64,000 nucleotides of DNA from positions 1-64,000 of the forward strand of contig CAVXPZ010000004.1 of assembly GCA_963763775.1 (NCBI GenBank). The letters run 5' to 3'. A program made the position numbers and the translations under genes. The notes below the pieces were generated by a model. That model made no database searches. It had not been told where the DNA came from and saw only the letters and a list, made by a program, of their open reading frames with translations. Positions 1 to 64,000 of the stretch are shown piece after piece (positions within the stretch are counted from its first letter, which is position 1; each line of letters starts with the position of its first letter). The DNA is from an uncultured Chloroflexia bacterium. Its GTDB lineage: Bacteria; Chloroflexota; Limnocylindria; Limnocylindrales; CSP1-4.

Positions 1-27
1 CATGACAGCCCGCGGCGCAGAACCCTG

Positions 28-56
28 AGTATGGGGCTTTGCGGTCGTCGCGTCAA
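28..56 (-). promoter_or_regulatory. sigma70-type promoter (TTGACG-17-CATACT) for a gene starting at or beyond the left edge
   Basis: Minus-strand TTGACG at 56-51 and CATACT at 33-28 with a 17-nt spacer; ATG at 3-1. Confidence 0.6.
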
Positions 57-128
57 TCGCGCCGACCCGGGCGACCGAGCCTCGGTGGCCCGTTCCATGC
101 GACCTCCGAAGAGGTGGCACGGCGGCGA

Positions 129-157
129 ATGATACGGGGGCGTGGATGGCCCGTCAA
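129..157 (-). promoter_or_regulatory. second tandem sigma70-type promoter (TTGACG-17-TATCAT)
   Basis: Minus-strand TTGACG at 157-152 and TATCAT at 134-129 with a 17-nt spacer. Confidence 0.6.
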
Positions 158-207
158 ACGTGCGGTCGGGGGAGCGGGGTCGGCCGCTGAGCGACCCGCG
201 AACCTGG

Positions 208-393
208 TCAGATCGGGCTCGTCTCCACCAGGAGGATGAACGCGGCGCCGCTGAGCCAGCACAGCAGCGCGAGCTCGGGCGACGAGCCGACGCCGAACGG
301 GCCGACCAGGACCAGGTAGAGCACGATCCCGAGCAGCAGGGCTGCGCCGGCCTTCGCCAGGCGGAGCAGGATCTCGAAGACCAGGTTGCTCAT
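208..393 (-). CDS. small two-TM membrane protein, hypothetical
   Basis: 61-aa hydrophobic ORF starting 5 nt after the recR stop; GC3-rich codons. Confidence 0.7.
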   Translation of the reverse strand: MSNLVFEILLRLAKAGAALLLGIVLYLVLVGPFGVGSSPELALLCWLSGAAFILLVETSPI

Positions 394-398
394 CGCGG

Positions 399-1016
399 TC
401 AGACGGCCCGTCGGCCTTGGAGGGCGCGGATCAGGGTCACTTCGTCGGCATATTCGAGGTCGCCGCCGACGGGCAGACCGCGCGCGATGCGGCTCACCTC
501 ACCCACGACGGCCTCGAGGCGCTCGGCGAGGTACATGGCCGTGGCCTCGCCCTCGAGGGTCGGGTTCGTGGCCAGGATGACCTCGACGAACGGCGCACCC
601 TCGCGTTTCGCGTCATCGGCCCGGGCGAGCAACTCGCGGATCCGCAGCCGGTCCGGGCCGATCCCGTCGATCGGGGAGATCGCGCCATGGAGCACGTGAT
701 AGAGGCCCTTGAACTCGCCGGTCCGCTCGAGCGCGAGGACGTCCAGCGGCTCCTCCACGACGCAGAGCCGCGACTGGTCCCGCCCGGGGTCGCGGCAGAT
801 CGGGCAGAGCGGGGCATCGCTGATGTTGAAACACCGGTCGCAGAACACCACCTTGTCCCGGACGTCGACGAGCGCGGCGGCCAGGGCCCGGGCCTCGGCG
901 TCGGGTGCACGCAGCAGGTGGTACGTCAGGCGCTGGGCGGTCTTGGGACCGATCCCCGGGAGACGTGCGAACGACTCGATCAGTCGGGCGACCGGTTCGA
1001 TGACAGGGGAAGCCAC
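399..1016 (-). CDS. recR: recombination protein RecR
   Basis: LPGIGPKTAQRL HhH motif, C4 zinc finger, Toprim ATNPTLEGEATA, GLPVGGDLEYAD. Confidence 0.98.
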   Translation of the reverse strand: MASPVIEPVARLIESFARLPGIGPKTAQRLTYHLLRAPDAEARALAAALVDVRDKVVFCDRCFNISDAPLCPICRDPGRDQSRLCVVEEPLDVLALERTGEFKGLYHVLHGAISPIDGIGPDRLRIRELLARADDAKREGAPFVEVILATNPTLEGEATAMYLAERLEAVVGEVSRIARGLPVGGDLEYADEVTLIRALQGRRAV

Positions 1017-1031
1017 GGACTTACGGCCGAC

Positions 1032-1337
1032 CTACATGCCCGGGAGACGGAGCCCGCCCGTGACGGCGGCCATCTTCTGCTCGGCGAGGTCGCGCGAGGT
1101 GCGCAACGCGTCGTTGACTGCCGCGACGACCAGGTCCTGGAGCATGTCGACGTCCGCGGGGTCGACCGCCGACGGGTCGATGGTGACGCTCACGAGCTCC
1201 TGCTTGCCGGTCACCTGGGCGGTCACGACCCCGCCACCGGCCGAGCCGTCCACGATCGTCGACTCCAGCTCGGTCTGGATCCGCAGCATCTCCTGCTGCA
1301 TCTGCTGGGCCATGCGCTGCAGATTGGCCATCCCCAT
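1032..1337 (-). CDS. ybaB: YbaB/EbfC nucleoid-associated protein
   Basis: AQQMQQ..GSAGGGVV..DMLQDLVVAAVNDA; lies between dnaX and recR; AGGAG RBS upstream of ATG 1337. Confidence 0.95.
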   Translation of the reverse strand: MGMANLQRMAQQMQQEMLRIQTELESTIVDGSAGGGVVTAQVTGKQELVSVTIDPSAVDPADVDMLQDLVVAAVNDALRTSRDLAEQKMAAVTGGLRLPGM

Positions 1338-1410
1338 CGGCGCTGCTCCTTCGTTCGGCTCGTCGTCAGTCAGTCTGGCGGATGCGCCCGCGTCGTGCTG
1401 CGGCCGGCGG

Positions 1411-3129
1411 TCAGCTGACCTCGCCGACGTCGACTCGCACGTCCGCGAAGATCCGGCCGGCTTCCGCGATGACCTCGTCCGGCGCCATCGGCGGCGGGAT
1501 CTCGATGTTGGTCGCAACCGCGCGCACCGCGACGTCGCGGCCGAGGAACGCCCCGAACGCAGTCTCGAGCTCGGGGCGCTTGCGCTCGGCCTGATCCTTC
1601 AGGAAGCCCCGGCTCTCCGGGAAGCCGAGGGTCACGACATTGCCGTCGACCGCCATCGGACGGCACTCGTTGATGACCGCGCGGGTCGCCGGGCCGACCG
1701 AAGCCACGATCTCCGGCCAGCCCGCCTGGAGACGGGCGAGGTCGCCGCTAGCCGACACGACCGGTAGGGGCGTCGTGGACGCGCGTCCGCCATCGGCCTC
1801 AGATGGCGAGCTGCGGTCGGACGTCGAGGACGCGGCGACGGACGACGCCCCGGGCGCGGGGATCGCCTCGGCCGCGGGCGTCTCGGCGGGCGCGGCCGGA
1901 TCGGTCGTTCGGGCAGCCGCGTCGACGGGCACCGGCGCGACCTCGATCGGGACCGCGACGGGCTGCGCCGGCCGGCGCGAGGGCTGTGAAGGAACGGGTT
2001 CGATGGGCTGGGATGCCGTCGTGCGAGCTGGCGCCGCCGATGGCGCGGGACGCCTGGCGACAGCGCCGGCCGAGGCCGTCGAGGATGGGTCGGCGCCGGA
2101 GCCGGCGAAGAGCGCGAGCTCGAGCTGGAGCCGGAGACCGCCCACGCCCGCGCGGTCCGGGTCGATGGCGGCGAGTCGGCGCGCGGCGTCGGTCAGGCCG
2201 GGCGTCATCGCGTGATCGGTGCCGGACAGGCTTTCGACCAGTCGGGCGCGGATCACCTCGATGGTCTGGTCGAGCAGGGTCCGCACGTCGCGACCGCGCT
2301 CGTCCATGGCGTCGAGCAGGGCGATCCCGGCGGCGGCATCCCCGTCGATCAGCGCCGTGACGAACCCGTCGACCGCGTCGGCGTCGGCGAGACCCAGGAG
2401 GTCGCGCACGCGGGCCTCGTCGATGGTGTCCGGCGCGGACGAGAGGAGTTGGTCGAGCATCGATTCGGCGTCGCGCATGCCGCCCGCGGCGAGGCGGGCG
2501 ATGAGGTGCAGCGCCGCCGGGTCCGCGGTGCGACCGTCGGCCTCGAGGATCCGGGCGAGCTTGCCTTCGATCTCCGCGGTCGTCAGCCGACGAACGTCGT
2601 ACCGCTGAAGCCGCGACAGGATCGCGGGCGGGAACTTCGACGGCTCGGTGGAGGCGAACATGAACGTGACGAAGTCGGGCGGTTCCTCGAGCGACTTGAG
2701 GAGGGCGTTCCACGCCGGCCCCGTGATCTGGTGGGCCTCGTCGAGGATGTAGACCTTGCGGCGCAGCTCGCCGGGGGGATACGGCAGGCGCTCGCGGAGA
2801 TTCCGGATGCTCTCGATGCCGTTGTTGCTGGCGGCATCGATCTCGACCAGGTCGAGTGTCGTCCCCTCGCGGATGCCGACGCACGACGGGCAGACGTCAC
2901 AGGCGTCGCCATCCTGGAGGTTCGTGCAATTGAGGGCCTTGGCCAGGATCCGGGCGAGCGAGGTCTTGCCGGTGCCGCGCGGACCGACGAAGAGGACCGC
3001 GTGGGACACCCGATCGGTCCGGACGCCGTTCCGGAGCGTCTCGACCACCGCCTCCTGGCCCACGATCTCCGCGAAGGTCTGCGCGCGCCAGCGGCGATAG
3101 ATGACCTGGTGCTGGACGGGTGAGGTCAC
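1411..3129 (-). CDS. dnaX: DNA polymerase III subunit gamma/tau
   Basis: YRRWR..F.EIVGQE, GPRGTGKTS, EIDAASNNG, LDEAH, LLKSLEEPP; GTG start 3129 after GGAGGAGG. Confidence 0.97.
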   Translation of the reverse strand: MTSPVQHQVIYRRWRAQTFAEIVGQEAVVETLRNGVRTDRVSHAVLFVGPRGTGKTSLARILAKALNCTNLQDGDACDVCPSCVGIREGTTLDLVEIDAASNNGIESIRNLRERLPYPPGELRRKVYILDEAHQITGPAWNALLKSLEEPPDFVTFMFASTEPSKFPPAILSRLQRYDVRRLTTAEIEGKLARILEADGRTADPAALHLIARLAAGGMRDAESMLDQLLSSAPDTIDEARVRDLLGLADADAVDGFVTALIDGDAAAGIALLDAMDERGRDVRTLLDQTIEVIRARLVESLSGTDHAMTPGLTDAARRLAAIDPDRAGVGGLRLQLELALFAGSGADPSSTASAGAVARRPAPSAAPARTTASQPIEPVPSQPSRRPAQPVAVPIEVAPVPVDAAARTTDPAAPAETPAAEAIPAPGASSVAASSTSDRSSPSEADGGRASTTPLPVVSASGDLARLQAGWPEIVASVGPATRAVINECRPMAVDGNVVTLGFPESRGFLKDQAERKRPELETAFGAFLGRDVAVRAVATNIEIPPPMAPDEVIAEAGRIFADVRVDVGEVS

Positions 3130-3162
3130 GCCTCCTCCGATCGAGGGCGAGCCGGGTCGAAG

Positions 3163-3430
3163 TGCCGTGCACCCACCGTCGATCGAGAACGTCCCCGTGC
3201 CCACCATGACGAGCGGCTCGGACCAGGCCGTTCCGCGGCACCCGGCGATGATCGCTTAGTGCTGCTTCCTTCCGGACCTGACACGGTTCGCGGTTCGCCG
3301 CTGCGCGGGACCCGATCCTCAACGTCGCATCGTCGGGCGGCGTTCGGAGACGGAGACCTCGGGAGGGGATTCAGCCCTGCTGGAGCGGATTGCAGGTACA
3401 GGGCACCGCTAGTTCCCCGCCTAGCACGGC
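3163..3430 (-). ncRNA. ffs: signal recognition particle RNA, large (Alu-domain) bacterial type
   Basis: Helix-8 motif TCAGGTCCGGAAGGAAGCAGC; 5' GCCGTGCTAGGCGGGGAACTAGCGGTGCCCTGTACCTGCAATCC pairs with 3' GGGTGCACGGC; upstream of dnaX; TATCCT -10 just upstream. Confidence 0.93.
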
Positions 3431-3734
3431 TCAGGAAGGATACCCGGTTGCCGACGGGTCGGCGGGGGGCGGAGGCGTGCGTCATGGCACCCGACGAGGG
3501 CGTGCCGCCGGTTCGGCGGACGGTGGCCGGCAGCCCGCGCGGAACTCCTGGTACCCAGATCCGGACGGCCGCACTGGCAATCGGGCTCGATCTGGCAGAA
3601 CCGCGTCGTTTCCTGGAGGGTGCACGAGGGGAGACCGGCGACACCGGTACCAGGAGTACCGAGCGCACAGATGCGCCAACGCTGCCAGCGGCCGTCAGCG
3701 TGACGAGCGACGCGCCGCGAGATGGCGTGGCCGG

Positions 3735-3806
3735 CAAGGCGGAGCCGAGCACTGGAGCGAGCGCACATCAGCGTGCGTGAGCGAGCGCGCACAGGGCGAC
3801 AACGCC
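3735..3806. repeat. ~70-bp degenerate repeat copy 1, downstream of tRNA-Ser(GGA)
   Basis: CAAGGCGG..GAGCAC..GAGCGAGCGCAC...AGCGTGCGTGAGCGAGCGCGC....CAACGCC, shared with 3995-4065. Confidence 0.8.
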
Positions 3807-3836
3807 GCCAGGACGCGTCAGATCGAGGAGCGGGGG

Positions 3837-3924
3837 TGGCGGAGAGGGCGGGATTCGAACCCGCGACGGGTTGCCCCGAACCGCATTTCCAGTGCGGCGC
3901 CATAGTCCACTAGGCGACCTCTCC
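3837..3924 (-). tRNA. tRNA-Ser(GGA)
   Basis: Anticodon arm CCGCA-CTGGAAA-TGCGG, long variable arm, GGTTCGAATCC, encoded CCA. Confidence 0.97.
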
Positions 3925-3994
3925 CCGAAGGGAACCCGACGCTCAGGCGTGTGGCTCAGCGGCGATCCCGACCGTCGGCTCGGGTGGACGAGGC

Positions 3995-4065
3995 CAAGGC
4001 GGCGAGGAGCACGTGAGCGAGCGCACCCGAGCGTGCGTGAGCGAGCGCGCGGACGCGCCAACGCC
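3995..4065. repeat. ~70-bp degenerate repeat copy 2, downstream of tRNA-Ser(CGA)
   Basis: Aligns to 3735-3806 at a 260-nt offset. Confidence 0.8.
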
Positions 4066-4094
4066 GGCATCGGCCGCGCCGAGACGACGGTCTG

Positions 4095-4180
<86 letters not shown>

Positions 4181-4251
4181 GCGCGAGAGGATACCAAACC
4201 CGGCGACCGGGACCCCCAGGCGATGGTCCCGGGTCAGGCGTGGCGGCCCGG

Positions 4252-4692
4252 TCAGCCGACCGGCAGACCGGCGAACAGCGCCTGGGCCTCGTCGCGGCGG
4301 ATGCCGCTGACGACCTTGATGCGCCGCGGGAGCGAATCGTGCTGGGCGAGCTGGATGACGGTGCCGGCCGCGCCGTCGATGTCGTTCGGGAGGGCGAAGA
4401 CGAGCGCCTCGACATCGCTCTCGAGGAGCGCCCCGACGCACATCGCGCACGGCTCGAGGGTCGTGAAGATCGTGGCATCGGCGAGCCGCGTCGAGCCGAG
4501 CTTCCGGGCGCCTTCCCGCAGCGCGACGATGACCGCATGGGCCGTGGGGTCGTTCGTCTCCTGGACGCGGTCGTGGGCACGAGCCACCATCGCCTCGTCG
4601 ACGACGGCGACCGCCGCGATGGGGCGCTCGCCGCGCGAGGCCGCGAGCTGGGCCTCGGCGAGGGCCTCGCCCATGAACAATTCGTAGTTCAT
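4252..4692 (-). CDS. tadA: TadA-like nucleoside deaminase family protein, catalytic Glu replaced (HAV)
   Basis: DPTAHAV, TLEPCAMC, GAAGT; tadA-tRNA-ffs-dnaX synteny; TAGCAT-7nt-ATG leaderless start. Confidence 0.88.
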   Translation of the reverse strand: MNYELFMGEALAEAQLAASRGERPIAAVAVVDEAMVARAHDRVQETNDPTAHAVIVALREGARKLGSTRLADATIFTTLEPCAMCVGALLESDVEALVFALPNDIDGAAGTVIQLAQHDSLPRRIKVVSGIRRDEAQALFAGLPVG

Positions 4693-4814
4693 GGCTTCGA
4701 TGCTAGCAGACGGGGCGGGCCCGGCCGTCACCGCCGGCGGGGGTCTGGCGGCGGCCGGACGCAACCCGTTCGCAACCCTCGTGGCGCGCGGCCGAGGCGT
4801 ACGATTCGGTCGCC

Positions 4815-5993
4815 ATGACCACCAAGAAGCGGATCGGGATCCTGACCGGCGGCGGCGACGTCCCCGGCCTCAACGCCGTCATCAAGAGCGTCGTCTATCG
4901 CGCGACCGAGGCCGGGTATGACGTCCTCGGGATCCGGCGCGGCTGGGAGGGCCTGACCCACGTCCGACCCGACGTCGGCGTCGACCCCGAGTACATGCGG
5001 CCGCTCGACCGGACGAACACGCGGACGATCGACCGGACCGGCGGCACCATCCTGCACACGTCACGGACGAACCCGCGGAAGATGCGCGCGGCGGGCCTGC
5101 CGCCGTGGCTCGACGACGCCGCGCGCGCCCGGTTCGCCAAGGACGACGGCATCTTCGACCTCACGCCCCTGGTGCTCGACCATCTCGGGCAGCTCGGGAT
5201 CGACCAGCTGGTCACGATCGGCGGGGACGACACGCTGTCCTACTCGCAGGTCCTCGTCAACGAGGGCGTCCCGCTCATGGCGATCCCGAAGACGATGGAC
5301 AACGACGTCCAGGGGACCGAGTACTGCATCGGCTTCTCGACGGCGATCACCAGGGCGAAGGAGGCGATCAACCGCCAGCGGACGACGCTCGGCTCGCACG
5401 AGCGGATCGGCGTGTTCCGCATCTTCGGCCGCGACGCCGGCTTCTCGGCGCTGTACACGGCGTACGTGACCTCGGGGCGCTGCGTCATCCCCGAGGCGCC
5501 GTACGACCTGGAGGCCCTCGCCGAGATCCTCGCCGCGGACCATGCCGCCAACCCGAGCCACTACGCGTTCGTCATCACCGCGGAAGGGGCGATCTGGCAA
5601 GGTGCCCAGATGGCCGACGTCGGGGACGCCGACGCGTTCGGCCACCGCCACAAGGCCAATGTCGGCGAGGCCCTCGCGAGCGAGATCAAGAGCCGGACCG
5701 GCATCGAGACCCTCGCGTCCGAACTCACCTACGACCTCCGGTCAGGCGAGCCGGACTCGATCGACTCCATGGTCGCGACGACCTTCGCCAACGTGGCGAT
5801 GGACCTCGTCGAGGGCGGGGTCGTCGGCCGGATGGTGGCCATCCAGGACGGGAAGTACGCCCACACGGCCCTCCCCGATCCGGCGCTCGGGCCGCGCAAG
5901 GTCGACGTCCCGGTGATGTACAACGCGGCGCGGTTCCGACCCCGCTACGACGGGAAGCTCGGGGATCCGATGCTGCTGGTGGGGCTCGACTAG
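4815..5993 (+). CDS. pfkA: 6-phosphofructokinase family protein, probably PPi-dependent
   Basis: ILTGGGDVPGLN, GGTILHTSR, IGGDDT, PKTMDND. Confidence 0.92.
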   Translation: MTTKKRIGILTGGGDVPGLNAVIKSVVYRATEAGYDVLGIRRGWEGLTHVRPDVGVDPEYMRPLDRTNTRTIDRTGGTILHTSRTNPRKMRAAGLPPWLDDAARARFAKDDGIFDLTPLVLDHLGQLGIDQLVTIGGDDTLSYSQVLVNEGVPLMAIPKTMDNDVQGTEYCIGFSTAITRAKEAINRQRTTLGSHERIGVFRIFGRDAGFSALYTAYVTSGRCVIPEAPYDLEALAEILAADHAANPSHYAFVITAEGAIWQGAQMADVGDADAFGHRHKANVGEALASEIKSRTGIETLASELTYDLRSGEPDSIDSMVATTFANVAMDLVEGGVVGRMVAIQDGKYAHTALPDPALGPRKVDVPVMYNAARFRPRYDGKLGDPMLLVGLD

Positions 5994-6882
5994 TCCTCGA
6001 GGCCGGACAGCCCGCGGATCGCCCGGGCGAGCGCCGACATGTCGTCTTCGGCGTGGCCCTTCGCGATGAGCCCGGATTCGAGCTGCGCGGCGAGCGCGCT
6101 GACCGGCAGCGCGGCGCCGAGTTGCGCCGCGAGGTCGAGGGCGATCCCGAGGTCCTTGCGATGGAGCGCCACCTTGAACCCGAGCGGGTAGTCGTTCGCG
6201 AGCATCCGACCGCTTCGATTGGCGAGCACCCAGCGACTGGGCGGCTCCGCCCCCGAGTGCCTCGACCACCTGCTCGACATCGAGACCCGCACGGATCGCG
6301 AGCACGATGCCCTCGGCCACGCCAAGGTAGGTGCCGGCGAGGATGACCTGGTTCACGGCCTTGACCGCCTGGCCGGCGCCGATCGGACCGACGTGGGTGA
6401 TGGTCTTGCCCATCGCCGCGAGCACCGGCCGGGCCCGCTCGACGTCGTCCGCGTCGCCGCCGACGAAGATCGTGAGCGTCGCCTTCTGGGCACCCTCGCT
6501 GCCGCCGGAGACCGGCGCGTCGACCATCGAGAGGCCGCGCTCGCGAAGGCGCGCGGCGAAGTCCCAGCTCCCCGACGGGGCGATCGTCGAGCAGTCGATG
6601 ATGAGCATGCCATCCGTGGCGCCGTCGACGACCCCGTCCGGCCCGAACAGGACGGCCTCGACGTCCGGCGTGTCCGAGACGCAGACGACCGCGATGTCGG
6701 CCTCGGCGACGGCCGCCGCCGGGCGTCTCGGCGATCGCCACGCCGAGCTCCGCGAGCTCGGGGGCACGTCCCGGCGTCCGGTTCCAGCCGGTGACCGAGA
6801 ACCCGGCCCGGGCGAGATTGGCGGCCATCGCGGCACCCATGGTGCCGAGGCCGAGGAACGCGACGCGGGTCAGGTCGGTCAC
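5990..6882 (-). CDS. NAD(P)-dependent beta-hydroxyacid dehydrogenase (3-hydroxyisobutyrate/tartronate semialdehyde reductase family); frameshifts near 6720 and 6237
   Basis: FLGLGTMGAAMA, DAPVSGG, GAGQAVKAVNQ, GFKVALHRKDL spread over three frames. Confidence 0.88.
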
Positions 6883-6891
6883 TGGATCACC

Positions 6892-7272
6892 CTACAGGAA
6901 GAGGAACGCGATGATGGCGAGCGCGGGTGGCACGGCCTGGAGCATCGCCGCCCGGAGCATCGCCCGGTCCGTGGCGATCAGCACGACGCCGGCGAGCGTC
7001 ATGCACGCGCACGCGAAGAGGACGATGGCGCGTCCGGCGTCGGGCGATCCCGTGGCGATCAGGATCAGGCCGCCGAGGATGCCCGCGGCGAGGAACAGGT
7101 TGTAGAAGCCCTGGTTGAAGGCCATCGGCCGGACGATGTCGGCATCGGCCTGGCTGGTCAGCCCGAAGCGCGCCCAGGTCGCCGGTCGCGCGAACGCGAT
7201 GCTCTCGAGGTAGAAGAACCCGACATGGAGGAGCGCCGCGAGCAGCGCGAAGGCCTGGGCGATCAGGGGCAT
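6892..7272 (-). CDS. DUF1304 family membrane protein
   Basis: LHVGFFYLE and AFNQGFYNLFLA motifs; four TM segments. Confidence 0.88.
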   Translation of the reverse strand: MPLIAQAFALLAALLHVGFFYLESIAFARPATWARFGLTSQADADIVRPMAFNQGFYNLFLAAGILGGLILIATGSPDAGRAIVLFACACMTLAGVVLIATDRAMLRAAMLQAVPPALAIIAFLFL

Positions 7273-7334
7273 GGCGGCATGCTACCCGGCGTGGGCCGAG
7301 GGGATGCCGCGATCGCAACGGCATCGAAGGGAGT

Positions 7335-7410
7335 TGGCGCGCCCGGCGGGACTCGAACCCACGACCTTTAGGTCCGCAACCTAACGCTCTATCCACTGAG
7401 CTACGGGCGC
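7335..7410 (-). tRNA. tRNA-Arg(GCG)
   Basis: GCGCCCGTAGCTCAGTGGATAGAGCG TTAGG-TTGCGGA-CCTAA AGGTC GTGGGTTCGAGTCCCGC CGGGCGCGCCA. Confidence 0.95.
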
Positions 7411-7429
7411 ACGCGATGCCGACGGAGGA

Positions 7430-7521
7430 TGGCGGAGAGGGAGGGATTCGAACCCTCGAAGCAGGTTACCCCACTTGGCGGTTTAGCAAACCGCTGCACT
7501 AGACCTCTATGCGACCTCTCC
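7430..7521 (-). tRNA. tRNA-Ser(GCT)
   Basis: Anticodon arm GCGGT-TTGCTAA-ACCGC, long variable arm, CCA end. Confidence 0.97.
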
Positions 7522-7615
7522 GGGCGTCGGCGGCCGACATGCTACCACGAGGGTCCGGACCGCCCGGAGTGCGCTACCCTCGACCGCTCACCCATCGGCT
7601 GATCGAGGAGGTCCG

Positions 7616-8213
7616 ATGACCGACGAACCGCGCATCACGCGCGAACCGACCTCAGAGGAGGCGATGCGATCGGCCTGGATCGGCGAGCCGCCGGTCCACG
7701 GGACGACCATCGACCTCGCGGACTACGACCCCGACGTGGCCCGTCCTCTACGAGCGCGAGGCGGCCCGGATCCGCGCGGCGCTCGGCGACCGCGTCCGTC
7801 GCCTCGAGCACATCGGGTCGACGTCGGTCCCGGGACTCGCGGCCAAGCCGATCATCGACATCGTCCTGGCCGTCCCGGACACCGCGGATGAGCCGTCGTA
7901 CGTGCCGGACCTGGAGGCGGCCGGGTACGTCCTCACGGTCCGCGAGCCCGACTGGTACGAGCATCGGCTGTTCAAGGGGCCCGACACGGACATCAACCTG
8001 CACACCTACCCCGACGGGTGCGCGGAGATCGACCGGTATCTCGCGTTCCGCGACCGCCTCCGGACGCACGACGACGAGCGCGACCTGTATGAGCGGGCGA
8101 AGCGCGAGCTCGCGGCGCGCGAGTGGCGGTACGTCCAGCACTATGCCGATGCCAAGACCGAGGTCGTCGAGGGGATCATCGCGCGGGCGGCCGAGAGCGA
8201 CGCCCTGTCATGA
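7616..8213 (+). CDS. GrpB family protein (frameshift near 7735)
   Basis: YDP.W..; EHIGSTSVPGLAAKPIIDI; NLH; FRDRLR; Y..AK; GAGGAGG RBS. Confidence 0.88.
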
Positions 8214-8246
8214 GGACGCCTCGGGTCGCGCCCGTGCCCGCGCGCG

Positions 8247-8275
8247 TTGACATCGCGGGCGTCCGTGGGTACCGT
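8247..8275 (+). promoter_or_regulatory. sigma70 promoter of the aro operon
   Basis: TTGACA (8247-8252), 17 nt, TACCGT (8270-8275). Confidence 0.8.
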
Positions 8276-8286
8276 CCGGGCTACGC

Positions 8287-8322
8287 ATGAGCCGCTTCTT
8301 CTACTTTCAACGCCCGGCATGA
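8287..8322 (+). CDS. Phe/Tyr-rich attenuator leader peptide MSRFFYFQRPA
   Basis: ATG AGC CGC TTC TTC TAC TTT CAA CGC CCG GCA TGA, between the promoter and an intrinsic terminator upstream of DAHP synthase. Confidence 0.8.
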   Translation: MSRFFYFQRPA

Positions 8323-8369
8323 TGGTTCTCGGTCAGTAGACCGGGGGCACGGGTCGTGCCGGGCGAACG

Positions 8370-8400
8370 AAGCAGAGGCGAGACCTCTGCTTTTTTGTTT
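8370..8400 (+). terminator. attenuator intrinsic terminator
   Basis: AAGCAGAGG-CGAGA-CCTCTGCTT followed by a T-run, which is rare in this GC-rich DNA. Confidence 0.88.
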
Positions 8401-8432
8401 GGCCGACCGACCGACGAGGAGACCGCAGCGCG

Positions 8433-9516
8433 ATGTTCGTCGTGATGGCCACCACCGCCACCGAGGCCGAGAGTCCTCGGGGTGAAGAGCCAGATCCTCG
8501 CCGAGGGGCTGACGCCGTTCGACCACGCCGGCACCGATCATGTGGTCATCGCGGTCGTCGGGGAGATCGGCGCGAGGCGACCCGTGCTGCTCGACCGGTT
8601 CGCGGCGATGCCCGGGGTGATGACCGTCACGCCGATCAGCAAGCCGTTCAAGCTGACGTCGCGCGAGTTCCATCCCGAGGACACCGTGATCCGCGTCCTC
8701 GACGCGGTCATCGGCGACGGCTCGCTCACGATGATGGCCGGCCCCTGCTCGGTCGAGAGCCGGGACCAGCTCTTCGAGACCGCGGACGCGGTCAAGGCGG
8801 CCGGGGCGACGATCCTGCGGGGCGGCGCGTTCAAGCCGCGGACCAGCCCGTACGCGTTCCAGGGCCTCGGGGTCGAGGCGCTCCGCTACCTCGCGGAGGC
8901 CCGTGAGCGGACCGGCCTCCCCGTGATCACCGAGGTCATGGAGCCCAACCAGGTCGACATCGTCGCCGAGTACGCCGACATCCTCCAGATCGGCACGCGG
9001 AACATGCAGAACTACTCGCTGCTCCGCGACGTGGGCCGGGTCGCGCGACCCGTCATGCTCAAGCGCGGCTACGGCGCGACCGTCGAGGAGTGGCTGATGG
9101 CGGCGGAGTACATCGTCAGCTCCGGCAACCCCAACGTCATCCTGTGCGAGCGCGGGATCCGGACGTTCGAGACCTACACCCGGAACACGATGGACCTTGC
9201 GGCCGTGCCGCTGGTCCACCAGCTCAGCCACCTGCCCGTCATCGTGGATCCGTCGCACGCCACCGGGAAGCGCTGGCTCGTGAAGCCGCTCGCGATCGGC
9301 GGGGTGGCCGTCGGGGCGGACGGGGTCATGGTCGAGGTCCACCCGACGCCCGACCAGGCGCTGTCCGACGCCGAGCAGCAGCTGACGCTGCCCCAGTTCG
9401 CCGACCTGATGGCGGCCATCGTGCCGGTCCATGCGCAGGTCCGGGCGCACCGCCGTGATCCGCTCGACGCGGGCGCCACCAGCCCGGTCGGCGGCGGGGG
9501 CTTGTCGAAGCATTGA
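8433..9516 (+). CDS. aroF: DAHP synthase type I-beta with N-terminal regulatory domain (frameshift near 8472)
   Basis: [51 protein letters not shown]. Confidence 0.95.
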
Positions 9517-10857
9517 TCGCGACCGACGTCGCCCGGGTCCGGCCGGCCGCGCGCCTGCGCGGGACGCTGCGCCTGCCCGGCGACAAGTCCGTCAGCCATC
9601 GGGCGCTGCTGCTCGCGGCCCTGGCGGCGGGCGAGAGCCGGATCGCCGGCGCGGGCGACGGGGCGGATGTCCGGTCGACGGCCGGGGTCGTCCGGGCGCT
9701 CGGTGCGATCGTGACGCGTCTCGACGAGGACGGCCCGACGGTCGGCTATCGCGTGGTCTCGCCGGGCGCCGATGGTCTTCGCGGACCCGACGCCGTCCTC
9801 GACTGCGGCAACTCCGGCACGAGCCTGCGGTTGACCGCGGGCGTGCTCGCCGGCCTGCCGTTGACGGTCACCTTGGACGGCGACGATTCGTTGCGTGGGC
9901 GTCCGGTCGCTCGTATCATCGAACCGCTGCGCCGCGATGGGAGCGGTGCTCCACGCCCGTCAGTCGGATTCGCTGCCCCCGCTGACCGTGACCGGTCGGA
10001 CGCCACTCACGGCCATCGACTACACGACCCCGGTCCCGAGCGCCCAGGTCAAGTCGGCGGTGCTCCTCGCGGGGCTCCGGGCGGACGGGCGCACGACCGT
10101 CCGCGAATTGGTCGCGACGCGCGATCACACGGAGCGCATGCTCCGCGCACGAGGCGTGCCGGTCGACCGAGGCGGCGCGGGCGACGATGACTCGGGCGAG
10201 ATCGTCTCGTGGACGGTGCAAGGAGGGATCGACGTGCAGGCGGTGGATCAGCAGGTGCCCGGGGATGTCTCCGCGGCGGCGTTCTGGCTGGTCGCCGGCG
10301 CCACGCACCCGGATGCCGAGCTGACCCTGCGCGATGTCGGCGTGAACCCCACGCGGCGCGCGGTCATCGACCTCCTGCGCCGCATGGGCGCGGACATCCG
10401 CGAGTCGCCGACCGACGACGACGGGGTCGGCGAACCGCTGGCGGACCTCGTCGTCCGCTCCTCTGCGCTCCACGGGATCGACCTCGAGCCGGCCGACGTC
10501 GCGGCGGCGATCGACGAGATCCCGGTCCTGTGCCTCGCCGCGGCCCTGGCCGACGGCCCGACGACGATCCGCGGCGCCGGCGAGCTCCGGCACAAGGAAT
10601 CGGACCGGATCGCGGGGATCGCGGCCGGGCTGACGGCCCTTGGCGCCCGCGTGCGCGTCGAGGGCGACGACCTCCGCATCGACGGCGGCGCCCGCCTCCA
10701 TGGCGCGCCCACGGACAGCCTCGACGACCATCGACTGGCGATGACGTTCGCGATCGCGGGCCTCGTCGCCGAGGGCGAGACCACCATCGAGCGGCCGCGC
10801 TCGGCCGCGATCTCCTATCCCGGTTTCTTCGACGACCTCGAAAGGGTGCGAGCATGA
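9513..10857 (+). CDS. aroA: EPSP synthase (frameshift near 9930)
   Basis: [48 protein letters not shown]. Confidence 0.95.
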
Positions 10858-11759
10858 CGAAGCGCGTCGTCCTCATCGGCCACCCGGTGGCACATTCCCT
10901 GTCCGGCGCCATGCAGCAGGCCGCGTTCGACTCCGCCGGGATCGATGCGCACTACGAGCTCTGGGACCGCGCGCCGATCGACCTGGCGGACGCCGTCACG
11001 GAGCTCCGCACCGACGAGTTCCTCGGGGCCAATGTCACGATCCCGCACAAGGAGCGGGTCGTGCCGATGGTCGACCGCCTCACCGAGGAGGCCCACGCGA
11101 CCGGCGCCGTGAACACGATCACCCGCGAGGGCAAGCGCCTGGTCGGGCACAACACGGACGTGCCCGGGTTCAAGGTCGCGCTCGACCGTCTCGTCGGGAA
11201 GCAGAAGATGCCCCGGGCCGCGGTCGTGCTCGGTGCCGGTGGCGGCGCGCGCGCCGTCGTGTACGGCCTCATCACCGAGGGCTTCCAACGGATCATCGTC
11301 TTCAACCGGCACCTCCATCGCGCCGAAGGCCTCGTCAAGCACTTCGGGCGCTCGGCGGCGCACATGGAGCTACGGGCGATGCCCTGGCACGAGTCGATCA
11401 TCGAATCGGAGCTCGCGAAGACGCGGATCCTCGTCAACGCGACGTCGATCGGCCTCACGACGGACGAGAGCCCGATCGTCGCGGAGTCCCTGCATGCGGA
11501 CCTGCTGGTCCTCGACCTGATCTACGCCCGGACCACGCTGCTCCGCGACGCGGCAGCCGCCGGTTGCACGACCGCGGACGGCGAGCTGATGCTCCTGCAC
11601 CAGGGCGCGGCCGCGTTCACCCTGTGGACCGGACAGAAGGCGCCGCTCGAGCTCATGCAGGAGAAGCTGGCCGAGGCTCGCGCCGGCGGTCTGCGCTCCG
11701 CCGAAGGCGAACCTGCCGGCGAGCCTGAGGCGGCCCCGGCGGCCTCGGCCGCGGACTGA
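10854..11759 (+). CDS. aroE: shikimate dehydrogenase
   Basis: GHPVAHSLS, GANVTIPHK, GAVNT, GHNTD, LGAGGGARA; ATGA overlap with aroA. Confidence 0.95.
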   Translation: MTKRVVLIGHPVAHSLSGAMQQAAFDSAGIDAHYELWDRAPIDLADAVTELRTDEFLGANVTIPHKERVVPMVDRLTEEAHATGAVNTITREGKRLVGHNTDVPGFKVALDRLVGKQKMPRAAVVLGAGGGARAVVYGLITEGFQRIIVFNRHLHRAEGLVKHFGRSAAHMELRAMPWHESIIESELAKTRILVNATSIGLTTDESPIVAESLHADLLVLDLIYARTTLLRDAAAAGCTTADGELMLLHQGAAAFTLWTGQKAPLELMQEKLAEARAGGLRSAEGEPAGEPEAAPAASAAD

Positions 11760-11786
11760 CTCGACCCGCGAGCGACCGGATCCACG

Positions 11787-13090
11787 ATGGCGGCGTTCCG
11801 TTTCCTCACGGCCGGTGAATCCACGGCCCCGCCCTCGGCGCCACGATCGAAGGCGTCCCGGCCGGCCTGCCGCTGACCGAGGACGTGATCGCGGTCGATC
11901 TCGCCCGTCGGCAGCGCGGGTACGGTCGCGGCGCTCGCCAGGCGATCGAGCACGACCGGGCGGAGATCCTCGGTGGCGTCCGGCACGGCCGGACGCTGGG
12001 CTCGCCGATCCTGCTGCTCGTCCGCAACCGCGATTGGGAGAACTGGACGTCCGTCATGCAGGTCGGGCCACTCGCCGACGACGAGGCGGCCGCGCTCCTC
12101 GCCGCCGCGGACGAGGGCAACAAGCGGGCGACGCCGGTCACGCGCGTGCGACCGGGTCACGCCGACCTCGCCGGGGCGCTCAAGTACGGCTTCAACGACG
12201 TCCGGAACGTGCTCGAGCGGGCGTCGGCACGCGAGACGGCGGCGCGAGTCGCGGTGGGCGGTGTCGCGCGGGCCTTCCTGCGCGAGCTCGGCATCGAGGT
12301 CTGGTCCTTCACCGCGGAGGTGGGCGGTGTCGCCGTGGATCCCGGGAACTGCACGCGCCCCCGCGCCGAGGCGGACGACTCGCCCTTGCGCTGCCCGGAC
12401 CCGGACGCGGAGACGCGGATGATCGCCCGGATCGACGAGGCGCGGTCCGCCGGCGACACCGTCGGCGGGGTGTTCGAGGTGGTGGCGCACGGCCTGCCGA
12501 TCGGCCTCGGGTCGTACGTCCATTGGGACCGGCGCCTCGATGCGGCGCTCGCGGCCGCGGTCATGAGCATCAACATCGTGAAGGGCGTGGAGTTCGGGCT
12601 GGGCTTCGAGCAGACGCGGCGGTTCGGATCGGGCGTCCACGACGTGATCGAGGGCCGCTCCGACGACGGCCGCTGGGTCCACCGCAGCAACCATGCCGGC
12701 GGCCTCACGGGCGGCGTGACGAACGGGGAGCCGCTGGTCGTGCGCGGGGCGGTCAAGCCGATCTCGACGCTCGCGCGCCCGCTCCCGTCCGCGGACCTCA
12801 TCACCGGCGAGGCGGTCGACAAGGCCCACTACGAGCGAAGCGACATCAGCGTCGTCCCGGCGGCCGGGGTCGTCGGCGAGGCCATGGTGATGCTCACGCT
12901 CGCGGCCGCGATGGCCGAGAAGTTCGGCGGGGACACGATGGACGACGTCCGGCGCAACCTCGACACGTATCGCGAGCGGATCGCGCGCGCGCCGGAGGCG
13001 CCCGTCGCCGGCGGCCGGCGGTCCGGCGCCGCGCCCGTCTCGCACGGCCTGACCGGCACGGACGAGGCCGGCTCCGGCGGCGACGACTGA
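11787..13090 (+). CDS. aroC: chorismate synthase (frameshift near 11828)
   Basis: FLTAGESHG, RRQRGYGRG, RPGHADLAG, LERASARETAARVA, ERSD. Confidence 0.95.
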
Positions 13091-13094
13091 TCCG

Positions 13095-13620
13095 ATGGAC
13101 GTCGTGCTCGTCGGCCTCCCCGGCAGCGGCAAGAGCGTCGTCGGTCGCCGCCTCGCGCAGCGGCACAAGGCGACCTTCATCGACCTCGACGAGCGCATCG
13201 AGCGCGAGACCGGCCGAGGCATCCCGGAGATCTTCGCCGAGGACGGCGAGGCGGCCTTCCGCGACCTCGAGCGCCGCGCCGTGGTCAGCCTGGGCGGCCC
13301 CGACGCTGACCCCGAGATCCGGCGGGTGGTCGCCACCGGAGGCGGCGCGGTCGTGGACCCCCGGAACCGGTGGAGCCTGTATCGCGGCCGGGCGACCGTG
13401 TGGCTCGATGGACGCCCGGAGGTCCTGGCCCAGCGTCTGCGCCGATCGCCCAACGTGCGGCCGCTCGTCGCCGACCGCGACCCGATCGGGGCGATCCGCG
13501 ACCTGGGCGCCCGCCGCGAGCGCTTCTACGGCGCCGCCGCGATCCGGAGTGCCGGGGTCGCCGAAGTCCACGCGGTGGTCGAAGCCATCGACGACCGGCT
13601 GGCCCGCCTGACGCCGGCGA
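13095..13620 (+). CDS. aroK: shikimate kinase moiety of an apparent AroK-AroB fusion
   Basis: GLPGSGKS, DLDERIE, GEAAFR, ATGGGAV, RPL; no stop before the AroB sequence. Confidence 0.88.
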
Positions 13621-14752
13621 CCCTCTCGACGGGCGCCACCCTCCTTCGCACCGAGACCCCGATCGGTCGATTTCGAGATCGGCGACGGGATCGCCGTGGC
13701 CGGGATCCACGACGCGCTCGAGCGACTCGCGGCGCGTCGGGCGATCCTCATCTCGGAACCGGGGGCCTGGTCGGCCGTCGGGAGCGGCCACGCCGATGGC
13801 CTGCGCGCGGCCGGCTGGACCGTGGAGGTCATCCTGCTGCCCCAGGGCGAGGACGCCAAACGGCTGACGGTCGTGGAGACCGCGGCCAGCGAGCTCGCCC
13901 GACTCCGGGTCGGGCGTGACGAACCGCTCGTCGCGATCGGTGGCGGTGCGCTTGGGCGACACGGCCGGGTTCCTCGCCGCCACGTATCTCCGCGGCGTCG
14001 CGGTCATCCACGTCCCGACGACCCTGGTCGCGCAGATCGATTCCTCGATCGGCGGGAAGACCGGCGTGGACCTGCCCGAGGGCAAGAACCTCATGGGCGC
14101 CTTCCACCAACCGGCCGCCGTCGTCATCGATGTCCGCGCGCTCGCCACCCTGCCGGAACGACAGCGTCGGGCCGCGCTCGGCGAGGCGGTCAAGATGGCG
14201 GTCCTCGGCGACGAGCGGCTGTTCGAGGTCCTCGAGGCCCACGGCCAAGCGATCGCGGCAGGATCGCCGGATGCCTTCGCGGGCGGCGTGATCGCGGAGG
14301 TCGTCGAGCGCTGCGCGTGGGCCAAGGTCGCGGTGGTCCTCGCGGACGAGCGCGAGCGGGACGCCACGGGTGGGCGCATCACGCTCAACCTCGGCCACTC
14401 GCTCGGGCACGCCGTGGAGGCCGCGGCCGGGTACGGCGGGCTGCTCCATGGCGAGGCCGTCGCGTACGGTCTTCGCGCAGCCACCCGGATCGGGCTCGCC
14501 GTCGGAGTCACCCCGGTCGAGCGCGCCGAGCGGATCGCCGCGGTGCTCGACCGCCTCGAGCTCGCGACCGAGCCTCTCGACGTCTCGCTGGCGTCGGTCA
14601 TGGCCTATCTCGCCACGGACAAGAAGCACGCGTCGGGCCGGCTGCGCTGGATCCTGCCGACGGGCGATGGGGTCGTCATCCGCGACGACATCGATCCCTC
14701 GGTCGTGGAGGCCGCCGCCATGTCGCTGCTCGCCGCCGGGAGCCGCCGATGA
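13621..14752 (+). CDS. aroB: 3-dehydroquinate synthase moiety of the AroK-AroB fusion (frameshifts near 13672 and 13952)
   Basis: GEDAK, IGGG..GDTAGF, VPTTLVAQIDSSIGGKTG, KNLMGAFHQP, LNLGHSLGHA, HGEAV, DKK. Confidence 0.92.
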
Positions 14753-15192
14753 CCGCCGTCCTTGTCCTGCAGGGCCCGAACCTGAACCTCGTCGGGACCC
14801 GCGAGCCCGAGATCTACGGCTACGACACGCTCGAGGACATCCATGCCGGGATCGCCGCCCGGGCCGCGGAGCTGGGGCTCGACGTGGCGTTCTTCCAGTC
14901 CAACCACGAGGGTGCCCTCATCGACCGCCTTCACCAGCGGGACTTCGATGTCGCGATCGTCAACGCCGGAGGGTTGACGCACACGAGCGTCGCGCTCCGG
15001 GACGCCCTGCTGGCCGTCCACCGGCCGTTCATCGAGGTCCACCTGTCCGACCCGTGGAAGCGCGAGAAGTTCCGGCGCGTGAACTTTCTCCACGACATCG
15101 CCCTCGAGACGTACGTGGGCCAGGGGGCGCGCGGCTACCATCTCGCGCTCGAGTCGATCGCCCGTCGGACCGGTGGCGCCGCCGGTGCCTGA
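14749..15192 (+). CDS. aroQ: type II 3-dehydroquinate dehydratase
   Basis: QGPNLNLVGTREPEIYG, QSNHEG, NAGGLTHTSVALRDA, EVHLS. Confidence 0.95.
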   Translation: MTAVLVLQGPNLNLVGTREPEIYGYDTLEDIHAGIAARAAELGLDVAFFQSNHEGALIDRLHQRDFDVAIVNAGGLTHTSVALRDALLAVHRPFIEVHLSDPWKREKFRRVNFLHDIALETYVGQGARGYHLALESIARRTGGAAGA

Positions 15193-15490
15193 ACGCGCGC
15201 CCGAGACCGCGGAGCTCCGGCGCCTGCGCCGGCGCATCGATGCGCTCGACCGAAAGCTGGTCGCCCTCCTCAACGAGCGCGCCGAGCTCGCCCGCGCCGT
15301 CGGGCACGAGAAGCATCGCGTCGGGCGGCGGGCCGTGCGGGACCTCGAGCGCGAGCGAGAGGTGCTCCTGCGGGTCTCGATGGCGAACACGGGACCGCTC
15401 GCCCAGGCCGACCTGCTCGCCGTGTACCGGCGATTGATGCAGTCGACCCGCGCGCTCGAGGCGCGCGACCGGGCCCGCGAGGATGACTGA
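15185..15490 (+). CDS. chorismate mutase (AroQ-type, CM_2)
   Basis: LRRRIDALDRKLVALLNER, VRDLEREREVL. Confidence 0.88.
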   Translation: MPERAPETAELRRLRRRIDALDRKLVALLNERAELARAVGHEKHRVGRRAVRDLEREREVLLRVSMANTGPLAQADLLAVYRRLMQSTRALEARDRAREDD

Positions 15491-17084
15491 GTCGTCCGCA
15501 CCGTCCGCGGCCGCGGCTCGCACCCGGCCGGACCTGACGGCCCTGCCGTTCCTGCGCGGCGTCGTGATGCTGGTCGCCGGCGGGATCGCCGTCCTGCGAC
15601 CGGACGGTGCCGCCCTGGCGCTCGGTGTCGCGCTGCTCATCGTGTCCGGCATCGAGGTGGTCCTCTGGGTCCGCCTGCCCGGACCGCTGTCCGCGCGGTC
15701 GGACCGGGGTCGCCGGGTCCTTCGCGTCCTGGCCGGCACGGTCGCCGGACTCGCGCTCGTGGTGTCGGAGTCGCGAAGCATCGGCGGCGAAGCGCAGATC
15801 CTGGCCGTCGCCCTCGTCGCGTTCGCGCTCGTGGACCTGTACGGCGCCTGGCGGGCCGCCACACCGAGCCTTCGGTCGTGGCGCGCCGCGCGCGCCGGCC
15901 TGGCACTCGCCGTCGCGGCGGTCCTCGTGGTCATCCCGACGGTCGCGTTCGCCATCGTCATCTTCCTGGGGGCGATCACGTGGATGGTGATCGGCGGCAT
16001 CACGGTCGCGGCAGCCCTCGACCCGAGGATCGGCGTCGGGCTCGATGGCCGGCGCCCGACGGGGCTGTCGGACCTCGTCGTCACGTGGCTCCGGTCGCGC
16101 GACGTCGGGGCCGACCGGCGCACGGAGATCGTCGACAGCTACAGCTACGAGACCGACGTCCATGGGAAGCTGACACGATTCGCCGTCCTGCTCGGCCTCT
16201 CCTCGACGATCGCGGCGGCCGGGCTCATCAGCAACTCGGTCGCGGCCATCATCGGCGCGATGATCGTCGCGCCGCTCATGGGGCCGATCGTCGCGATCGC
16301 CATCGGCATCGTGACCGGATCGTCGGCTCGGGCGTGGCGGGCGCTCCGGATCGTCGCCGGCGGCATCGTCACGACCGTCCTGATCGGCGTGATCCTGGGG
16401 GCATGGCTCGGCGGGCCGACGGTCGCCGAGAACAGCGAGATCGTGGGCCGGACCGCGCCCACGCTCCTCGACCTCGTCGTCGCCCTCGCCGCGGGTGCCG
16501 CAGGTGCCTACGCCGTCTCGAACGCCAAGGTCGCGGACTCCCTCCCCGGAGTGGCGATCGCCATCTCGCTCGTGCCGCCGCTCGCGACCGCCGGCATCCT
16601 GTTGAGCGTCGGTGAGGCGAGCGCCGCGATGGGCGCTTTCCTGCTCTTCTTCACGAACCTCGTCTCGATCGTCATCGCCGCGTGCGTGGTCTTCGTGATC
16701 ACCGGGGTCGCCCCGCTGCGAGACGTGGAGACCCAGGCCGAGCGGACACAGGGGTGGTTCGTCGGGTTCGTCGCCCTCGGGCTGATCCTCACGATCCCGC
16801 TCGCGATCGGCACCGAGCAGGCCTTGATCGATGCCACCGATACGAACGACGCGAACGCGGCCGTCAAGGCGTGGCTCGCCAAGGCACCGACCTTCGAGAT
16901 CGTCGACGTGTCGGTGGCCGGCTCGGACGTGACCGTGCAGGTCAGGGGCCCGGGCGAGCCGCCGGACCCCGCCGCCCTCGAGGCCGGCCTCACGACGAAC
17001 CTGGAGCACCCGGTGTCCCTGACGCTGCGCGTCATCCCGGTGACCATCTACACGAGCTCGCCGCTCCCCGTCGCGCCGTCGTGA
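15483..17084 (+). CDS. DUF389 domain membrane protein with N-terminal DUF308/HdeD-like TM region
   Basis: IIGAMIVAPLMGPI, RTAPTLLDL.VALAAG, LPGVAIAISLVPPL. Confidence 0.85.
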   Translation: MTESSAPSAAAARTRPDLTALPFLRGVVMLVAGGIAVLRPDGAALALGVALLIVSGIEVVLWVRLPGPLSARSDRGRRVLRVLAGTVAGLALVVSESRSIGGEAQILAVALVAFALVDLYGAWRAATPSLRSWRAARAGLALAVAAVLVVIPTVAFAIVIFLGAITWMVIGGITVAAALDPRIGVGLDGRRPTGLSDLVVTWLRSRDVGADRRTEIVDSYSYETDVHGKLTRFAVLLGLSSTIAAAGLISNSVAAIIGAMIVAPLMGPIVAIAIGIVTGSSARAWRALRIVAGGIVTTVLIGVILGAWLGGPTVAENSEIVGRTAPTLLDLVVALAAGAAGAYAVSNAKVADSLPGVAIAISLVPPLATAGILLSVGEASAAMGAFLLFFTNLVSIVIAACVVFVITGVAPLRDVETQAERTQGWFVGFVALGLILTIPLAIGTEQALIDATDTNDANAAVKAWLAKAPTFEIVDVSVAGSDVTVQVRGPGEPPDPAALEAGLTTNLEHPVSLTLRVIPVTIYTSSPLPVAPS

Positions 17085-17950
17085 GCGGCGCCGGGCTGTC
17101 GGTCCGGACGCGATTCGCCCCGGCGCCGACCGGGTATCTCCATCTCGGGCACGTGGCCAACGCGATCCATGTCTGGGGCATGGCCCGGGCGGCGGGTGGG
17201 TCCGTGCTACTGCGGATCGAGGACCACGACCGGCAGCGCAGCCGCGGCTCGTTCGAATCGGCGATCCTCGAGGACCTCGCGTGGCTCGGGTTCACTCCCG
17301 ACGAGGGACCGGTCCGCCAGTCCGACGACGACGCCCCGTACGACGCGGCCCTGGCCGACCTCCGACGAGCCGGCCTCGCGTACGGCTGCGACTGCACGCG
17401 CGCGACCTTCGCCGCCTGGGCCGAGGCCGCTGGCCGGCCGTGGCGAGGCGTCGGGTGCCCCGGAGGGTGCCGGGAGCGCGGCGCCGCCGAGATCACGATC
17501 CGCGTGGCGCTCGGCGCCGGGACCGAGACGTGGGTGGACCGGCTCGTCGGACCATGCTCCGGTGACGTCGTCCAGGCCGGCGACCCGGTGATCCGGGACC
17601 GGCACGGCAACTGGACGTACGGGTTCGCCGTCATCGTTGACGACGCGCGCCACGGGGTCGACCTCGTCGTCCGCGGCCGCGACCTGCTCGATGCCACGCC
17701 GATGCAGCTCCGCCTCGCGGCGCGGCTCGGCCGGGCGGTCCCGCCGGTCTTCGCCCATCACCCGCTGATCCGGCGACCGGACGGCCGCAAGCTCTCGAAG
17801 GCCGACGGTGCGACCGCAGTCCGGGACCTGCGCCAGAGCGGCCGGCGCCCGGAGGACCTGGTCGGCGAGGCCGCGGCGGCGGTCGGCCTGCTGCACGCTC
17901 CCCGACCGATCCCGGCCGCCGAGGTCGTCAGCCTGTTCGGCCCGTCCTAG
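17081..17950 (+). CDS. gluQ: glutamyl-Q tRNA(Asp) synthetase-like protein (GluRS catalytic domain only)
   Basis: RFAPAPTGYLHLGH, LRIEDHD, YGCDCTR, VVRGRDL, KLSK; no anticodon-binding domain. Confidence 0.8.
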   Translation: MSGAGLSVRTRFAPAPTGYLHLGHVANAIHVWGMARAAGGSVLLRIEDHDRQRSRGSFESAILEDLAWLGFTPDEGPVRQSDDDAPYDAALADLRRAGLAYGCDCTRATFAAWAEAAGRPWRGVGCPGGCRERGAAEITIRVALGAGTETWVDRLVGPCSGDVVQAGDPVIRDRHGNWTYGFAVIVDDARHGVDLVVRGRDLLDATPMQLRLAARLGRAVPPVFAHHPLIRRPDGRKLSKADGATAVRDLRQSGRRPEDLVGEAAAAVGLLHAPRPIPAAEVVSLFGPS

Positions 17951-17957
17951 CGACGCG

Positions 17958-18650
17958 TCAGAGCGCCGAGCGGTCCTCGATCTCCCAGGCATGGTCGAGG
18001 ACGTGCCACGCGATCCGCCGTGCGGCGTAGCGGGGCGGCCACTTGCGGCCCGCGATCGGCGACCCGTCCGAGGGCTCGCGGAGGACCGCCGCCATGGCCG
18101 CGCGGAGGTCGTCGATCGCCGCGCGGTCCGTCGGGTCCACCCGCGGCCGCTTGATGCCCATGACCTGCGCGTAGGCCTGTTCCGCCTCGACCACATGGGC
18201 GAAGACCTTGTCCCGGTCGCGGCCGCCACCGCGCGGGCCCTTGCGGAGCTCGGCCGGGGCCCCGGCGACGATGTCGTCGAGGGCGGCCCAGGCAGCGCTC
18301 AGGATCCGGACCTGTCGTCCAGCCTCGGCGGCGTCCGTGGGGCGGCGGTCACTGGCCACGATCTCGCCCGGGACGCCGAAGTCGGTGCCGGCGCCGCCGT
18401 CCGCACGATCCACGAGGTCGAGATCGTGCGCGGAGGCGTGGAGCGGCGCATAGCCTGCGCGCGCGATCACCGCGTCGTACCGCTCGGCGTGGGCGATCAG
18501 CGCGTCCGACGCGGCGAGCTCGGTCTTCCCGGACCGGCACCAGCCCGGCCAGTCGACGGCCCACAGGAAGACCTTCTTCGTCCCGACCTCGACGGCGGTG
18601 CCGATGTGGTCCTGGTGCCCGCCCGCGACGCCAGCGCCTGTCTCGTCCAT
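17958..18650 (-). CDS. conserved hypothetical protein (DinB-like C-terminus)
   Basis: AVDWPGWCRSGK, LRKGPRGGGRDRD, RRIAWHVLDHAWEIED. Confidence 0.78.
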   Translation of the reverse strand: MDETGAGVAGGHQDHIGTAVEVGTKKVFLWAVDWPGWCRSGKTELAASDALIAHAERYDAVIARAGYAPLHASAHDLDLVDRADGGAGTDFGVPGEIVASDRRPTDAAEAGRQVRILSAAWAALDDIVAGAPAELRKGPRGGGRDRDKVFAHVVEAEQAYAQVMGIKRPRVDPTDRAAIDDLRAAMAAVLREPSDGSPIAGRKWPPRYAARRIAWHVLDHAWEIEDRSAL

Positions 18651-18668
18651 GCGCCTACCCTACCAAGC
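18651..18668. promoter_or_regulatory. bidirectional overlapping -10 elements for two divergent leaderless genes
   Basis: + strand TACCCT-7nt-ATG(18669); - strand TAGGGT-6nt-ATG(18650). Confidence 0.65.
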
Positions 18669-19650
18669 ATGCCCATCGTCGATGTCCACACGCACATGTT
18701 CACGCGACGCTGGCTCGAGCGCCTGCGCACCGCCGGGGGTCCGTACGTCGTTCGGGTCCGGCCCGACGGCCGCGAGGAGATCTTCCGCGGCGAGACACCG
18801 GTCGTCTTCCCGCAGCCGGGCCACTTCGACTACGGCCTGCGGATCGCCACCATGGACGAGGCCGGGATCGACGTGTCCGTGGTCTCGCTCACCTGCCCGA
18901 ACGTCTACTGGGGCGACGAGACGACCAGCACCGAGGCCGCACGCGAATCGAACGCCTCCATGGCCGATGCGCAACGCGCGTACCCGGCCCGGATCCGGTG
19001 GTTCGCCTCGCTGCCCTGGGAGTACCCCGGACGGGCGGTCGAGGAGCTGGCACGCAGCGTCGATGATGGCGCGGTCGGGGTCATGGTCCTCGCGAACATC
19101 GCCGGCCGGAGCCTCACCGAGCCCGCGTTCGCGCCGGTCTGGGCCGAGATCGACCGGCGTGGGTTGCCGGTCCTCGTCCATCCGGGCGAGCCGCCCGGCA
19201 CGGACCTGATGGACATGCGCCAGTACGACCTCAGCTGGTCGGTCGGATTCATGTTCGACACGACGCTCGCGTTGACGCGGATGATCTTCGACGGCTTCAT
19301 CGACCGGTACCCGGACCTGCGGCTCATCGCCGCCCACGGCGGGGGCACGCTCCCCTACCTCGTCGGTCGGTTCGAGAAGGGCGACGAGGTCGAGCTCGCG
19401 TCGCGCCGCCGGATGCAGGCATCGCCGACCGAGTACCTCCGCCGGATCTACTACGACTGCATCACGTACGACCTGGGCGCGCTGCGCTACCTGATCTCGG
19501 TGGTGGGCGCGGACCGCGTCCTGTTCGGGACCGACTGGCCGCACCAGGTCCACGACATCGCCGGTTCGCTGCGCGCACACGGCCGCCCTCCCGGCAGACC
19601 AGCGGGACGCGATCCGCGGCGCGAACGCGACGCGGCTCTTCGGGATCTAG
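18669..19650 (+). CDS. amidohydrolase family protein (ACMSD-like decarboxylase; frameshift near 19573)
   Basis: VDVHTH, VLVHP, AAHGGGTLPY, YYDC, FGTDWPH; true C-terminus GANATRLFGI* lies in the shifted frame. Confidence 0.88.
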
Positions 19651-20528
19651 CGCGCCGTCGCCGACCCGTCCGGGCCGAACCGGGTGGCGCCACGGAGCGC
19701 CGCGACCATGCGCGCGAGTCCGTCGACATCACGGCCGTCCGGTCCCAGCGCATCCACGAGCGCCGAGGCGACGATCACCCCGTCGGCGCCGGCCCTGGCG
19801 ATGGCCCGGACGTGGGCCTCACGGCTCACGCCGAAGCCGACCGCGACGGGGACCGGCGACGCGGCCTTGACCGCCTTGACGAGGCGGCCGACCGATGACG
19901 GGAGCGTCGTCCGGGCACCGGTGACGCCGACGAGCGACACGCAATAGAGGAAACCGCCGCTGCGCGCGGCGATCGCGGCCCGGCGGGCCGGCGACGTGGT
20001 CGGCGCCACCAGATAGACCACGGCGAGATCCGCCGCCCGCGCCACGGCCTCGAACGGCCCGCCCTCGTCCGGCGTCAGGTCCGCGACGATCAGGCCGGCG
20101 GCACCCGCAGCGGCCAGGCGTCGCGCCACGGCCTCGCCGTCCCCGCCGCCGATGACCTGGTTCGCGTAGCCCATCGGCACGAGCGGCAGGTCCGGACGGG
20201 CGGCACCGATGCGCTCGATCAACCGGAGCGAGCGTTCGAGGGTCGCGCCCGAGGCGAGGGCCACCCCCGACGCCCGCTGGAGCGTGGCGCCGTCGGCGAG
20301 CGGGTCGGAGTACGGCAGCCCGACTTCGAGGAGGTCCGCACCGGCATCGGCCGCGGCGATCGCGATCCGCAGGCTCGTGTCCGCGTCCGGGTACCCGGCG
20401 ACGACGTACGGGATCAGCGCGATGCGCCCCTCGGCCCTGGCTTGCGCGAACGCGGCCGCGATCCGATGGGCGCCGGCGGTCGCGTCGGTGCCGGGCGAGG
20501 CGTCGGCAGCGTGCGGGGAGCACCGTCG

Positions 20529-20532
<4 letters not shown>
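19647..20532 (-). CDS. trpA: tryptophan synthase alpha (probable frameshift near 20515)
   Basis: IPYVVAGYP, EVGLPYSDPLADG, MGYAN, YCVSLVGVTG, VGFGVS, ADGVIV. Confidence 0.95.
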
Positions 20533-21800
<1,268 letters not shown>

Positions 21801-23413
21801 CGAGGAGCCCGGCGTGGACCGGCGTGGGGCCGAACGGCAGGTTCGGCCGGTCGTCCCGGGCGGCACGGGCGCGCTTGAGGAACAGGGCCACGAGATACGG
21901 ATCCTTGACGGGTCGCCGCCCCGGCTCTCGAGGCGCCTCCACCCCGGAGGCGACGTCGACACCGACGGCCGGGATGGTGCGCAGGGCCCCCGCTACATTC
22001 GCCGGCGTGAGCCCGCCGGCGAGGGTCACGGGCAGCTCGCGGGCGACCGCGGCGGCCAACGCGACGGATGACCGCTGGCCGGTGCCGCCGGGGTACGGGC
22101 CGGCGGCGGTGTCGAGGAACAGATGCTCGGCGCCGGCGGCGAGGAAGGCCCGACCACGATCCACGAGCGTGCCCGCCGCCGAGTCGATGTCGGCGGGCGC
22201 GTCCGCCGGGAGGTGCAGGACCTTCCAGACCGGGCGCCCGACCCTCGCGACCGATGCCACGGACTCGGCGCCGTTCAGCTGGACGACGTCCGGGTCCACC
22301 GCGGTGACGATCGACCGGAGCAGCGCCGGCGACGCATCGGCCGTGACGGCCACGATCCGCGGTCGCGCCTGGGCGGGCGTCGCGGTCCGGATCAGCTGCG
22401 CGAGCTCCGCGGCCTCCTCGACCGTCAGGGCACGCGGCGTCCCCGGGACCAGGTTCAGGCCGATCGCGTCGGCGCCGAGCGATGCCGCGGCGACGGCACT
22501 GCCCGCGTCGCCGACGCCGCAGATCTTGACCGACGCCCGGCGCGCGACCTCGGCCGGATCGGTCGGTGGGCGCCCGGCCGCGACGAAGGAGCGGACCACC
22601 GCAGCGGGATCGGCGGCGCGGACGAGCGCCTCGCCGATCAGCGCGCCGTCGAACCCCTGGGCCCGCCAGCGCGCCACGGTCGCGGCATCGCGGACCCCGG
22701 ACTCGGCGATGACCACTCGGTCGTCGGGGACCAGCGGGCGCAGGCGCCCGGCGCGATCCGGGTCGACGGCGAGGGTCCGCAGGTCCCGGTTGTTGATCCC
22801 GATGAGCCGCGCATCGGTCTCGAGCGCGAGGCGCAGCTCCCGCTCGTCGTGCGCTTCGACCAGCGGCTCGAGGCCGAGCGAGAGCGCCCGTTCGACCAGC
22901 GCGCGAAGGTCGCGCTTGCGGGGATGCAGGACGGCGAGCAGCAGCACGGCGTCGGCACCGGCGGCGCGCAGTCCATCCAGCTGGCGCGGGTCGACGACGA
23001 ACTCCTTGGCCAGGACCGGGATGGACACGGCCGCGCGGACGGCGCGGAGGTCGTCGACGGACCCGCCGAACCAGTGCGGCTCGCACAGGACGGAGATCGC
23101 CGCGGCCCCGCCGGCTTCGTAGGCGCGAGCCCGCGCGACGATGTCGTCCGCCTCCGCCGCGATCCGGCCGGCCGACGGGGAGGCCCGCTTGATCTCCGCG
23201 ATGACGTGCAGGCCCGGGGCCACGAGCCGCTCGAGGATGGGTCGGACCGGCGCGGTGCTGACGTCCTCGCGCCCGAGGCTCCCCTGGCTCGGCGAAGGTC
23301 GCCTCCAGGTCGGACCGCCGCCGCGCCGCGATCTCCTCGACGACGTTCCGACTCGGTGAGGCCGCCGTCCCGCCCGTGCGCGGCGTGGCGCGTCGAGGCG
23401 ACGTCGTCGTCAC
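21801..23413 (-). CDS. trpCF: indole-3-glycerol-phosphate synthase plus phosphoribosylanthranilate isomerase moieties (frameshift near 23270; continues into TrpB)
   Basis: IAEIKRASPSAG, AISVLCE, GINNRDL, AESG, followed by VKICG, QLNG, GGTG, LAGGLTPANV, VDVASGVE. Confidence 0.92.
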
Positions 23414-24447
23414 GCCGACACCCCGGCCGCCTCGGCGATCCGCCGTTCCTCGCGAAGCCGTCCGAGGATCTCGACGCCCAGCCCCGCGTCGATGGTGAGC
23501 GCGGCGCGCTCGATCCCCTCCTCCATCGTGTCCACGGCGCCGGCCACCAGCAGGGCGGCGCCGGCGTTGAGCAGGACGACGTCCCGCCGCGCGCCGGGCT
23601 CGCCGCGCAGGACGCCTTCGACGAACCGCGCGTTCTCCTCGGCCGAGCCGCCCGCCAATCGAGCTGTCGGCGTGACCTTCAGCCCGAGTCTCGAGGCCGG
23701 GACCTCGTGGCGGACGATCCCTTCCGGGCTTACGTGATAGAGCACCCCGCTGTCGTCGAGGGGCAGCTCGTCGATCCCATCACCGTGGATGACGAACGTC
23801 CGCTCGGTCCCGAGGCGGCCGGCGACCTCGGCGATCCGACGCGCGGCCGCGGGATCGGCCACGCCCAGCAGTTGGCGCGTGGTCCCGGCCGGGTTCGTCA
23901 GCGGGCCGAGCAGATTGAACGCGGTCCGCACGCCGATCTCGCCACGGGTCGGGCCGGCATGGCGCATGGCCGGATGGAACCTGGGCGCGAACATGAATGC
24001 GAACCCGATCTCGCGGAGCGCTGCGCCGGCCGACGCCGCGTCATGGTCGATCCGGATGCCGAGGGCGTCGAGGACGTCCGCGGAGCCCGCCTTCGAGGTG
24101 ATCGCCCGGTTGCCGTGCTTGGCGACCGGGATCCCCGCGCTCGCGGCCACGAGGGCCGCGGTCGTCGAGATGTTGAACGTGCCGCTCCCGTCGCCCCCGG
24201 TGCCGACGACGTCGATCGCGCCCACCGGCGCGTCGACGCGCACGACGCGCTCGCGCATGGCCGTCGCGAAGCCGGCGAGCTCGTCGACGGTCTCGCCGCG
24301 CATGCGCAGACCCATGAGGAGTGCGGCGAGCTGGGCCGGCGTCGCCTCCCCGTCCATCACCGCGCTCATGGCGAGGTGGGCCTCGTCCATGGAGAGGGTG
24401 CCGCCCTCGACGATCGTCGCGAGCGCAGCGCGGACCTGGTCACTCAT
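23410..24447 (-). CDS. trpD: anthranilate phosphoribosyltransferase
   Basis: VGTGGDGSGTFNIST, KHGNR, GSADVL, FNLLGPLTNP. Confidence 0.97.
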   Translation of the reverse strand: MSDQVRAALATIVEGGTLSMDEAHLAMSAVMDGEATPAQLAALLMGLRMRGETVDELAGFATAMRERVVRVDAPVGAIDVVGTGGDGSGTFNISTTAALVAASAGIPVAKHGNRAITSKAGSADVLDALGIRIDHDAASAGAALREIGFAFMFAPRFHPAMRHAGPTRGEIGVRTAFNLLGPLTNPAGTTRQLLGVADPAAARRIAEVAGRLGTERTFVIHGDGIDELPLDDSGVLYHVSPEGIVRHEVPASRLGLKVTPTARLAGGSAEENARFVEGVLRGEPGARRDVVLLNAGAALLVAGAVDTMEEGIERAALTIDAGLGVEILGRLREERRIAEAAGVSA

Positions 24448-25124
24448 CGCGACGGCACCTCCGCCTCGGTCTCGGCCATCCCGGCAGTCGCGAACGACCC
24501 GGACACCGCGTCCAGCCTGGCGGCTTCGCCTTCGCCCGCCAGCCGCAGGAAGTTCGCGAGCAGGTGCGGCCCGTCCGGGGTCAGGACGCTCTCAGGGTGG
24601 AACTGGACGCCCTCGAGCGGCAGCGACACGTGGCGGATCCCCATCACGACACGGTCCTGCTCGCTGATGGCCGTGACGATGAGCTCGGGCGGCAGGGTCC
24701 GCGGGTCGACGGCGAGCGAGTGGTATCGGGCCGCGTAGAAGGACGGCGGCATCCCCTCGAGCAGGCCGGCGCCGTCGTGGGTGACTTCCGACGCCTCGCC
24801 GTGGACGAGGGTGGGCGCGCGCACGATGGTGGCACCGAAGGCGGCGGCCATCGACTGCATCCCCAGGCAGACGCCGAGGACGGGGATCTCGCGGTCGGCC
24901 GCCACCTGGATGGCCTCCACCGAGACCCCGGCGTCGTCCGGGTCCCCGGGTCCGGGCGAGATCACGATCCCGCGGAGGTGCTCGGCGGGGTCGTCGGCGA
25001 GAGCCTCGACGCCGGCGCGGTCGATCGCGTCGTTGCGCACGACGCGGACATCGGCGCCCGCCGCCTGGAGTGCCTGCACCAGGTTGAACGTGAAGCTGTC
25101 GTAGTTGTCCACGACGAGGATCAC
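24444..25124 (-). CDS. trpG: anthranilate synthase component II
   Basis: DNYDSFTFNL, SPGPG, GVCLG, RYHSL, QFHPES. Confidence 0.95.
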   Translation of the reverse strand: MILVVDNYDSFTFNLVQALQAAGADVRVVRNDAIDRAGVEALADDPAEHLRGIVISPGPGDPDDAGVSVEAIQVAADREIPVLGVCLGMQSMAAAFGATIVRAPTLVHGEASEVTHDGAGLLEGMPPSFYAARYHSLAVDPRTLPPELIVTAISEQDRVVMGIRHVSLPLEGVQFHPESVLTPDGPHLLANFLRLAGEGEAARLDAVSGSFATAGMAETEAEVPSR

Positions 25125-26785
25125 GACGTGGCTCCCGCGCCGGCGACGCTCGGGGCGCCCGCGTCGATGGCGGCATCGCCGTCGTCCGACCGCGCATCCG
25201 GCACGCCGGCCGCGATGTCGATCGCCCGCCGCAGGGCGGCGGCCTTGTGGTCGGTCTCCTCGAACTCGCGCTCCGGGACCGAGCCCGCCACGATGCCCGC
25301 CCCGGTATGGACATGCGCCTGGCCGTCCTTGAGCACGGCGCTTCGGATCGTGATGGCGGTGTCGAGATTGCCGTCATATCCGAGATAGCCGACGGCGCCG
25401 CCGTACAGCCCGCGTCGCTCGCCCTCGGCCGCGGCGATGAGCTGCATGGCTCGCACCTTGGGAGCACCGGACAGCGTGCCGGCCGGGAAGACCGACCGCA
25501 GGGCGTCCAGCGCATCGGCGCCCGGAAGCAGCCTCGCCTCGACGTGCGACACGAGGTGGAGCACGTGGCTGTAGCGCTCGACCTCCATGTACTTGCTCAC
25601 GGTCACGGTCCCGGGACGGGCCACGCGCCCGAGGTCGTTGCGCCCGAGGTCGACGAGCATCACGTGCTCGGCCCGTTCCTTCGGGTCCTTCTGGAGCTGC
25701 TCGGCGAGCAGCGCGTCCTCGCGGGCGTCGACGCCGCGCGGCCGCGTGCCGGCGATCGGATGGGTGGTGAGCCGGTCGCCGACGACCTGGAGGAGCAGCT
25801 CCGGCGACGCGCCGACGACCTCGAACGAGGGCGTCCGGACGAAGAAGAGATACGGGCTGGGGTTGACGCGCCGGAGCGCCCGGTAGATCGCGATGCCGTC
25901 CAGCGTCGAACCCGAGGCAGGATCGGCGGGGAGGTCGAACGACTGCCGACGCGCCAGGACGACCTGGATGGCCTCGCCCGAGGCGATGGCGTCCTTGGCG
26001 ACCTCGACGGCCCGGATGTAGGCGTCCCGGCCGAGGCTGGTGTCGACCGGGAGCTGCGGGGCGGGGGCTGGCGCGGACGGGCCGCCGGGACCGGGCACCG
26101 GACCACGCACGGCGGTCCGAGGACCGGCGATCTCGGCCGCCGACGGTCGCGCCGACCGCTCGAGCGCGTCGAAGATGGCGGCCTCGGCGATCCGGTACCG
26201 GCCTTCGAGGTCGGGGGCGTCCGTGTGCAGCGAGGCGATCGCCGACAGCGTGTGGGTCAGGTGGTCGAAGACCAGCACGAGATCCGTCTCGATGAACGCG
26301 GCGATCGGGACGGCCACGGGGTCCCGATCGGGCATCGGGACCGAGGGCTCGAAGGACGAGACCGCGTCGTACGCGAGCGCGCCGACGGCGCCGCCCGTGA
26401 ACCGGGGCATGCCCTCGACGGGCAGCACCCGACGCCGCGGGACGAACTCGCGGATCGCGGCGAGCGGGTCGCCGGCCTCGGCCGAGGCGATCGGGAGATC
26501 CGGGGCGTAGACCGGCACGGTCACCGGGCGGGTCTGGGTCCGCGCGACACCGTCGCGCACTTCGAGGAGACGGCGAGGGCCGACGCCGAGGAACGAATAG
26601 CGGCCGAGGCGCTCACCGCCTTCGACCGATTCGAGCAGGTAGGCCGGACCGCCGTCGTCGAGCCGCAGGAACGCCCCGATCGGGGTCTCGAGATCGGCCG
26701 GCCGCGTGGCGCGCAGGAGGATCGTGTCGGCGTCGGCGGCCAGACGCTTCGTCTGGGCCAGGCTGAGCGGATCCGTGGTGGTCAT
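25121..26785 (-). CDS. trpE: anthranilate synthase component I
   Basis: LLESVEGG..GRYS, NPSPY, GASPE, PIAGTRPRG, EHVMLVDLGRND, FPAGTLSGAPK. Confidence 0.96.
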   Translation of the reverse strand: MTTTDPLSLAQTKRLAADADTILLRATRPADLETPIGAFLRLDDGGPAYLLESVEGGERLGRYSFLGVGPRRLLEVRDGVARTQTRPVTVPVYAPDLPIASAEAGDPLAAIREFVPRRRVLPVEGMPRFTGGAVGALAYDAVSSFEPSVPMPDRDPVAVPIAAFIETDLVLVFDHLTHTLSAIASLHTDAPDLEGRYRIAEAAIFDALERSARPSAAEIAGPRTAVRGPVPGPGGPSAPAPAPQLPVDTSLGRDAYIRAVEVAKDAIASGEAIQVVLARRQSFDLPADPASGSTLDGIAIYRALRRVNPSPYLFFVRTPSFEVVGASPELLLQVVGDRLTTHPIAGTRPRGVDAREDALLAEQLQKDPKERAEHVMLVDLGRNDLGRVARPGTVTVSKYMEVERYSHVLHLVSHVEARLLPGADALDALRSVFPAGTLSGAPKVRAMQLIAAAEGERRGLYGGAVGYLGYDGNLDTAITIRSAVLKDGQAHVHTGAGIVAGSVPEREFEETDHKAAALRRAIDIAAGVPDARSDDGDAAIDAGAPSVAGAGATS

Positions 26786-26802
26786 CGCGTACGGCCTCTG
26801 GA

Positions 26803-27110
26803 GAATCAAGAACGACCATTCGTCTCCGGGACGAAAGGTCGTGCCTTCCGCGGTGCCACCCTCATTCGGCGATGCCGCACTCGTGACCGACGGGCTCTGG
26901 ATCGGTGTCGCCACCGGAGCCGATCGGCGCTGCCCTGTATCGCTGGCGCTCTGCGCCGGAGCCTACTGGCGCCTGCGGCCGTGGCCGCTTCGCGTTCGGT
27001 CCGGAGGCTCCCGGGTCCATTCCCTCATCGTCGTCGTCCCGGCTCGCACCAGCCGCCGGGTCTCTGGGTCGACGTGCGACGGGTACTCGTCCCGTTCACA
27101 GCCCGTTCTT
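26803..27110 (-). promoter_or_regulatory. Trp-specific T-box riboswitch with intrinsic terminator
   Basis: T-box AATGAGGGTGGCACCGCGG (26866-26848); stem I with AGTA bulge, CAGAGA and GCTGGTGCGA; specifier GAA-TGG-ACC (TGG 27019-27017); terminator ACGACCTTTCGTC..GACGAATGGTCGTTCTTGATT. Confidence 0.92.
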
Positions 27111-27125
27111 CGTGATGTGGCCGGG

Positions 27126-27155
27126 AGTATGGGCGGGCGGGCGCGAGCCCGTCAA
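27126..27155 (-). promoter_or_regulatory. sigma70 promoter of the trp T-box leader
   Basis: TTGACG (27155-27150), 18 nt, CATACT (27131-27126). Confidence 0.7.
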
Positions 27156-27355
27156 GCGCTCGCGCTGACCGGGCCGTGCCCGTCGCAGCGAAGCACGGGG
27201 AGCATCGGGTAGCGGCGGTACTGGGGCTCCTCGCGCGAGCGCTCGCACAGCACGAACACGCTGCCGCGACCGGTCACCACGGGTCGGGCGTGGCCGCAGG
27301 TCGCGCACAGGCCGGCCCAGTCGGGGATCGCCACGGGTTCGCGCGGAGCGGTCAT
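27152..27355 (-). CDS. small Cys-rich hypothetical protein
   Basis: 67 aa with CxxCxH..GSVFVLC..YPMLPVLRC pattern. Confidence 0.65.
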   Translation of the reverse strand: MTAPREPVAIPDWAGLCATCGHARPVVTGRGSVFVLCERSREEPQYRRYPMLPVLRCDGHGPVSASA

Positions 27356-27369
27356 GCGGCCAGCCATAC

Positions 27370-28515
27370 CGACCCGGGCCTCTCGGCCGCGGACGCGACG
27401 GGCGCGGGCGCTCGGTCGTCGCGAGGCGCCGTCGAGCGAATGGGATCCACGCCAGCGCACCGACGCCTGGAGCACGACGACCACGACGATGAGGAAGCCG
27501 GGAAACGTCAGGACCAGCCCGGGCACGACCCACTGGAAGTCGATGCCGAAGGCCAGCGCGAGGTCGCGGCCGAGGGCGACGGGGACGGCCCGCGCGCGGG
27601 ACCCTGTGCAGCGCGCACCTCGACGATGGCACCTGGCAACCCGGCTGGTCCGCGGCCGAACCCGACCGGCCGGCCCGCGGGGGCGTTCGGCCCGGACCCG
27701 GTCGAGCCCAACGGGCCCGCAGCACCGGCGCCCCCCGTCGCCGGCGAGTCGGCTGCGCGGGGGCAGCCGGGGCGGGCGCTCGGTGTCGGCGACCGGGGTC
27801 GGGGTCGGCGACGGACCGCCGCCCGGTGGCGTCGGAGCCGGGGTCGGGGCTGGCGTCGGGGTCGCGGTGGGTCGGGACGCGGCGTCGCGCGTGGGCGTCG
27901 CGGTCGGGGTCGGGCTCCGGGGTCGGGGCGGGGGTGGGGGTCGGGACAGGCGTCGGGGTCGGGGTCGGCGCTGGCGTCGGTGTCGGCGTCGGCGTCGGGG
28001 TCGCCGTCGGGGTCGGTGTCGCCTCGGCCCGGACCGTGACGGCGAGCGTCATCGCGATCGTGGAACCCCTTCGAGCAGACCTGGGAGTCGAACGCATTGG
28101 CGGTCCAGATCGAACAGGCCCGCGGTCGTGCCGGTGACGACGATGTCGGCGGTCACCGAGTCGTCCGGCGTGGCGGCGTCGAGCCGGTCGCCGCCGTTCG
28201 AGGCCGCGATCGTCACGGTCGCGCTGCGACCGTCGAGGCGGACCAGACCGTCCCGGCAGGCTCATCCGTCACCGTCGCGGAGCCGACGTCGAACGCGGCC
28301 GGGATCGGGATCCGGACGCAGCCCAGGTCGTCCTGCAGATGGGACCGCCTCGGTTCGAGAACGACGACCGAGATCGTCGTCGCGTTGCCCTCCGTCGATG
28401 GTGGTCGGCGGCGGGCGATCTGCCAGGTCGCGGCGGGCGCTTGCCGACGGCTGACGGCGGACGACCAGCAGCCAGACCGCCGCGCCGATCGCGCGAGCGA
28501 CGGCCGACCGCGCAT
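27370..28515 (-). CDS. secreted Pro/Thr-repeat protein with C-terminal membrane anchor, broken by multiple frameshifts
   Basis: N-terminal signal-like segment, (PT)n run at ~27900-28030, hydrophobic C-terminus WVVPGLVLTFPGFLIVVVVVLQ. Confidence 0.5.
27880..28025 (-). repeat. 6-bp-unit (CCGACV) low-complexity repeat encoding a Pro-Thr linker
   Basis: Repeated GTCGG(C/G/T) on the + strand. Confidence 0.75.
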
Positions 28516-28517
28516 CG

Positions 28518-30370
28518 TCAGGCGACCTGTCGGTACGGGTGTCCACAGCCCGAGCGGCTGGACGTCGATCGCCGGGCAACGGCGCATCGGCGGCCGTCTC
28601 GATGCCCTCGATGAAGACGCCGGCACGAGGCGCTCGTCGAGCTGGGACCCGGCGGCGTCGCCCGAGCCTGCGTCAGCGCCTCGCGCACGTCGAGGGCCTT
28701 GCGATACGGCCGAGTCGTCGTCATCGCCGAGAACGCATCGCCGACGGCCAGGATCCGGGCGATCAGCGGGATCTCCTCGCCGGCCAGGCGGTCGAGGTAG
28801 CCCGTTGCCGTCCCAGCGCTCGTGGTGGTGGCGGACGCCGGCGCGGATGAGGTCGACGTCGGGGAGGTCGCGCACGATCATGTCGCCGAGCGCGACGTGC
28901 TGCTTGACGACGTCGTACTCCTCGTCCGTCAGCGGCCCCGGCTTGCGGAGGATCTGGTCCGGGATGCCGATCTTCCCGACGTCGTGGAGCAGACCCGCGA
29001 CTCGGATGGTGGCGACGAGCTCCGGCGGCAGCTCGAGGCGCTCGGCGAGGAAGATGCCGTACCGGGCGACATCTTCCGAGTGACGCTTCGTGTAGCGATC
29101 CTTCGTGTCGACGGCGAGGATCAGGCCCTGGAGCACGTCGAACGTTCGGGTCTCGGCCGGTGCCTCGAGCCGGATCGAGCCGGCGAAGCGGACCGCGTCG
29201 CCGCCACTGGCCTTCGCCTCCTGGAGCGTCAGCGCGGCCATCGCCAGGAGCCCGGTGACCGAGTCCGCGTGCTCGGGAAACGTGCAGACGCCGGCGCTCA
29301 GGGTCAGCGGCAGCCGCTCGGACGCTTCGAACTGGAGCGCCCGATCGACGAGGGCGGCTCGGACCCGGGCGAGGACGCCTTCGATGGCGTGGACGTCCGT
29401 CGGTCGGGACGACGATCAGGAGCTCGTCCGGCCCGTAGCGGCCGATGTCGCGGCGGACGGCAGCTCGCGATCGAGGACGTCGACCACCGTCAGCGAGCGC
29501 ATCGTCGCCGGCGGCGTGGCCGTAGGTGTCGTTGAGGAGCCGGAAGTTGTCGATGTCGAGCAGCGCGATCGCGAACGGTCGGTCCGTCGGCCTTCGACGC
29601 CTCGACCGCCAGCGCCACCGCGTCCACGAGGGAACCGTGGTTGAGACTGCCCGTGAGCGTGTCGCGCTGCGCCGCGTCGACGAGAGCGCCCGCCTGGCGC
29701 GTGATCCGAGCCCTGCGCGGACCGGAAGACGAAGAAGAGCGCCAAGGCCGCGACCAGGCTGGCCGTGAGCGTGACGAGCACGACGTTGCGGCGCAGATCG
29801 TCGAGCTGGCGCAGGATCGGGGCGGCGTCGCGCCAGACGCCGACGACCGCGCGGACGCGGCCGCTCGGTGACCAAGGGGAAGTACTCGCGGAGCGACCTG
29901 TGATGCCGACAGGACCGGTCCGACGGCCTCGCTCAGCGGCGAATCGACGATCCCCGCCCGGGCGGTATCGCCACCAGCGTCGCGGTGAACTCCGCCGTCG
30001 CCGGAGCCGCCGTGCCCGTGGAGTCAGCGGGTCACTGGCCGCGACGACCACGCCCGTCGGGCCGTCGGATCTCGATGCGCATGATCTGGCCGGCGTCCAT
30101 GAGCGACGGCGAGGCTGGCATCGAGCGGTCGCCTGACGCTCCGGAGACGGCCCGCCCGCGGTGAGGTCATCCGGTGAGAGCGATCCCGTGACGAAGCGTC
30201 CGGACCAGGGCCGCGTCCGTCCCGACCACGGCATTGAGCGTCGACGTGGAGAAGTTGGCGGAGACCATGACGATCTGCGCCATCGCGGTGACGCCGACGA
30301 TGACGAGGAAGACGCCGAAGACGATGAAGAGGAGGACCGGTCGAGGCAGGCGCCGAGGCGTCCCGAACAT
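28518..30370 (-). CDS. membrane-anchored GGDEF + HD-GYP c-di-GMP protein, multiple frameshifts
   Basis: TM segments; ALLDIDNFRLLNDTYGHAAGD; RYGPDEL; DRYTKRHSEDV; GLLHDVGKIGIPD; HHERWDG.GY. Confidence 0.8.
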
Positions 30371-30497
30371 GGCTGTCTGGCCCGCTCCTCGAGGAGTGAC
30401 GGCCTCGAAGGCTAGGGACGAAGGTCGGGCGCGCCCACCGGACGGAAGTCCTGCGTGGGTCCCGATCCGGCATGGGGAGCGCGGCACGAGCATCAGC

Positions 30498-30585
30498 TGG
30501 CGGAGAGGGTGGGATTCGAACCCACGAAGTCTTTCGACTCAGCGCTTTTCAAGAGCGCCGCCATCAACCGCTCGGCCACCTCTCC
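30498..30585 (-). tRNA. tRNA-Ser(TGA)
   Basis: Anticodon arm GCGCT-CTTGAAA-AGCGC, long variable arm, CCA end. Confidence 0.97.
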
Positions 30586-30652
30586 GAGGATGAGGATACC
30601 AGCGGCCGTCGGGCGGGCGACGAGGCCCGCCCGGCGGGCGGCGCACCGCGCG

Positions 30653-31120
30653 CTACTTGGCCTTGACGACGACGGTGCCGGCGATCAGGTCGAACCAGCC
30701 GCGCTTGCGCTTGTCGACGAAGATCCAGATGTAGCCGATGTAGAAGACGACGCCGGAGACCCAGTAGCCGATCAGGCGCAGGATCGCGGCTCCCACGGTC
30801 ACGGGGCCGCCGTCGCTGTCGCGCACGACCTTGATGCCCATCATCTTCTGGCCCGGGGTCTGGCCCGTCTTCGACCAGAAGTACGGGAAGTAGGCGAGCG
30901 GGATCAGGATGACCGCGAGGAAGATCCCGATCACGCCGAGGACGGGCACGACGACCGCCAGGATGCCGAACACGATGACCGCGACCACGATCGCCGCGGT
31001 CATGATCAGGATGTCGACGATGTAGCCGACGAGGCGCTCGCCAGGACCGGCGAAGGCCATCCCGGGCGCGGGTCCGGGCTCAGGGTCGGGCGCCTGCCAA
31101 CCGGATGACTGATCCGTCAC
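30653..31120 (-). CDS. RDD family protein
   Basis: RLVGYIVD, GQTPGQKMMGIKVV, RGWFDLIAGTVVV; GGAGGGAG RBS. Confidence 0.9.
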   Translation of the reverse strand: MTDQSSGWQAPDPEPGPAPGMAFAGPGERLVGYIVDILIMTAAIVVAVIVFGILAVVVPVLGVIGIFLAVILIPLAYFPYFWSKTGQTPGQKMMGIKVVRDSDGGPVTVGAAILRLIGYWVSGVVFYIGYIWIFVDKRKRGWFDLIAGTVVVKAK

Positions 31121-31134
31121 GATGTCTCCCTCCG

Positions 31135-31659
31135 CTACGGATGCTGGCTCCTGACCGGCGGGCGTCGGATGACGATCGTCCCGGCGATCAGGTCCTGGAA
31201 CCCTCGTCGACGACGATCGACGAAGATCCAGATGAAGCCAAGGTAGAACACCGAACTTGCGACGTACATCCCCAGGAGCCGGAGCAAGGCGGTCTTCCAC
31301 CCGAACCGTGCGCCGTCCGAATCGCGCACCACGTGCAGGCTGAACGGCCGCATCCCCGGTGTCTGCCCCCATCCGGCCCAGAAGAACGGGAAGTACAGCA
31401 GGGCCACGACGATCCCGATCGTGGCGAACGCGACCAGCACGACCGCGGTCGCGGGAGCGACGCGCGCGGCGGACTCGAGCGTCGGCACGAGCATCAGCAG
31501 CGGCGCCCAGAACACGGCGATGAGCGCCGAGATCAGCAACGTGTCGACGAGATAGGCGACCAGTCGCGGGCCGTGCGGCGCGAATTCGACGCCCGGAGCC
31601 GGACCGGCCGTCGGGGCCGGCACCTCCCAACGGACGTCCGGGCCCGTCGGCTCGGTCAT
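31135..31659 (-). CDS. RDD family protein
   Basis: [26 protein letters not shown]. Confidence 0.9.
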
Positions 31660-33013
31660 CGTCCCGTCGAGGCTCCGCTGATGACCTCCCGGCCCAGGTA
31701 CGGCCGCAGGACCTCGGGGACCGTGATGCCGCCGTCGGGTCGCTGGTAGGTCTCGAGGATCGCCGCGACGATCCGCGCGAGCGCGAGCCCCGAGCCGTTG
31801 AGCGTGTGGACCAGTTCCGGCTTCGCGCCGGGCTCCGGGCGATAGCGGATCGCCATCCGCCGGGCCTGGAAATCGCGGAAGTTCGAGCAGGAGGAGACCT
31901 CCAGCCAGCGTTCGACGCCGGGCGACCAGACCTCGAGGTCGTACTTGCGCGCCTGCGTGAAGCCCATCTCGCGGGTGCTCATCAGCAGCACGCGGTAGGC
32001 GAGCCCCAACCGCTGGAGCAGGATCTCGGCTCGCTCCGTCATCCACTCGAGCGCCGCGGCGCTGTCCTCGGGCTTGCTCGAAGAGGACCATCTCGACCTT
32101 GTCGAACTGATGGACGCGCAGGATGCCGCGCGTGTCCTTGCCGGCCGCGCCTGCCTCGCGCCGGAAGCACGGCGTGTACGCGGCATAGCGGATCGGGAGC
32201 TCCGCCGCCTCGAGGATCTCGTCGCGGTGGAGGTTCGTGACCGGGACCTCGGCCGTGGGGACCAGGTACAGCTCGTCGCGGGTGACGACGTACATCTGGT
32301 CTTCCTTGTCCGGGATCTGGCCGGTGCCCGTCGCGCTCGCGGTATTGACGACCGCGGGCGGCCAGACCTCGGTGAAGCCGTTCTCGCGCGTGTGGACATC
32401 GAGGAACCAGTTGATCAGGCCCCGCTGGAGGGCGGACCCGGCGCCCTTGTAGACCGGGAAGCCCGAGCCCGTGATCTTCGCGCCACGGGCGTTGTCGAGG
32501 ATGTCGAGCGCCTCGCCGAGCTCCCAGTGGGCCCGGCGGGTCCAGGTCGTCGCCCCGGCGGCGGCGTCCGCGCCGACCTCGCCCTCGAGCGGCTCGTCAT
32601 GGGCCAGGATGTCGCCCCACGTGCGGATCGTGACGTTGGCCTCTTCGCCGCCGACGGGGATATCGAGGTCCGGCGGGTTGGGGATCCGAAGCAACTGGTC
32701 GTCGAGCGAGGCCTGGATCTCGGCCAGTCGCGCGTCGAGCGCGGCGATCCGCTCGCCGGCGGCGACCGACGCGGCCTTCAGGCCCGCGACCTCTGGTCCG
32801 TTCGGTGCCGCACCCGCCTTCATCGCCTCGCCGACCTGCTTCGAGGCGGCGTTGCGCTCGGCCTTCAGCGTCTCACTCTCGCCGAGGAGCCGGCGTCGCT
32901 CCGCATCGAGCTCGAGCGCGCGATCGACCAACGCCGGGGTCCTCGCCCTTGCGGATGGCGCCGTCGCGGATCCGGTCGGACTCCTCGCGGAGCCGCTGCA
33001 GCCCGACGCTCAT
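31656..33013 (-). CDS. serS: seryl-tRNA synthetase (frameshifts near 32930 and 32078)
   Basis: [47 protein letters not shown]. Confidence 0.95.
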
Positions 33014-34627
33014 GCGACGCCGGCCGTCGGGGTGATGGCCGCCGCCGCACGGAGGCGCCCGATGACGAAGTCGCGGTCGAGGCTGGCGAGCAGCCAGCCG
33101 GCTCGCGGGCCGTTGGTCCGGCCGAGGAACGCCCGATAGAGCGCGTCGAAGGCCGTTCGCGCATCGATGCCCGCGGCCGTGGCCGTGGCGAAGATCGCGT
33201 CCTGCCACGCGTCACCGGTCGTCGGGGCGTTCGCCTCCATGACCGCCTCGCCGAGCGCCGCGAGGTAGCTCCGCTGGACGGCCGAGAGGTCGGCCACCTC
33301 GGACGGCAGGCTCTCGCGGACCCGAACCTGCGACCGCTCCGGGGCGTAAGCCTCCAGCCAGCCTCGGGCGGCGCGCACGCGCTCGTCGAGCATCGCATCC
33401 TCGCGCGCGGTCAGCGGACTCCCCTTCTCCGCGGCCACGCGCGCCGCCACGTCGACGCCCGGGATCTGGAGGAGGAGGGCGAGGTGCGAGAATGCCGGCC
33501 GGAAGGCGGCCGCATCGGCGACCACGTCGGCAGCCGGATCGAGCAGCGAGTAGCGAAAGGTCGCCGCGTGGCCTGGCGGGATCTCGCCCTTCACCTCACG
33601 GCCGGCCGTGGCTGCGGCGAACTTGTCGAACTCGTCGAACAGCCGCGGGATCTGGTCCGTGCCGTCCGGATCGAAGTCGATCGCGTGATTGGGCTTCGGG
33701 CGCAGGAAGAGGAAGCGGAGCTGCTCGGGCGGGACGACGTCGGCGATCTGGTGGGCGGCGGCGCCCCGGCCCTTGGAGGTCGACATCTTCTTGCCGCCGA
33801 TGTTGAGGAACTCGTAGGCCAGGTTCCGTGGCGCCTCGCGCTCGAACACCTCCCGGGCGATGGCGTCGGACCGGTCGCGAGACCCTCCGGCGGTCGAGAG
33901 GTCCTTGCCGCACGGCTCGATGGTCACGCCGAAGAGCGACCACTGGGCGGCCCACTCGACGTTCCACACGAGCTTGCCCGTCCCGCCGAACGGCGAGACC
34001 CAGCCCGACGACCCGCAGCCGGTCGCCCACGTGACGAGGTCTGCTCGGCACTCGTAGTAGACCCGTTCGCCGTCCCACTGCGGTGACGATCGTCGTGCCG
34101 ACCTTCCCGCACGTGGGGCAGATGACGTTGAACGGGTGCCAGGTTTCCGGGTGCTGGACGTTGGCGACCCGCCGGTAGATGTCGCGGACGACGTGCGCCC
34201 GGTCCAGCGCGGTCCGGATGAACGGGTCCATCTCGCCGGTCGGGTAGATGTCGCTCATCCAGTAGTAGCGGTCCGGGTGGATCCCGAGACCGGCGAAGAC
34301 ATCGATGAAGATCCCGGCGTGGTGGCGGGCGTACGACGCGTGACCGTCGGCGACCTGGTCCGGGACGTGCGCGAGCGGACGGCCCATCTCGGTCGCGATC
34401 GCGTCCGGGGTGAGGAGCGCCTGGGCGTCCATCGGGTCGAGGTCGTCGACGCCGTACAGGAACGTCGTCTCGATGTCGTTGGCGCGCAGCGCCCGGACGA
34501 TGGTGTCGAGGATGACCGGGCCGCGCAGGCTGCCGACGTGGACGGTCCCCGACGGCGTCTTCGAGTCGTTGACGACCTGGGGACCCTGATCGCGGACCTG
34601 CGCCGCGAGTTCGTCCGCCCAGTCCAT
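33010..34627 (-). CDS. lysS: class I lysyl-tRNA synthetase (frameshift near 34079)
   Basis: MDWADE, TPSGTVHVGSLRG, DDLD, CPTCGK, EPCGKDL, KMSTSKG. Confidence 0.93.
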
Positions 34628-34643
34628 GGCGGCCTCCCCGGTC

Positions 34644-35108
34644 TTAGGTGATGCCGACGATCTTGTAGGTGAAGTCGCCCGCCGGGACGCGGACGACGAC
34701 CTTGTCGCCCTTGCGCTTGCCGAGGAGCGCCCGGCCGACCGGGCTCTCGTTCGAGATCCGGCCCTCGGCGGGCTTCGCCTCGGCCGAGCCGACGATCGTG
34801 AACTTCTCCTTGCCGTCGCCGCTCTCGACGTCGACCGTGGACCCGATCTGGACGTGGTCGGTGGAGTGGTTCTCGTCGATGATCGTGGCGTTCTTGATGA
34901 TCGCCTCGAGGGTCTGGATCCGGCCCTCGACGAACGCCTGCTCGTTCTTCGCGTCCTCGTACTCGGCGTTCTCCGAGAGGTCGCCGTGTTCCTTGGCGTC
35001 GTGGATGCGGTTGGCGACCTCGGGCCGCTTGACGCTGACCATCTCGTCGAGCTCCGCGCGGAGCTTGTCGAGACCCTCCCGGGAGAGGTAGGTGGGCTTG
35101 TTGTTCAT
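34644..35108 (-). CDS. greA: transcription elongation factor GreA
   Basis: AKEHGDLSENAEYEDAK, ISNESPVGRALLG. Confidence 0.98.
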   Translation of the reverse strand: MNNKPTYLSREGLDKLRAELDEMVSVKRPEVANRIHDAKEHGDLSENAEYEDAKNEQAFVEGRIQTLEAIIKNATIIDENHSTDHVQIGSTVDVESGDGKEKFTIVGSAEAKPAEGRISNESPVGRALLGKRKGDKVVVRVPAGDFTYKIVGIT

Positions 35109-35271
35109 CGTCGTGGGCCCCCGCGGTGCAGGTGGTCGGTCGGGGCGTCGAGCGCCCTCGTCGGTCAGGTGATAAGGAAAGAACTCCAGGCGATCCGCGG
35201 GGCGATCCGCGCGCCTGAAGTTCCGACCGGGCCCGAATGGTAGTCGCGCCCGGAGCGGGTGTCAAAAGCCC

Positions 35272-35751
35272 TCAGGTCCGGTCCGCACCCTCCGCCAGCC
35301 GCAGGAGCCGGCGCTTCACGCGCTGGAGCGATCCGCGGTCCGGAAGCGCCACGAAGAGCGTGTCGTCGCCGGCGATGGAACCGGCCACCTCGGGCCAGCG
35401 AGCCCGGTCCAGGGCGGCCGCGATGGCGTGCGCCGAGCCCGGCAGCGTGCGCAGGACGAGCAGCAACCCCGCTTCGTGGATCTCGAGCGGCAGGTCGGAC
35501 AGGAGCTTGCGCAACCGGTCCTCGCCGGACGTCTCGGCCTCGATCAGTCGCGGTGGCAGCGCGTAGGCCGCGGTCCCGTCCCGGGTGATCTTGATGAGCC
35601 CGAGCTCGGCGACATCGCGGCTGATGGTCGCCTGGGTCGTCCGGAAGCCACGCTCTCGGAGCGCGGTGGCCAGCTCCTGCTGGGTGCGGATCGGACGCTG
35701 CTCGACGAGGTCGCGGATCGCCCGTTGCCGGAGCTGCTTCATGACCTCCAT
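35272..35751 (-). CDS. argR: arginine repressor
   Basis: TQQEL, TQATISRD, TLPGSA, GSIAGDDT. Confidence 0.95.
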   Translation of the reverse strand: MEVMKQLRQRAIRDLVEQRPIRTQQELATALRERGFRTTQATISRDVAELGLIKITRDGTAAYALPPRLIEAETSGEDRLRKLLSDLPLEIHEAGLLLVLRTLPGSAHAIAAALDRARWPEVAGSIAGDDTLFVALPDRGSLQRVKRRLLRLAEGADRT

Positions 35752-35763
35752 GCGAAGGCCGGC

Positions 35764-36591
35764 CTACCTCGCCAGCCAGACGACGAGGATGACCGCGGCG
35801 AGGACCAGTCGATAGGCCACGAAGATCATGAGCGAGTGCCCACGCAGGTAGCCGAGCAGCACCCGGATCGCCAGGACGCCCGCGACGAACGAGGCGATCG
35901 TGCCCGCGATCAGTGGGCCGACCGCCACGTCGGCGCCGCCGTCGGCGCCGAAGAGCTTGCGGGACTCGAACAGCACGGCCCCGAGGATGATGGGCGTCGC
36001 CATGAGGAAGCTGAACCGCGCGGCGGACGCCCGGTCAAGGCCGGCGAACCGGCCCGCGGAGATCGAGATCCCCGAGCGGCTGATGCCGGGGATGAGGGCC
36101 AGGGCCTGCGCCGCCCCGAGGCCGACGGCCATCGGGAACGTGACATCGCCCACGCCCTTGGACTGGCCGCCCCAGCGGTCGGCTGCCCACATGATCGCGG
36201 CCCCGACGACGAGCATGACGGCGACGACGCCCACACCCCGCACGGCGGTCTCGAAGAACCCGCTGAACAGGAAGCCCGCGAGGGCGGCCGGGATGCTCGC
36301 GACGAGGAGCAGCCAGGCGAGCTTGCGGTCGGGGTCGCCGCGGAACGAGCGGTCCCGGATCGTGGCCAGACCGGCCGGGACCAGCCGAGCCCAATCACGG
36401 GCGAAGTAGATCAGGAGCGCCGCGAGCGTCCCGATGTTCAGCATCACGCTGAAGTTGAGCGACGTGATGAACGGGTCGTCCCACCCGAAGAGGAACGGGA
36501 CGATGATCAGGTGCCCGGACGAGGAGATCGGCAGGAACTCGGTGAGCCCCTGCACGATCCCCATGATCACGGCCTGGACGTAGATGTCCAT
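35764..36591 (-). CDS. uppP: undecaprenyl-diphosphatase
   Basis: QGLTEFLPISSSGHL, ALIPGISRSG, ARFSFLM. Confidence 0.97.
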   Translation of the reverse strand: MDIYVQAVIMGIVQGLTEFLPISSSGHLIIVPFLFGWDDPFITSLNFSVMLNIGTLAALLIYFARDWARLVPAGLATIRDRSFRGDPDRKLAWLLLVASIPAALAGFLFSGFFETAVRGVGVVAVMLVVGAAIMWAADRWGGQSKGVGDVTFPMAVGLGAAQALALIPGISRSGISISAGRFAGLDRASAARFSFLMATPIILGAVLFESRKLFGADGGADVAVGPLIAGTIASFVAGVLAIRVLLGYLRGHSLMIFVAYRLVLAAVILVVWLAR

Positions 36592-36642
36592 GTGGTCTGC
36601 GCCTTGCTAGCGGGCGTCGGCCCGGTCGTCTGGACGACCGCC

Positions 36643-38862
36643 CTAGCGCACGAAGAGCGGAGCCAGGACGAGGGCGATCGTCGCGATGAGCTTGACGAGG
36701 ACGTGGAGGGACGGACCGGCGGTGTCCTTGAACGGGTCGCCGACCGTGTCGCCGACGACGGCGGCCGCATGGGCATCCGTCTTCTTCCCGAGCACGTTCC
36801 CGGCGGCATCCTTGAGCTGGCCCGACTCGATGTACTTCTTCGCGTTGTCCCACGCACCGCCGCTGTTGTTCAGGACGGTGGCGAGCATGACGCCCGTGAT
36901 CGTGCCGATCATGAGGAACCCGGCCACGGCCTCGTAGCCAAGCAGGACCCCGACGATGATGGGCGTGGCGACCGCGAGGGCGCCCGGCAGGATCATCTCC
37001 CGGAGCGCGGCCCGGGTCGTGATGTCGACGACGCGGGCGTAGTCCGGTCGCTGGGTGTAGTCCATGATCCCGGGCATCTCGCGGAACTGGCGCCGGACCT
37101 CGACGATGATCGCCTGGGCCGTGGTGCCGACCGCACGGATCGCGAGCGAGCTGAACAGGTAGACCAGCATCGCCGCGATGAACGCCGCGATGAAGACGTT
37201 GACGTTCGCGAGGTTGATGGCCTCGAGGATCGGCTTGCCCTGGACCCGGAGGATCAGGTTGACCTTGTCGATGTAGGCCGCGAAGAGCAGGAAGGCCGCG
37301 AGCGACGCGGACGCGATCGCGTAGCCCTTCGTCAGGGCCTTGGTGGTGTTGCCGACCGCGTCGAGGCGGTCCGTGATCTCGCGCGCGCCGGCCTCGGCGC
37401 GGCTGAACTCGGCGATGCCGCCGGCGTTGTCGGTGATCGGGCCGAAGGTGTCCATCGCGAGGATGTACGCGGTCGTCATCAGCATGCCCATCGTCGCGAC
37501 GGCCGTGCCGAAGATGCCGCCGACGTTGACCCCGTCCGCATTGACGATCCCGGCGCGGTCGCCGAGCCAATGGCTGATGAAGAGGGCGATGACGATCGAG
37601 ATGGCCGTGGCGAACGTCGTCTCGAAGCCGACGGCGACGCCGGCGATGATGTTCGTCGCCGGGCCGGTCTTGGACGCCTCGGCGATCTCGCGGACCGGGC
37701 GGAACGAGCCGGCCGTGTAGTACTGGGTGATGTAGACGAAGACGACGCTGGTCAGCAGGCCGACGAGCCCGGCACCGAAGAAGTAGACCCAGGTCGGCAG
37801 CCCGTCGGGGCCGGTCTGCGTGCCGGTCGACATCATGACGTTGGTCGTGATCAGCAGGCCGACGACGGACAGCAGGGTCGTCGCCCAGTAGCCGCGGTTG
37901 AGGATGTTCATCGGGTCCTCGTCCTCTCGGCCGCGGATCGTGAACTGGACCGAGATGATCGTCGCGAAGAGCCCGAAGGCGCGGACGACGAGCGGGAAGA
38001 AGATCCACGCCGCAGGGTTCGGCCACCCGGCCTGGAGGGCGATGGCGTACACGCTGACGCCGAGGATCATCGCGCCGATGTTCTCGGCGGCGGTCGATTC
38101 GAAGAGGTCGGCGCCACGGCCGGCGCAGTCGCCGACGTTGTCGCCGACGAGGTCGGCGATCACGCCCGCGTTGCGGGGGTCGTCCTCGGGGATGCCCGCC
38201 TCGACCTTGCCGACGAGGTCGGAGCCGACGTCGGCGGCCTTCGTGTAGATCCCGCCGCCGAGCTGGGCGAACAGCGCCACGAACGAGGCGCCGAACCCGA
38301 AGCCGACGATGAGGAACGGCGCCACGGCCGGGTGCTCGAGGCCGCCGTACAAGGCGAAGATCCCGTACACGCCGAGGAGGGAGAGCGCCACCACCAGGAA
38401 GCCGGAGACCGCGCCACCACGCATGGCCACCTGGACGGCCTCGACGAGGCTCCGCCGCGAGGCCGAGGCCGTGCGGATGTTGGACCGGACGCTGATGTAC
38501 ATCCCGATGATCCCGGAGGCCATCGAGCACGCGGCGCCGACGATGAAGGCGACCGCGGTCATGATCCCGAGCTGGGTGCCGAACGCCCCGCCCGGCAGCT
38601 TGGAGGTCTCCGCGATGTCCTCGGTGTCGACGATCGAGATGATCACACCGAGGACGACGCAGGCGAACACCGCGAGGATGGCGATCGTCGTGTACTGGCG
38701 CCGGATGAAGGCGACAGCCCCTTCGAAGATCGTCTCGGCGACGGCCTGCATCGCCTCGGGGCCTTCGTCCCGCGCGAGCACCCACCTGGCGAGCCAGAGG
38801 GCGTACAGGACCGCCGCGATGCCGGCGATCGGGATGATGAGCTGGAGCGTGCTCGCATCCAT
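36643..38862 (-). CDS. hppA: membrane-bound H+-translocating pyrophosphatase, K+-independent type
   Basis: GGGIYTKAADVGSDLVGKVE, DLVGDNVGD, DAVGNTTKA, GDTVGDPFKD. Confidence 0.95.
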   Translation of the reverse strand: MDASTLQLIIPIAGIAAVLYALWLARWVLARDEGPEAMQAVAETIFEGAVAFIRRQYTTIAILAVFACVVLGVIISIVDTEDIAETSKLPGGAFGTQLGIMTAVAFIVGAACSMASGIIGMYISVRSNIRTASASRRSLVEAVQVAMRGGAVSGFLVVALSLLGVYGIFALYGGLEHPAVAPFLIVGFGFGASFVALFAQLGGGIYTKAADVGSDLVGKVEAGIPEDDPRNAGVIADLVGDNVGDCAGRGADLFESTAAENIGAMILGVSVYAIALQAGWPNPAAWIFFPLVVRAFGLFATIISVQFTIRGREDEDPMNILNRGYWATTLLSVVGLLITTNVMMSTGTQTGPDGLPTWVYFFGAGLVGLLTSVVFVYITQYYTAGSFRPVREIAEASKTGPATNIIAGVAVGFETTFATAISIVIALFISHWLGDRAGIVNADGVNVGGIFGTAVATMGMLMTTAYILAMDTFGPITDNAGGIAEFSRAEAGAREITDRLDAVGNTTKALTKGYAIASASLAAFLLFAAYIDKVNLILRVQGKPILEAINLANVNVFIAAFIAAMLVYLFSSLAIRAVGTTAQAIIVEVRRQFREMPGIMDYTQRPDYARVVDITTRAALREMILPGALAVATPIIVGVLLGYEAVAGFLMIGTITGVMLATVLNNSGGAWDNAKKYIESGQLKDAAGNVLGKKTDAHAAAVVGDTVGDPFKDTAGPSLHVLVKLIATIALVLAPLFVR

Positions 38863-39009
38863 CAGGTCAGAAGGTCCTCCACGACTGGGCTGTGACCGGT
38901 CCCGGGTTTCCGGCGCGTGACAAGCGACGTTCGGGATGGGCGACCGGGGAGTGCTGCCTCGGGTCCCATCGGTATCCACCGATCGCTGGGACCTTGCAGG
39001 CCGGCGGCG

Positions 39010-39039
39010 AGTGTAGCAACGCACGAAAGAGCGGGTCAA
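39010..39039 (-). promoter_or_regulatory. sigma70 promoter of hppA
   Basis: TTGACC, 18 nt, TACACT on the minus strand. Confidence 0.65.
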
Positions 39040-39139
39040 ACCCGGTCGCCATCCGGGTTATGCACCGGACCATCCGGTCAGCGGCGGCCCCTCCGGACAC
39101 CCCCTATACTGCCCGTCTTGTGAGCCAGAACCCCGCCTC

Positions 39140-39739
39140 GTGACCCGTCGCCCCGCCTTTGGGTGTCTCCTCGAGATCGTCGAGACACTCGCGCTGACGC
39201 TCATCATCTTCTTCGTCATCCAGAACTTCGTCGCCCAGCCGTACAAGGTCCAGCAGCAGTCGATGGAGCGGACGCTGGAGCCCGAGCAGTACGTGCTGGT
39301 GGACAAGCTCACACCCCGCTTCGACACCTACAAGCGAGGGGACATCGTGGTCTTCACCCCGCCGGCGGACTGGGTCCAGGACAACGGGACGCCGTTCATC
39401 AAGCGGGTCATCGGGGTCGGCGGCGACACGATCGAGATCAACGACGGCGACGTCATCGTCAACGGGACCAAGATCGACGAGCCGTACATCTACGTCGACG
39501 AGGCCACCGGGCTGCCCCAGAAGACCCGCGCCGACGAGGGGCAGTCCGACTGGGTCATCCCCGAAGGCGAGCTGTTCCTCATGGGCGACCATCGCGGCAA
39601 CTCCGCGGACTCCCGGGCCTTCGGGCCTGTCCCCATCGACAACGTCATCGGGCGCGCGTGGCTCCGCTACTGGCCGCTCGACACGTTCGGGATCCTCCCG
39701 ACGCCGACCTACCCGGAGCTGGCACCCACCACGCCATGA
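39140..39739 (+). CDS. lepB: signal peptidase I
   Basis: SMERTL, RGDIVVF, IKRVIG, MGDHRGNSADSR. Confidence 0.95.
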   Translation: MTRRPAFGCLLEIVETLALTLIIFFVIQNFVAQPYKVQQQSMERTLEPEQYVLVDKLTPRFDTYKRGDIVVFTPPADWVQDNGTPFIKRVIGVGGDTIEINDGDVIVNGTKIDEPYIYVDEATGLPQKTRADEGQSDWVIPEGELFLMGDHRGNSADSRAFGPVPIDNVIGRAWLRYWPLDTFGILPTPTYPELAPTTP

Positions 39740-40467
39740 ACCCGGCCCTGGCGGGGGTCGCACTCGCCGTCATCGTCGGCGCGATCGTGGCGGTCTCGGC
39801 GCGGGACGCGCGGACCGCGGTCCTGGGCTTGGCCGTCGCCCTCATCGCGGCACCGGCGGTCGCCGACCCGGTCTCCGCGACGTCCGGCATGGCCGCCCGG
39901 GTCGTGGGCGCCGTGCTGGCGGTGTACCTCCTCTGGGTCGCCGTACGCTCCGGCGACGCGCCGACGGGCGGCTCGCGACTCGGCTGGGCGGCCGAGGCGG
40001 CCCTCGCCGTCGCGGCCGCGGTCGTCGGGTACGACCAGCACGGGCTCGGGGCGGCGGGACTCGGGCCGCCGATCGCCCAGGCGGCGGGCTTCGCGCTGGC
40101 CGCGCTCGCGGTCGCGCCGCTCATCACCGGGCGCGATGTGATCCGTGTCGGGATCGGGCTCCTGCTGCTCATGCAGGGAGCGCTGCTGGTCGCGGTCGGG
40201 CTCGACGGCACGCCGTCGGCCCTCGAACAGATCATCACCGCCGGGCTCGTCGTCGGCCTTGGCGGGGCCGTCGGCGTCCTGGCCACCGCCGCCAGGCTCG
40301 ATGGCTCCGACGGGTTCGCCCTGACGCCGGACGCGCGACCGGCCCTCCGCCGCCCGCCCGACGAGCGCGGGCCGTCGCGCCGCCTCCGGCCCCGGCCGGA
40401 TTCGCTCCCGCTCTGGTCCTCGGACGCGTTCGACGCCGAGGGCCCACCTGACGACGACGCCCCATGA
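39736..40467 (+). CDS. multi-pass membrane protein, weakly HyfE/NuoJ-NuoK-like
   Basis: ~7 TM segments; GRDVIRVGIGLLLLMQG resembles NuoK/HyfE; ATGA-coupled to both lepB and the next gene. Confidence 0.6.
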   Translation: MNPALAGVALAVIVGAIVAVSARDARTAVLGLAVALIAAPAVADPVSATSGMAARVVGAVLAVYLLWVAVRSGDAPTGGSRLGWAAEAALAVAAAVVGYDQHGLGAAGLGPPIAQAAGFALAALAVAPLITGRDVIRVGIGLLLLMQGALLVAVGLDGTPSALEQIITAGLVVGLGGAVGVLATAARLDGSDGFALTPDARPALRRPPDERGPSRRLRPRPDSLPLWSSDAFDAEGPPDDDAP

Positions 40468-42125
40468 CGCTCGTGCTGTTCCTGGTGGTGACGGTCGGCG
40501 CAGCCGGCATCGCGCTCATCGGGCGCGGCCGGGCCGGCGTGGCCACGACCGCGGGGATCCTGGGCCTGATCGGCGCCATCGTCACGGCCATCGCCATCGA
40601 TCCCACGATCGTCATCGAGGTGGGCGGCTCGGTCCTCGCGACGTCGGCCTACGCGCGCCTGTTCCTGATCCTGGGCTCGACGGTCGGATTGGCCCTCGCG
40701 GTCGTCGGTCTCGCGGCGGGGTCTCGCCGCGACGCGCCCGCGGTGACGCTCGGGACGCTCGGCGCGATGGGTCTGGCGCTGTCCCTGCCCGACCCGCAGA
40801 TCGCCATCCTCGCGTCGACGGCCGGCGGGCTGCTCGGCGTCCTCCTGACCCTCGTGCCGGGCGGCGGTCGCGCCGGGGCGACCGTGGGCATCCGCGAGAT
40901 CCGCGCACTCATCGTGGCCGGCGCGATGGCGACGGCCGCCGCGGCATGGATCGGACGGGACCTCAGCCAGCTCGTCGCGCAGCCCGTGGTGTTCGGGCTC
41001 GCGTACTTCGCCTTCGGCCTCGCCGTCGCGGTTCGGTTCGGGGCCATCCCCTTCCACGTGTGGGCGGCGCGGCTGACCGACTCCGTGCCCGAGTCGGCGC
41101 TGCCGATCGTCACGGCGTGGGGCCCGGCGGCCTTCGCGATCGTCGCGCTCGCGTGGGTCGACGCCTCGGTCGCGCCACTCCTCGTCGACATGGATGCCGA
41201 GCGGGCGCTCATCCTGGCGATCGCGATCGCGACCATCACGCTCGCGGCGTTCGCGGCGCTCATCCAGGACGACGTCGAGCACATCGTCGGCTACTCGATC
41301 ATCGGCGATGCCGGCGTCGTGCTGCTGGCGATCGCCGCGCTCGACCCTGAGGCGTGGGCCCCCGCGCGCACGTGGATCCTCGCCTACGTCGTCGCCAGGA
41401 GCGCCTTCGCCGCCTGGGCTGCGGCGATGCGCGCGACCTTCTTCACGGGCCGCGTCGCCGATATGGGCGGGTGGGCGCTGCGGGCCCCACTCCTCGCCGT
41501 CGGGCTGGGGATCGTGGTGGTGGCCAGCATCGGCTGGCCGGGGCTGGCCGCCTTCGATGCCCGGACCCAGCTCGTGGACATCGCGCTCGACCCGCCGCTC
41601 CAGGGCCTGGTGTTCCTCGCGACCTTCCTGCCGCTGCTCTACTACGGCCGGCTCGCGGCGATCGGCGTCGTCCGGCCGGACCCGGCGATGGGTGGCGACC
41701 GCGGGTTCGTGGGCGTGCCACGACGCACGGCCGTCGACCGGTCGGCGATCCGGACCTCCGCGTCGGCGTTCTGGGCCGCGAACCGCGCGCCGTCGGCCGT
41801 GCTCGTCTCGCTGCTGGTCGCGGTCCTGGCCCTGACGGTCTCCGCCGGTGGGTTCGGTGGCCCGGCGGCCGCGGCCGGCCTGCCTCCGGGTCAGGAGGGT
41901 CCGAGCGAGCCATTCGAGCCGGGTCCGGTGCCGGGTGTGGACGAGTCCTTCCCGGTCGATGCGTCGTTCCCGGCCGACGAGTCCTTTCCGGCCGTGGACG
42001 AGTCGCTCCCCGTGATCGACGAGTCGCCCGCCCCGACCGAGTTCCCGACAGGGTCATCCGAGGCGCCCGCGTCCACAGCGGCACCCGAGACGCCGGTGAC
42101 GCCCGCGGCCTCCCCGAGCCCCTAG
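40464..42125 (+). CDS. proton-conducting transporter membrane subunit (NuoN/MrpD-like, degenerate) with acidic C-terminal tail
   Basis: RFGAIPFHVW, ALIQDD..IVGYS, ASIGWPGLAAF. Confidence 0.75.
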   Translation: MTLVLFLVVTVGAAGIALIGRGRAGVATTAGILGLIGAIVTAIAIDPTIVIEVGGSVLATSAYARLFLILGSTVGLALAVVGLAAGSRRDAPAVTLGTLGAMGLALSLPDPQIAILASTAGGLLGVLLTLVPGGGRAGATVGIREIRALIVAGAMATAAAAWIGRDLSQLVAQPVVFGLAYFAFGLAVAVRFGAIPFHVWAARLTDSVPESALPIVTAWGPAAFAIVALAWVDASVAPLLVDMDAERALILAIAIATITLAAFAALIQDDVEHIVGYSIIGDAGVVLLAIAALDPEAWAPARTWILAYVVARSAFAAWAAAMRATFFTGRVADMGGWALRAPLLAVGLGIVVVASIGWPGLAAFDARTQLVDIALDPPLQGLVFLATFLPLLYYGRLAAIGVVRPDPAMGGDRGFVGVPRRTAVDRSAIRTSASAFWAANRAPSAVLVSLLVAVLALTVSAGGFGGPAAAAGLPPGQEGPSEPFEPGPVPGVDESFPVDASFPADESFPAVDESLPVIDESPAPTEFPTGSSEAPASTAAPETPVTPAASPSP

Positions 42126-42151
42126 GCTCGATCCGGCGCGACGGGGCGGGA

Positions 42152-42619
42152 TCAGTCCTCGGGCGCGAGCACCCAGCGGTCGACGTCGCGCTCGTACGCG
42201 AGCAGCTCCTCCGGCCGGAACCAGAGTCCCAGCTCCGTGGCCGACGCCTCCGGGCCATCGGAGGCGTGGACGATGTTCTGGGCCGTCTCGAGCGCGAAGT
42301 CCCCGCGGATCGTGCCCGGAGCGGCTTCGTGCGGGCGCGTCGCGCCGTTGATCGCGCGAACGACGGCGATCGCGTTGGGGCCCTCGAGTGCCGCGGCGAC
42401 GAGCGGCGCCGACGTGATGAAGTCCACGAGGCCGGCGAAGAACGGCTTCTCGCGATGGGCCGCGTAATGCGCCTCGGCGATGGCCCGATCGACGTGGACC
42501 AGCTTGAGGCCGATGAGCTTGAGGCCTCGCTCCTCATACCGCGCGAGGATGCGCCCGACGAGCTGGCGCTGGACGCCATCGGGCTTGACGAGGACGAGGG
42601 TCCGTTCAGTGGTCGACAT
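42152..42619 (-). CDS. ndk: nucleoside diphosphate kinase
   Basis: ERTLVLVKPDGV, PGTIRGDF, NIVHASD. Confidence 0.98.
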   Translation of the reverse strand: MSTTERTLVLVKPDGVQRQLVGRILARYEERGLKLIGLKLVHVDRAIAEAHYAAHREKPFFAGLVDFITSAPLVAAALEGPNAIAVVRAINGATRPHEAAPGTIRGDFALETAQNIVHASDGPEASATELGLWFRPEELLAYERDVDRWVLAPED

Positions 42620-42706
42620 GGCTTCCTTGGGTGGGGAGGCTGGTTGGATGCGACGCATCGTATCGGATGCTTGCGTGGGGGCGGGCGCCGGCGATGGCGC
42701 CGGAGG

Positions 42707-43810
42707 TCATGGTTCGCCGGCGAACGGGTCGGAGTCGTCGTCCGGCTCGTCGAGCGGCGGGGCGATGGGTTCGTCGAACCTCGCGTCGTCGACCGGCTGG
42801 ATCGCGACCGTGGTCCCGGCCGCCGTCATCGCCGAGGCGTAGGCGCGGCGGGCGTCCGTCTCGCGTCCGACGGCGCGATAGGCATCGCCCCGGACCATCT
42901 GCAACCCGGCGTCCGGGATGTCGCCGATGACGTCGAGGATGGCCGGCGCGATCGCGGGCGCGACCCGTACGGCGAGACCGAGGTGGAGCGCCGCACTGGC
43001 ATAGTCGCCGACGGCGAGGGCCGCCTCGCCGGCGTCCAGGATCGCCGCAGGGTCGAGGCCGGTGGGCGGACTCGGGTCCACCGGCGTGGCCGCGAGGCCG
43101 GTCGTGACGACCTCGGTCGGCGTCGGGTCCTCCGCCGGGATGTCCCAGAACCCCGGCTCCGCGTCCGGCGTGGCGAACGCCGCGCCGGCCGCCGCACCGA
43201 CGCCGTGTGCCGCCGACGACCGCCCATCGGCCGCTGGACCGGTCGTCTCGCTGGCCCGGGCGTCGTCGGCCGCATCCGCCGCGGCGACCGCGGCCGCGGT
43301 CGTGGTCGCGGCGGCGATCTCGGCCGCGGTCGTGGTCGAGACCCGGTCCGGCGGGAACAACGTCGTCGGCGACGGCACGGGCTCCGCGGGGTCCGCCGGC
43401 CAGACGCCCGAACGGGGCATGCCCGCGAAGATCGGGTCGATCGGTCCGTCGAGGGCTGCCTGGGCCTGCCCGGCGAGACGTCTCGCCTCGCTCGGCCGGC
43501 CGAGCGCGGAGGCCGCCTCGGCGGCCACCACGAGCGCGATGACCGAGGCGTCCCCGCCGGCCAGCGCCTCGCGCGCCGCGTCCCCGGCGCTGATGAGGTC
43601 GCCGGTCCGCCAGCGGACCTCGGCGAGGTCGATGCGGCCCGTGCGGTCGAGGCCGCCGCGCGCGCCGATGGTCTCGAGCTCGGCGCGGGCGAGCGCGAGA
43701 GAGCCGAGACGGAGGTGGAGCCCGGCGAGCACGAGGTCGGCGTCCCGCGTCTCCGTCGGCGGCGCGTCGGACCCGGGCGCCACGACGGGCGCGACCTCGG
43801 GCGTGGTCAT
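42707..43810 (-). CDS. hypothetical protein with TPR-like helical repeats flanking a low-complexity linker
   Basis: LARAELE, LAEVRWRTGD, GDAYRAVGRETDARRAY. Confidence 0.65.
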   Translation of the reverse strand: MTTPEVAPVVAPGSDAPPTETRDADLVLAGLHLRLGSLALARAELETIGARGGLDRTGRIDLAEVRWRTGDLISAGDAAREALAGGDASVIALVVAAEAASALGRPSEARRLAGQAQAALDGPIDPIFAGMPRSGVWPADPAEPVPSPTTLFPPDRVSTTTAAEIAAATTTAAAVAAADAADDARASETTGPAADGRSSAAHGVGAAAGAAFATPDAEPGFWDIPAEDPTPTEVVTTGLAATPVDPSPPTGLDPAAILDAGEAALAVGDYASAALHLGLAVRVAPAIAPAILDVIGDIPDAGLQMVRGDAYRAVGRETDARRAYASAMTAAGTTVAIQPVDDARFDEPIAPPLDEPDDDSDPFAGEP

Positions 43811-43814
43811 CGGG

Positions 43815-45083
43815 TCACGCCGGGATCCGGAGACGCGGCTCGAGGCCGCGAAGGTACCGGGCGGGCGCCACGGCCGCCAGCCGCAGGCCGTCGTCGTGGA
43901 ACAGCCGGGCGGCGAGCTTCTGGACCGCCTCGGCGTCGACCGCCTCCACGGCCTCGAGCGCCTCCTCGAGGGTCAACACGCGATCGTGGAGGGCCTCCTG
44001 GCCACCCACCCATGAGGCGACGTGGCGCGTGTCGTCCATCCGCAGCTCGAGGCCGCCGGCGAGGTAGCGCTTCGCCTTCTCGAGCTCCTCGGCGGGCACG
44101 AGCTCGTCGCGCAGGCGGGCCAGCTCGGCCAGGATCGCCTCGAGGGCCTCATGCAGGCCCGCCGGGTCGACACCCGCGGAGATCTCGAGCGCCCCCGCAT
44201 CCGCGTAGTCGACGAGTCCCGATGAGACGTCGTAGGCGAGGCCGCGCTCCTCGCGCACGGACAGGAAGAGTCGGCTGCTCATGCCATCGCCGAGCACCGC
44301 ATTGAGCACCGACAGCGTCCAGCTGTCCGGATGATCGCGGTGCAGCGCGGGGACGCCGATCGAGAGCTGCGCCTGGGACGTCTGGCGCTTGCCGACCGCG
44401 ACGCGGGGACCCGCAGGGAGCACCGGCGCCGGCGCGAACCCGGGCACGATCCCGTTGCCGGTCCCGAACGCCGTCGCGACCAGGTCGACCGCCTCCGTGT
44501 GGTCGATGTCGCCGGCCACCGCGACGACGATGTTCGCCGGGCGATAGGCCGTCCGCCAGAAGGCCCGGATCGTCTCCGCCGGGAGCGCCCGGATCCCGGC
44601 CTCGTCGCCGCAGATCTCGCGGCCGAGCGGACCGTCGCCGAACATCGCCCCCTGGAACAGGATCTGGCAGTACTCGGCGGGGTCGTCCAGGTAGGAGCGG
44701 ATCTCCTCGACGATGACGGCCCGTTCGCCGTCGATCTCGTGGTCCGCGAGGGTCGGGCGGACGATCAGCTCGCCGAGCACGTCGACGGCGCGCGAGGACT
44801 CGCGCCGGGGCACGCGGACCCAGTACACCGTGGATTCGCGGTCGGTGGCCGCGTTGAACGAGCCCCCGACGCCTTCGATCGCCTCGCTGATGGAGCGGGT
44901 CGACGGATAGGCCGCGGTCCCCTTGAAGGTGATGTGCTCCATGAAGTGCGCGACGCCCGCCTGCGCCTCGGTCTCGAGGCGCGATCCGGCCAGGACATAC
45001 GCTGCGATGGAGATCGATCGCGCCGCAGGCACCCGGGCGCTGATGACGCGCGGCCCCGAGGCCAGCACGGTCCGTTCGAACAT
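43815..45083 (-). CDS. M16 (pitrilysin) family zinc peptidase
   Basis: HFMEH inverted zinc motif, FNAAT, LGDGMSSRLF.VRE.RGLAY. Confidence 0.93.
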   Translation of the reverse strand: MFERTVLASGPRVISARVPAARSISIAAYVLAGSRLETEAQAGVAHFMEHITFKGTAAYPSTRSISEAIEGVGGSFNAATDRESTVYWVRVPRRESSRAVDVLGELIVRPTLADHEIDGERAVIVEEIRSYLDDPAEYCQILFQGAMFGDGPLGREICGDEAGIRALPAETIRAFWRTAYRPANIVVAVAGDIDHTEAVDLVATAFGTGNGIVPGFAPAPVLPAGPRVAVGKRQTSQAQLSIGVPALHRDHPDSWTLSVLNAVLGDGMSSRLFLSVREERGLAYDVSSGLVDYADAGALEISAGVDPAGLHEALEAILAELARLRDELVPAEELEKAKRYLAGGLELRMDDTRHVASWVGGQEALHDRVLTLEEALEAVEAVDAEAVQKLAARLFHDDGLRLAAVAPARYLRGLEPRLRIPA

Positions 45084-45239
45084 CGCCCCGATGGTACAGG
45101 AACCCGACCGCGACCCAGCCGCAACGCGCCGTGGCGCTTCGGGCGGGAGGGCCGACCGCTATCCTGACGCGGTGCCCGTCGACGCCCACCGCCCGAGCCG
45201 GTGCGGCGCGATCCCGGAGGTGAGGAGGAGACATCGGTG

Positions 45240-46514
45240 ATGCGGCGACGCCTCTCGTGGTCCGCGGTCCTGCTGACCGCGATCGTGCTGGTGGGGGCCT
45301 GTAATTCGGCCGGGGGGAGCAGCGCCCCATCGGGCGCGGCGGCATCCGGCGGCGCGTCGGCGGCGTGCGCCGGCACCGGCACCCAGGGGGGCTCCGCGGA
45401 CCTCCAGATCCCGGACATCGAGCAGGGCAAGCTCAACGTCGCGATGGTCCTCATCGGACCGCATGACGACGGCGGCTGGAGCCAGGCCCACTACGAGGGG
45501 CTCCAGTACCTGTGCGAGCACGTGCCGGACAGCCACGTGGCGTACGTCGAGCTCGTGCCCGAAGGCGCGACGTCCGAGCAGGTCTTCCGCAGCCTTGCGC
45601 GCAAGGGCTTCGACTTCATCATCGGGACCTCGTTCGGCTACATGGACTACATGGCGACCGTCGCCGAGGAGTTCCCGAACCAGACGTTCCTCCACCTGAC
45701 CGGCTACAAGTCCAACGGCAAGAACTTCGGCAACTTCTTCGGGTCGGTCGAGGACATGAAGTACCTCGCCGGCATGCTCGCGGGCTCGCGCGCCAAGGCC
45801 GACGGGAACCCGAAGCTCGGCTACATGGCCACGTTCCCGATCCCCGAGGAACTCCGCCTCGGCAACGCGATCATGCGCGGCGCCAAGGTGACGTGCCCCG
45901 AGTGCACGATGGACGTGCGCTTCATCAACACGTGGCACGACCCGATCAAGGAACGCGACGCCGCCGCCTCGCTCTTCGATGCCGGCGCCCAGGTCGTCTT
46001 CACCGGGGCCGACACGCCCGCGGTCGCCGATGTCGCCAAGGAGAAGGGCAAGTGGGCGGTCACCTACGACCATCCCGGCTCGTGCAAGAACGACGCGTGC
46101 CTGACCGCGCCGTACTGGATCTGGGGACCCGAGTACACGCGGATCGCCGAGCAGGTGAAGGCGAAGTCGTACAAGGCCGGCTACGAATACTTCGACGCGG
46201 ACTCGAAGGCGATGGGCCTCTATGGCTTCATGGATGGCCAGAGCCCGCAGCCCGGCGTCGCGAGCCTGCCGGCCGCAGACGTCCAGAAGGTCAAGGACAC
46301 CCTGGCCAAGATGCTGGCCGGGACGTTCACCCGCTTCGACGTCTTCGCCGGGCCGATCAAGGACAACACCGGCAAGGAGCTCCTGCCGGCAGGCTCCAAG
46401 CTCGAGCAGTCGGACCTCGACCAGTTCCCGCCCGGGGCGCCCGGCTCGGAATGCAAGACGTGCATGTACTGGTGGAACGACGGCATCACGAGCGAGCTGC
46501 CGCCGCTGTCGTAG
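45240..46514 (+). CDS. BMP family ABC transporter substrate-binding lipoprotein
   Basis: Lipobox VGAC, DDGGWSQAH, GTSFGY, YLAGMLAG, TWHDP. Confidence 0.92.
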   Translation: MRRRLSWSAVLLTAIVLVGACNSAGGSSAPSGAAASGGASAACAGTGTQGGSADLQIPDIEQGKLNVAMVLIGPHDDGGWSQAHYEGLQYLCEHVPDSHVAYVELVPEGATSEQVFRSLARKGFDFIIGTSFGYMDYMATVAEEFPNQTFLHLTGYKSNGKNFGNFFGSVEDMKYLAGMLAGSRAKADGNPKLGYMATFPIPEELRLGNAIMRGAKVTCPECTMDVRFINTWHDPIKERDAAASLFDAGAQVVFTGADTPAVADVAKEKGKWAVTYDHPGSCKNDACLTAPYWIWGPEYTRIAEQVKAKSYKAGYEYFDADSKAMGLYGFMDGQSPQPGVASLPAADVQKVKDTLAKMLAGTFTRFDVFAGPIKDNTGKELLPAGSKLEQSDLDQFPPGAPGSECKTCMYWWNDGITSELPPLS

Positions 46515-46521
46515 ACCGCGT

Positions 46522-46553
46522 GCCAGGCGGCGAGCTCCGGCTCGCCGCCTGGC
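46522..46553 (+). repeat. perfect 14-bp intercistronic hairpin after the binding-protein gene
   Basis: GCCAGGCGGCGAGC-TCCG-GCTCGCCGCCTGGC. Confidence 0.8.
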
Positions 46554-46590
46554 CGCTCCCACGGTCCGGGGTCGTGCGAAGGGACCCGAT

Positions 46591-48110
46591 ATGACCGCCT
46601 CCCCCACCCCGGCTGCCATCGAGGCGGTCGGGATCGTCAAGTCGTTCCCCGGCGTGCTCGCCAACGACCACGTCGACTTCGACGTCCGCCGCGGCGAGGT
46701 CCACGCGCTCCTCGGCGAGAACGGCGCGGGCAAGAGCACGCTGATGAACATCCTCGCCGGCCTCTACCGGCCGGACGAGGGCCAGCTCCGCCTCGACGGC
46801 GAGGCCGTCACGTTCCGCTCGCCGCGCGACGCCATCGCCCACGGCGTCGGGATGGTCCACCAGCACTTCGCGCTCGTGCCGTCGCAGACGGTCGCCGAGA
46901 ACGTGCTCCTCGGCCTCGACACCCCGCGCTTCCGGCTCGACCTGCGCAAGACGGAGGCGGCCGTCGAGGCGATCGCGGCCGAGGTCGGCCTGCATGTCGA
47001 CCCGCGCGCCCATGTGTGGCAGCTCTCCGTCGGGGAACAGCAGCGGGTCGAGATCCTCAAGATGCTGTATCGCGGCGCCCGGATCCTGATCATGGACGAG
47101 CCCACGGCCGTGCTCGCGCCGCAGGAGGCGGAGGAGCTCTTCGTCACCCTCCGGGCGATGACCGCAGCGGGACGGAGCGTCGTCTTCATCAGCCACAAGC
47201 TCGGCGAGGTCCTGGCGATCTCCGATCGGATCACGGTCATGCGAGCGGGCAAGGTGACCGCCTCGAGCGTCGACCCGACGGGCGCCACTCGCGCCGACCT
47301 CGCGCGGCTCATGGTCGGTCGATCGGTGCTCGAGGTGCTCGACCGAGCGCCAGTGGACCGCGGCCGGGTCGTGCTGTCGGTGCGCGGGGTGTCTGCGGAG
47401 AACGACCGTGGGCTTCCGGCCCTGCGCGACGTCTCGCTCGACGTGCATGCCGGGGAGATCGTCGGCATCGCGGCGGTCGCGGGCAACGGCCAGGCCGAGC
47501 TGGCCGAGGCGATCACCGGCCTGCGGGCGTGCACGGGTCGCATCGAGATCGACGGGAAGGACGTCGCGAACCGACCTGCGCGCGAGGCGATCGGCGCAGG
47601 CGTCGGCCACGTGCCCGAGGACCGGGCCGGGGTCGGAAGCGCCCCGAGCCTGTCCATCGTCGACAACCTGATCATGAAGCGCTACAAGGACGAGCCGGTC
47701 TCGAGCGGCTGGTTCATGGACGACACCGCGGCCCGCTCGATGGCCACGCGGCTGACGGCCGCGTATGCCGTGTCGGCGCCGTCGATCGACACGCCGGTGC
47801 GGATCCTGTCCGGGGGGAATCTCCAGCGCGTGATCCTCGCCAGGGAGATCGATGCGGCCCCAGCCCTCCTGGTCGCGGTCCAGCCCACCCGCGGTCTCGA
47901 TGTCGGCGCGATCGAGGGCATCCACCAGACCTTGCTCGAGCTCCGCGCCGGCGGGACGGCGATCCTCCTGATCTCCGAGGAGCTCGAGGAGCTGCTGACC
48001 CTCGCGGACCGGATCGCCGTGATGTACGAAGGCCGGATCACCGCGTCGTCGAGCCGTCCACGGCCGACATCCATGAGATCGGCCTGTTCATGACGGGCGG
48101 CGTCGCGTGA
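46591..48110 (+). CDS. ABC transporter ATP-binding protein (CUT2 type; frameshift near 48045)
   Basis: GENGAGKSTL, LSVGEQQRVE, DEPT, LSGGNLQ, QPTRGLDVG. Confidence 0.93.
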
Positions 48111-49204
48111 TGCTCCGCCTGGAGCCACGCGCCGAGATCCCGCGCTGGATGACGCCCGTCCTGACCATCCTCGCGGTCGTGGTCGCCCTGGCCATCGGCG
48201 CCGTGATCCTGTGGTTCGTCGGCGGGGACCCGGTCCGAGCCTACCTGCACATCCTGGATGCCGCGTTCGGGAGCGTCGGGGTCATCAGCGACACGCTGGT
48301 CGCCGCCACGCCCCTGATCTTCACCGGGTTGGCCTGCTCGATCGCGTTCCGGATGCGTCTCTGGAACATCGGGGCCGAGGGACAATTCCTCCTCGGGGCG
48401 TGGGGCGCCAGCGCGGTCCTGCTGGTCCCGATCCTGCCGGCGGGCACGCCGGCGATCGTGGTGGTCCCGGTGATGATGGTCGCGGGTGCCACGGCCGGAG
48501 CCTTGTGGGGTCTGATCCCGGGCGTGCTCAAGGCCAAGCTCGCGGTCAACGAGATCATCACGACCCTGATGCTCGACTACATCGCCCTCGCGTGGGTCCA
48601 GTTCTGGGTCTTCGGGCCGTGGAGCGAGGGCGGATTCCAGCAGACCGCCCAGTTCCCACGCGAAGCGTGGTTGCCTCGTCTCACCGACTTCGCCAAGGAC
48701 ATCCCCGGCCTTGGCGGCCTCACGGTCCACCTTGGCTTCATCTTCGCGCTCGTCGCGACGGCGGTCGTGTGGCTCGTCGTCTCGCGGACGCGCTGGGGAT
48801 ACGAGCTTCGTCTCATCGGCGACAACCCGCGAGCAGCTCGCTACGCGGGCATCGACATCGGTCGCAAGGTCATCGTGGTCTTCGCCATCTCTGGAGCGCT
48901 CGCGGGCCTGGGCGGGATGAGCGAGGTCGGCGGCGTGCTCCATCGGCTCCAGGACCAGATCTCGCCGGGATACGGGTTCACCGCGATCATCATCGCGTAC
49001 CTCGCCCGCTTCGGGCCTTGGCGGGTCGTCGTCGCCTCGATCCTGTTCGGCGCGCTGATCCTGGCGGGCCGGGAGATCCAGCCGAGCGGCGTCCCGGCGA
49101 TGATCCAGGGGATCATCCTGTTCTGCCTGATCGGCAGCGACGTCCTCGTCCGCTACCGGATCAGGATCGGTGGAACGACGCCCACGACGACGGCGACGGC
49201 CTGA
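48107..49204 (+). CDS. ABC transporter permease
   Basis: WNIGAEGQ, NEIITTLML, GYGFTAI. Confidence 0.92.
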   Translation: MMLRLEPRAEIPRWMTPVLTILAVVVALAIGAVILWFVGGDPVRAYLHILDAAFGSVGVISDTLVAATPLIFTGLACSIAFRMRLWNIGAEGQFLLGAWGASAVLLVPILPAGTPAIVVVPVMMVAGATAGALWGLIPGVLKAKLAVNEIITTLMLDYIALAWVQFWVFGPWSEGGFQQTAQFPREAWLPRLTDFAKDIPGLGGLTVHLGFIFALVATAVVWLVVSRTRWGYELRLIGDNPRAARYAGIDIGRKVIVVFAISGALAGLGGMSEVGGVLHRLQDQISPGYGFTAIIIAYLARFGPWRVVVASILFGALILAGREIQPSGVPAMIQGIILFCLIGSDVLVRYRIRIGGTTPTTTATA

Positions 49205-50172
49205 TGGACCTGACCCTCGTCCTCGCCGCCGGGGTGGCCAATGGGACCATCCTCCTGTTCGCCTCGATCGGCGAGATCTTCGCCGAGCGCTCCGGCATCC
49301 TCAACCTGGGCGTCACCGGGATGATGCTCATGGGGGCCGTCGCGGGCTTCTCGACCACGGTCGCGACCGGCAACCCGTGGATCGGCCTCGTTGTCGCGAT
49401 GCTCGCCGGCGGGGTCCTCAGCCTGCTTCATGGCGTGGTGACGATCCACCTGCGCGCCGATCAGGTCGTGTCCGGCCTCGCGCTGACATTCCTGGGCACG
49501 GGCCTGGCGCGCGTCCTTGGCGATGGCCTCTCGAATGCCGGGGAGATCGTGGCGCTCCCGAGTTTCAGCGTTCCGGTCCTGTCACAGGTCCCGGTGATCG
49601 GACCGATCTTCTTCCGGGACCAGAGCGTACTGACGTACGTCGGGTTCCTGCTCGTGCCGCTGGCTTGGTACTGGATCAACCGCACGCGGCCGGGACTGCA
49701 CCTGCGAGCCGTCGGCGAGCGCCCGTCGGCGGCCGATGCCCAGGGGATCGACGTCTATCGAACGCGATACCTGTACGTCTTCGTCGGCGGACTGCTCGCG
49801 GGCCTGGCAGGCGGCACGATCACGCTCGCGGTGGCCAAGGGCTGGTTCGGCGATCAGACCGTGGGCGCCCTTGGATGGATCGCCGTGGGCCTCGTGATCT
49901 TCGCCCAGTGGAGCCCGCTGCGGGCCGCGTTGGGGGCCTATCTGTTCGGGGCGATCTTCCGGTTCATCCTCGACCTCCAGGGCGTCGAGACGATCTTCGG
50001 GTTCACGAACCCGTTCCAGGCCGGTCGATCGGCGACGTTCTTCCTCGAGATGCTGCCGTACGCGTTCGTGATCATCGTCGTGATCATCGGGTCGCGCGAG
50101 GCGCTGCGCCGGCGCGTGGGCGCTCCAGCGGCGCTCGGGATCCCCTACGTGCGCGGAGAACGCGGCGGCTGA
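49204..50172 (+). CDS. ABC transporter permease
   Basis: ERSGILNLG, DQVVSG, LRAVGE, GWIAV, PAALG.PY. Confidence 0.92.
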   Translation: MDLTLVLAAGVANGTILLFASIGEIFAERSGILNLGVTGMMLMGAVAGFSTTVATGNPWIGLVVAMLAGGVLSLLHGVVTIHLRADQVVSGLALTFLGTGLARVLGDGLSNAGEIVALPSFSVPVLSQVPVIGPIFFRDQSVLTYVGFLLVPLAWYWINRTRPGLHLRAVGERPSAADAQGIDVYRTRYLYVFVGGLLAGLAGGTITLAVAKGWFGDQTVGALGWIAVGLVIFAQWSPLRAALGAYLFGAIFRFILDLQGVETIFGFTNPFQAGRSATFFLEMLPYAFVIIVVIIGSREALRRRVGAPAALGIPYVRGERGG

Positions 50173-50193
50173 GCGGTCGGTCGGCCGGCTCGC

Positions 50194-50628
50194 CTACTCC
50201 TCGTCCTTCGCCTCGAGCCCGGTCAGCTCCATCTGCACGTAGTCGCGCATCTCGAACGCCAGCTGGGTCGGCGCGAACGGCGACAGGTCCTCGGCGCCCG
50301 GCCCGACCGGGGCGAACTCCACGACGACCCGCTCATCGCCCTGGACGAGGGTGTACACGAGCAACTGGTCCGGCCGCGTCTCGAACTCGAGGTGCTCGAA
50401 CGAATCGATGTTCAGGCTGATCGCGAGCGGGGTGAAGTAGGTCGAGCTCTCCTCGGCGTCGACGACGATCCGTTCGACCCAGCCGGTCCCGTGGCTGACG
50501 ACCTCGCGGCCGCGCAGGTAGCGGTACGTGACGGTCTGCTTGAGCAGCGGTCGGAGCAGGTGGAGCATGTCCGTCCGGCTCGACACGACGCCGTCGTTCA
50601 CGAAGAACTTGGCGGGCGGGTTCGTCAC
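50194..50628 (-). CDS. hypothetical beta-rich protein
   Basis: GGGAG RBS with GTG start; strong GC3 codon bias; no recognised family. Confidence 0.7.
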   Translation of the reverse strand: MTNPPAKFFVNDGVVSSRTDMLHLLRPLLKQTVTYRYLRGREVVSHGTGWVERIVVDAEESSTYFTPLAISLNIDSFEHLEFETRPDQLLVYTLVQGDERVVVEFAPVGPGAEDLSPFAPTQLAFEMRDYVQMELTGLEAKDEE

Positions 50629-50713
50629 GGGTCGTCTCCCGGGCACAGCGGATGGACGAGTCGAGCGGATGGTACCGCAGGGAGCCAGCCCTGCGACGCG
50701 TATCATCGCGGGC

Positions 50714-51526
50714 ATGCTGCTCGCCCTCGACATCGGGAATACGAACGTCACGCTGGGCCTGTTCCGGGCCGGAACGCTGGTGGCGACGCGCCGCGCGGCC
50801 ACGGATCCGCGAGCCAGCGCCGACGAGTTCGAGGCGACGCTGGACGCCCTCCTGCGACTCGACGACCTGTCGCTGGCCGACGTCACGGCGATCGTCGCCG
50901 CATCCGTCGTCCCGGCCGTCACGACCGCCGCCGAGACCACCGCGGCGCGCCGCGAACGGCCGATCCTCCTCGCGACCGCGGGCACGGTCCCGATCCCGAT
51001 CCGCGTCGACCGACCGCAGGACGTCGGCGCGGACCGACTCGTGAACGCCCTCGCCGCGCAGCGGCTGTATGGCGCCCCGGCGGTCGTCGTGGACTTCGGC
51101 ACGGCCACGACCTTCGACTGCGTCGCGCCGGACGGCGCCTATGTCGGCGGGGCCATCGCGCCGGGCCTGGAGCTCGGCCTCGACGCGCTCGCCGCGCGGA
51201 CCGCGAAACTGCCGCGCGTCGAGCTGCGCGCGCCGGACCGAGCCATCGGCCGGGACACCGTGTCCGCGATCCAGTCGGGCGCGGTCTTCGGCTACCAGGC
51301 GCTGGCGTCGGGCCTGCTCGCGCGGATCCGTGGCGAGCTCGCCGAAACGAGTGGCGTCACCCCGGCCGACGTCCGCGCCATCCTGACCGGCGGGCTCTCG
51401 GCGGCGCCATGGGCCGCGGAGCTCCCCGGCATCGATGCCATCGACCCGGACCTGACGCTCAAGGGCCTCGCGATGCTCCACGCGGAGGTCGTCGGCGGCC
51501 AGCGCCTCGAGCTCGGGCTGTCGTGA
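50714..51526 (+). CDS. coaX: type III pantothenate kinase
   Basis: LDIGNTN, GADRLVN, VDFGTATT, GGAIAPG, TGG. Confidence 0.96.
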   Translation: MLLALDIGNTNVTLGLFRAGTLVATRRAATDPRASADEFEATLDALLRLDDLSLADVTAIVAASVVPAVTTAAETTAARRERPILLATAGTVPIPIRVDRPQDVGADRLVNALAAQRLYGAPAVVVDFGTATTFDCVAPDGAYVGGAIAPGLELGLDALAARTAKLPRVELRAPDRAIGRDTVSAIQSGAVFGYQALASGLLARIRGELAETSGVTPADVRAILTGGLSAAPWAAELPGIDAIDPDLTLKGLAMLHAEVVGGQRLELGLS

Positions 51527-52857
51527 GCGGTCGCCTCGAGGGCCGGCTCATCGCGCTCGGCGTGACCGGCTCGATCGCGGCCTACAAGGCCCTCGAGCTC
51601 CTGCGCCTTCTGCGCGCCGAGGGCGCGGACGTGGCCGTGATGCTGACGCCGTCGGCGGCGCGGTTCGTCGGGCCGCTCTCGTTCCGGGCCCTGTCCCGCC
51701 ACCCCGTCGAGACGGACCTCCTCGACCTGCTGCCGGACGGCCGGATCGGGCACATCGTCCTCGGCGACACCGCGGATGCGATCGTGGTGGCCCCGGCCAC
51801 CGCGCACTTCCTCGGCGCGATGGCCAACGGCCTGGCGGGGGACGTCGTCACCGCCACGTGCCTCGCGAGCGCCGCGCCGGTCGTGGTCGCGCCGGCGATG
51901 GACGGCGACATGTGGACGCACCCCGCCACCCAGGCGAACGTGCTCCGGCTCCGCGACGGCTTCCGCTACTCGATCGTCGCCCCGGACAGCGGCCCGCTCG
52001 CGTCGGGGCAGTCCGGCGTGGGGCGGCTCGCCGAGCTCCCCGCCATCGTGGATGCCGTGGTCGCGGCCGTGACCGGTCGCTCGGTCCGGGCCCCCGACGC
52101 GGCGGCCCGGCCGCCGCTGGTCGAGGCGGTGCATGAAGAGGACCTGTCGGGCCGGCACATCGTCGTGACGGCCGGGGGCACGCGCGAGGCCATCGACCCG
52201 GTGCGGTTCATCGGCAACCGCTCCACCGGCAGGATGGGCGTGGCCGTCGTTCTCGCCGCGCTCGACCGGGGCGCCCGCGTGACGCTCGTCGCGGCGCATC
52301 TCGAGGTGCCGCTCCCCGAGGACGAGGCGTTGACCGTCGTGCCGGTCAGCTCGACCGCCGATCTGGAGGCGGCGCTGGCACAGGCGACCGGCGGCGCCTT
52401 CGACGCCCTGGTGATGGCGGCCGCGGTCGCGGACTTCCGGCCGGCCGCGGCGACGGACCACAAGCTCGAGCGCGGCGGATCGCTGACGCTCCAGCTCGAA
52501 CCCACGCCCGACCTGCTCGCCGGCATCGCCCGGGCAGTCGCGGACCGCGAGCCGCACCCGGTGCTCGTCGGATTCGCGGCCGAGGCCGGCTCGCTCGATC
52601 GCGCCCCGGACAAGCTGCGGCGCAAGGGCGTCGACCTGCTCGTGGCGAACGACGTGGCGGAGCCGGGCTCCGGGTTCGGGACGGACACGAACCGTGTCGT
52701 CATCCTCGATGCCGACGGGTCGCGCGACGAGCTCCCGATGCTCTCCAAACGCGACGTCGCCGACGCCATCCTGGACCGCGTCGCGCGACGGCTGGACGCC
52801 CGGGACGCGGCCGCGCAGACTTCGACCAGGACCGAACCAGCCCGGGAGCCAGCATGA
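51523..52857 (+). CDS. coaBC: bifunctional phosphopantothenoylcysteine decarboxylase/synthetase
   Basis: GVTGSIAAYK, APAM, TAGGTREAIDPVRFIGNRSTGRMG, AAVADF, VGFAAE. Confidence 0.96.
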   Translation: MSGRLEGRLIALGVTGSIAAYKALELLRLLRAEGADVAVMLTPSAARFVGPLSFRALSRHPVETDLLDLLPDGRIGHIVLGDTADAIVVAPATAHFLGAMANGLAGDVVTATCLASAAPVVVAPAMDGDMWTHPATQANVLRLRDGFRYSIVAPDSGPLASGQSGVGRLAELPAIVDAVVAAVTGRSVRAPDAAARPPLVEAVHEEDLSGRHIVVTAGGTREAIDPVRFIGNRSTGRMGVAVVLAALDRGARVTLVAAHLEVPLPEDEALTVVPVSSTADLEAALAQATGGAFDALVMAAAVADFRPAAATDHKLERGGSLTLQLEPTPDLLAGIARAVADREPHPVLVGFAAEAGSLDRAPDKLRRKGVDLLVANDVAEPGSGFGTDTNRVVILDADGSRDELPMLSKRDVADAILDRVARRLDARDAAAQTSTRTEPAREPA

Positions 52858-53768
52858 GCGCCACGACCGAGACCCCTCGCCGCCTGACCGTCGTCGACAT
52901 CGCGAAGCTGTACGCCGACGGCGTGCGCCTCCCGATGCTGACCGCGTACGACTTCCCCACCGCGCAGATCCTCGACGACGCCGGGATCCCGATGCTGCTC
53001 GTCGGCGACTCGCTGGGCCAGGTCCTGCTCGGCTACGAGACGACCGTCCGCGTGACGATGACCGAGATGATCCACCACACGAAGGCCGTGGTGCGCGGAT
53101 CGAAGCGGGCCATGGTCATCGGCGACATGCCGTTCCTCTCGTATTCGACGCCCGAGGACGCGCTGGAGAACGCGGGCATCTTCCTGCGTGACGCGGGCGC
53201 GCAGGCGGTCAAGGTGGAAGGCGGCGTCCGCAGCGCCCGCGTCATCGAAACGCTCGTTCGCGCCGGGATCCCGGTGATGGGCCATATCGGCCTGACACCG
53301 CAGACCATCAATGCGATCGGCCGCGTCCGGGTCCAGGGCAAGAGCCGTGACCAGGCGCGGGCGCTCATCGCGGACGCCCAGGCGGTCCAGGAGGCCGGCG
53401 CCTTCGGCATGGTCCTGGAGCTCGTCCCGGAGCAGCTCGCGGCGGCGATCACCGAGCGGCTCCGGATCCCGACGATCGGCATCGGCGCCGGGGCGGGGTG
53501 CAGCGGACAGGTCCAGGTCATCACCGACCTCATCGGCCTCGGCGACTTCGTCCCCAAGCACGCCCGGCCGTACGCGAACGTCCGCAAGACCATCCTCGAA
53601 TCGGCTCGCGCGTACGCAGCCGAGGTCGCCGCCGGCACGTTCCCGGGCGAGGCCGAGACGGTCCGGATGGACGAGGGCGTCCTCGACGAGGTCCTCGGCC
53701 GCGGCGCCCCCGACCGGGACGCGAGTTTCATCCCCGTCGGCGGGATCCCGCTCGACCGCGATCTGTGA
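52854..53768 (+). CDS. panB: 3-methyl-2-oxobutanoate hydroxymethyltransferase
   Basis: LTAYD, LVGDSLG, DMPF, VKVEGG, GHIGLTPQ, IGIGAG. Confidence 0.97.
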   Translation: MSATTETPRRLTVVDIAKLYADGVRLPMLTAYDFPTAQILDDAGIPMLLVGDSLGQVLLGYETTVRVTMTEMIHHTKAVVRGSKRAMVIGDMPFLSYSTPEDALENAGIFLRDAGAQAVKVEGGVRSARVIETLVRAGIPVMGHIGLTPQTINAIGRVRVQGKSRDQARALIADAQAVQEAGAFGMVLELVPEQLAAAITERLRIPTIGIGAGAGCSGQVQVITDLIGLGDFVPKHARPYANVRKTILESARAYAAEVAAGTFPGEAETVRMDEGVLDEVLGRGAPDRDASFIPVGGIPLDRDL

Positions 53769-53810
53769 TCCCGCCGCCCGGCCCTCGTCGCACTCCCTGA
53801 CCGCACGTCA

Positions 53811-54647
53811 TTGACCCGAGTCCTGCGCACCCGCGCCGAGCTGCGCGAGGCGCTCGCCGACGTTCCGCGGCCGGTCGGCCTCGTGCCGACCATGGGCTGG
53901 CTCCACGACGGCCATCGCGCCCTGATGCGGCGGGCACGAGCCGCGGACGCGACGACCGTCGCGACCATCTTCGTCAACCCGCGTCAATTCAACGTCGCGG
54001 CCGACTTCTCGAGGTACCCCCGGAACGAGGCGCGCGACCTGGAGATCTGTGAGACCGAGGGCGTCGACCTCGTCTGGGCGCCGCCGGTCGACGAGGTCTA
54101 CGTTCCGGGATTCGACACCGCGGTCCACGTCGGCGCGATCGCCGAGCCGCTCGAAGGCGCGGCGCGCCCCGGCCACTTCGACGGCGTGGCGACGGTCGTG
54201 GCGATCCTGTTCGGGCTCGTCGGGGCGGAGCACGCGTACTTCGGCCAGAAGGACGCCCAGCAGGTGATGGTGATCCGCCGCATGGCGCTCGACCTCGCCC
54301 TCCCCACCGAGGTCATCACCTGCCCGACCGAGCGTGAACCCGACGGTCTGGCGCTATCGTCGCGGAACGTGCACCTGACACCGGCCGAGCGGGCCGCCGC
54401 CCCGGTCCTACACCGGGCCCTGCTGGCGGCGAAGGCGATGCGCGACGCCGGCGAGCGCTCCGCCGAGGCCATGCGGATGCGGATGCTCGAGACCATCGCC
54501 ACGGAACCCTTGGCCGAGGTGGACTACGTCTCGGTCGCCGACGGGGTGACGCTGGCCGAGCTGGAGACGGTGGCCGGCGCGGCGCTGTTGTCCCTCGCGG
54601 TCCGCTTCGGCGCGACCCGCCTCATCGACAACGAGCCGCTGCCCTAG
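53811..54647 (+). CDS. panC: pantoate-beta-alanine ligase
   Basis: VPTMGWLHDGH, FVNPRQF, RPGHFDGV, FGQKDAQQ, GLALSSRN, RLIDN. Confidence 0.97.
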   Translation: MTRVLRTRAELREALADVPRPVGLVPTMGWLHDGHRALMRRARAADATTVATIFVNPRQFNVAADFSRYPRNEARDLEICETEGVDLVWAPPVDEVYVPGFDTAVHVGAIAEPLEGAARPGHFDGVATVVAILFGLVGAEHAYFGQKDAQQVMVIRRMALDLALPTEVITCPTEREPDGLALSSRNVHLTPAERAAAPVLHRALLAAKAMRDAGERSAEAMRMRMLETIATEPLAEVDYVSVADGVTLAELETVAGAALLSLAVRFGATRLIDNEPLP

Positions 54648-55744
54648 ACGGCCGCCTCCGTGGCGACGCCGAGGATGCGGTCGATGAAGAGGTACTCCCA
54701 GACGAGCGCCTTGATCTCCTCGATCTTGCCGCGGTCGGCGGGGTGCGTCTTGACCAGCAGGTCGTGGACTTCGGACGCGACCGCGTACGTGTCCTCGGGC
54801 ACCAGCGTGGCGAACACGTCGGCTCGCCGGATCGATTCGATGACCGCGTCGCTCGGCCGGTAGCCGCCCGAGAGGACCAGGCCGAGCGCGTCGGACGTGC
54901 CCTGGCCGTCCCGGCGCGCGCCGACGATCGCCTCGATGACGTCCTCACGGTCGCCCGGCACGATCACGAGGCTGCGCGGCCCGATCCGCTCCAGCATGTG
55001 GTTCGGCTCCATGGCCCCGATCGCGACGCCCCCGATGACCTGGTCCAGGTCCGGGCCGGCGTGCAGGGTCTCGCCGTGCACGCCCTCCAGCACCATCGCG
55101 AGGGTCGGGTTCGAGAGGATCGGCCGGTACGGCAGCACGCCGAGCAACGGGATCCCGTGCCGGGCCAGGCCCAGCTCGAGGGTCCGCGCCAGCCCCGGCT
55201 TCGCGTCCAGGTCGACCTTGTTCACGATGGCGCCGGCGACGTGGACGCCGTGACGCTCGAACAGGGCGGCGTTGAGCACGATCTCGTCGATGGGGCGGCC
55301 GACCCCACCCTCCGAGACGATCACCGCCGGGGCGTCGATCATCGCGGCGACCGCGGCGTTCGAGAGCCCGATCACGGCGCCCACGCCGGCGTGCCCGGTC
55401 CCCTCGATCAGCAGGATGTCGCGGTCGGCCGCGAAGGCGGCGTGGGCGGCCCGGATCCTCGCCCCGAGGTCCTCGACGACCCGGCCCTCGATGTACGCCT
55501 GCGTGAACCCGCGCGGGATGTGCACGGGGCTCATCCGGTCGAGCGGGTCCGCGAGGTCGAACACGCTCTTCATGAGGACCGCGTCCTCGTCGGCCGGGAC
55601 GCCGTCCTCGATGACCGTCCGCTGCCCGACCGGCTTGATGAACCCGGTCGAGAGGCTCCGCCGCTGGAAGCCGTCGAGCATGCCGAGGCTGACCGTGGTC
55701 TTGCCGCGGTTCTGCCCGGTGGCGGCGAGGTAGACGTGGCGCAT
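54644..55744 (-). CDS. BioD-like (AAA_26) + DRTGG domain protein (Pta N-terminal-like)
   Basis: GKTTV, IKPVG, EGTGH, VPGDREDV; no Pta catalytic domain. Confidence 0.85.
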   Translation of the reverse strand: MRHVYLAATGQNRGKTTVSLGMLDGFQRRSLSTGFIKPVGQRTVIEDGVPADEDAVLMKSVFDLADPLDRMSPVHIPRGFTQAYIEGRVVEDLGARIRAAHAAFAADRDILLIEGTGHAGVGAVIGLSNAAVAAMIDAPAVIVSEGGVGRPIDEIVLNAALFERHGVHVAGAIVNKVDLDAKPGLARTLELGLARHGIPLLGVLPYRPILSNPTLAMVLEGVHGETLHAGPDLDQVIGGVAIGAMEPNHMLERIGPRSLVIVPGDREDVIEAIVGARRDGQGTSDALGLVLSGGYRPSDAVIESIRRADVFATLVPEDTYAVASEVHDLLVKTHPADRGKIEEIKALVWEYLFIDRILGVATEAAV

Positions 55745-55810
55745 CAGCCGGTCCGATGCACGGAGCGAACGTGTCCGGTCATCGGTCCGCGGCGCCCCGC
55801 GTGCGCGACC

Positions 55811-56416
55811 TCAGCCGTGCGAGGCGGTCTTGCGCTCGATGAGCGCGATGGCGTCGCGGAGGCGCGAGAGGGTCTCGGCGTCGACGGCGTCGGGCTCGAG
55901 ATACGGTCCGAGGCGCTCCATGATGTCCGCGACCAGCCCGAGGAAGACGCTCGCGTCGGCCACGAAGAACTGCGGCTCGTTGTTGTAGCGCACGAGCGTC
56001 AGCCGGCCCTGGAGGACGCGCCGCTCCTCGACATGGGCGATCTGCGTCGCGAAGTTGTGGCCCTGGATGCCGTCCGGGTTGTTCAGGAAGTTCAGGGCGT
56101 TGTCGATCGCGAGCCCGAACCGCGCGCGCCAGGCGACGAGTCGCTCGTGGACCTCGGAGGGGATCCGGACTTCGGCGACCTCGTCGAACACCTCGGGCGC
56201 CACCGTCAGCAGGCCGACGAGCGTGGTGCCGGCGCGCGGCCCGAGCATCACCTGGAGGCTGCGCTCGAGGGTGAACACCTCGGAGTCGAAGCGCGGGCTC
56301 GTGATGACGTCGGTCAGCAGGTCCTCGACGTTGTCGAGGATGCCGGGCTCCGCGACGGCATTCGAGAGGTGGAGGATCTCCTCCTTGAACAGGAACTTCT
56401 CTTCATGATCGAGCAT
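55811..56416 (-). CDS. hypothetical protein
   Basis: TACCAT-7nt-ATG start; strong codon bias; no recognised family. Confidence 0.75.
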   Translation of the reverse strand: MLDHEEKFLFKEEILHLSNAVAEPGILDNVEDLLTDVITSPRFDSEVFTLERSLQVMLGPRAGTTLVGLLTVAPEVFDEVAEVRIPSEVHERLVAWRARFGLAIDNALNFLNNPDGIQGHNFATQIAHVEERRVLQGRLTLVRYNNEPQFFVADASVFLGLVADIMERLGPYLEPDAVDAETLSRLRDAIALIERKTASHG

Positions 56417-56517
56417 GGCGGCGATGGTAGCACCGTGCCGCTGCGGCTCCGCGGGTGCGACCTCGGGCGTTGCGTCGGCCGCGATCCGTCCGGGGGAGGA
56501 GGCCGTATCATCGCGGC

Positions 56518-57558
56518 ATGCATAGCCCACGCGCTGCGACCATCCGGCGACGATCGCGCAAGGTGCTCAAGGGCGGCATCGACGCGGGCCGCCGGCTGAC
56601 CCGGCGGCTGCCGATCGGCGGACGGTCCGAGCCGGCGCCCGAGCAGAAGAAGTGGCTCGGCTCAGCCGACGTCCTCGATCGATACCTCGTGGCGGGCTAC
56701 CAGAACCCGCGGCTCAACGTCCAGAGCATCCTCGTCCGCCACGTCCTCCTCGCCGACATCCTCGGCGATCGAGATCGGACGCTCATGGAGGACGAGATCC
56801 GGTTCGCGATCGACCTCAACGAGACGCTCCGACTTCGGGCGGCGGAGCTCGGCGTCACGATGGGCGTGTTCCGGGATCCGGAGAAGCTCGCGGCCGTGGA
56901 GCGGGTGAGCGCCGCGGTCGCCGACCAGGACCGCGTCTTCGTCGACCGCTGGCGCGACGAGGTCCGTGACGTGCAGGCCGGTCGGATCCCGGTGCTCGAA
57001 TTCGCCTGCGGCTCCGCCGACGACTACCGGACGTTCGCGGAGTGCGGTCTCGGGCGGTGCCTGTGCTACGTCGGCATCGACCTCAGCCCGCTGAACATCG
57101 ACAACGCCCGGCGCCGCCACCCGGAGGCTCGCTTCGAGGTCGACGACATCCTCGCGCTGCCGTTCGAGGACCGGAGCTACGACCACGTCATCGCCGCGGA
57201 CATCTTCGAGCACCTCCCGCCCGACGCGTTCCGGCGAGCCATCGACGAGGCCGGCCGGATGGCCCGCCGTGCCCTGGTGTTCACCTTCTTCAACATGGCC
57301 GACATCCCCGAGCACGAGATCCGCCCGATGCGGTCGTATCACCGGAACCTGCTCAGCCGCGCTCGGATCGAGGAGCAGGTCCGCGCGCTCGGGTTCGAGA
57401 ACGTCCTGTCCATCCCGATCGCCCCATGGCTGGAGACGAGCTACGGGTATCCCCACTCGTACAACCCGAACGCGTGGACGATCATCGCCGAGCGCCAGGC
57501 CGAGCTGATCCCACGCCTCCCGCACCGGTGGGACGAGGGGGCGGGCACCCCGACATGA
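56518..57558 (+). CDS. class I SAM-dependent methyltransferase
   Basis: VLEFACGS, YVGIDLS, DILALPFEDRSYD, DIFEHL. Confidence 0.85.
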   Translation: MHSPRAATIRRRSRKVLKGGIDAGRRLTRRLPIGGRSEPAPEQKKWLGSADVLDRYLVAGYQNPRLNVQSILVRHVLLADILGDRDRTLMEDEIRFAIDLNETLRLRAAELGVTMGVFRDPEKLAAVERVSAAVADQDRVFVDRWRDEVRDVQAGRIPVLEFACGSADDYRTFAECGLGRCLCYVGIDLSPLNIDNARRRHPEARFEVDDILALPFEDRSYDHVIAADIFEHLPPDAFRRAIDEAGRMARRALVFTFFNMADIPEHEIRPMRSYHRNLLSRARIEEQVRALGFENVLSIPIAPWLETSYGYPHSYNPNAWTIIAERQAELIPRLPHRWDEGAGTPT

Positions 57559-57563
57559 CATGA

Positions 57564-57593
57564 CGAGACCCCGGCCGGTCGGCCGGGGTCTCG
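57564..57593. terminator. hairpin between convergent genes (likely bidirectional terminator)
   Basis: CGAGACCCCGGCC..GGCCGGGGTCTCG. Confidence 0.6.
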
Positions 57594-57615
57594 GTCGGTG
57601 CAGCGGAAGCTTCGA

Positions 57616-58881
57616 TTACGGGTACAGGCCGCGCATGTCCATCGCGTCGGCCACGCGCTTGACCGCCAGCAGGTATGCGGCGGTCCGCATGTTCACCTGC
57701 TCGCGCTTGGCCATGGTGAGGGTCTCCCCGAACGCCTTGACCATGATCTCGCGCAACTTCTCGTTGACGACGGTCTCGCTCCAGTGGTCCCGGTTGAGGT
57801 CCTGGACCCACTCGAAGTAGCTGACCGTGACGCCGCCGGCGTTGCACAGGATGTCCGGGATCATGAAGACCCCGTTCTGGTAGAGGATCTCGTCGGCCTC
57901 GGGGGTCGTCGGGCCGTTCGCCGCTTCGGCGACGAGCCTGGCCTTGACGTTGCCCGCGTTGCGCGACGTGATCTGGTTCTCGAGGGCCGCCGGGATGAGG
58001 ATGTCGCAGTCGACCTCCAGCACCGCGGCGTTCGAGATGTCGGTCGCGCCCGGGAAGCCCTGGACGGTGCCGTGCTCGCCCTTCCACGCGATGACCTTGC
58101 CGATGTCGAGACCGCCCGGGGCGTGGATGCCGCCGGTCGAGTCGGACACGGCCACGACGGTCGCCCCCTCATCCGAGATGAGGCGTGCGGCGATCGAGCC
58201 GGCGTTGCCGAAGCCCTGGATCGCGACACGGGACTTCCCGAGGTCGATCCCGAGATGGCGCGCCGCCTCGATGACGCAGAAGACCGTCCCACGGGCCGTG
58301 GCCTCATTGCGGCCTTCCGACCCGCCGAGGCTGATCGGCTTGCCGGTGACCACGCCCGGGACGGTGTAGCCGGCATGCATGGAGTACGTGTCCATCATCC
58401 AGGCCATGATCTGGGCATTGGTGTTGACGTCCGGTGCCGGGATGTCCTTCTCGGGGCCGACGAGGACCTCGATCTCGGTGAAGAACCGGCGCGTCAGGCC
58501 CTCGAGCTCCTTCTGGCTGAGCTTCTTGGGGTCGACGATGACGCCGCCCTTGCCGCCGCCGTACGGGATGCCGACGACCGCGCACTTCCACGTCATCCAC
58601 ATCGCGAGGGCCTTGACCTCGTCGAGGGAGACGTTCTGGTGGTAGCGGATGCCGCCCTTGGCCGGACCCCGGCCGAGGTTGTGCTGGACGCGGTAGCCGG
58701 TGAAGACCTGGACCGACCCGTCGTCCATGTGGACGGGGAAATGGACGGTGAACTCGCGGCGCGGCTCGCGCAGGACCAGGCGCATGCCCGGGTCCAGGCC
58801 AAGTCGTTCGGCGGCGAGGTCGAACTGTCGCTGGGCGACTTCCCACGCGTTGATCGCGGCAGCGACGTGCTCGGTGGTCAT
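57616..58881 (-). CDS. gdhA: Glu/Leu/Phe/Val dehydrogenase (glutamate dehydrogenase)
   Basis: GPAKGGIRY, GGGKGG, PAPDVNT, VTGKP, QGFGNAG, NAGGVTVSYFEW. Confidence 0.93.
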   Translation of the reverse strand: MTTEHVAAAINAWEVAQRQFDLAAERLGLDPGMRLVLREPRREFTVHFPVHMDDGSVQVFTGYRVQHNLGRGPAKGGIRYHQNVSLDEVKALAMWMTWKCAVVGIPYGGGKGGVIVDPKKLSQKELEGLTRRFFTEIEVLVGPEKDIPAPDVNTNAQIMAWMMDTYSMHAGYTVPGVVTGKPISLGGSEGRNEATARGTVFCVIEAARHLGIDLGKSRVAIQGFGNAGSIAARLISDEGATVVAVSDSTGGIHAPGGLDIGKVIAWKGEHGTVQGFPGATDISNAAVLEVDCDILIPAALENQITSRNAGNVKARLVAEAANGPTTPEADEILYQNGVFMIPDILCNAGGVTVSYFEWVQDLNRDHWSETVVNEKLREIMVKAFGETLTMAKREQVNMRTAAYLLAVKRVADAMDMRGLYP

Positions 58882-59138
58882 GGAGCGGAGAACCTCCGTC
58901 TCGGGCGGCACTCCAAGGCCGCCTCGTCGGTGTGGGTCGTCTCCCGGACGACCCCACGGGGCGCATCGGTCGGGTCATGACGGAGTGGCCGATCCGACGG
59001 TGCGCGACTCATTTCCACGGCCGAGTATAGCCCGGCTCGGTCATCTGTCGCCCGCTCGATGGTACCGGTCGGCAAACTTGCCGCAACCATCTCGCAATGT
59101 TCGGGTCGAGGACGGTCCGCTCGCCGGGCCAGGGCCGG

Positions 59139-59990
59139 CTACGACCGATAGAGGATCGCCGCCCCGAGGCAGCCGGGCCCGATATGCGGGCCGACCGAGG
59201 CGCCCACCAGGTGGATCGAGACGTCCGCCGGATCGAGGCCGCCCGGCGCCCGGGCAAGGACCTCGTCGCGGAACCCCTCGACGTCCGGGGTCACCGTGTG
59301 GAGGATGGCGAGGCGCTCGATCGGCGCCTGGCAGATGAGGTCGATGACCCGCTCGCGCGCCTTCGCGCGAGTGCGGACGCGGTCGGCGGTCTCCACGACC
59401 CCATGCTTCACGGCGATGATCGGTTTGACCGACAGGAGGGTCCCGATCGCGGCCTGGGCGCCGGAGATCCGTCCGCCCTTCTTGAGGTACTCGAGCGTCT
59501 CGAGTGCCACGTACATCCGCTCGTCGAGCGCCCGCCGCTCGAGGATCTCGGCGATCTCGGCCGCCGCCCGGCCCTCGGCGGCGTACTCGATCCCCATCCG
59601 GGCCAGGATCCCCTGCGCCATGGAGGCACCGAGCGAGTCGACGACGTGGATCTCGCGGTCCGGGAGCATGTCGCGAGCGATCTGGGCGCTCTTGATCGTC
59701 CCCGAGAGGGTGCCGGCGACATGGACCGAGACGATGGCCTCGGCGCCATCGGAGAAGGCCGCTTCGTAGGCCTCCTTGAACTCGCCCGGCGAGGATGCCG
59801 CGGTCGTCGGGAATGGCGCGTCGGGCGCGACCATCCGCTCCCAGAACGCCTCGGCTGAGAGGTCGACACCGGCCTTGAAGGTCTCGGCGCCGAAGTTGAC
59901 GAGCAGCGGGACGATGTGGATCCCCTGGGCCGCCGCCTCCGCCGGGTCGAGGTCGGATGCGGAATCGGTGAAGATCGCGACGCGGCTCAA
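59139..59990 (-). CDS. DegV family fatty-acid-binding protein
   Basis: IFTDSASDL, PTT, LSGT, VVDS, YLKKGGRI, HIGPG; TTG start after GGAGG. Confidence 0.93.
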   Translation of the reverse strand: MSRVAIFTDSASDLDPAEAAAQGIHIVPLLVNFGAETFKAGVDLSAEAFWERMVAPDAPFPTTAASSPGEFKEAYEAAFSDGAEAIVSVHVAGTLSGTIKSAQIARDMLPDREIHVVDSLGASMAQGILARMGIEYAAEGRAAAEIAEILERRALDERMYVALETLEYLKKGGRISGAQAAIGTLLSVKPIIAVKHGVVETADRVRTRAKARERVIDLICQAPIERLAILHTVTPDVEGFRDEVLARAPGGLDPADVSIHLVGASVGPHIGPGCLGAAILYRS

Positions 59991-60118
59991 GGCTTCCTCC
60001 CAGACGGTCGACCCGGACGTTGCGGGCATGATACGGGCCGGGTCCAGCCCGCTCGAGCCTGCGGCGACGGTCGAGGCCGCAGTGCCCGCCGCCCGGACAA
60101 GCCGTTACCCTGTCCGCC

Positions 60119-61399
60119 ATGGATCGATCCCTGCGGGCGGTGCTGCTCGGCACGTTCACCCTCCGGTTCAGCACCGGCCTCACCGGGTCCATGCTCGCGT
60201 TCTACCTCGCCCATCTCCAGGACCACGGCGGACCCGCCGTCGACGGCACGATCGTCGGCCTGTACGCGGCCCTGTTCTACCTCACCGAGCTGGTCCTCTC
60301 GCCGCTCTTCGGCATCCTCTCGGACCGCTTCGGTCACCACCGGGTCATGACGTTCGGGCCGGTGTTCGGCGGGGTCGCGGTCGTCCTGACCGGCCTCACG
60401 ACGAACCTCTTCCTGCTCGGCGGCACGCGCATCCTCGAAGGGGCGTCGAGCGCGGCGAGCGTCCCGTCCATCCTCGGCTTCATCGCCCTCGCGACGGCCG
60501 GCAACGAGGTCATGCGAGGCAAGATGGCGGCCCGGTTCGAGGCCGCGACGCTCGCCGGGCTCGGCGCCGGCGCCATCGTCGGCGTGAAGCTCTTCGAGAT
60601 CGTCGGCCCCGTCGCCTTCTTCCTGAACGCGGCGCTGTATGGCGTGTCGTGGGCGATCTACCGATTCGGGGTCAAGGACCCCGCCGGCGAGACCGAGTCG
60701 ATGGCCGGCGAACACGTCCACGTCGGCCGCTATCTGGAGCTGATCCGCACCTCGCATGTGTGGCTGCTGGCGCCGACGTGGATCGCGGTGAATGCCGCCA
60801 TCGGCGTGTGGCTGAGCCAGTCCGTCTTCCAGCTGGCGAAGGGCGACCCGCGCTTCCCCGACCAGGCGCTGATGGTCGGCTTCACGGCGAACCAGATCAC
60901 GATCGGGGCGATCGTCATCGCCGGCGTCTTCGGGGCCGGCCTGATCTACTGGGGCAACCGGTTCAAGTCGCTCCGCCGCACGACGATCATCGGGTATGGC
61001 GTCGCGGGCGGCGTCGCCCTCGTCGTGGCCGGGCTCGTCGTGAACCACGTCGCCACGGTCGCGCCGCTGATCGCCGTGGTGGCCGCCGTCGTCGCGGCGA
61101 TCGGCCTCTTCGTGCTCGCCGGCGCGACACCGGCGGCGCTCGGCCTGCTCGCCGACATGTCCGAGCGGTTCCCCTCGGATCGCGGCGCGATCATGGGCCT
61201 CTACTCGGTGTTCCTGGCGCTCGGCCAGATCACGGGCAGCCTGATCGGGGGTGTCGCGGCCGACTGGCGCGGCATCGACGGGATGTTCATCGCGACGCTC
61301 ATCCTGCTCGGCATCGCCGTCGTGCCGCTGGCCCAGCTCCGCACGCAGGAGCATCAGCTCGACGGGTCGGCGCCGAGGGCGGCCGAACCCTCCACGTGA
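60119..61399 (+). CDS. MFS transporter
   Basis: GILSDRFGHHR (MFS motif A); ~12 TM segments. Confidence 0.9.
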   Translation: MDRSLRAVLLGTFTLRFSTGLTGSMLAFYLAHLQDHGGPAVDGTIVGLYAALFYLTELVLSPLFGILSDRFGHHRVMTFGPVFGGVAVVLTGLTTNLFLLGGTRILEGASSAASVPSILGFIALATAGNEVMRGKMAARFEAATLAGLGAGAIVGVKLFEIVGPVAFFLNAALYGVSWAIYRFGVKDPAGETESMAGEHVHVGRYLELIRTSHVWLLAPTWIAVNAAIGVWLSQSVFQLAKGDPRFPDQALMVGFTANQITIGAIVIAGVFGAGLIYWGNRFKSLRRTTIIGYGVAGGVALVVAGLVVNHVATVAPLIAVVAAVVAAIGLFVLAGATPAALGLLADMSERFPSDRGAIMGLYSVFLALGQITGSLIGGVAADWRGIDGMFIATLILLGIAVVPLAQLRTQEHQLDGSAPRAAEPST

Positions 61400-63081
61400 C
61401 TACTGAGCGGCCCTGGGCGCCGGTCCCGCTGGTCCGCGGCGCGCATGGGGCCGTGGTGGCGCCACACCATCTCGCGACGGCCGCTGGGCTGGAGATCCTG
61501 CGGGCGGGGGGCACCGCCATCGATGCGGCGATCGCCACCAACGCCGCGCTGGCCGTGGTGATGCCCAACGGCTGCGGGGTCGGCGGCGACGCGTTCTGGC
61601 TGACCTGGGACGCGGCGACCGGGCGACAGGCCGCGCTCAACGGGTCCGGTCGCGCCGGAGGCCGCGCCGACGCCGCGTTCCTGCGGGCGAGCGGGCTCCG
61701 GACGCTCCCCCTTCGCGGACCGCTGTCGATCACGGTGCCTGGCGCGGTCCGGTCGTGGGGCGACGCGCACCGCGCCGGGGGACGGTTGAGTCGCGACCGG
61801 ATCCTCGCACCGGCCATCGAGCTCGCTCGTGCCGGGTTCCCTGCCTGGGACGGGTTCATCGACGCGGTGGAGCGCACCGCACCGCTCGTGGCGGACGCCC
61901 TCGGGCCGTCGGCGGGCTTCTTCGCGGTGTACCGGCCGCACGGACGGGCCTGGCGACCGGGCGAGCGGGTGCGACTGCCGGCACTCGCGGCCACGCTCGG
62001 GACGCTGGCCCGCGACGGCTTCGATGCCTTCTACGACGGCGATCTGGGCGATCGGCAGGCTCGAGCGCTCGAGGACGTCGGGGCGATGGTCACGCTCGGG
62101 GACCTGCGGGCACACACGTCGACCCCTGGCGAGCCCATCTCGATCGACTACCGCGGCGTCCGCGTCACGACGCACCCGCCCAACAGCTCGGGCGTGGTCG
62201 CGCTCGAGCTCCTCTCGATCCTCTCGGCGCTCGAGCCGCCTGCCGCGTCGGCGTTCGGCCCGGCGGGCGTGACCGACCCGCGCTGGATCCACCTGGGGAT
62301 CGAGGCCGCGAAGCTCGCGATGGCGGACCGCGACGCGTTCGTCACCGACCCGGCGTTCGAGGACGTGCCCGTGGAGCGACTGCTGTCCGCGTCGCACGGG
62401 GCCGAGCTCGCCGGCCGCATCGACCCGCGCCGCGCGGCCGTCCCGCCAGCCTCGGCGCATCCGATCGGCGGCGGCACGATCTACCTCGCCACCGTCGACG
62501 CGGACGGGAACGCGGTCAGCCTGATCGAGTCCAACTACCTGGGGTTCGGCTCGGGAGTCGTGGACCCGGACACGGGCATCCATTACCAGAACCGTGGCTC
62601 GTACTTCAGCCTGGATCCGGGCCATCCGAACCGGCTGGAGCCCGGCAAGCGGACGCTCCACACGCTGCTCCCCGGGATGCTGTTCCGGGACCGAGCGGAT
62701 GGCTCGCGCAGCGGCGCCCCGTGGGTCGTCGCAGGATCGATGGGCGGCGACGCCCAGCCGCAGATCCACGCCCAGCTCGTGTCGGCGCTCGTCGACGGCG
62801 GCGTCGACATCGCCACCGCCGTCGCGGCGCCGCGCTGGTTCGTGGAACCTGCGGAGCACTTCGCGCCGCCCGTCGAGGTCCGGCTCGAGCCACGGCTGGC
62901 GGCCGGGGTCGCCGAGGCGCTGACGGAGCTGGGCCACCCGGTGACGCTCGTGGAGGCATTCGACTCGAACCTCGGGCACGAGCACGCGATCGAGCTGGTG
63001 GCGGGCGGTCCGGCCGCGTCGGACGGCTCGCTCGCGGCCGCGACGGACCCTCGCAGCGCCGGCCTTCCAGCCGTCTGGTAA
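61396..63081 (+). CDS. ggt: gamma-glutamyltransferase family protein
   Basis: GGTAIDAAIA, GVGGDAF, TVPGAV, PPNSSG, T-nucleophile TIY..VDADGN, QNRG, PGKR, MGGDAQPQ, DPRS. Confidence 0.92.
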   Translation: MTTERPWAPVPLVRGAHGAVVAPHHLATAAGLEILRAGGTAIDAAIATNAALAVVMPNGCGVGGDAFWLTWDAATGRQAALNGSGRAGGRADAAFLRASGLRTLPLRGPLSITVPGAVRSWGDAHRAGGRLSRDRILAPAIELARAGFPAWDGFIDAVERTAPLVADALGPSAGFFAVYRPHGRAWRPGERVRLPALAATLGTLARDGFDAFYDGDLGDRQARALEDVGAMVTLGDLRAHTSTPGEPISIDYRGVRVTTHPPNSSGVVALELLSILSALEPPAASAFGPAGVTDPRWIHLGIEAAKLAMADRDAFVTDPAFEDVPVERLLSASHGAELAGRIDPRRAAVPPASAHPIGGGTIYLATVDADGNAVSLIESNYLGFGSGVVDPDTGIHYQNRGSYFSLDPGHPNRLEPGKRTLHTLLPGMLFRDRADGSRSGAPWVVAGSMGGDAQPQIHAQLVSALVDGGVDIATAVAAPRWFVEPAEHFAPPVEVRLEPRLAAGVAEALTELGHPVTLVEAFDSNLGHEHAIELVAGGPAASDGSLAAATDPRSAGLPAVW

Positions 63082-63236
63082 CGCACCGGAGGGACCTTGG
63101 GGGCGGTCCGGCCGGTCCGTTCGGACGAGGGCTCGCGGCAGGTTCGCCGGGTATACTCGCCCCGCCGGTGGCAGGCTGCGCTCACACGACGCCGCCACCG
63201 GCGTTGCCGTCCGACGGGCGATCAGCGGAGGGGTTC

Positions 63237-63509
63237 GTGACCTCGAACGTCAGCCAGAGCTACCCGTACACCAGTGAGTCCGAGCCGGATCGCGCGGCCG
63301 GCCTCGCCGCACTCCTGGCCGAGCGTGCCGGCCTCGCCGACACGCTGGCGGCCGAGACGACGCCGCTCGGTGACGGCGACCGGTGGTGGGTCTGGAAGTG
63401 CCCGACCAAGGGCTGTCCCGGGTTGCTGCACGCGGCCGGGTACGCGCTCGAGAAGCATGCCGTCTTCGTGGTCTGCGACGGGACCTGCGCGAAGACCTTC
63501 CTGCGCTGA
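63237..63509 (+). CDS. small Cys-rich putative zinc-binding protein
   Basis: GGAGG RBS with GTG start; WKCPTKGC ... VCDGTC at the C-terminus; TATACT -10 at ~63152. Confidence 0.7.
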   Translation: MTSNVSQSYPYTSESEPDRAAGLAALLAERAGLADTLAAETTPLGDGDRWWVWKCPTKGCPGLLHAAGYALEKHAVFVVCDGTCAKTFLR

Positions 63510-63511
63510 GC

Positions 63512-64000
63512 ATGGCCGCCTCGGCGGGCACATCCGGCCCCGCCGGCCTCGACCCGATCGACCCCGCGGCGCTCGCCGCCAGCCGTCGGCGGCTGCTTGT
63601 CGAGTCGCTCGGGATCGCGGTCTCGGCGATCGGGTTCGGGTTCGTCTACGGCCTGTCAGCCCACGATGCCGGCTTCTCGCCGATCGACGCGATGGCGATG
63701 AGCGTGATCGTGTTCGCCGGTGCGGCGCAGTTCGCGGCCGTGGGCTACGTGGCCGGCGGCCTGCCGTGGATCGGCGTGGTGCTCCTCACGGGGCTGCTCA
63801 ACGCGCGGCATCTCCTGTACTCCGCGTCCCTCGCCCCGTGGCTCCAGGACGTCCCGCGCCCGCGCCGCGCCGTGATGGCCCACGTCCTGACCGATGAGGC
63901 GTTCGCGCTCTCGATGGCCCACTTCCGGCGTCTCGGTCGGACCGATGAGCGCGGGTACTGGATCGGGGCCATCCTGGCGACGTTCATCCCGTGGAACCTC
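63512..64000 (+). CDS. azlC: AzlC family branched-chain amino acid exporter (partial; 5' frame uncertain)
   Basis: GFGFVYG, MSVIVFAGAAQF, LNARHLLYS, LTDEAFA. Confidence 0.88.
   Translation, partial: MAASAGTSGPAGLDPIDPAALAASRRRLLVESLGIAVSAIGFGFVYGLSAHDAGFSPIDAMAMSVIVFAGAAQFAAVGYVAGGLPWIGVVLLTGLLNARHLLYSASLAPWLQDVPRPRRAVMAHVLTDEAFALSMAHFRRLGRTDERGYWIGAILATFIPWNL

Follow-up and report, generated by a model that had tools for sequence, protein, structure and literature searches.

TadA is regarded as an essential, near-universal bacterial enzyme, and the locus described here raises the question of why a TadA-like gene should be kept intact once it has lost the codon for its catalytic glutamate. 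The gene lies in a window (the whole stretch of DNA analysed, 64,000 nucleotides at the start of contig CAVXPZ010000004.1, assembly GCA_963763775.1, from an uncultured Chloroflexia bacterium), where a minus-strand open reading frame at 4252-4692 translates into a 146-residue TadA-fold protein, P0001. Its sequence includes NDPTAHAVIVAL and LEPCAMCVGA, with the motif DPTAHAVI instead of HAE and with EPCAMC present. We consider it very probable that P0001 is a conserved, dead TadA orthologue in a lineage free of inosine-34 (I34). That it has a non-catalytic binding role is a tentative suggestion, which we place somewhat below an even chance, and the whole explanation, dead orthologue plus binding role, is moderately favoured as a compromise between these two judgements. 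The landmarks of the gene are as follows.

4252 to 4692, minus strand: coding sequence of the glutamate-less TadA orthologue P0001, 146 amino acids plus stop.
4531 to 4533, minus strand: codon 54, GTC, valine, at the site of the catalytic glutamate (E59 in E. coli numbering).
4438 to 4539, minus strand: zinc-ligand region, with H52 at 4539-4537, C82 at 4449-4447 and C85 at 4440-4438.

The start was placed at 4692 because the N-terminus MNYELFM is kept across the orthologues. When P0001 was compared with the PDB sequences by phmmer, the best match was to E. coli TadA variants (E = 3.9e-28), the next matches were other TadAs, and V54 faced the glutamate of HAE; with an offset of +5 to the E. coli numbering, V54 corresponds to E59, H52 to H57, C82 to C87 and C85 to C90. 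The translation and this alignment agree on what the earlier note on this DNA had read, namely HAV with intact zinc ligands, and the alignment also contains all the other replacements which that note had listed (EVPVGA to ERPIAA, WN to HD, (D/N)AK to NDI and NHR to PRR). The FFxxRR C-terminal segment is indeed missing: P0001 stops at residue 146, and the HAE TadAs of sister families have the segment. Regarding the domain models, P0001 scored 87.8 bits with MafB19-deam and 76.6 bits with dCMP_cyt_deam_1 of Pfam, and its sole strong match in NCBIfam was the TadA equivalog NF008113, at 115.2 bits and under the 150-bit cut-off. The reference for TadA we take to be the tRNA adenosine(34) deaminase described by NF008113 and the structures 1Z3A, 2B3J and 7CPH.

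The neighbourhood is that of a classic tadA gene, as had been claimed, and its members could be located by tRNA, Rfam and Pfam matches.

4700 to 4705, minus strand: TAGCAT, a -10-like hexamer 13 to 8 nt upstream of the ATG, putative leaderless-type promoter.
4199 to 4211, minus strand: terminator-like hairpin plus T-run, 40 nt past the stop codon, a consensus match only.
4095 to 4180, minus strand: tRNA-Ser(CGA), the conserved downstream neighbour.
3837 to 3924, minus strand: tRNA-Ser(GGA).
3165 to 3429, minus strand: large bacterial SRP RNA (ffs), RF01854, 179 bits.
1411 to 3207, minus strand: dnaX open reading frame, with the start codon somewhere inside it; DNA_pol3_delta2, DNAX_ATPase_lid and DnaX_C.
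1032 to 1337, minus strand: ybaB/ebfC; YbaB_DNA_bd, 114.3 bits.
399 to 1016, minus strand: recR; RecR_HhH, RecR_ZnF, Toprim_4 and RecR_C.
7335 to 7410, minus strand: tRNA-Arg(GCG), a G34 tRNA in place of the TadA substrate tRNA-Arg(ACG).

The tadA-like gene stands upstream of tRNA-Ser(CGA), tRNA-Ser(GGA), the SRP RNA, dnaX, ybaB and recR in the same-strand order, pfk is divergent to it, and the tRNA-Arg(GCG) gene is 2.6 kb off. The terminator-like site was found once, against 0.3 expected in shuffles. The tRNA-Ser(CGA) gene also adjoins the orthologue in other loci of the class Limnocylindria, both in the source genome's own family (f1) and in family f4, as well as in some loci of families f3 and f5. 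Synteny, alignment and relatives agree, then, on a full-length positional TadA orthologue without the catalytic glutamate.

For the relatives we used a set of 54 orthologues taken from their loci, after removing identical duplicates and dropping L018, L021, L022 and L023 (frameshifted or partial) and L031 (a paralogue). Position 54 is valine in 53 of them and leucine in one (G072), and neither GAG nor GAA occurs there in any of the 54, which answers the check on HAV conservation that had been proposed. The codon is GTC in 32 orthologues, GTG in 21 and CTG in 1, and the same codon is GAG in 9 of 9 HAE TadAs of the class. This variation between GTC and GTG means that the valine has been maintained through synonymous change. 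The statement that GAG needs two substitutions to become the valine codon holds for this genome, but not for the GTG orthologues, which are a single step from GAG. The ligands H52, C82 and C85 are invariant in the 54 HAV and the 9 HAE sequences, and DPTAHA and EPCxMC, the latter with E80, P81 and M84, are invariant in the HAV clade.

A tree of 23 HAV proteins, the class's own 9 HAE proteins and, from a library at 50% identity, 30 further HAE representatives put the HAV proteins on one side of a branch (SH-aLRT 91; 99 with P0162), and the TadAs of f3 and f5 formed a starred clade of their own. We rejected P0162 as the closest active (HAE) sister. Its C-terminal half is like the HAV clade and its N-terminal half is RibD-like, and it looks like a chimeric metagenome record, not an intermediate.

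The source genome (3.30 Mb in 4 contigs, 71% GC, 87% complete) has 52 tRNA genes according to ARAGORN, and its arginine anticodons are CCT, TCT, CCG, TCG and GCG; tRNA-Arg(ACG) was not found among these 52 calls from an 87%-complete assembly. The only A34 call, a 'tRNA-Gly(acc)', lacks Rfam support and was discarded as a false positive. Arginine is written CGC in 43% of cases, CGG in 34%, CGA in 10.5%, CGT in 7.5%, AGG in 4% and AGA in 0.6%. We then counted P0001 matches (E <= 1e-8) and arginine tRNA patterns in a sample of 201 genomes from the class, all with a completeness of 80% or more. By family the counts were the following.

f1 (own family): P0001 match in 56 of 62 genomes, tRNA-Arg(GCG) in 55 of 62, tRNA-Arg(ACG) in 0 of 62.
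f2 (same order, genomes of about 1.1 Mb): P0001 match in 0 of 7, GCG in 7 of 7, ACG in 0 of 7.
f3: P0001 match in 50 of 61, GCG in 3 of 61, ACG in 40 of 61.
f4: P0001 match in 65 of 69, GCG in 64 of 69, ACG in 0 of 69.
f5: P0001 match in 1 of 1, GCG in 0 of 1, ACG in 1 of 1.

Five of the genomes counted (G102 and G135 in f3; G122, G156 and G189 in f4) are flagged as unpublished; their sequences were not used, and the family pattern does not depend on them. The identity of the matches to P0001 is bimodal, at 54-100% in f1 and f4 and at 38-47% in f3 and f5. All the inspected orthologues of f1 and f4 lack the glutamate, and the six orthologues examined from f3 and the one from f5 have HAE and end in an FFxxRR-type segment. 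Therefore, HAV pairs with GCG and HAE with ACG; f2, with its reduced genomes, has the GCG tRNA but lacks a TadA-like gene. One genome of the class, G061, shows both the ACG and the GCG pattern. In f2 no such gene was found with P0001 as query in any of 16 genomes; PF00383 matched in 12 of these 16, and the six loci inspected were all Cdd-type cytidine deaminases. The earlier note had supposed that the lineage swapped tRNA-Arg(ACG) for tRNA-Arg(GCG), and the counts for f1 and f4 bear this out. All the genomes are metagenome-assembled, and the unassembled part of the source genome could still contain a tRNA-Arg(ACG) or a further deaminase.

In one genus of f3 (g23) we observed that two genomes, G089 and G196, have tRNA-Arg(GCG) and only weak, RibD-like matches to the TadA model, and that two others, G047 and G079, give strong TadA matches. 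This pattern may reflect a second switch, a binning problem or an assembly gap.

The loss of I34 is itself already known. In Mollicutes, according to the cited part of Yokobori et al. 2013 (PMC3711424), tRNA-Arg(ACG) was replaced by the GCG tRNA and tadA was lost, and the cited part of Diwan & Agashe 2018 (PMC6063277) describes several losses of inosine in bacteria in which the target tRNA was also lost. For Thermotogae and Spirochaetes, the passage concerned of PMC8007984 reports tRNA-Arg(GCG) instead of ACG, and only that. The Limnocylindria differ from the Mollicutes and the other inosine-loss cases, as far as those passages describe them, because there tadA was lost, whereas here a Glu-less copy is under selection in two families and only f2 has lost it. 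The presence of tRNA-Arg(UCG) on both sides of the HAV/HAE divide fits the order given for Mollicutes in that part of PMC3711424, in which UCG was gained first and ACG was then changed to GCG. A literature search, with supplementary tables such as the species list of PMC6063277 outside its scope, brought up no paper that describes a bacterial TadA kept without its Glu.

We suggest the following course of events. In the ancestor of f1, f2 and f4, CGY decoding would have moved from the A34 tRNA-Arg(ACG) to the G34 tRNA-Arg(GCG), with tRNA-Arg(UCG) and tRNA-Arg(CCG) covering CGA and CGG, so that TadA would have lost its only essential substrate. Without that substrate, the protein would have lost its proton-shuttle glutamate, which became valine, along with the elements that contact the tRNA anticodon. 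In f1 and f4 the gene would have stayed expressed and under purifying selection, its product a zinc-binding homodimer with the TadA fold, and only the genome-reduced f2 would have lost it outright. P0001 would no longer deaminate, judging from the role of the HxE glutamate in characterised deaminases as set out in the relevant section of PMC3239186. Its conserved zinc pocket, together with Y3, E4, A29, F76, G110 and S129, would bind a ligand; candidates are nucleobases or nucleotides, RNAs, and partner proteins that are not themselves active TadAs.

The changes in the protein are consistent with this course. The strand-2 asparagine N46 has become aspartate (D41) in 47 of the 54 HAV orthologues, the remaining 7 having N, E, R, Q, P or A. 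The conserved lysine after strand 4 (K110) is gone in the HAV clade, where position 105, isoleucine in P0001, is arginine in only 41%; the invariant N127-H128 is replaced by P-R, and the FFxxRR end is lost. According to the section on TadA in Iyer 2011 (PMC3239186), the signatures of the TadA clade are the strand-2 N, a basic residue after strand 4, two helices after strand 5, and E and F in the first of these helices. As that section gives them, P0001 departs from the first three, with D41, I at 105 and one short helix, and retains the last as E135 and F140. The HAV proteins are also acidic, with a median net charge of -6 and a pI of 5.2; the median net charge of HAE TadAs is -3 in the class and -1 in 40 representatives. 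It is doubtful that so acidic a protein, lacking the RNA-contact motifs, binds tRNA in the canonical manner.

Nevertheless, the fold is retained. The AF2 model (pLDDT 96.7, pTM 0.91) has the TadA core with a single short helix (133-140) after the last strand, and its top Foldseek matches were the TadAs of B. subtilis, S. aureus and E. coli (TMq 0.94-0.95, rmsd 0.8-1.1 A). A homodimer was predicted with a score of 0.87 against 0.00 for the best control, a partner pLDDT of 92 and an interface of residues 43-70, 82-92 and 105-122, on which three runs agreed in their contacts. In calibration, the mark was reached by 20 of 30 solved one-chain pairs and by 1 of 23 solved single chains, and the pass of P0001 may merely mirror its likeness to solved TadA dimers.

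P0001 thus shares with bacterial TadA the position upstream of ffs-dnaX-ybaB-recR, the place in the tree, the fold, the zinc ligands, EPCxMC and the predicted dimer. Unlike bacterial TadA, it has Val for Glu and D for N46, has no NH motif, basic residue or FFxxRR helix, scores under the equivalog cut-off and belongs to a genome without tRNA-Arg(ACG). The protein may have a zinc-, nucleotide- or RNA-binding role. A more specific version, which we judge rather unlikely in all its details, is that after the A34-to-G34 switch of tRNA-Arg the TadA scaffold was re-used as a bacterial pseudo-deaminase of a new kind. This zinc-containing homodimer would bind a ligand without turnover in its remodelled pocket (E59V, N46D and an open C-terminus) and would thereby act in translation as a regulator or chaperone; putative ligands include anticodon loops that contain guanine, other RNAs and nucleotides.

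Among the alternatives, the one that survives best is that P0001 is still an enzyme, either because another residue, such as D41 at the N46 site, shuttles protons, or because the zinc site has acquired a new reaction or substrate. The zinc pocket, with its ligands, DPTAHA and EPCxMC all invariant as in active enzymes, would also fit residual or altered catalysis; the frequent change of N46 to aspartate would supply a candidate residue, and the level of purifying selection resembles that of active TadAs. However, position 41 varies in 7 of the 54 orthologues, and position 54 is leucine in one genome and F, A or P in database fragments. Among characterised deaminases of the CDA fold, none is known to us to work in the absence of the HxE/CxE glutamate. 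Since the candidate replacement D41 is not invariant, we give residual catalysis low weight and regard an enzymatic P0001 as distinctly unlikely.

A further alternative is that the gene is a functionless relic heading for loss, still intact by chance or through constraint on the neighbouring DNA (the tRNA and SRP RNA promoters). The disappearance of the editing substrate, the loss of the gene in f2 and apparent frameshifts in 4 of 21 same-genus orthologues would all suit such a relic. The sequence comparisons point the other way. The median pairwise dN/dS of the HAV sequences is 0.266 (NG86, dS < 1.5; 1406 of 1431 pairs), against 0.378 for the HAE TadAs (36 pairs). Furthermore, when the window was compared with seven f4 genomes, P0001 was 55-63% identical and the adjacent DnaX ATPase region 49-54%, so that across two families its amino-acid conservation is at or above that of DnaX. 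The gene is under purifying selection and, as the earlier note had it, kept intact. The six residues named above with the zinc pocket are invariant in the HAV clade, and the HAE clade is variable or has another residue at those places.

The frameshifts themselves are of two kinds. In three of the four genomes (G007, G015 and G016) the frameshifted copy stands beside a frameshifted pfk, and these are probably assembly indels, because pfk in the same loci is affected too; in G022 the copy is frameshifted and pfk is intact. A fifth genome, G118, in which there was no match, is not a case of gene loss, given that its contig breaks directly upstream of pfk. The suspicion of simple decay in relatives is thus answered in part: three frameshifts look like indels, whereas G022 and the absence of the gene from f2 stand. 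As f2 lives without the gene, at least one lineage can dispense with its function.

The gene also appears to have a promoter of its own. A TAnnnT hexamer begins 12-15 nt 5' of the start codon in 50 of the 54 orthologues, in the forms TAGCAT, TATGAT and TATCAT, often with TG before it, and three of the four loci without it belong to f4 and have a GGAGG-like stretch at that place. Its conservation in a background of 71% GC points to a leaderless-type promoter. A consensus sigma-70 scan upstream of the gene found no promoter, although the orthologues back the leaderless -10 that had been suggested. Regarding transcription, at most 0.16 of the sampled words were present in any one public run. Contigs of three soil RNA libraries (two of them perhaps one data set) span parts of the reading frame at 85-97% identity, which means that they come from relatives, and one of them links tRNA-Ser(CGA) to the reading frame; such libraries can contain DNA, and we take these contigs as a weak hint of transcription. 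Constraint, new invariant residues and a conserved promoter together suggest a new function and not slow decay, and we regard a relic as highly unlikely.

Eukaryotic ADAT3 is the inactive subunit that pairs with an active paralogue, ADAT2, and it has an N-terminal tRNA-binding domain. The earlier note had proposed that P0001 might be a bacterial counterpart, serving as the non-catalytic member of a heterodimeric deaminase of the Tad2/Tad3 kind. P0001 shares with Tad3/ADAT3 a TadA-derived domain, retained zinc ligands and Val for the HxE glutamate; Tad3 is described as the Glu-less partner of Tad2 in the corresponding part of PMC3239186. The likeness ends there. Unlike ADAT3, P0001 is a single domain of 146 residues without the extra N-terminal domain, its genome has neither an active paralogue nor an A34 tRNA to edit, and a homodimer is confidently predicted. 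The search for a second HAE deaminase gave none in the source genome, where PF00383 matched only the P0001 reading frame and a cytidine deaminase of the Cdd type; six HAE TadAs used as tblastn queries matched the P0001 reading frame alone.

What could favour a heterodimer is an additional HAE TadA-like gene in two f4 genomes, G219 (on a 931-kb contig) and G088 (on a 7.6-kb contig). In the tree, however, both copies cluster with unrelated representatives, apart from the class's own TadAs, and the ACG tRNA pattern is absent from both genomes; our reading is that they were acquired or mis-binned and are not an old paralogue pair. As the source genome has no active partner, we give the heterodimer very low weight and regard it as extremely unlikely. 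A metagenome scan with a representative that has HAA (P0173) yielded just four TadAs, all of the canonical HAE type and none close to a tRNA.

A conserved dead TadA in an I34-free lineage, the reading we prefer, means that a whole soil lineage of free-living bacteria reads its CGN codons with G34, as archaea do, and lacks any substrate for editing. A dead TadA held at housekeeping-level constraint is a natural experiment in how a modification enzyme is repurposed after the loss of its substrate, and it indicates that a Tad3-like loss of Glu can arise without a partner subunit. P0001 is also a small, defined and well-folding target for a non-catalytic function of the deaminase fold.

Finally, a sequencing or assembly error at the glutamate codon, which might be entertained because the assembly has at least one likely indel (a split aroA), is refuted by the relatives: the change is a substitution and not an indel, orthologues from more than 50 other genomes are Glu-less with synonymous variation, and HAV is present in 120 of the 120 closest database homologues (the best 120 of 3675 matches, 82-100% identical). 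These homologues are named 'tRNA(adenine34) deaminase' in JGI records and 'nucleoside deaminase' in NCBI records of Candidatus Limnocylindrales or Chloroflexota metagenome-assembled genomes. As the former label follows homology, surveys that score 'TadA present' would misread the decoding of this lineage. The scan of genome contigs pointed to the same taxonomy, its records being mostly soil metagenome-assembled genomes of Candidatus Limnocylindrales, Limnocylindria or Chloroflexota.

Regarding the decoding of AUA, the tRNA-Ile(UAU) call in the genome under study is a genuine tRNA, located outside the window:

G000:C3:703896-703972 (locus L199, 197-270), tRNA-Ile(UAU), called by ARAGORN, Rfam tRNA score 72.5 bits

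Furthermore, PF01171 (the TilS-type ATP_bind_3 family) had no match in this 87%-complete genome and was matched in all 14 control genomes. The lineage may have abandoned lysidine-dependent AUA decoding as well, and if this is true, a plain tRNA stands in place of a second anticodon-modification system.

Several other ARAGORN calls in this genome were too long (94-98 nt):

G000:C4:570851-570945, over-long tRNA call
G000:C1:1044374-1044471, over-long tRNA call
G000:C1:1486035-1486128, over-long tRNA call
G000:C3:156857-156951, over-long tRNA call

One of the over-long calls was labelled 'tRNA-Gly(acc)' and was without an Rfam tRNA match at E <= 1.

In f4, a family with the glutamate-less (HAV) TadA orthologue and tRNA-Arg(GCG), two genomes had an additional TadA-like gene with the HAE motif:

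G219:C6:14231-14638, additional HAE TadA-like gene (locus L064)
G088:C60:1478-1894, additional HAE TadA-like gene (locus L066)

Both genes have the FFxxRR-type end and cluster with unrelated representatives in the tree, the HAV copy is also present in each genome, and the ACG tRNA pattern was found in neither.

Three genomes of f3, a family with HAE TadA and tRNA-Arg(ACG), gave tRNA-Arg patterns of the GCG type:

G061:C21:239814-239835 and C30:84329-84350, tRNA-Arg pattern matches
G089:C21:4142-4163, tRNA-Arg GCG pattern match
G196:C163:1498-1519, tRNA-Arg GCG pattern match

In the pattern search G061 had both kinds, ACG and GCG, while G089 and G196 had the GCG pattern of f1 and f4. The TadA model gave only weak, RibD-like matches in the latter two; of the three sampled genomes from the same genus, G047 and G079 gave strong ones. 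These three genomes could be intermediates or have made the switch a second time, or the patterns could stem from faulty binning.

Single-base insertions occur in both the tadA-like gene and the adjoining pfk at L021, L023 and L018, which indicates indel errors in these relatives' assemblies of few contigs (G015, G007 and G016, respectively).

Within the window, a putative aroA, read from translations and not from a family scan, apparently lies in two overlapping ORFs:

9513-10857, + strand, putative aroA (EPSP synthase), as ORFs 9513-10190 and 9895-10857

The split results from a frameshift, which is either genuine or an indel of the assembly. Around it, the translations suggest a row of shikimate-pathway genes (DAHP synthase-like, aroA, aroE and aroC).

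Follow-up and report, generated by a model that had tools for sequence, protein, structure and literature searches.

Probable inosine-free CGN decoding and a retained TadA homologue without its catalytic glutamate in Chloroflexota of the class Ca. Limnocylindria

The window analysed here, the whole stretch of 64,000 nucleotides, forms the start of contig 4 in a four-contig assembly of 3.30 Mb (71% G+C, rated 87% complete) from a soil member of the Chloroflexota, class Ca. Limnocylindria. All five tRNA genes that ARAGORN called in the window are on the minus strand. One of them is a tRNA-Arg gene with a GCG anticodon (Table 1), which matched the Rfam tRNA family (RF00005; gathering score 29) over 7338-7410(-) with 71.6 bits and an E of 1.2e-13. 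G34 of this tRNA is the complement of base 7377, G37 is present in the same loop, and the D-loop, AGUGGAUA, carries A at position 20. The arginine identity elements of tRNA-Arg are C35, G36, and A20, and all three are found in the tRNA at this locus. An earlier interpretation made from the sequence alone (hereafter the sequence-only reading) had described an arginine tRNA with G34, G37, A20, and an encoded CCA, and the gene is genuine by ARAGORN, by Rfam, and by its letters. Across the genus, tRNA-Arg(GCG) genes are 95-100% identical, and the anticodon is GCG in 30/30 loci read.

The adjacency of this gene to tRNA-Ser(GCT), also part of the sequence-only reading, was borne out by ARAGORN, which places the two on the same strand, 19 nt apart. 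Related loci contain the same Ser(GCT)-Arg(GCG) pair, with tRNA-Ser(GCT) as the conserved partner in the window's own family (f1), in a family of the same order with genomes of ~1.1 Mb (f2), and in f4, which like f3 and f5 belongs to the same class. The 19-nt spacing suggests that the two tRNAs are co-transcribed, to which one RNA-library contig covering 7335-7458 lends weak support. The RNA runs that matched contain only 5-7% of the sampled words each, and their contigs lie mainly over tRNA genes; those over 7375-7377 show no other letter, G and I being read alike in cDNA. A promoter scan of 3000-7800 found no sigma-70-like site, and the same interval contains two terminator-like sites versus ~1 expected by chance.

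A TadA-like gene without the catalytic glutamate lies in the same part of the window. Translation probably begins at the ATG at 4692, the point from which relatives align; the open frame extends to a TTG at 4764 (4252-4764). The frame reads T-A-H-A-V at 4545-4531(-), giving HAV in place of the HAE motif, with EPCAMC further on. The minus-strand order of genes over 1411-4692 is tadA-like, tRNA-Ser(CGA), tRNA-Ser(GGA), SRP RNA, and dnaX; Bacillus subtilis has the same tadA-scr-dnaX order. The position of the HAV gene upstream of tRNA-Ser(CGA) is that of the HAE tadA of other Chloroflexota; tRNA-Ser(CGA) is a conserved tadA neighbour in the phylum, and was found within the fetched 3.4-kb locus of the HAE tadA in 4/5 ACG-bearing Chloroflexota families. 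A few RNA-library pieces of depth 2-3, from one run, fall on the TadA-like frame, and contigs of this kind cannot show transcription or modification.

Table 1. Features of the locus, with one further arginine tRNA gene from elsewhere in the genome
Feature	Position	Strand	Basis or remark
dnaX	1411-3207	-	after SRP RNA
SRP RNA (large)	3165-3429	-	179 bits; after tRNA-Ser(GGA)
tRNA-Ser(GGA)	3837..3924	-	next in row after tRNA-Ser(CGA)
tRNA-Ser(CGA)	4095..4180	-	ARAGORN; directly downstream of TadA-like gene
TadA-like gene, no catalytic Glu, 146 aa + stop	4252..4692	-	translation; profile, PDB, and fold matches
Val54 codon, in the place of Glu (HAE to HAV)	4531..4533	-	translation TAHAVIV
tRNA-Arg(GCG), encoded CCA, anticodon loop UUGCGGA	7335..7410	-	ARAGORN; Rfam tRNA; sequence read
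Anticodon GCG, positions 34-36	7375..7377	-	plus-strand letters cgc; ARAGORN puts the anticodon at position 34
tRNA-Ser(GCT)	7430..7521	-	ARAGORN; Rfam tRNA 55.6 bits; 19 nt upstream of tRNA-Arg(GCG), same strand
tRNA-Arg(tcg)	contig C3 759444-759521		ARAGORN

Over the 4 contigs, ARAGORN called tRNAs for 20 amino acids and SeC with one gene per anticodon, and the arginine tRNAs of the whole genome carry the anticodons GCG, TCG, CCG, TCT, and CCT. This contains the GCG + TCG + CCG set without ACG that the sequence-only reading had expected; tRNA-Arg(ACG) is absent from the ARAGORN calls over the 4 contigs (3.30 Mb, 87% complete). Five of the 52 calls are odd, long ones, including a 95-nt 'Gly(acc)' that is the sole A34 call, and none of the five gave an Rfam tRNA match even at E<=1; there is thus no credible A34 tRNA in the genome. 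The 'Gly(acc)' call, lacking confirmation by Rfam, was set aside as an ARAGORN artefact. As the genome encodes no A34 tRNA, a tRNA A34 deaminase would be without a substrate in this host. The gene set therefore combines the absence of ACG and of any A34 anticodon with the presence of a tRNA-Arg(UCG) for CGA, as is appropriate for a CGN box decoded without inosine. From established wobble rules, tRNA-Arg(GCG) would read CGC and CGU, tRNA-Arg(UCG) would read CGA and some CGG, and tRNA-Arg(CCG) would read CGG.

The tRNA-Arg(CCG) gene (contig C3:528118-528193) is 89% identical to the tRNA-Arg(GCG) gene of the same genome and has a common loop, UUNCGGA; in f2 and f4 the CCG gene looks different and has the loop CUCCGAA. 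The CCG gene found in part of the genus may be a copy of the GCG gene with a changed anticodon. With regard to the origin of the GCG gene, the 89% likeness would appear to point the other way, as f2 and f4 have CCG genes unlike it, and 76 nt are too little for origin to be judged by likeness.

Two further tRNA genes of the genome are recorded here as side observations. A tRNA-SeC(tca) gene was called by ARAGORN on contig C4:629693-629789, and the genome has a tRNA-Ile(UAU) (contig C3:703896-703972; locus L308:97-173) along with only two CAU tRNAs. The TilS PP-loop domain (PF01171) had no match in the host genome, while 14/14 control genomes matched. In another genome of the genus (G010) a PF01171 match was likewise not found and tRNA-Ile(UAU) is present; elsewhere in the class the match was only weak in G025 (f2), and strong in G093 (f4) and in G094 and G091 (f3). 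It would appear that this order has dispensed with a second 'universal' wobble enzyme.

The sequence-only reading had pointed to a CGA codon in pfk, and the triplet at 4965-4967 is indeed in frame in the phosphofructokinase frame 4815-5993(+) (Pfam PFK, 222 bits). Genome-wide, at 71% G+C, CGA accounts for 12.9% of CGN codons, 12.2% of arginine codons, and 11.6 per 1000 codons, and the A-ending codons of seven other four-codon boxes are far below this at 0.8-6.8%. That reading had also proposed comparing CGA use with ACG-using relatives, and here the share of CGA among CGN hardly differs (0.130 in f1 versus 0.101 in the ACG-bearing f3/f5), which gives no additional support for a switch. CGA use was accordingly rejected as a test, as an ACG-bearing family with a nearly equal share makes it non-discriminating.

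The genome contains two genes of the CDA fold, the HAV protein and a Cdd-like gene with a PCGxCRQ motif, and no second TadA-like gene or active paralogue was found among them. The HAV TadA of the sequence-only reading is thus the one TadA homologue of the genome, and does read HAV. It scores 116.1 bits against the NCBIfam TadA model NF008113, below the cut-off of 150, and matches the Pfam families MafB19-deam (87 bits) and dCMP_cyt_deam_1 (76 bits), while TadA chains in the PDB match it at E 1e-24 to 1e-28. An AlphaFold model of the protein (pLDDT 93.8) has the TadA fold, with a Foldseek TM of 0.90 and an rmsd of 1.6-1.8 Å versus TadA from E. coli (1z3a), S. aureus (2b3j), and B. subtilis (7cph), to which it is 35-38% identical.

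Alignment of 107 unique orthologues revealed that the zinc ligands H52, C82, and C85 are kept in 107/107, while the column of the catalytic glutamate, Val54 in the query, contains V in 104, I in 2, and L in 1, versus E in 27/27 TadAs of the sister families. At the site of the active-site Asn ('HN' motif), 95/107 HAV proteins have Asp and 3/107 have Glu, versus Asn in the 27/27 sister HAE TadAs. The HAV consensus is without the NH motif and stops before the FFxxRR stretch found at the C-terminus in the HAE clade, and in place of the long C-terminal anticodon-binding helix the model ends in a helix of 8 residues (133-140). The long C-terminal helix of TadA is described as essential for binding of the anticodon stem-loop, the glutamate as the known proton shuttle across the deaminase family, and eukaryotic ADAT3 as inactivated by a Glu-to-Val change at this place together with a shortened C-terminal helix (PMC8216470). 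With Val54 for Glu and most of the C-terminal helix gone, the HAV protein is very probably not an A34 deaminase, and by analogy with TadA biochemistry it would be inactive.

A library search (1.84 billion representatives) gave, among the best 150 matches, 50 with V at the glutamate place, 86 with E, 4 with another residue, and 10 with no motif, and nearly all V forms among these matches are at least 54% identical to the query. One protein, P0049 (154 aa), reads HAV at 43% identity and extends further at its C-terminus, and may represent a Glu-less TadA of another lineage.

The distribution of the two anticodons within the class was assessed in one draw of 300 genomes using ACG and GCG patterns that differ only at position 34. 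The ACG pattern was found in 0/91 genomes of f1, 0/12 of f2, and 0/103 of f4, that is, in none of 206 relatives, versus 60/92 of f3 and 1/2 of f5, while the GCG pattern was found in 83/91, 10/12, and 89/103 genomes of f1, f2, and f4, respectively, versus 4/92 of f3 and 0/2 of f5. In f1, f2, and f4 the tRNA-Arg genes include the 3' CCA, which is mostly missing from those of f3 and f5. In the genus of the host, an HAV orthologue occurs in 21/24 other genomes and reads HAV in all of them, with two of the 21 (in G007 and G022) split over frames, which could be assembly error or real breakage. The 80 related f1 loci read HAV in 78 cases and HAI in 2, and the anticodon is GCG in all 32 that carry a tRNA-Arg in the flank. 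In f4 the motif is HAV in 20/21 loci and HAL in 1/21, and in f3 and f5 it is HAE in 28/28. The co-occurrence of GCG and HAV that the sequence-only reading had predicted across the clade therefore holds, with GCG accompanying HAV, HAI, or HAL in f1 and f4 and ACG accompanying HAE in f3 and f5. In f2 no genome gave a TadA match (0/16 and 0/4), and the four loci read of 17 with a CDA fold are Cdd-like; the f2 tRNA-Arg(GCG) is 99% identical to that of the window, and its gap between Arg(GCG) and Ser(CGA) is filled by other genes.

At 87% completeness, a tRNA-Arg(ACG) and an active TadA could in principle lie in the unassembled part of the host genome. We consider this scarcely credible, as every amino acid is served by the tRNA set and each anticodon by a single gene, 0/206 relatives of f1, f2, and f4 match the ACG pattern, and no HAE copy was found in the f1 loci read.

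Several genomes depart from the pattern of their family. Three f3 genomes (G094, G139, and G297) have GCG instead of ACG. TadA was not found in these three, which have RibD-like and Cdd-like genes only, the RibD-like call being made by long frames and by analogy with loci of the phylum sample; they look like further, separate switches. In G094 (locus L236) the GCG gene lies 20 nt from tRNA-Arg(TCG), where relatives carry ACG, and the anticodon and T arms of this tRNA are like those of the f4 GCG tRNA. Another f3 genome, G186, has both the ACG and the GCG patterns, and in G120 (f3, 89% complete) ACG is present and TadA was not found. In f4, G138 has an HAV copy and an extra HAE TadA of 184 bits (contigs C60, L186/L271, and C56, L221/L279), and this genome matched neither of the two anticodon patterns. 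Its HAE copy does not group with the class clade and could reflect bin contamination or gene transfer.

In a phylum sample drawn as 400 Chloroflexota genomes, each at least 85% complete, with counts given per 401, the GCG pattern was found in 286/401 genomes and the ACG pattern in 37/401, with both patterns in only G382 and G477. Ten GCG genomes from 10 families contained no TadA above the cut-off, their best matches being RibD-like or other HAE deaminases, while 5/5 ACG genomes from 5 families contained an HAE TadA (150-194 bits). GCG without TadA is thus the usual state in Chloroflexota, and the Glu-less TadA is a peculiarity of f1 and f4. The decoding switch put forward in the sequence-only reading is accordingly no special, local one, as GCG is the majority state of the phylum and is in print for other phyla. 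The family and phylum counts take in unpublished genomes (G151, G171, G175, G180, G188, G194, G237, G322, G367, G406, G516, G600, and G663), and loci L198, L201, and L243 come from two of these; without them each count shifts by a few at most, the conclusions are unchanged, and no claim rests solely on them.

To place the HAV proteins relative to active TadAs, a FastTree phylogeny of 42 sequences was generated. The HAV and HAL tips (30/30) form one clade with a support of 0.96 and a stem of 0.71 substitutions per site. This clade is sister to the HAE clade of f3/f5 with a joint support of 1.0, and the resulting class clade nests among other Chloroflexota TadAs. The sisterhood of HAV and HAE proteins, together with their common tRNA-Ser(CGA) neighbour, is consistent with vertical inheritance of tadA by the class ancestor, where an active enzyme would mean that an A34 substrate was then present. 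The class ancestor would thus have had ACG and an active TadA, as f3 and f5 have today; on the stem of f1, f2, and f4, GCG would have replaced ACG and TadA would have lost its glutamate once; the small-genome f2 would later have lost tadA, and f1 and f4 would have kept the Glu-less protein under purifying selection.

The sequence-only reading had proposed an A34-to-G34 change in place, in an ACG slot adjacent to tRNA-Ser(GCT); this found no support, as the f3 ACG gene lies at another locus, alone or beside tRNA-Arg(TCG) and not beside tRNA-Ser(GCT). The GCG gene could have originated by point change, replacement, or transfer. It is also conceivable that GCG is ancestral in Chloroflexota and that f3/f5 and a few others regained ACG and TadA by transfer, so that no ACG-to-GCG switch occurred here. 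The preponderance of GCG over ACG genomes across many families, a 31-nt D-arm and anticodon stretch of the window tRNA that is identical in the Chloroflexota family f52, and the different loci of the f1/f2/f4 GCG gene and the f3 ACG gene all speak for such a history, but it accords poorly with a single class clade of HAV and HAE proteins nested among Chloroflexota TadAs, and with the tRNA-Ser(CGA) neighbour that HAV genes have in common with the HAE genes of 4/5 other families. We therefore regard it as unlikely, though deserving of serious consideration. Taken together, we consider it highly probable that CGN codons are decoded in this lineage without inosine and that the Glu-less TadA is left without an A34 substrate. 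This state would go back to a single ancestral event in which GCG took the place of ACG and the glutamate was lost, after which the protein would have served in a role other than at A34.

Whether the HAV gene is decaying or maintained bears directly on this role. Loss of the catalytic glutamate, the long stem branch of 0.71, loss of the gene in f2, and the split matches in two members of the genus are what would be expected of a pseudogene decaying after loss of function. However, 107 unique intact CDSs were found in two families, and Nei-Gojobori analysis of these gave a median dN/dS of 0.23 (5555 pairs with dS of 0.1-1.5; 5-95% range 0.10-0.51; maximum 0.89). The alignment of 42 sequences, including HAE relatives, retains 12 invariant and 17 nearly invariant columns, and the fold is predicted with confidence (pLDDT 93.8), making decay a very remote prospect. 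The 'dead TadA' of the sequence-only reading is thus right as to the lost glutamate and wrong as to the decay that the word implies. As the gene in f1 and f4 is under purifying selection, another function is suggested.

One candidate for such a function is that the protein is still an enzyme, with a shifted catalytic acid or acting on something else, for example mRNA, a different RNA position, or a free base. Purifying selection and the intact zinc ligands of all 107 orthologues are compatible with this, as is the acid side chain near the pocket (Asp41 in the query; Asp 95/107, Glu 3/107). However, seven HAE proteins among the best 150 relatives also have Asp at this position, so that Asp is not tied to loss of the glutamate, the helix that holds RNA is shortened, and the missing glutamate is the proton shuttle of the family, whose replacement by Val inactivates ADAT3 (PMC8216470). 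We consider continued catalysis quite improbable. A non-catalytic role, in RNA binding or as a structural, zinc-bound dimer, might be guessed at with low confidence. In its fullest form, which we put forward tentatively and with less than even confidence, the Glu-less TadA of f1 and f4 would be a pseudo-deaminase with a new, selected role and no catalytic partner, either binding RNA, perhaps the G34 anticodon loop, or serving as a zinc-bound dimeric scaffold; it would then be a convergent and simpler counterpart of ADAT3, repurposed rather than lost. If true, such a pseudo-deaminase would show that a universal tRNA-editing enzyme can be repurposed rather than lost.

TadA generally counts among the near-universal and essential enzymes of bacteria. 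Chloroflexota are an abundant soil and freshwater phylum that is mostly without it, and in the samples analyzed the presence of TadA tracks one tRNA letter almost perfectly, which amounts to a natural experiment on wobble decoding. Annotation pipelines likely call the HAV protein a 'tRNA adenosine deaminase', a name that is probably wrong in these genomes. What is new here is the retained Glu-less TadA, the tRNA-Arg(GCG) itself being ordinary for Chloroflexota. A literature search of main texts found no report of the GCG state in Chloroflexota or of a retained Glu-less bacterial TadA.

Comparable decoding systems have been described in other phyla. In Mollicutes, GCG is described as replacing ACG, along with a UCG tRNA and the loss of tadA (Yokobori et al. 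2013, PMC3711424). As in the stepwise model set out there, UCG also occurs in ACG-bearing relatives of the present host; unlike Mollicutes, the host is a free-living organism whose 3.3-Mb genome has 71% G+C, has kept tRNA-Arg(CCG), and has kept tadA without its glutamate. All sequenced Thermotogae and Spirochaetes are reported to carry GCG in the place of ACG (Ehrlich et al. 2021, PMC8007984). Spirochaetes, and one proteobacterial class that we take to be the epsilon class, are reported to have lost the inosine modification (Diwan and Agashe 2018, PMC6063277). The Chloroflexota samples resemble Thermotogae and Spirochaetes, as these are described, in a phylum-scale state of GCG for ACG with TadA absent. 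The 2021 review (PMC8007984) surveyed Chloroflexi among its phyla but does not name them as GCG users.

At the level of the protein, the HAV homologue shares the DPTAHA and EPCxMC zinc motifs with bacterial TadA, and is unlike it in having Val for Glu and Asp for Asn, in lacking the NH motif and the FFxxRR helix, and in scoring below the cut-off. It is like eukaryotic ADAT3/Tad3 as described in PMC8216470, which is derived from TadA, has undergone the same Glu-to-Val change and shortening of the C-terminal helix, and is kept by selection. ADAT3, however, is described there as having an extra N-terminal tRNA-binding domain and an active ADAT2 partner, while the HAV protein is a single domain of 146 aa in a genome with no active paralogue, and thus has the Glu-to-Val change and shortened helix of an ADAT3-like protein but neither the active partner nor the N-terminal domain. 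As the HAV protein matches ADAT3 with 47 bits versus 93 bits for E. coli TadA, the likeness to ADAT3 appears to be convergent, and the Glu-less protein offers a simple bacterial system in which to ask what an ADAT3-like inactive deaminase can do alone.
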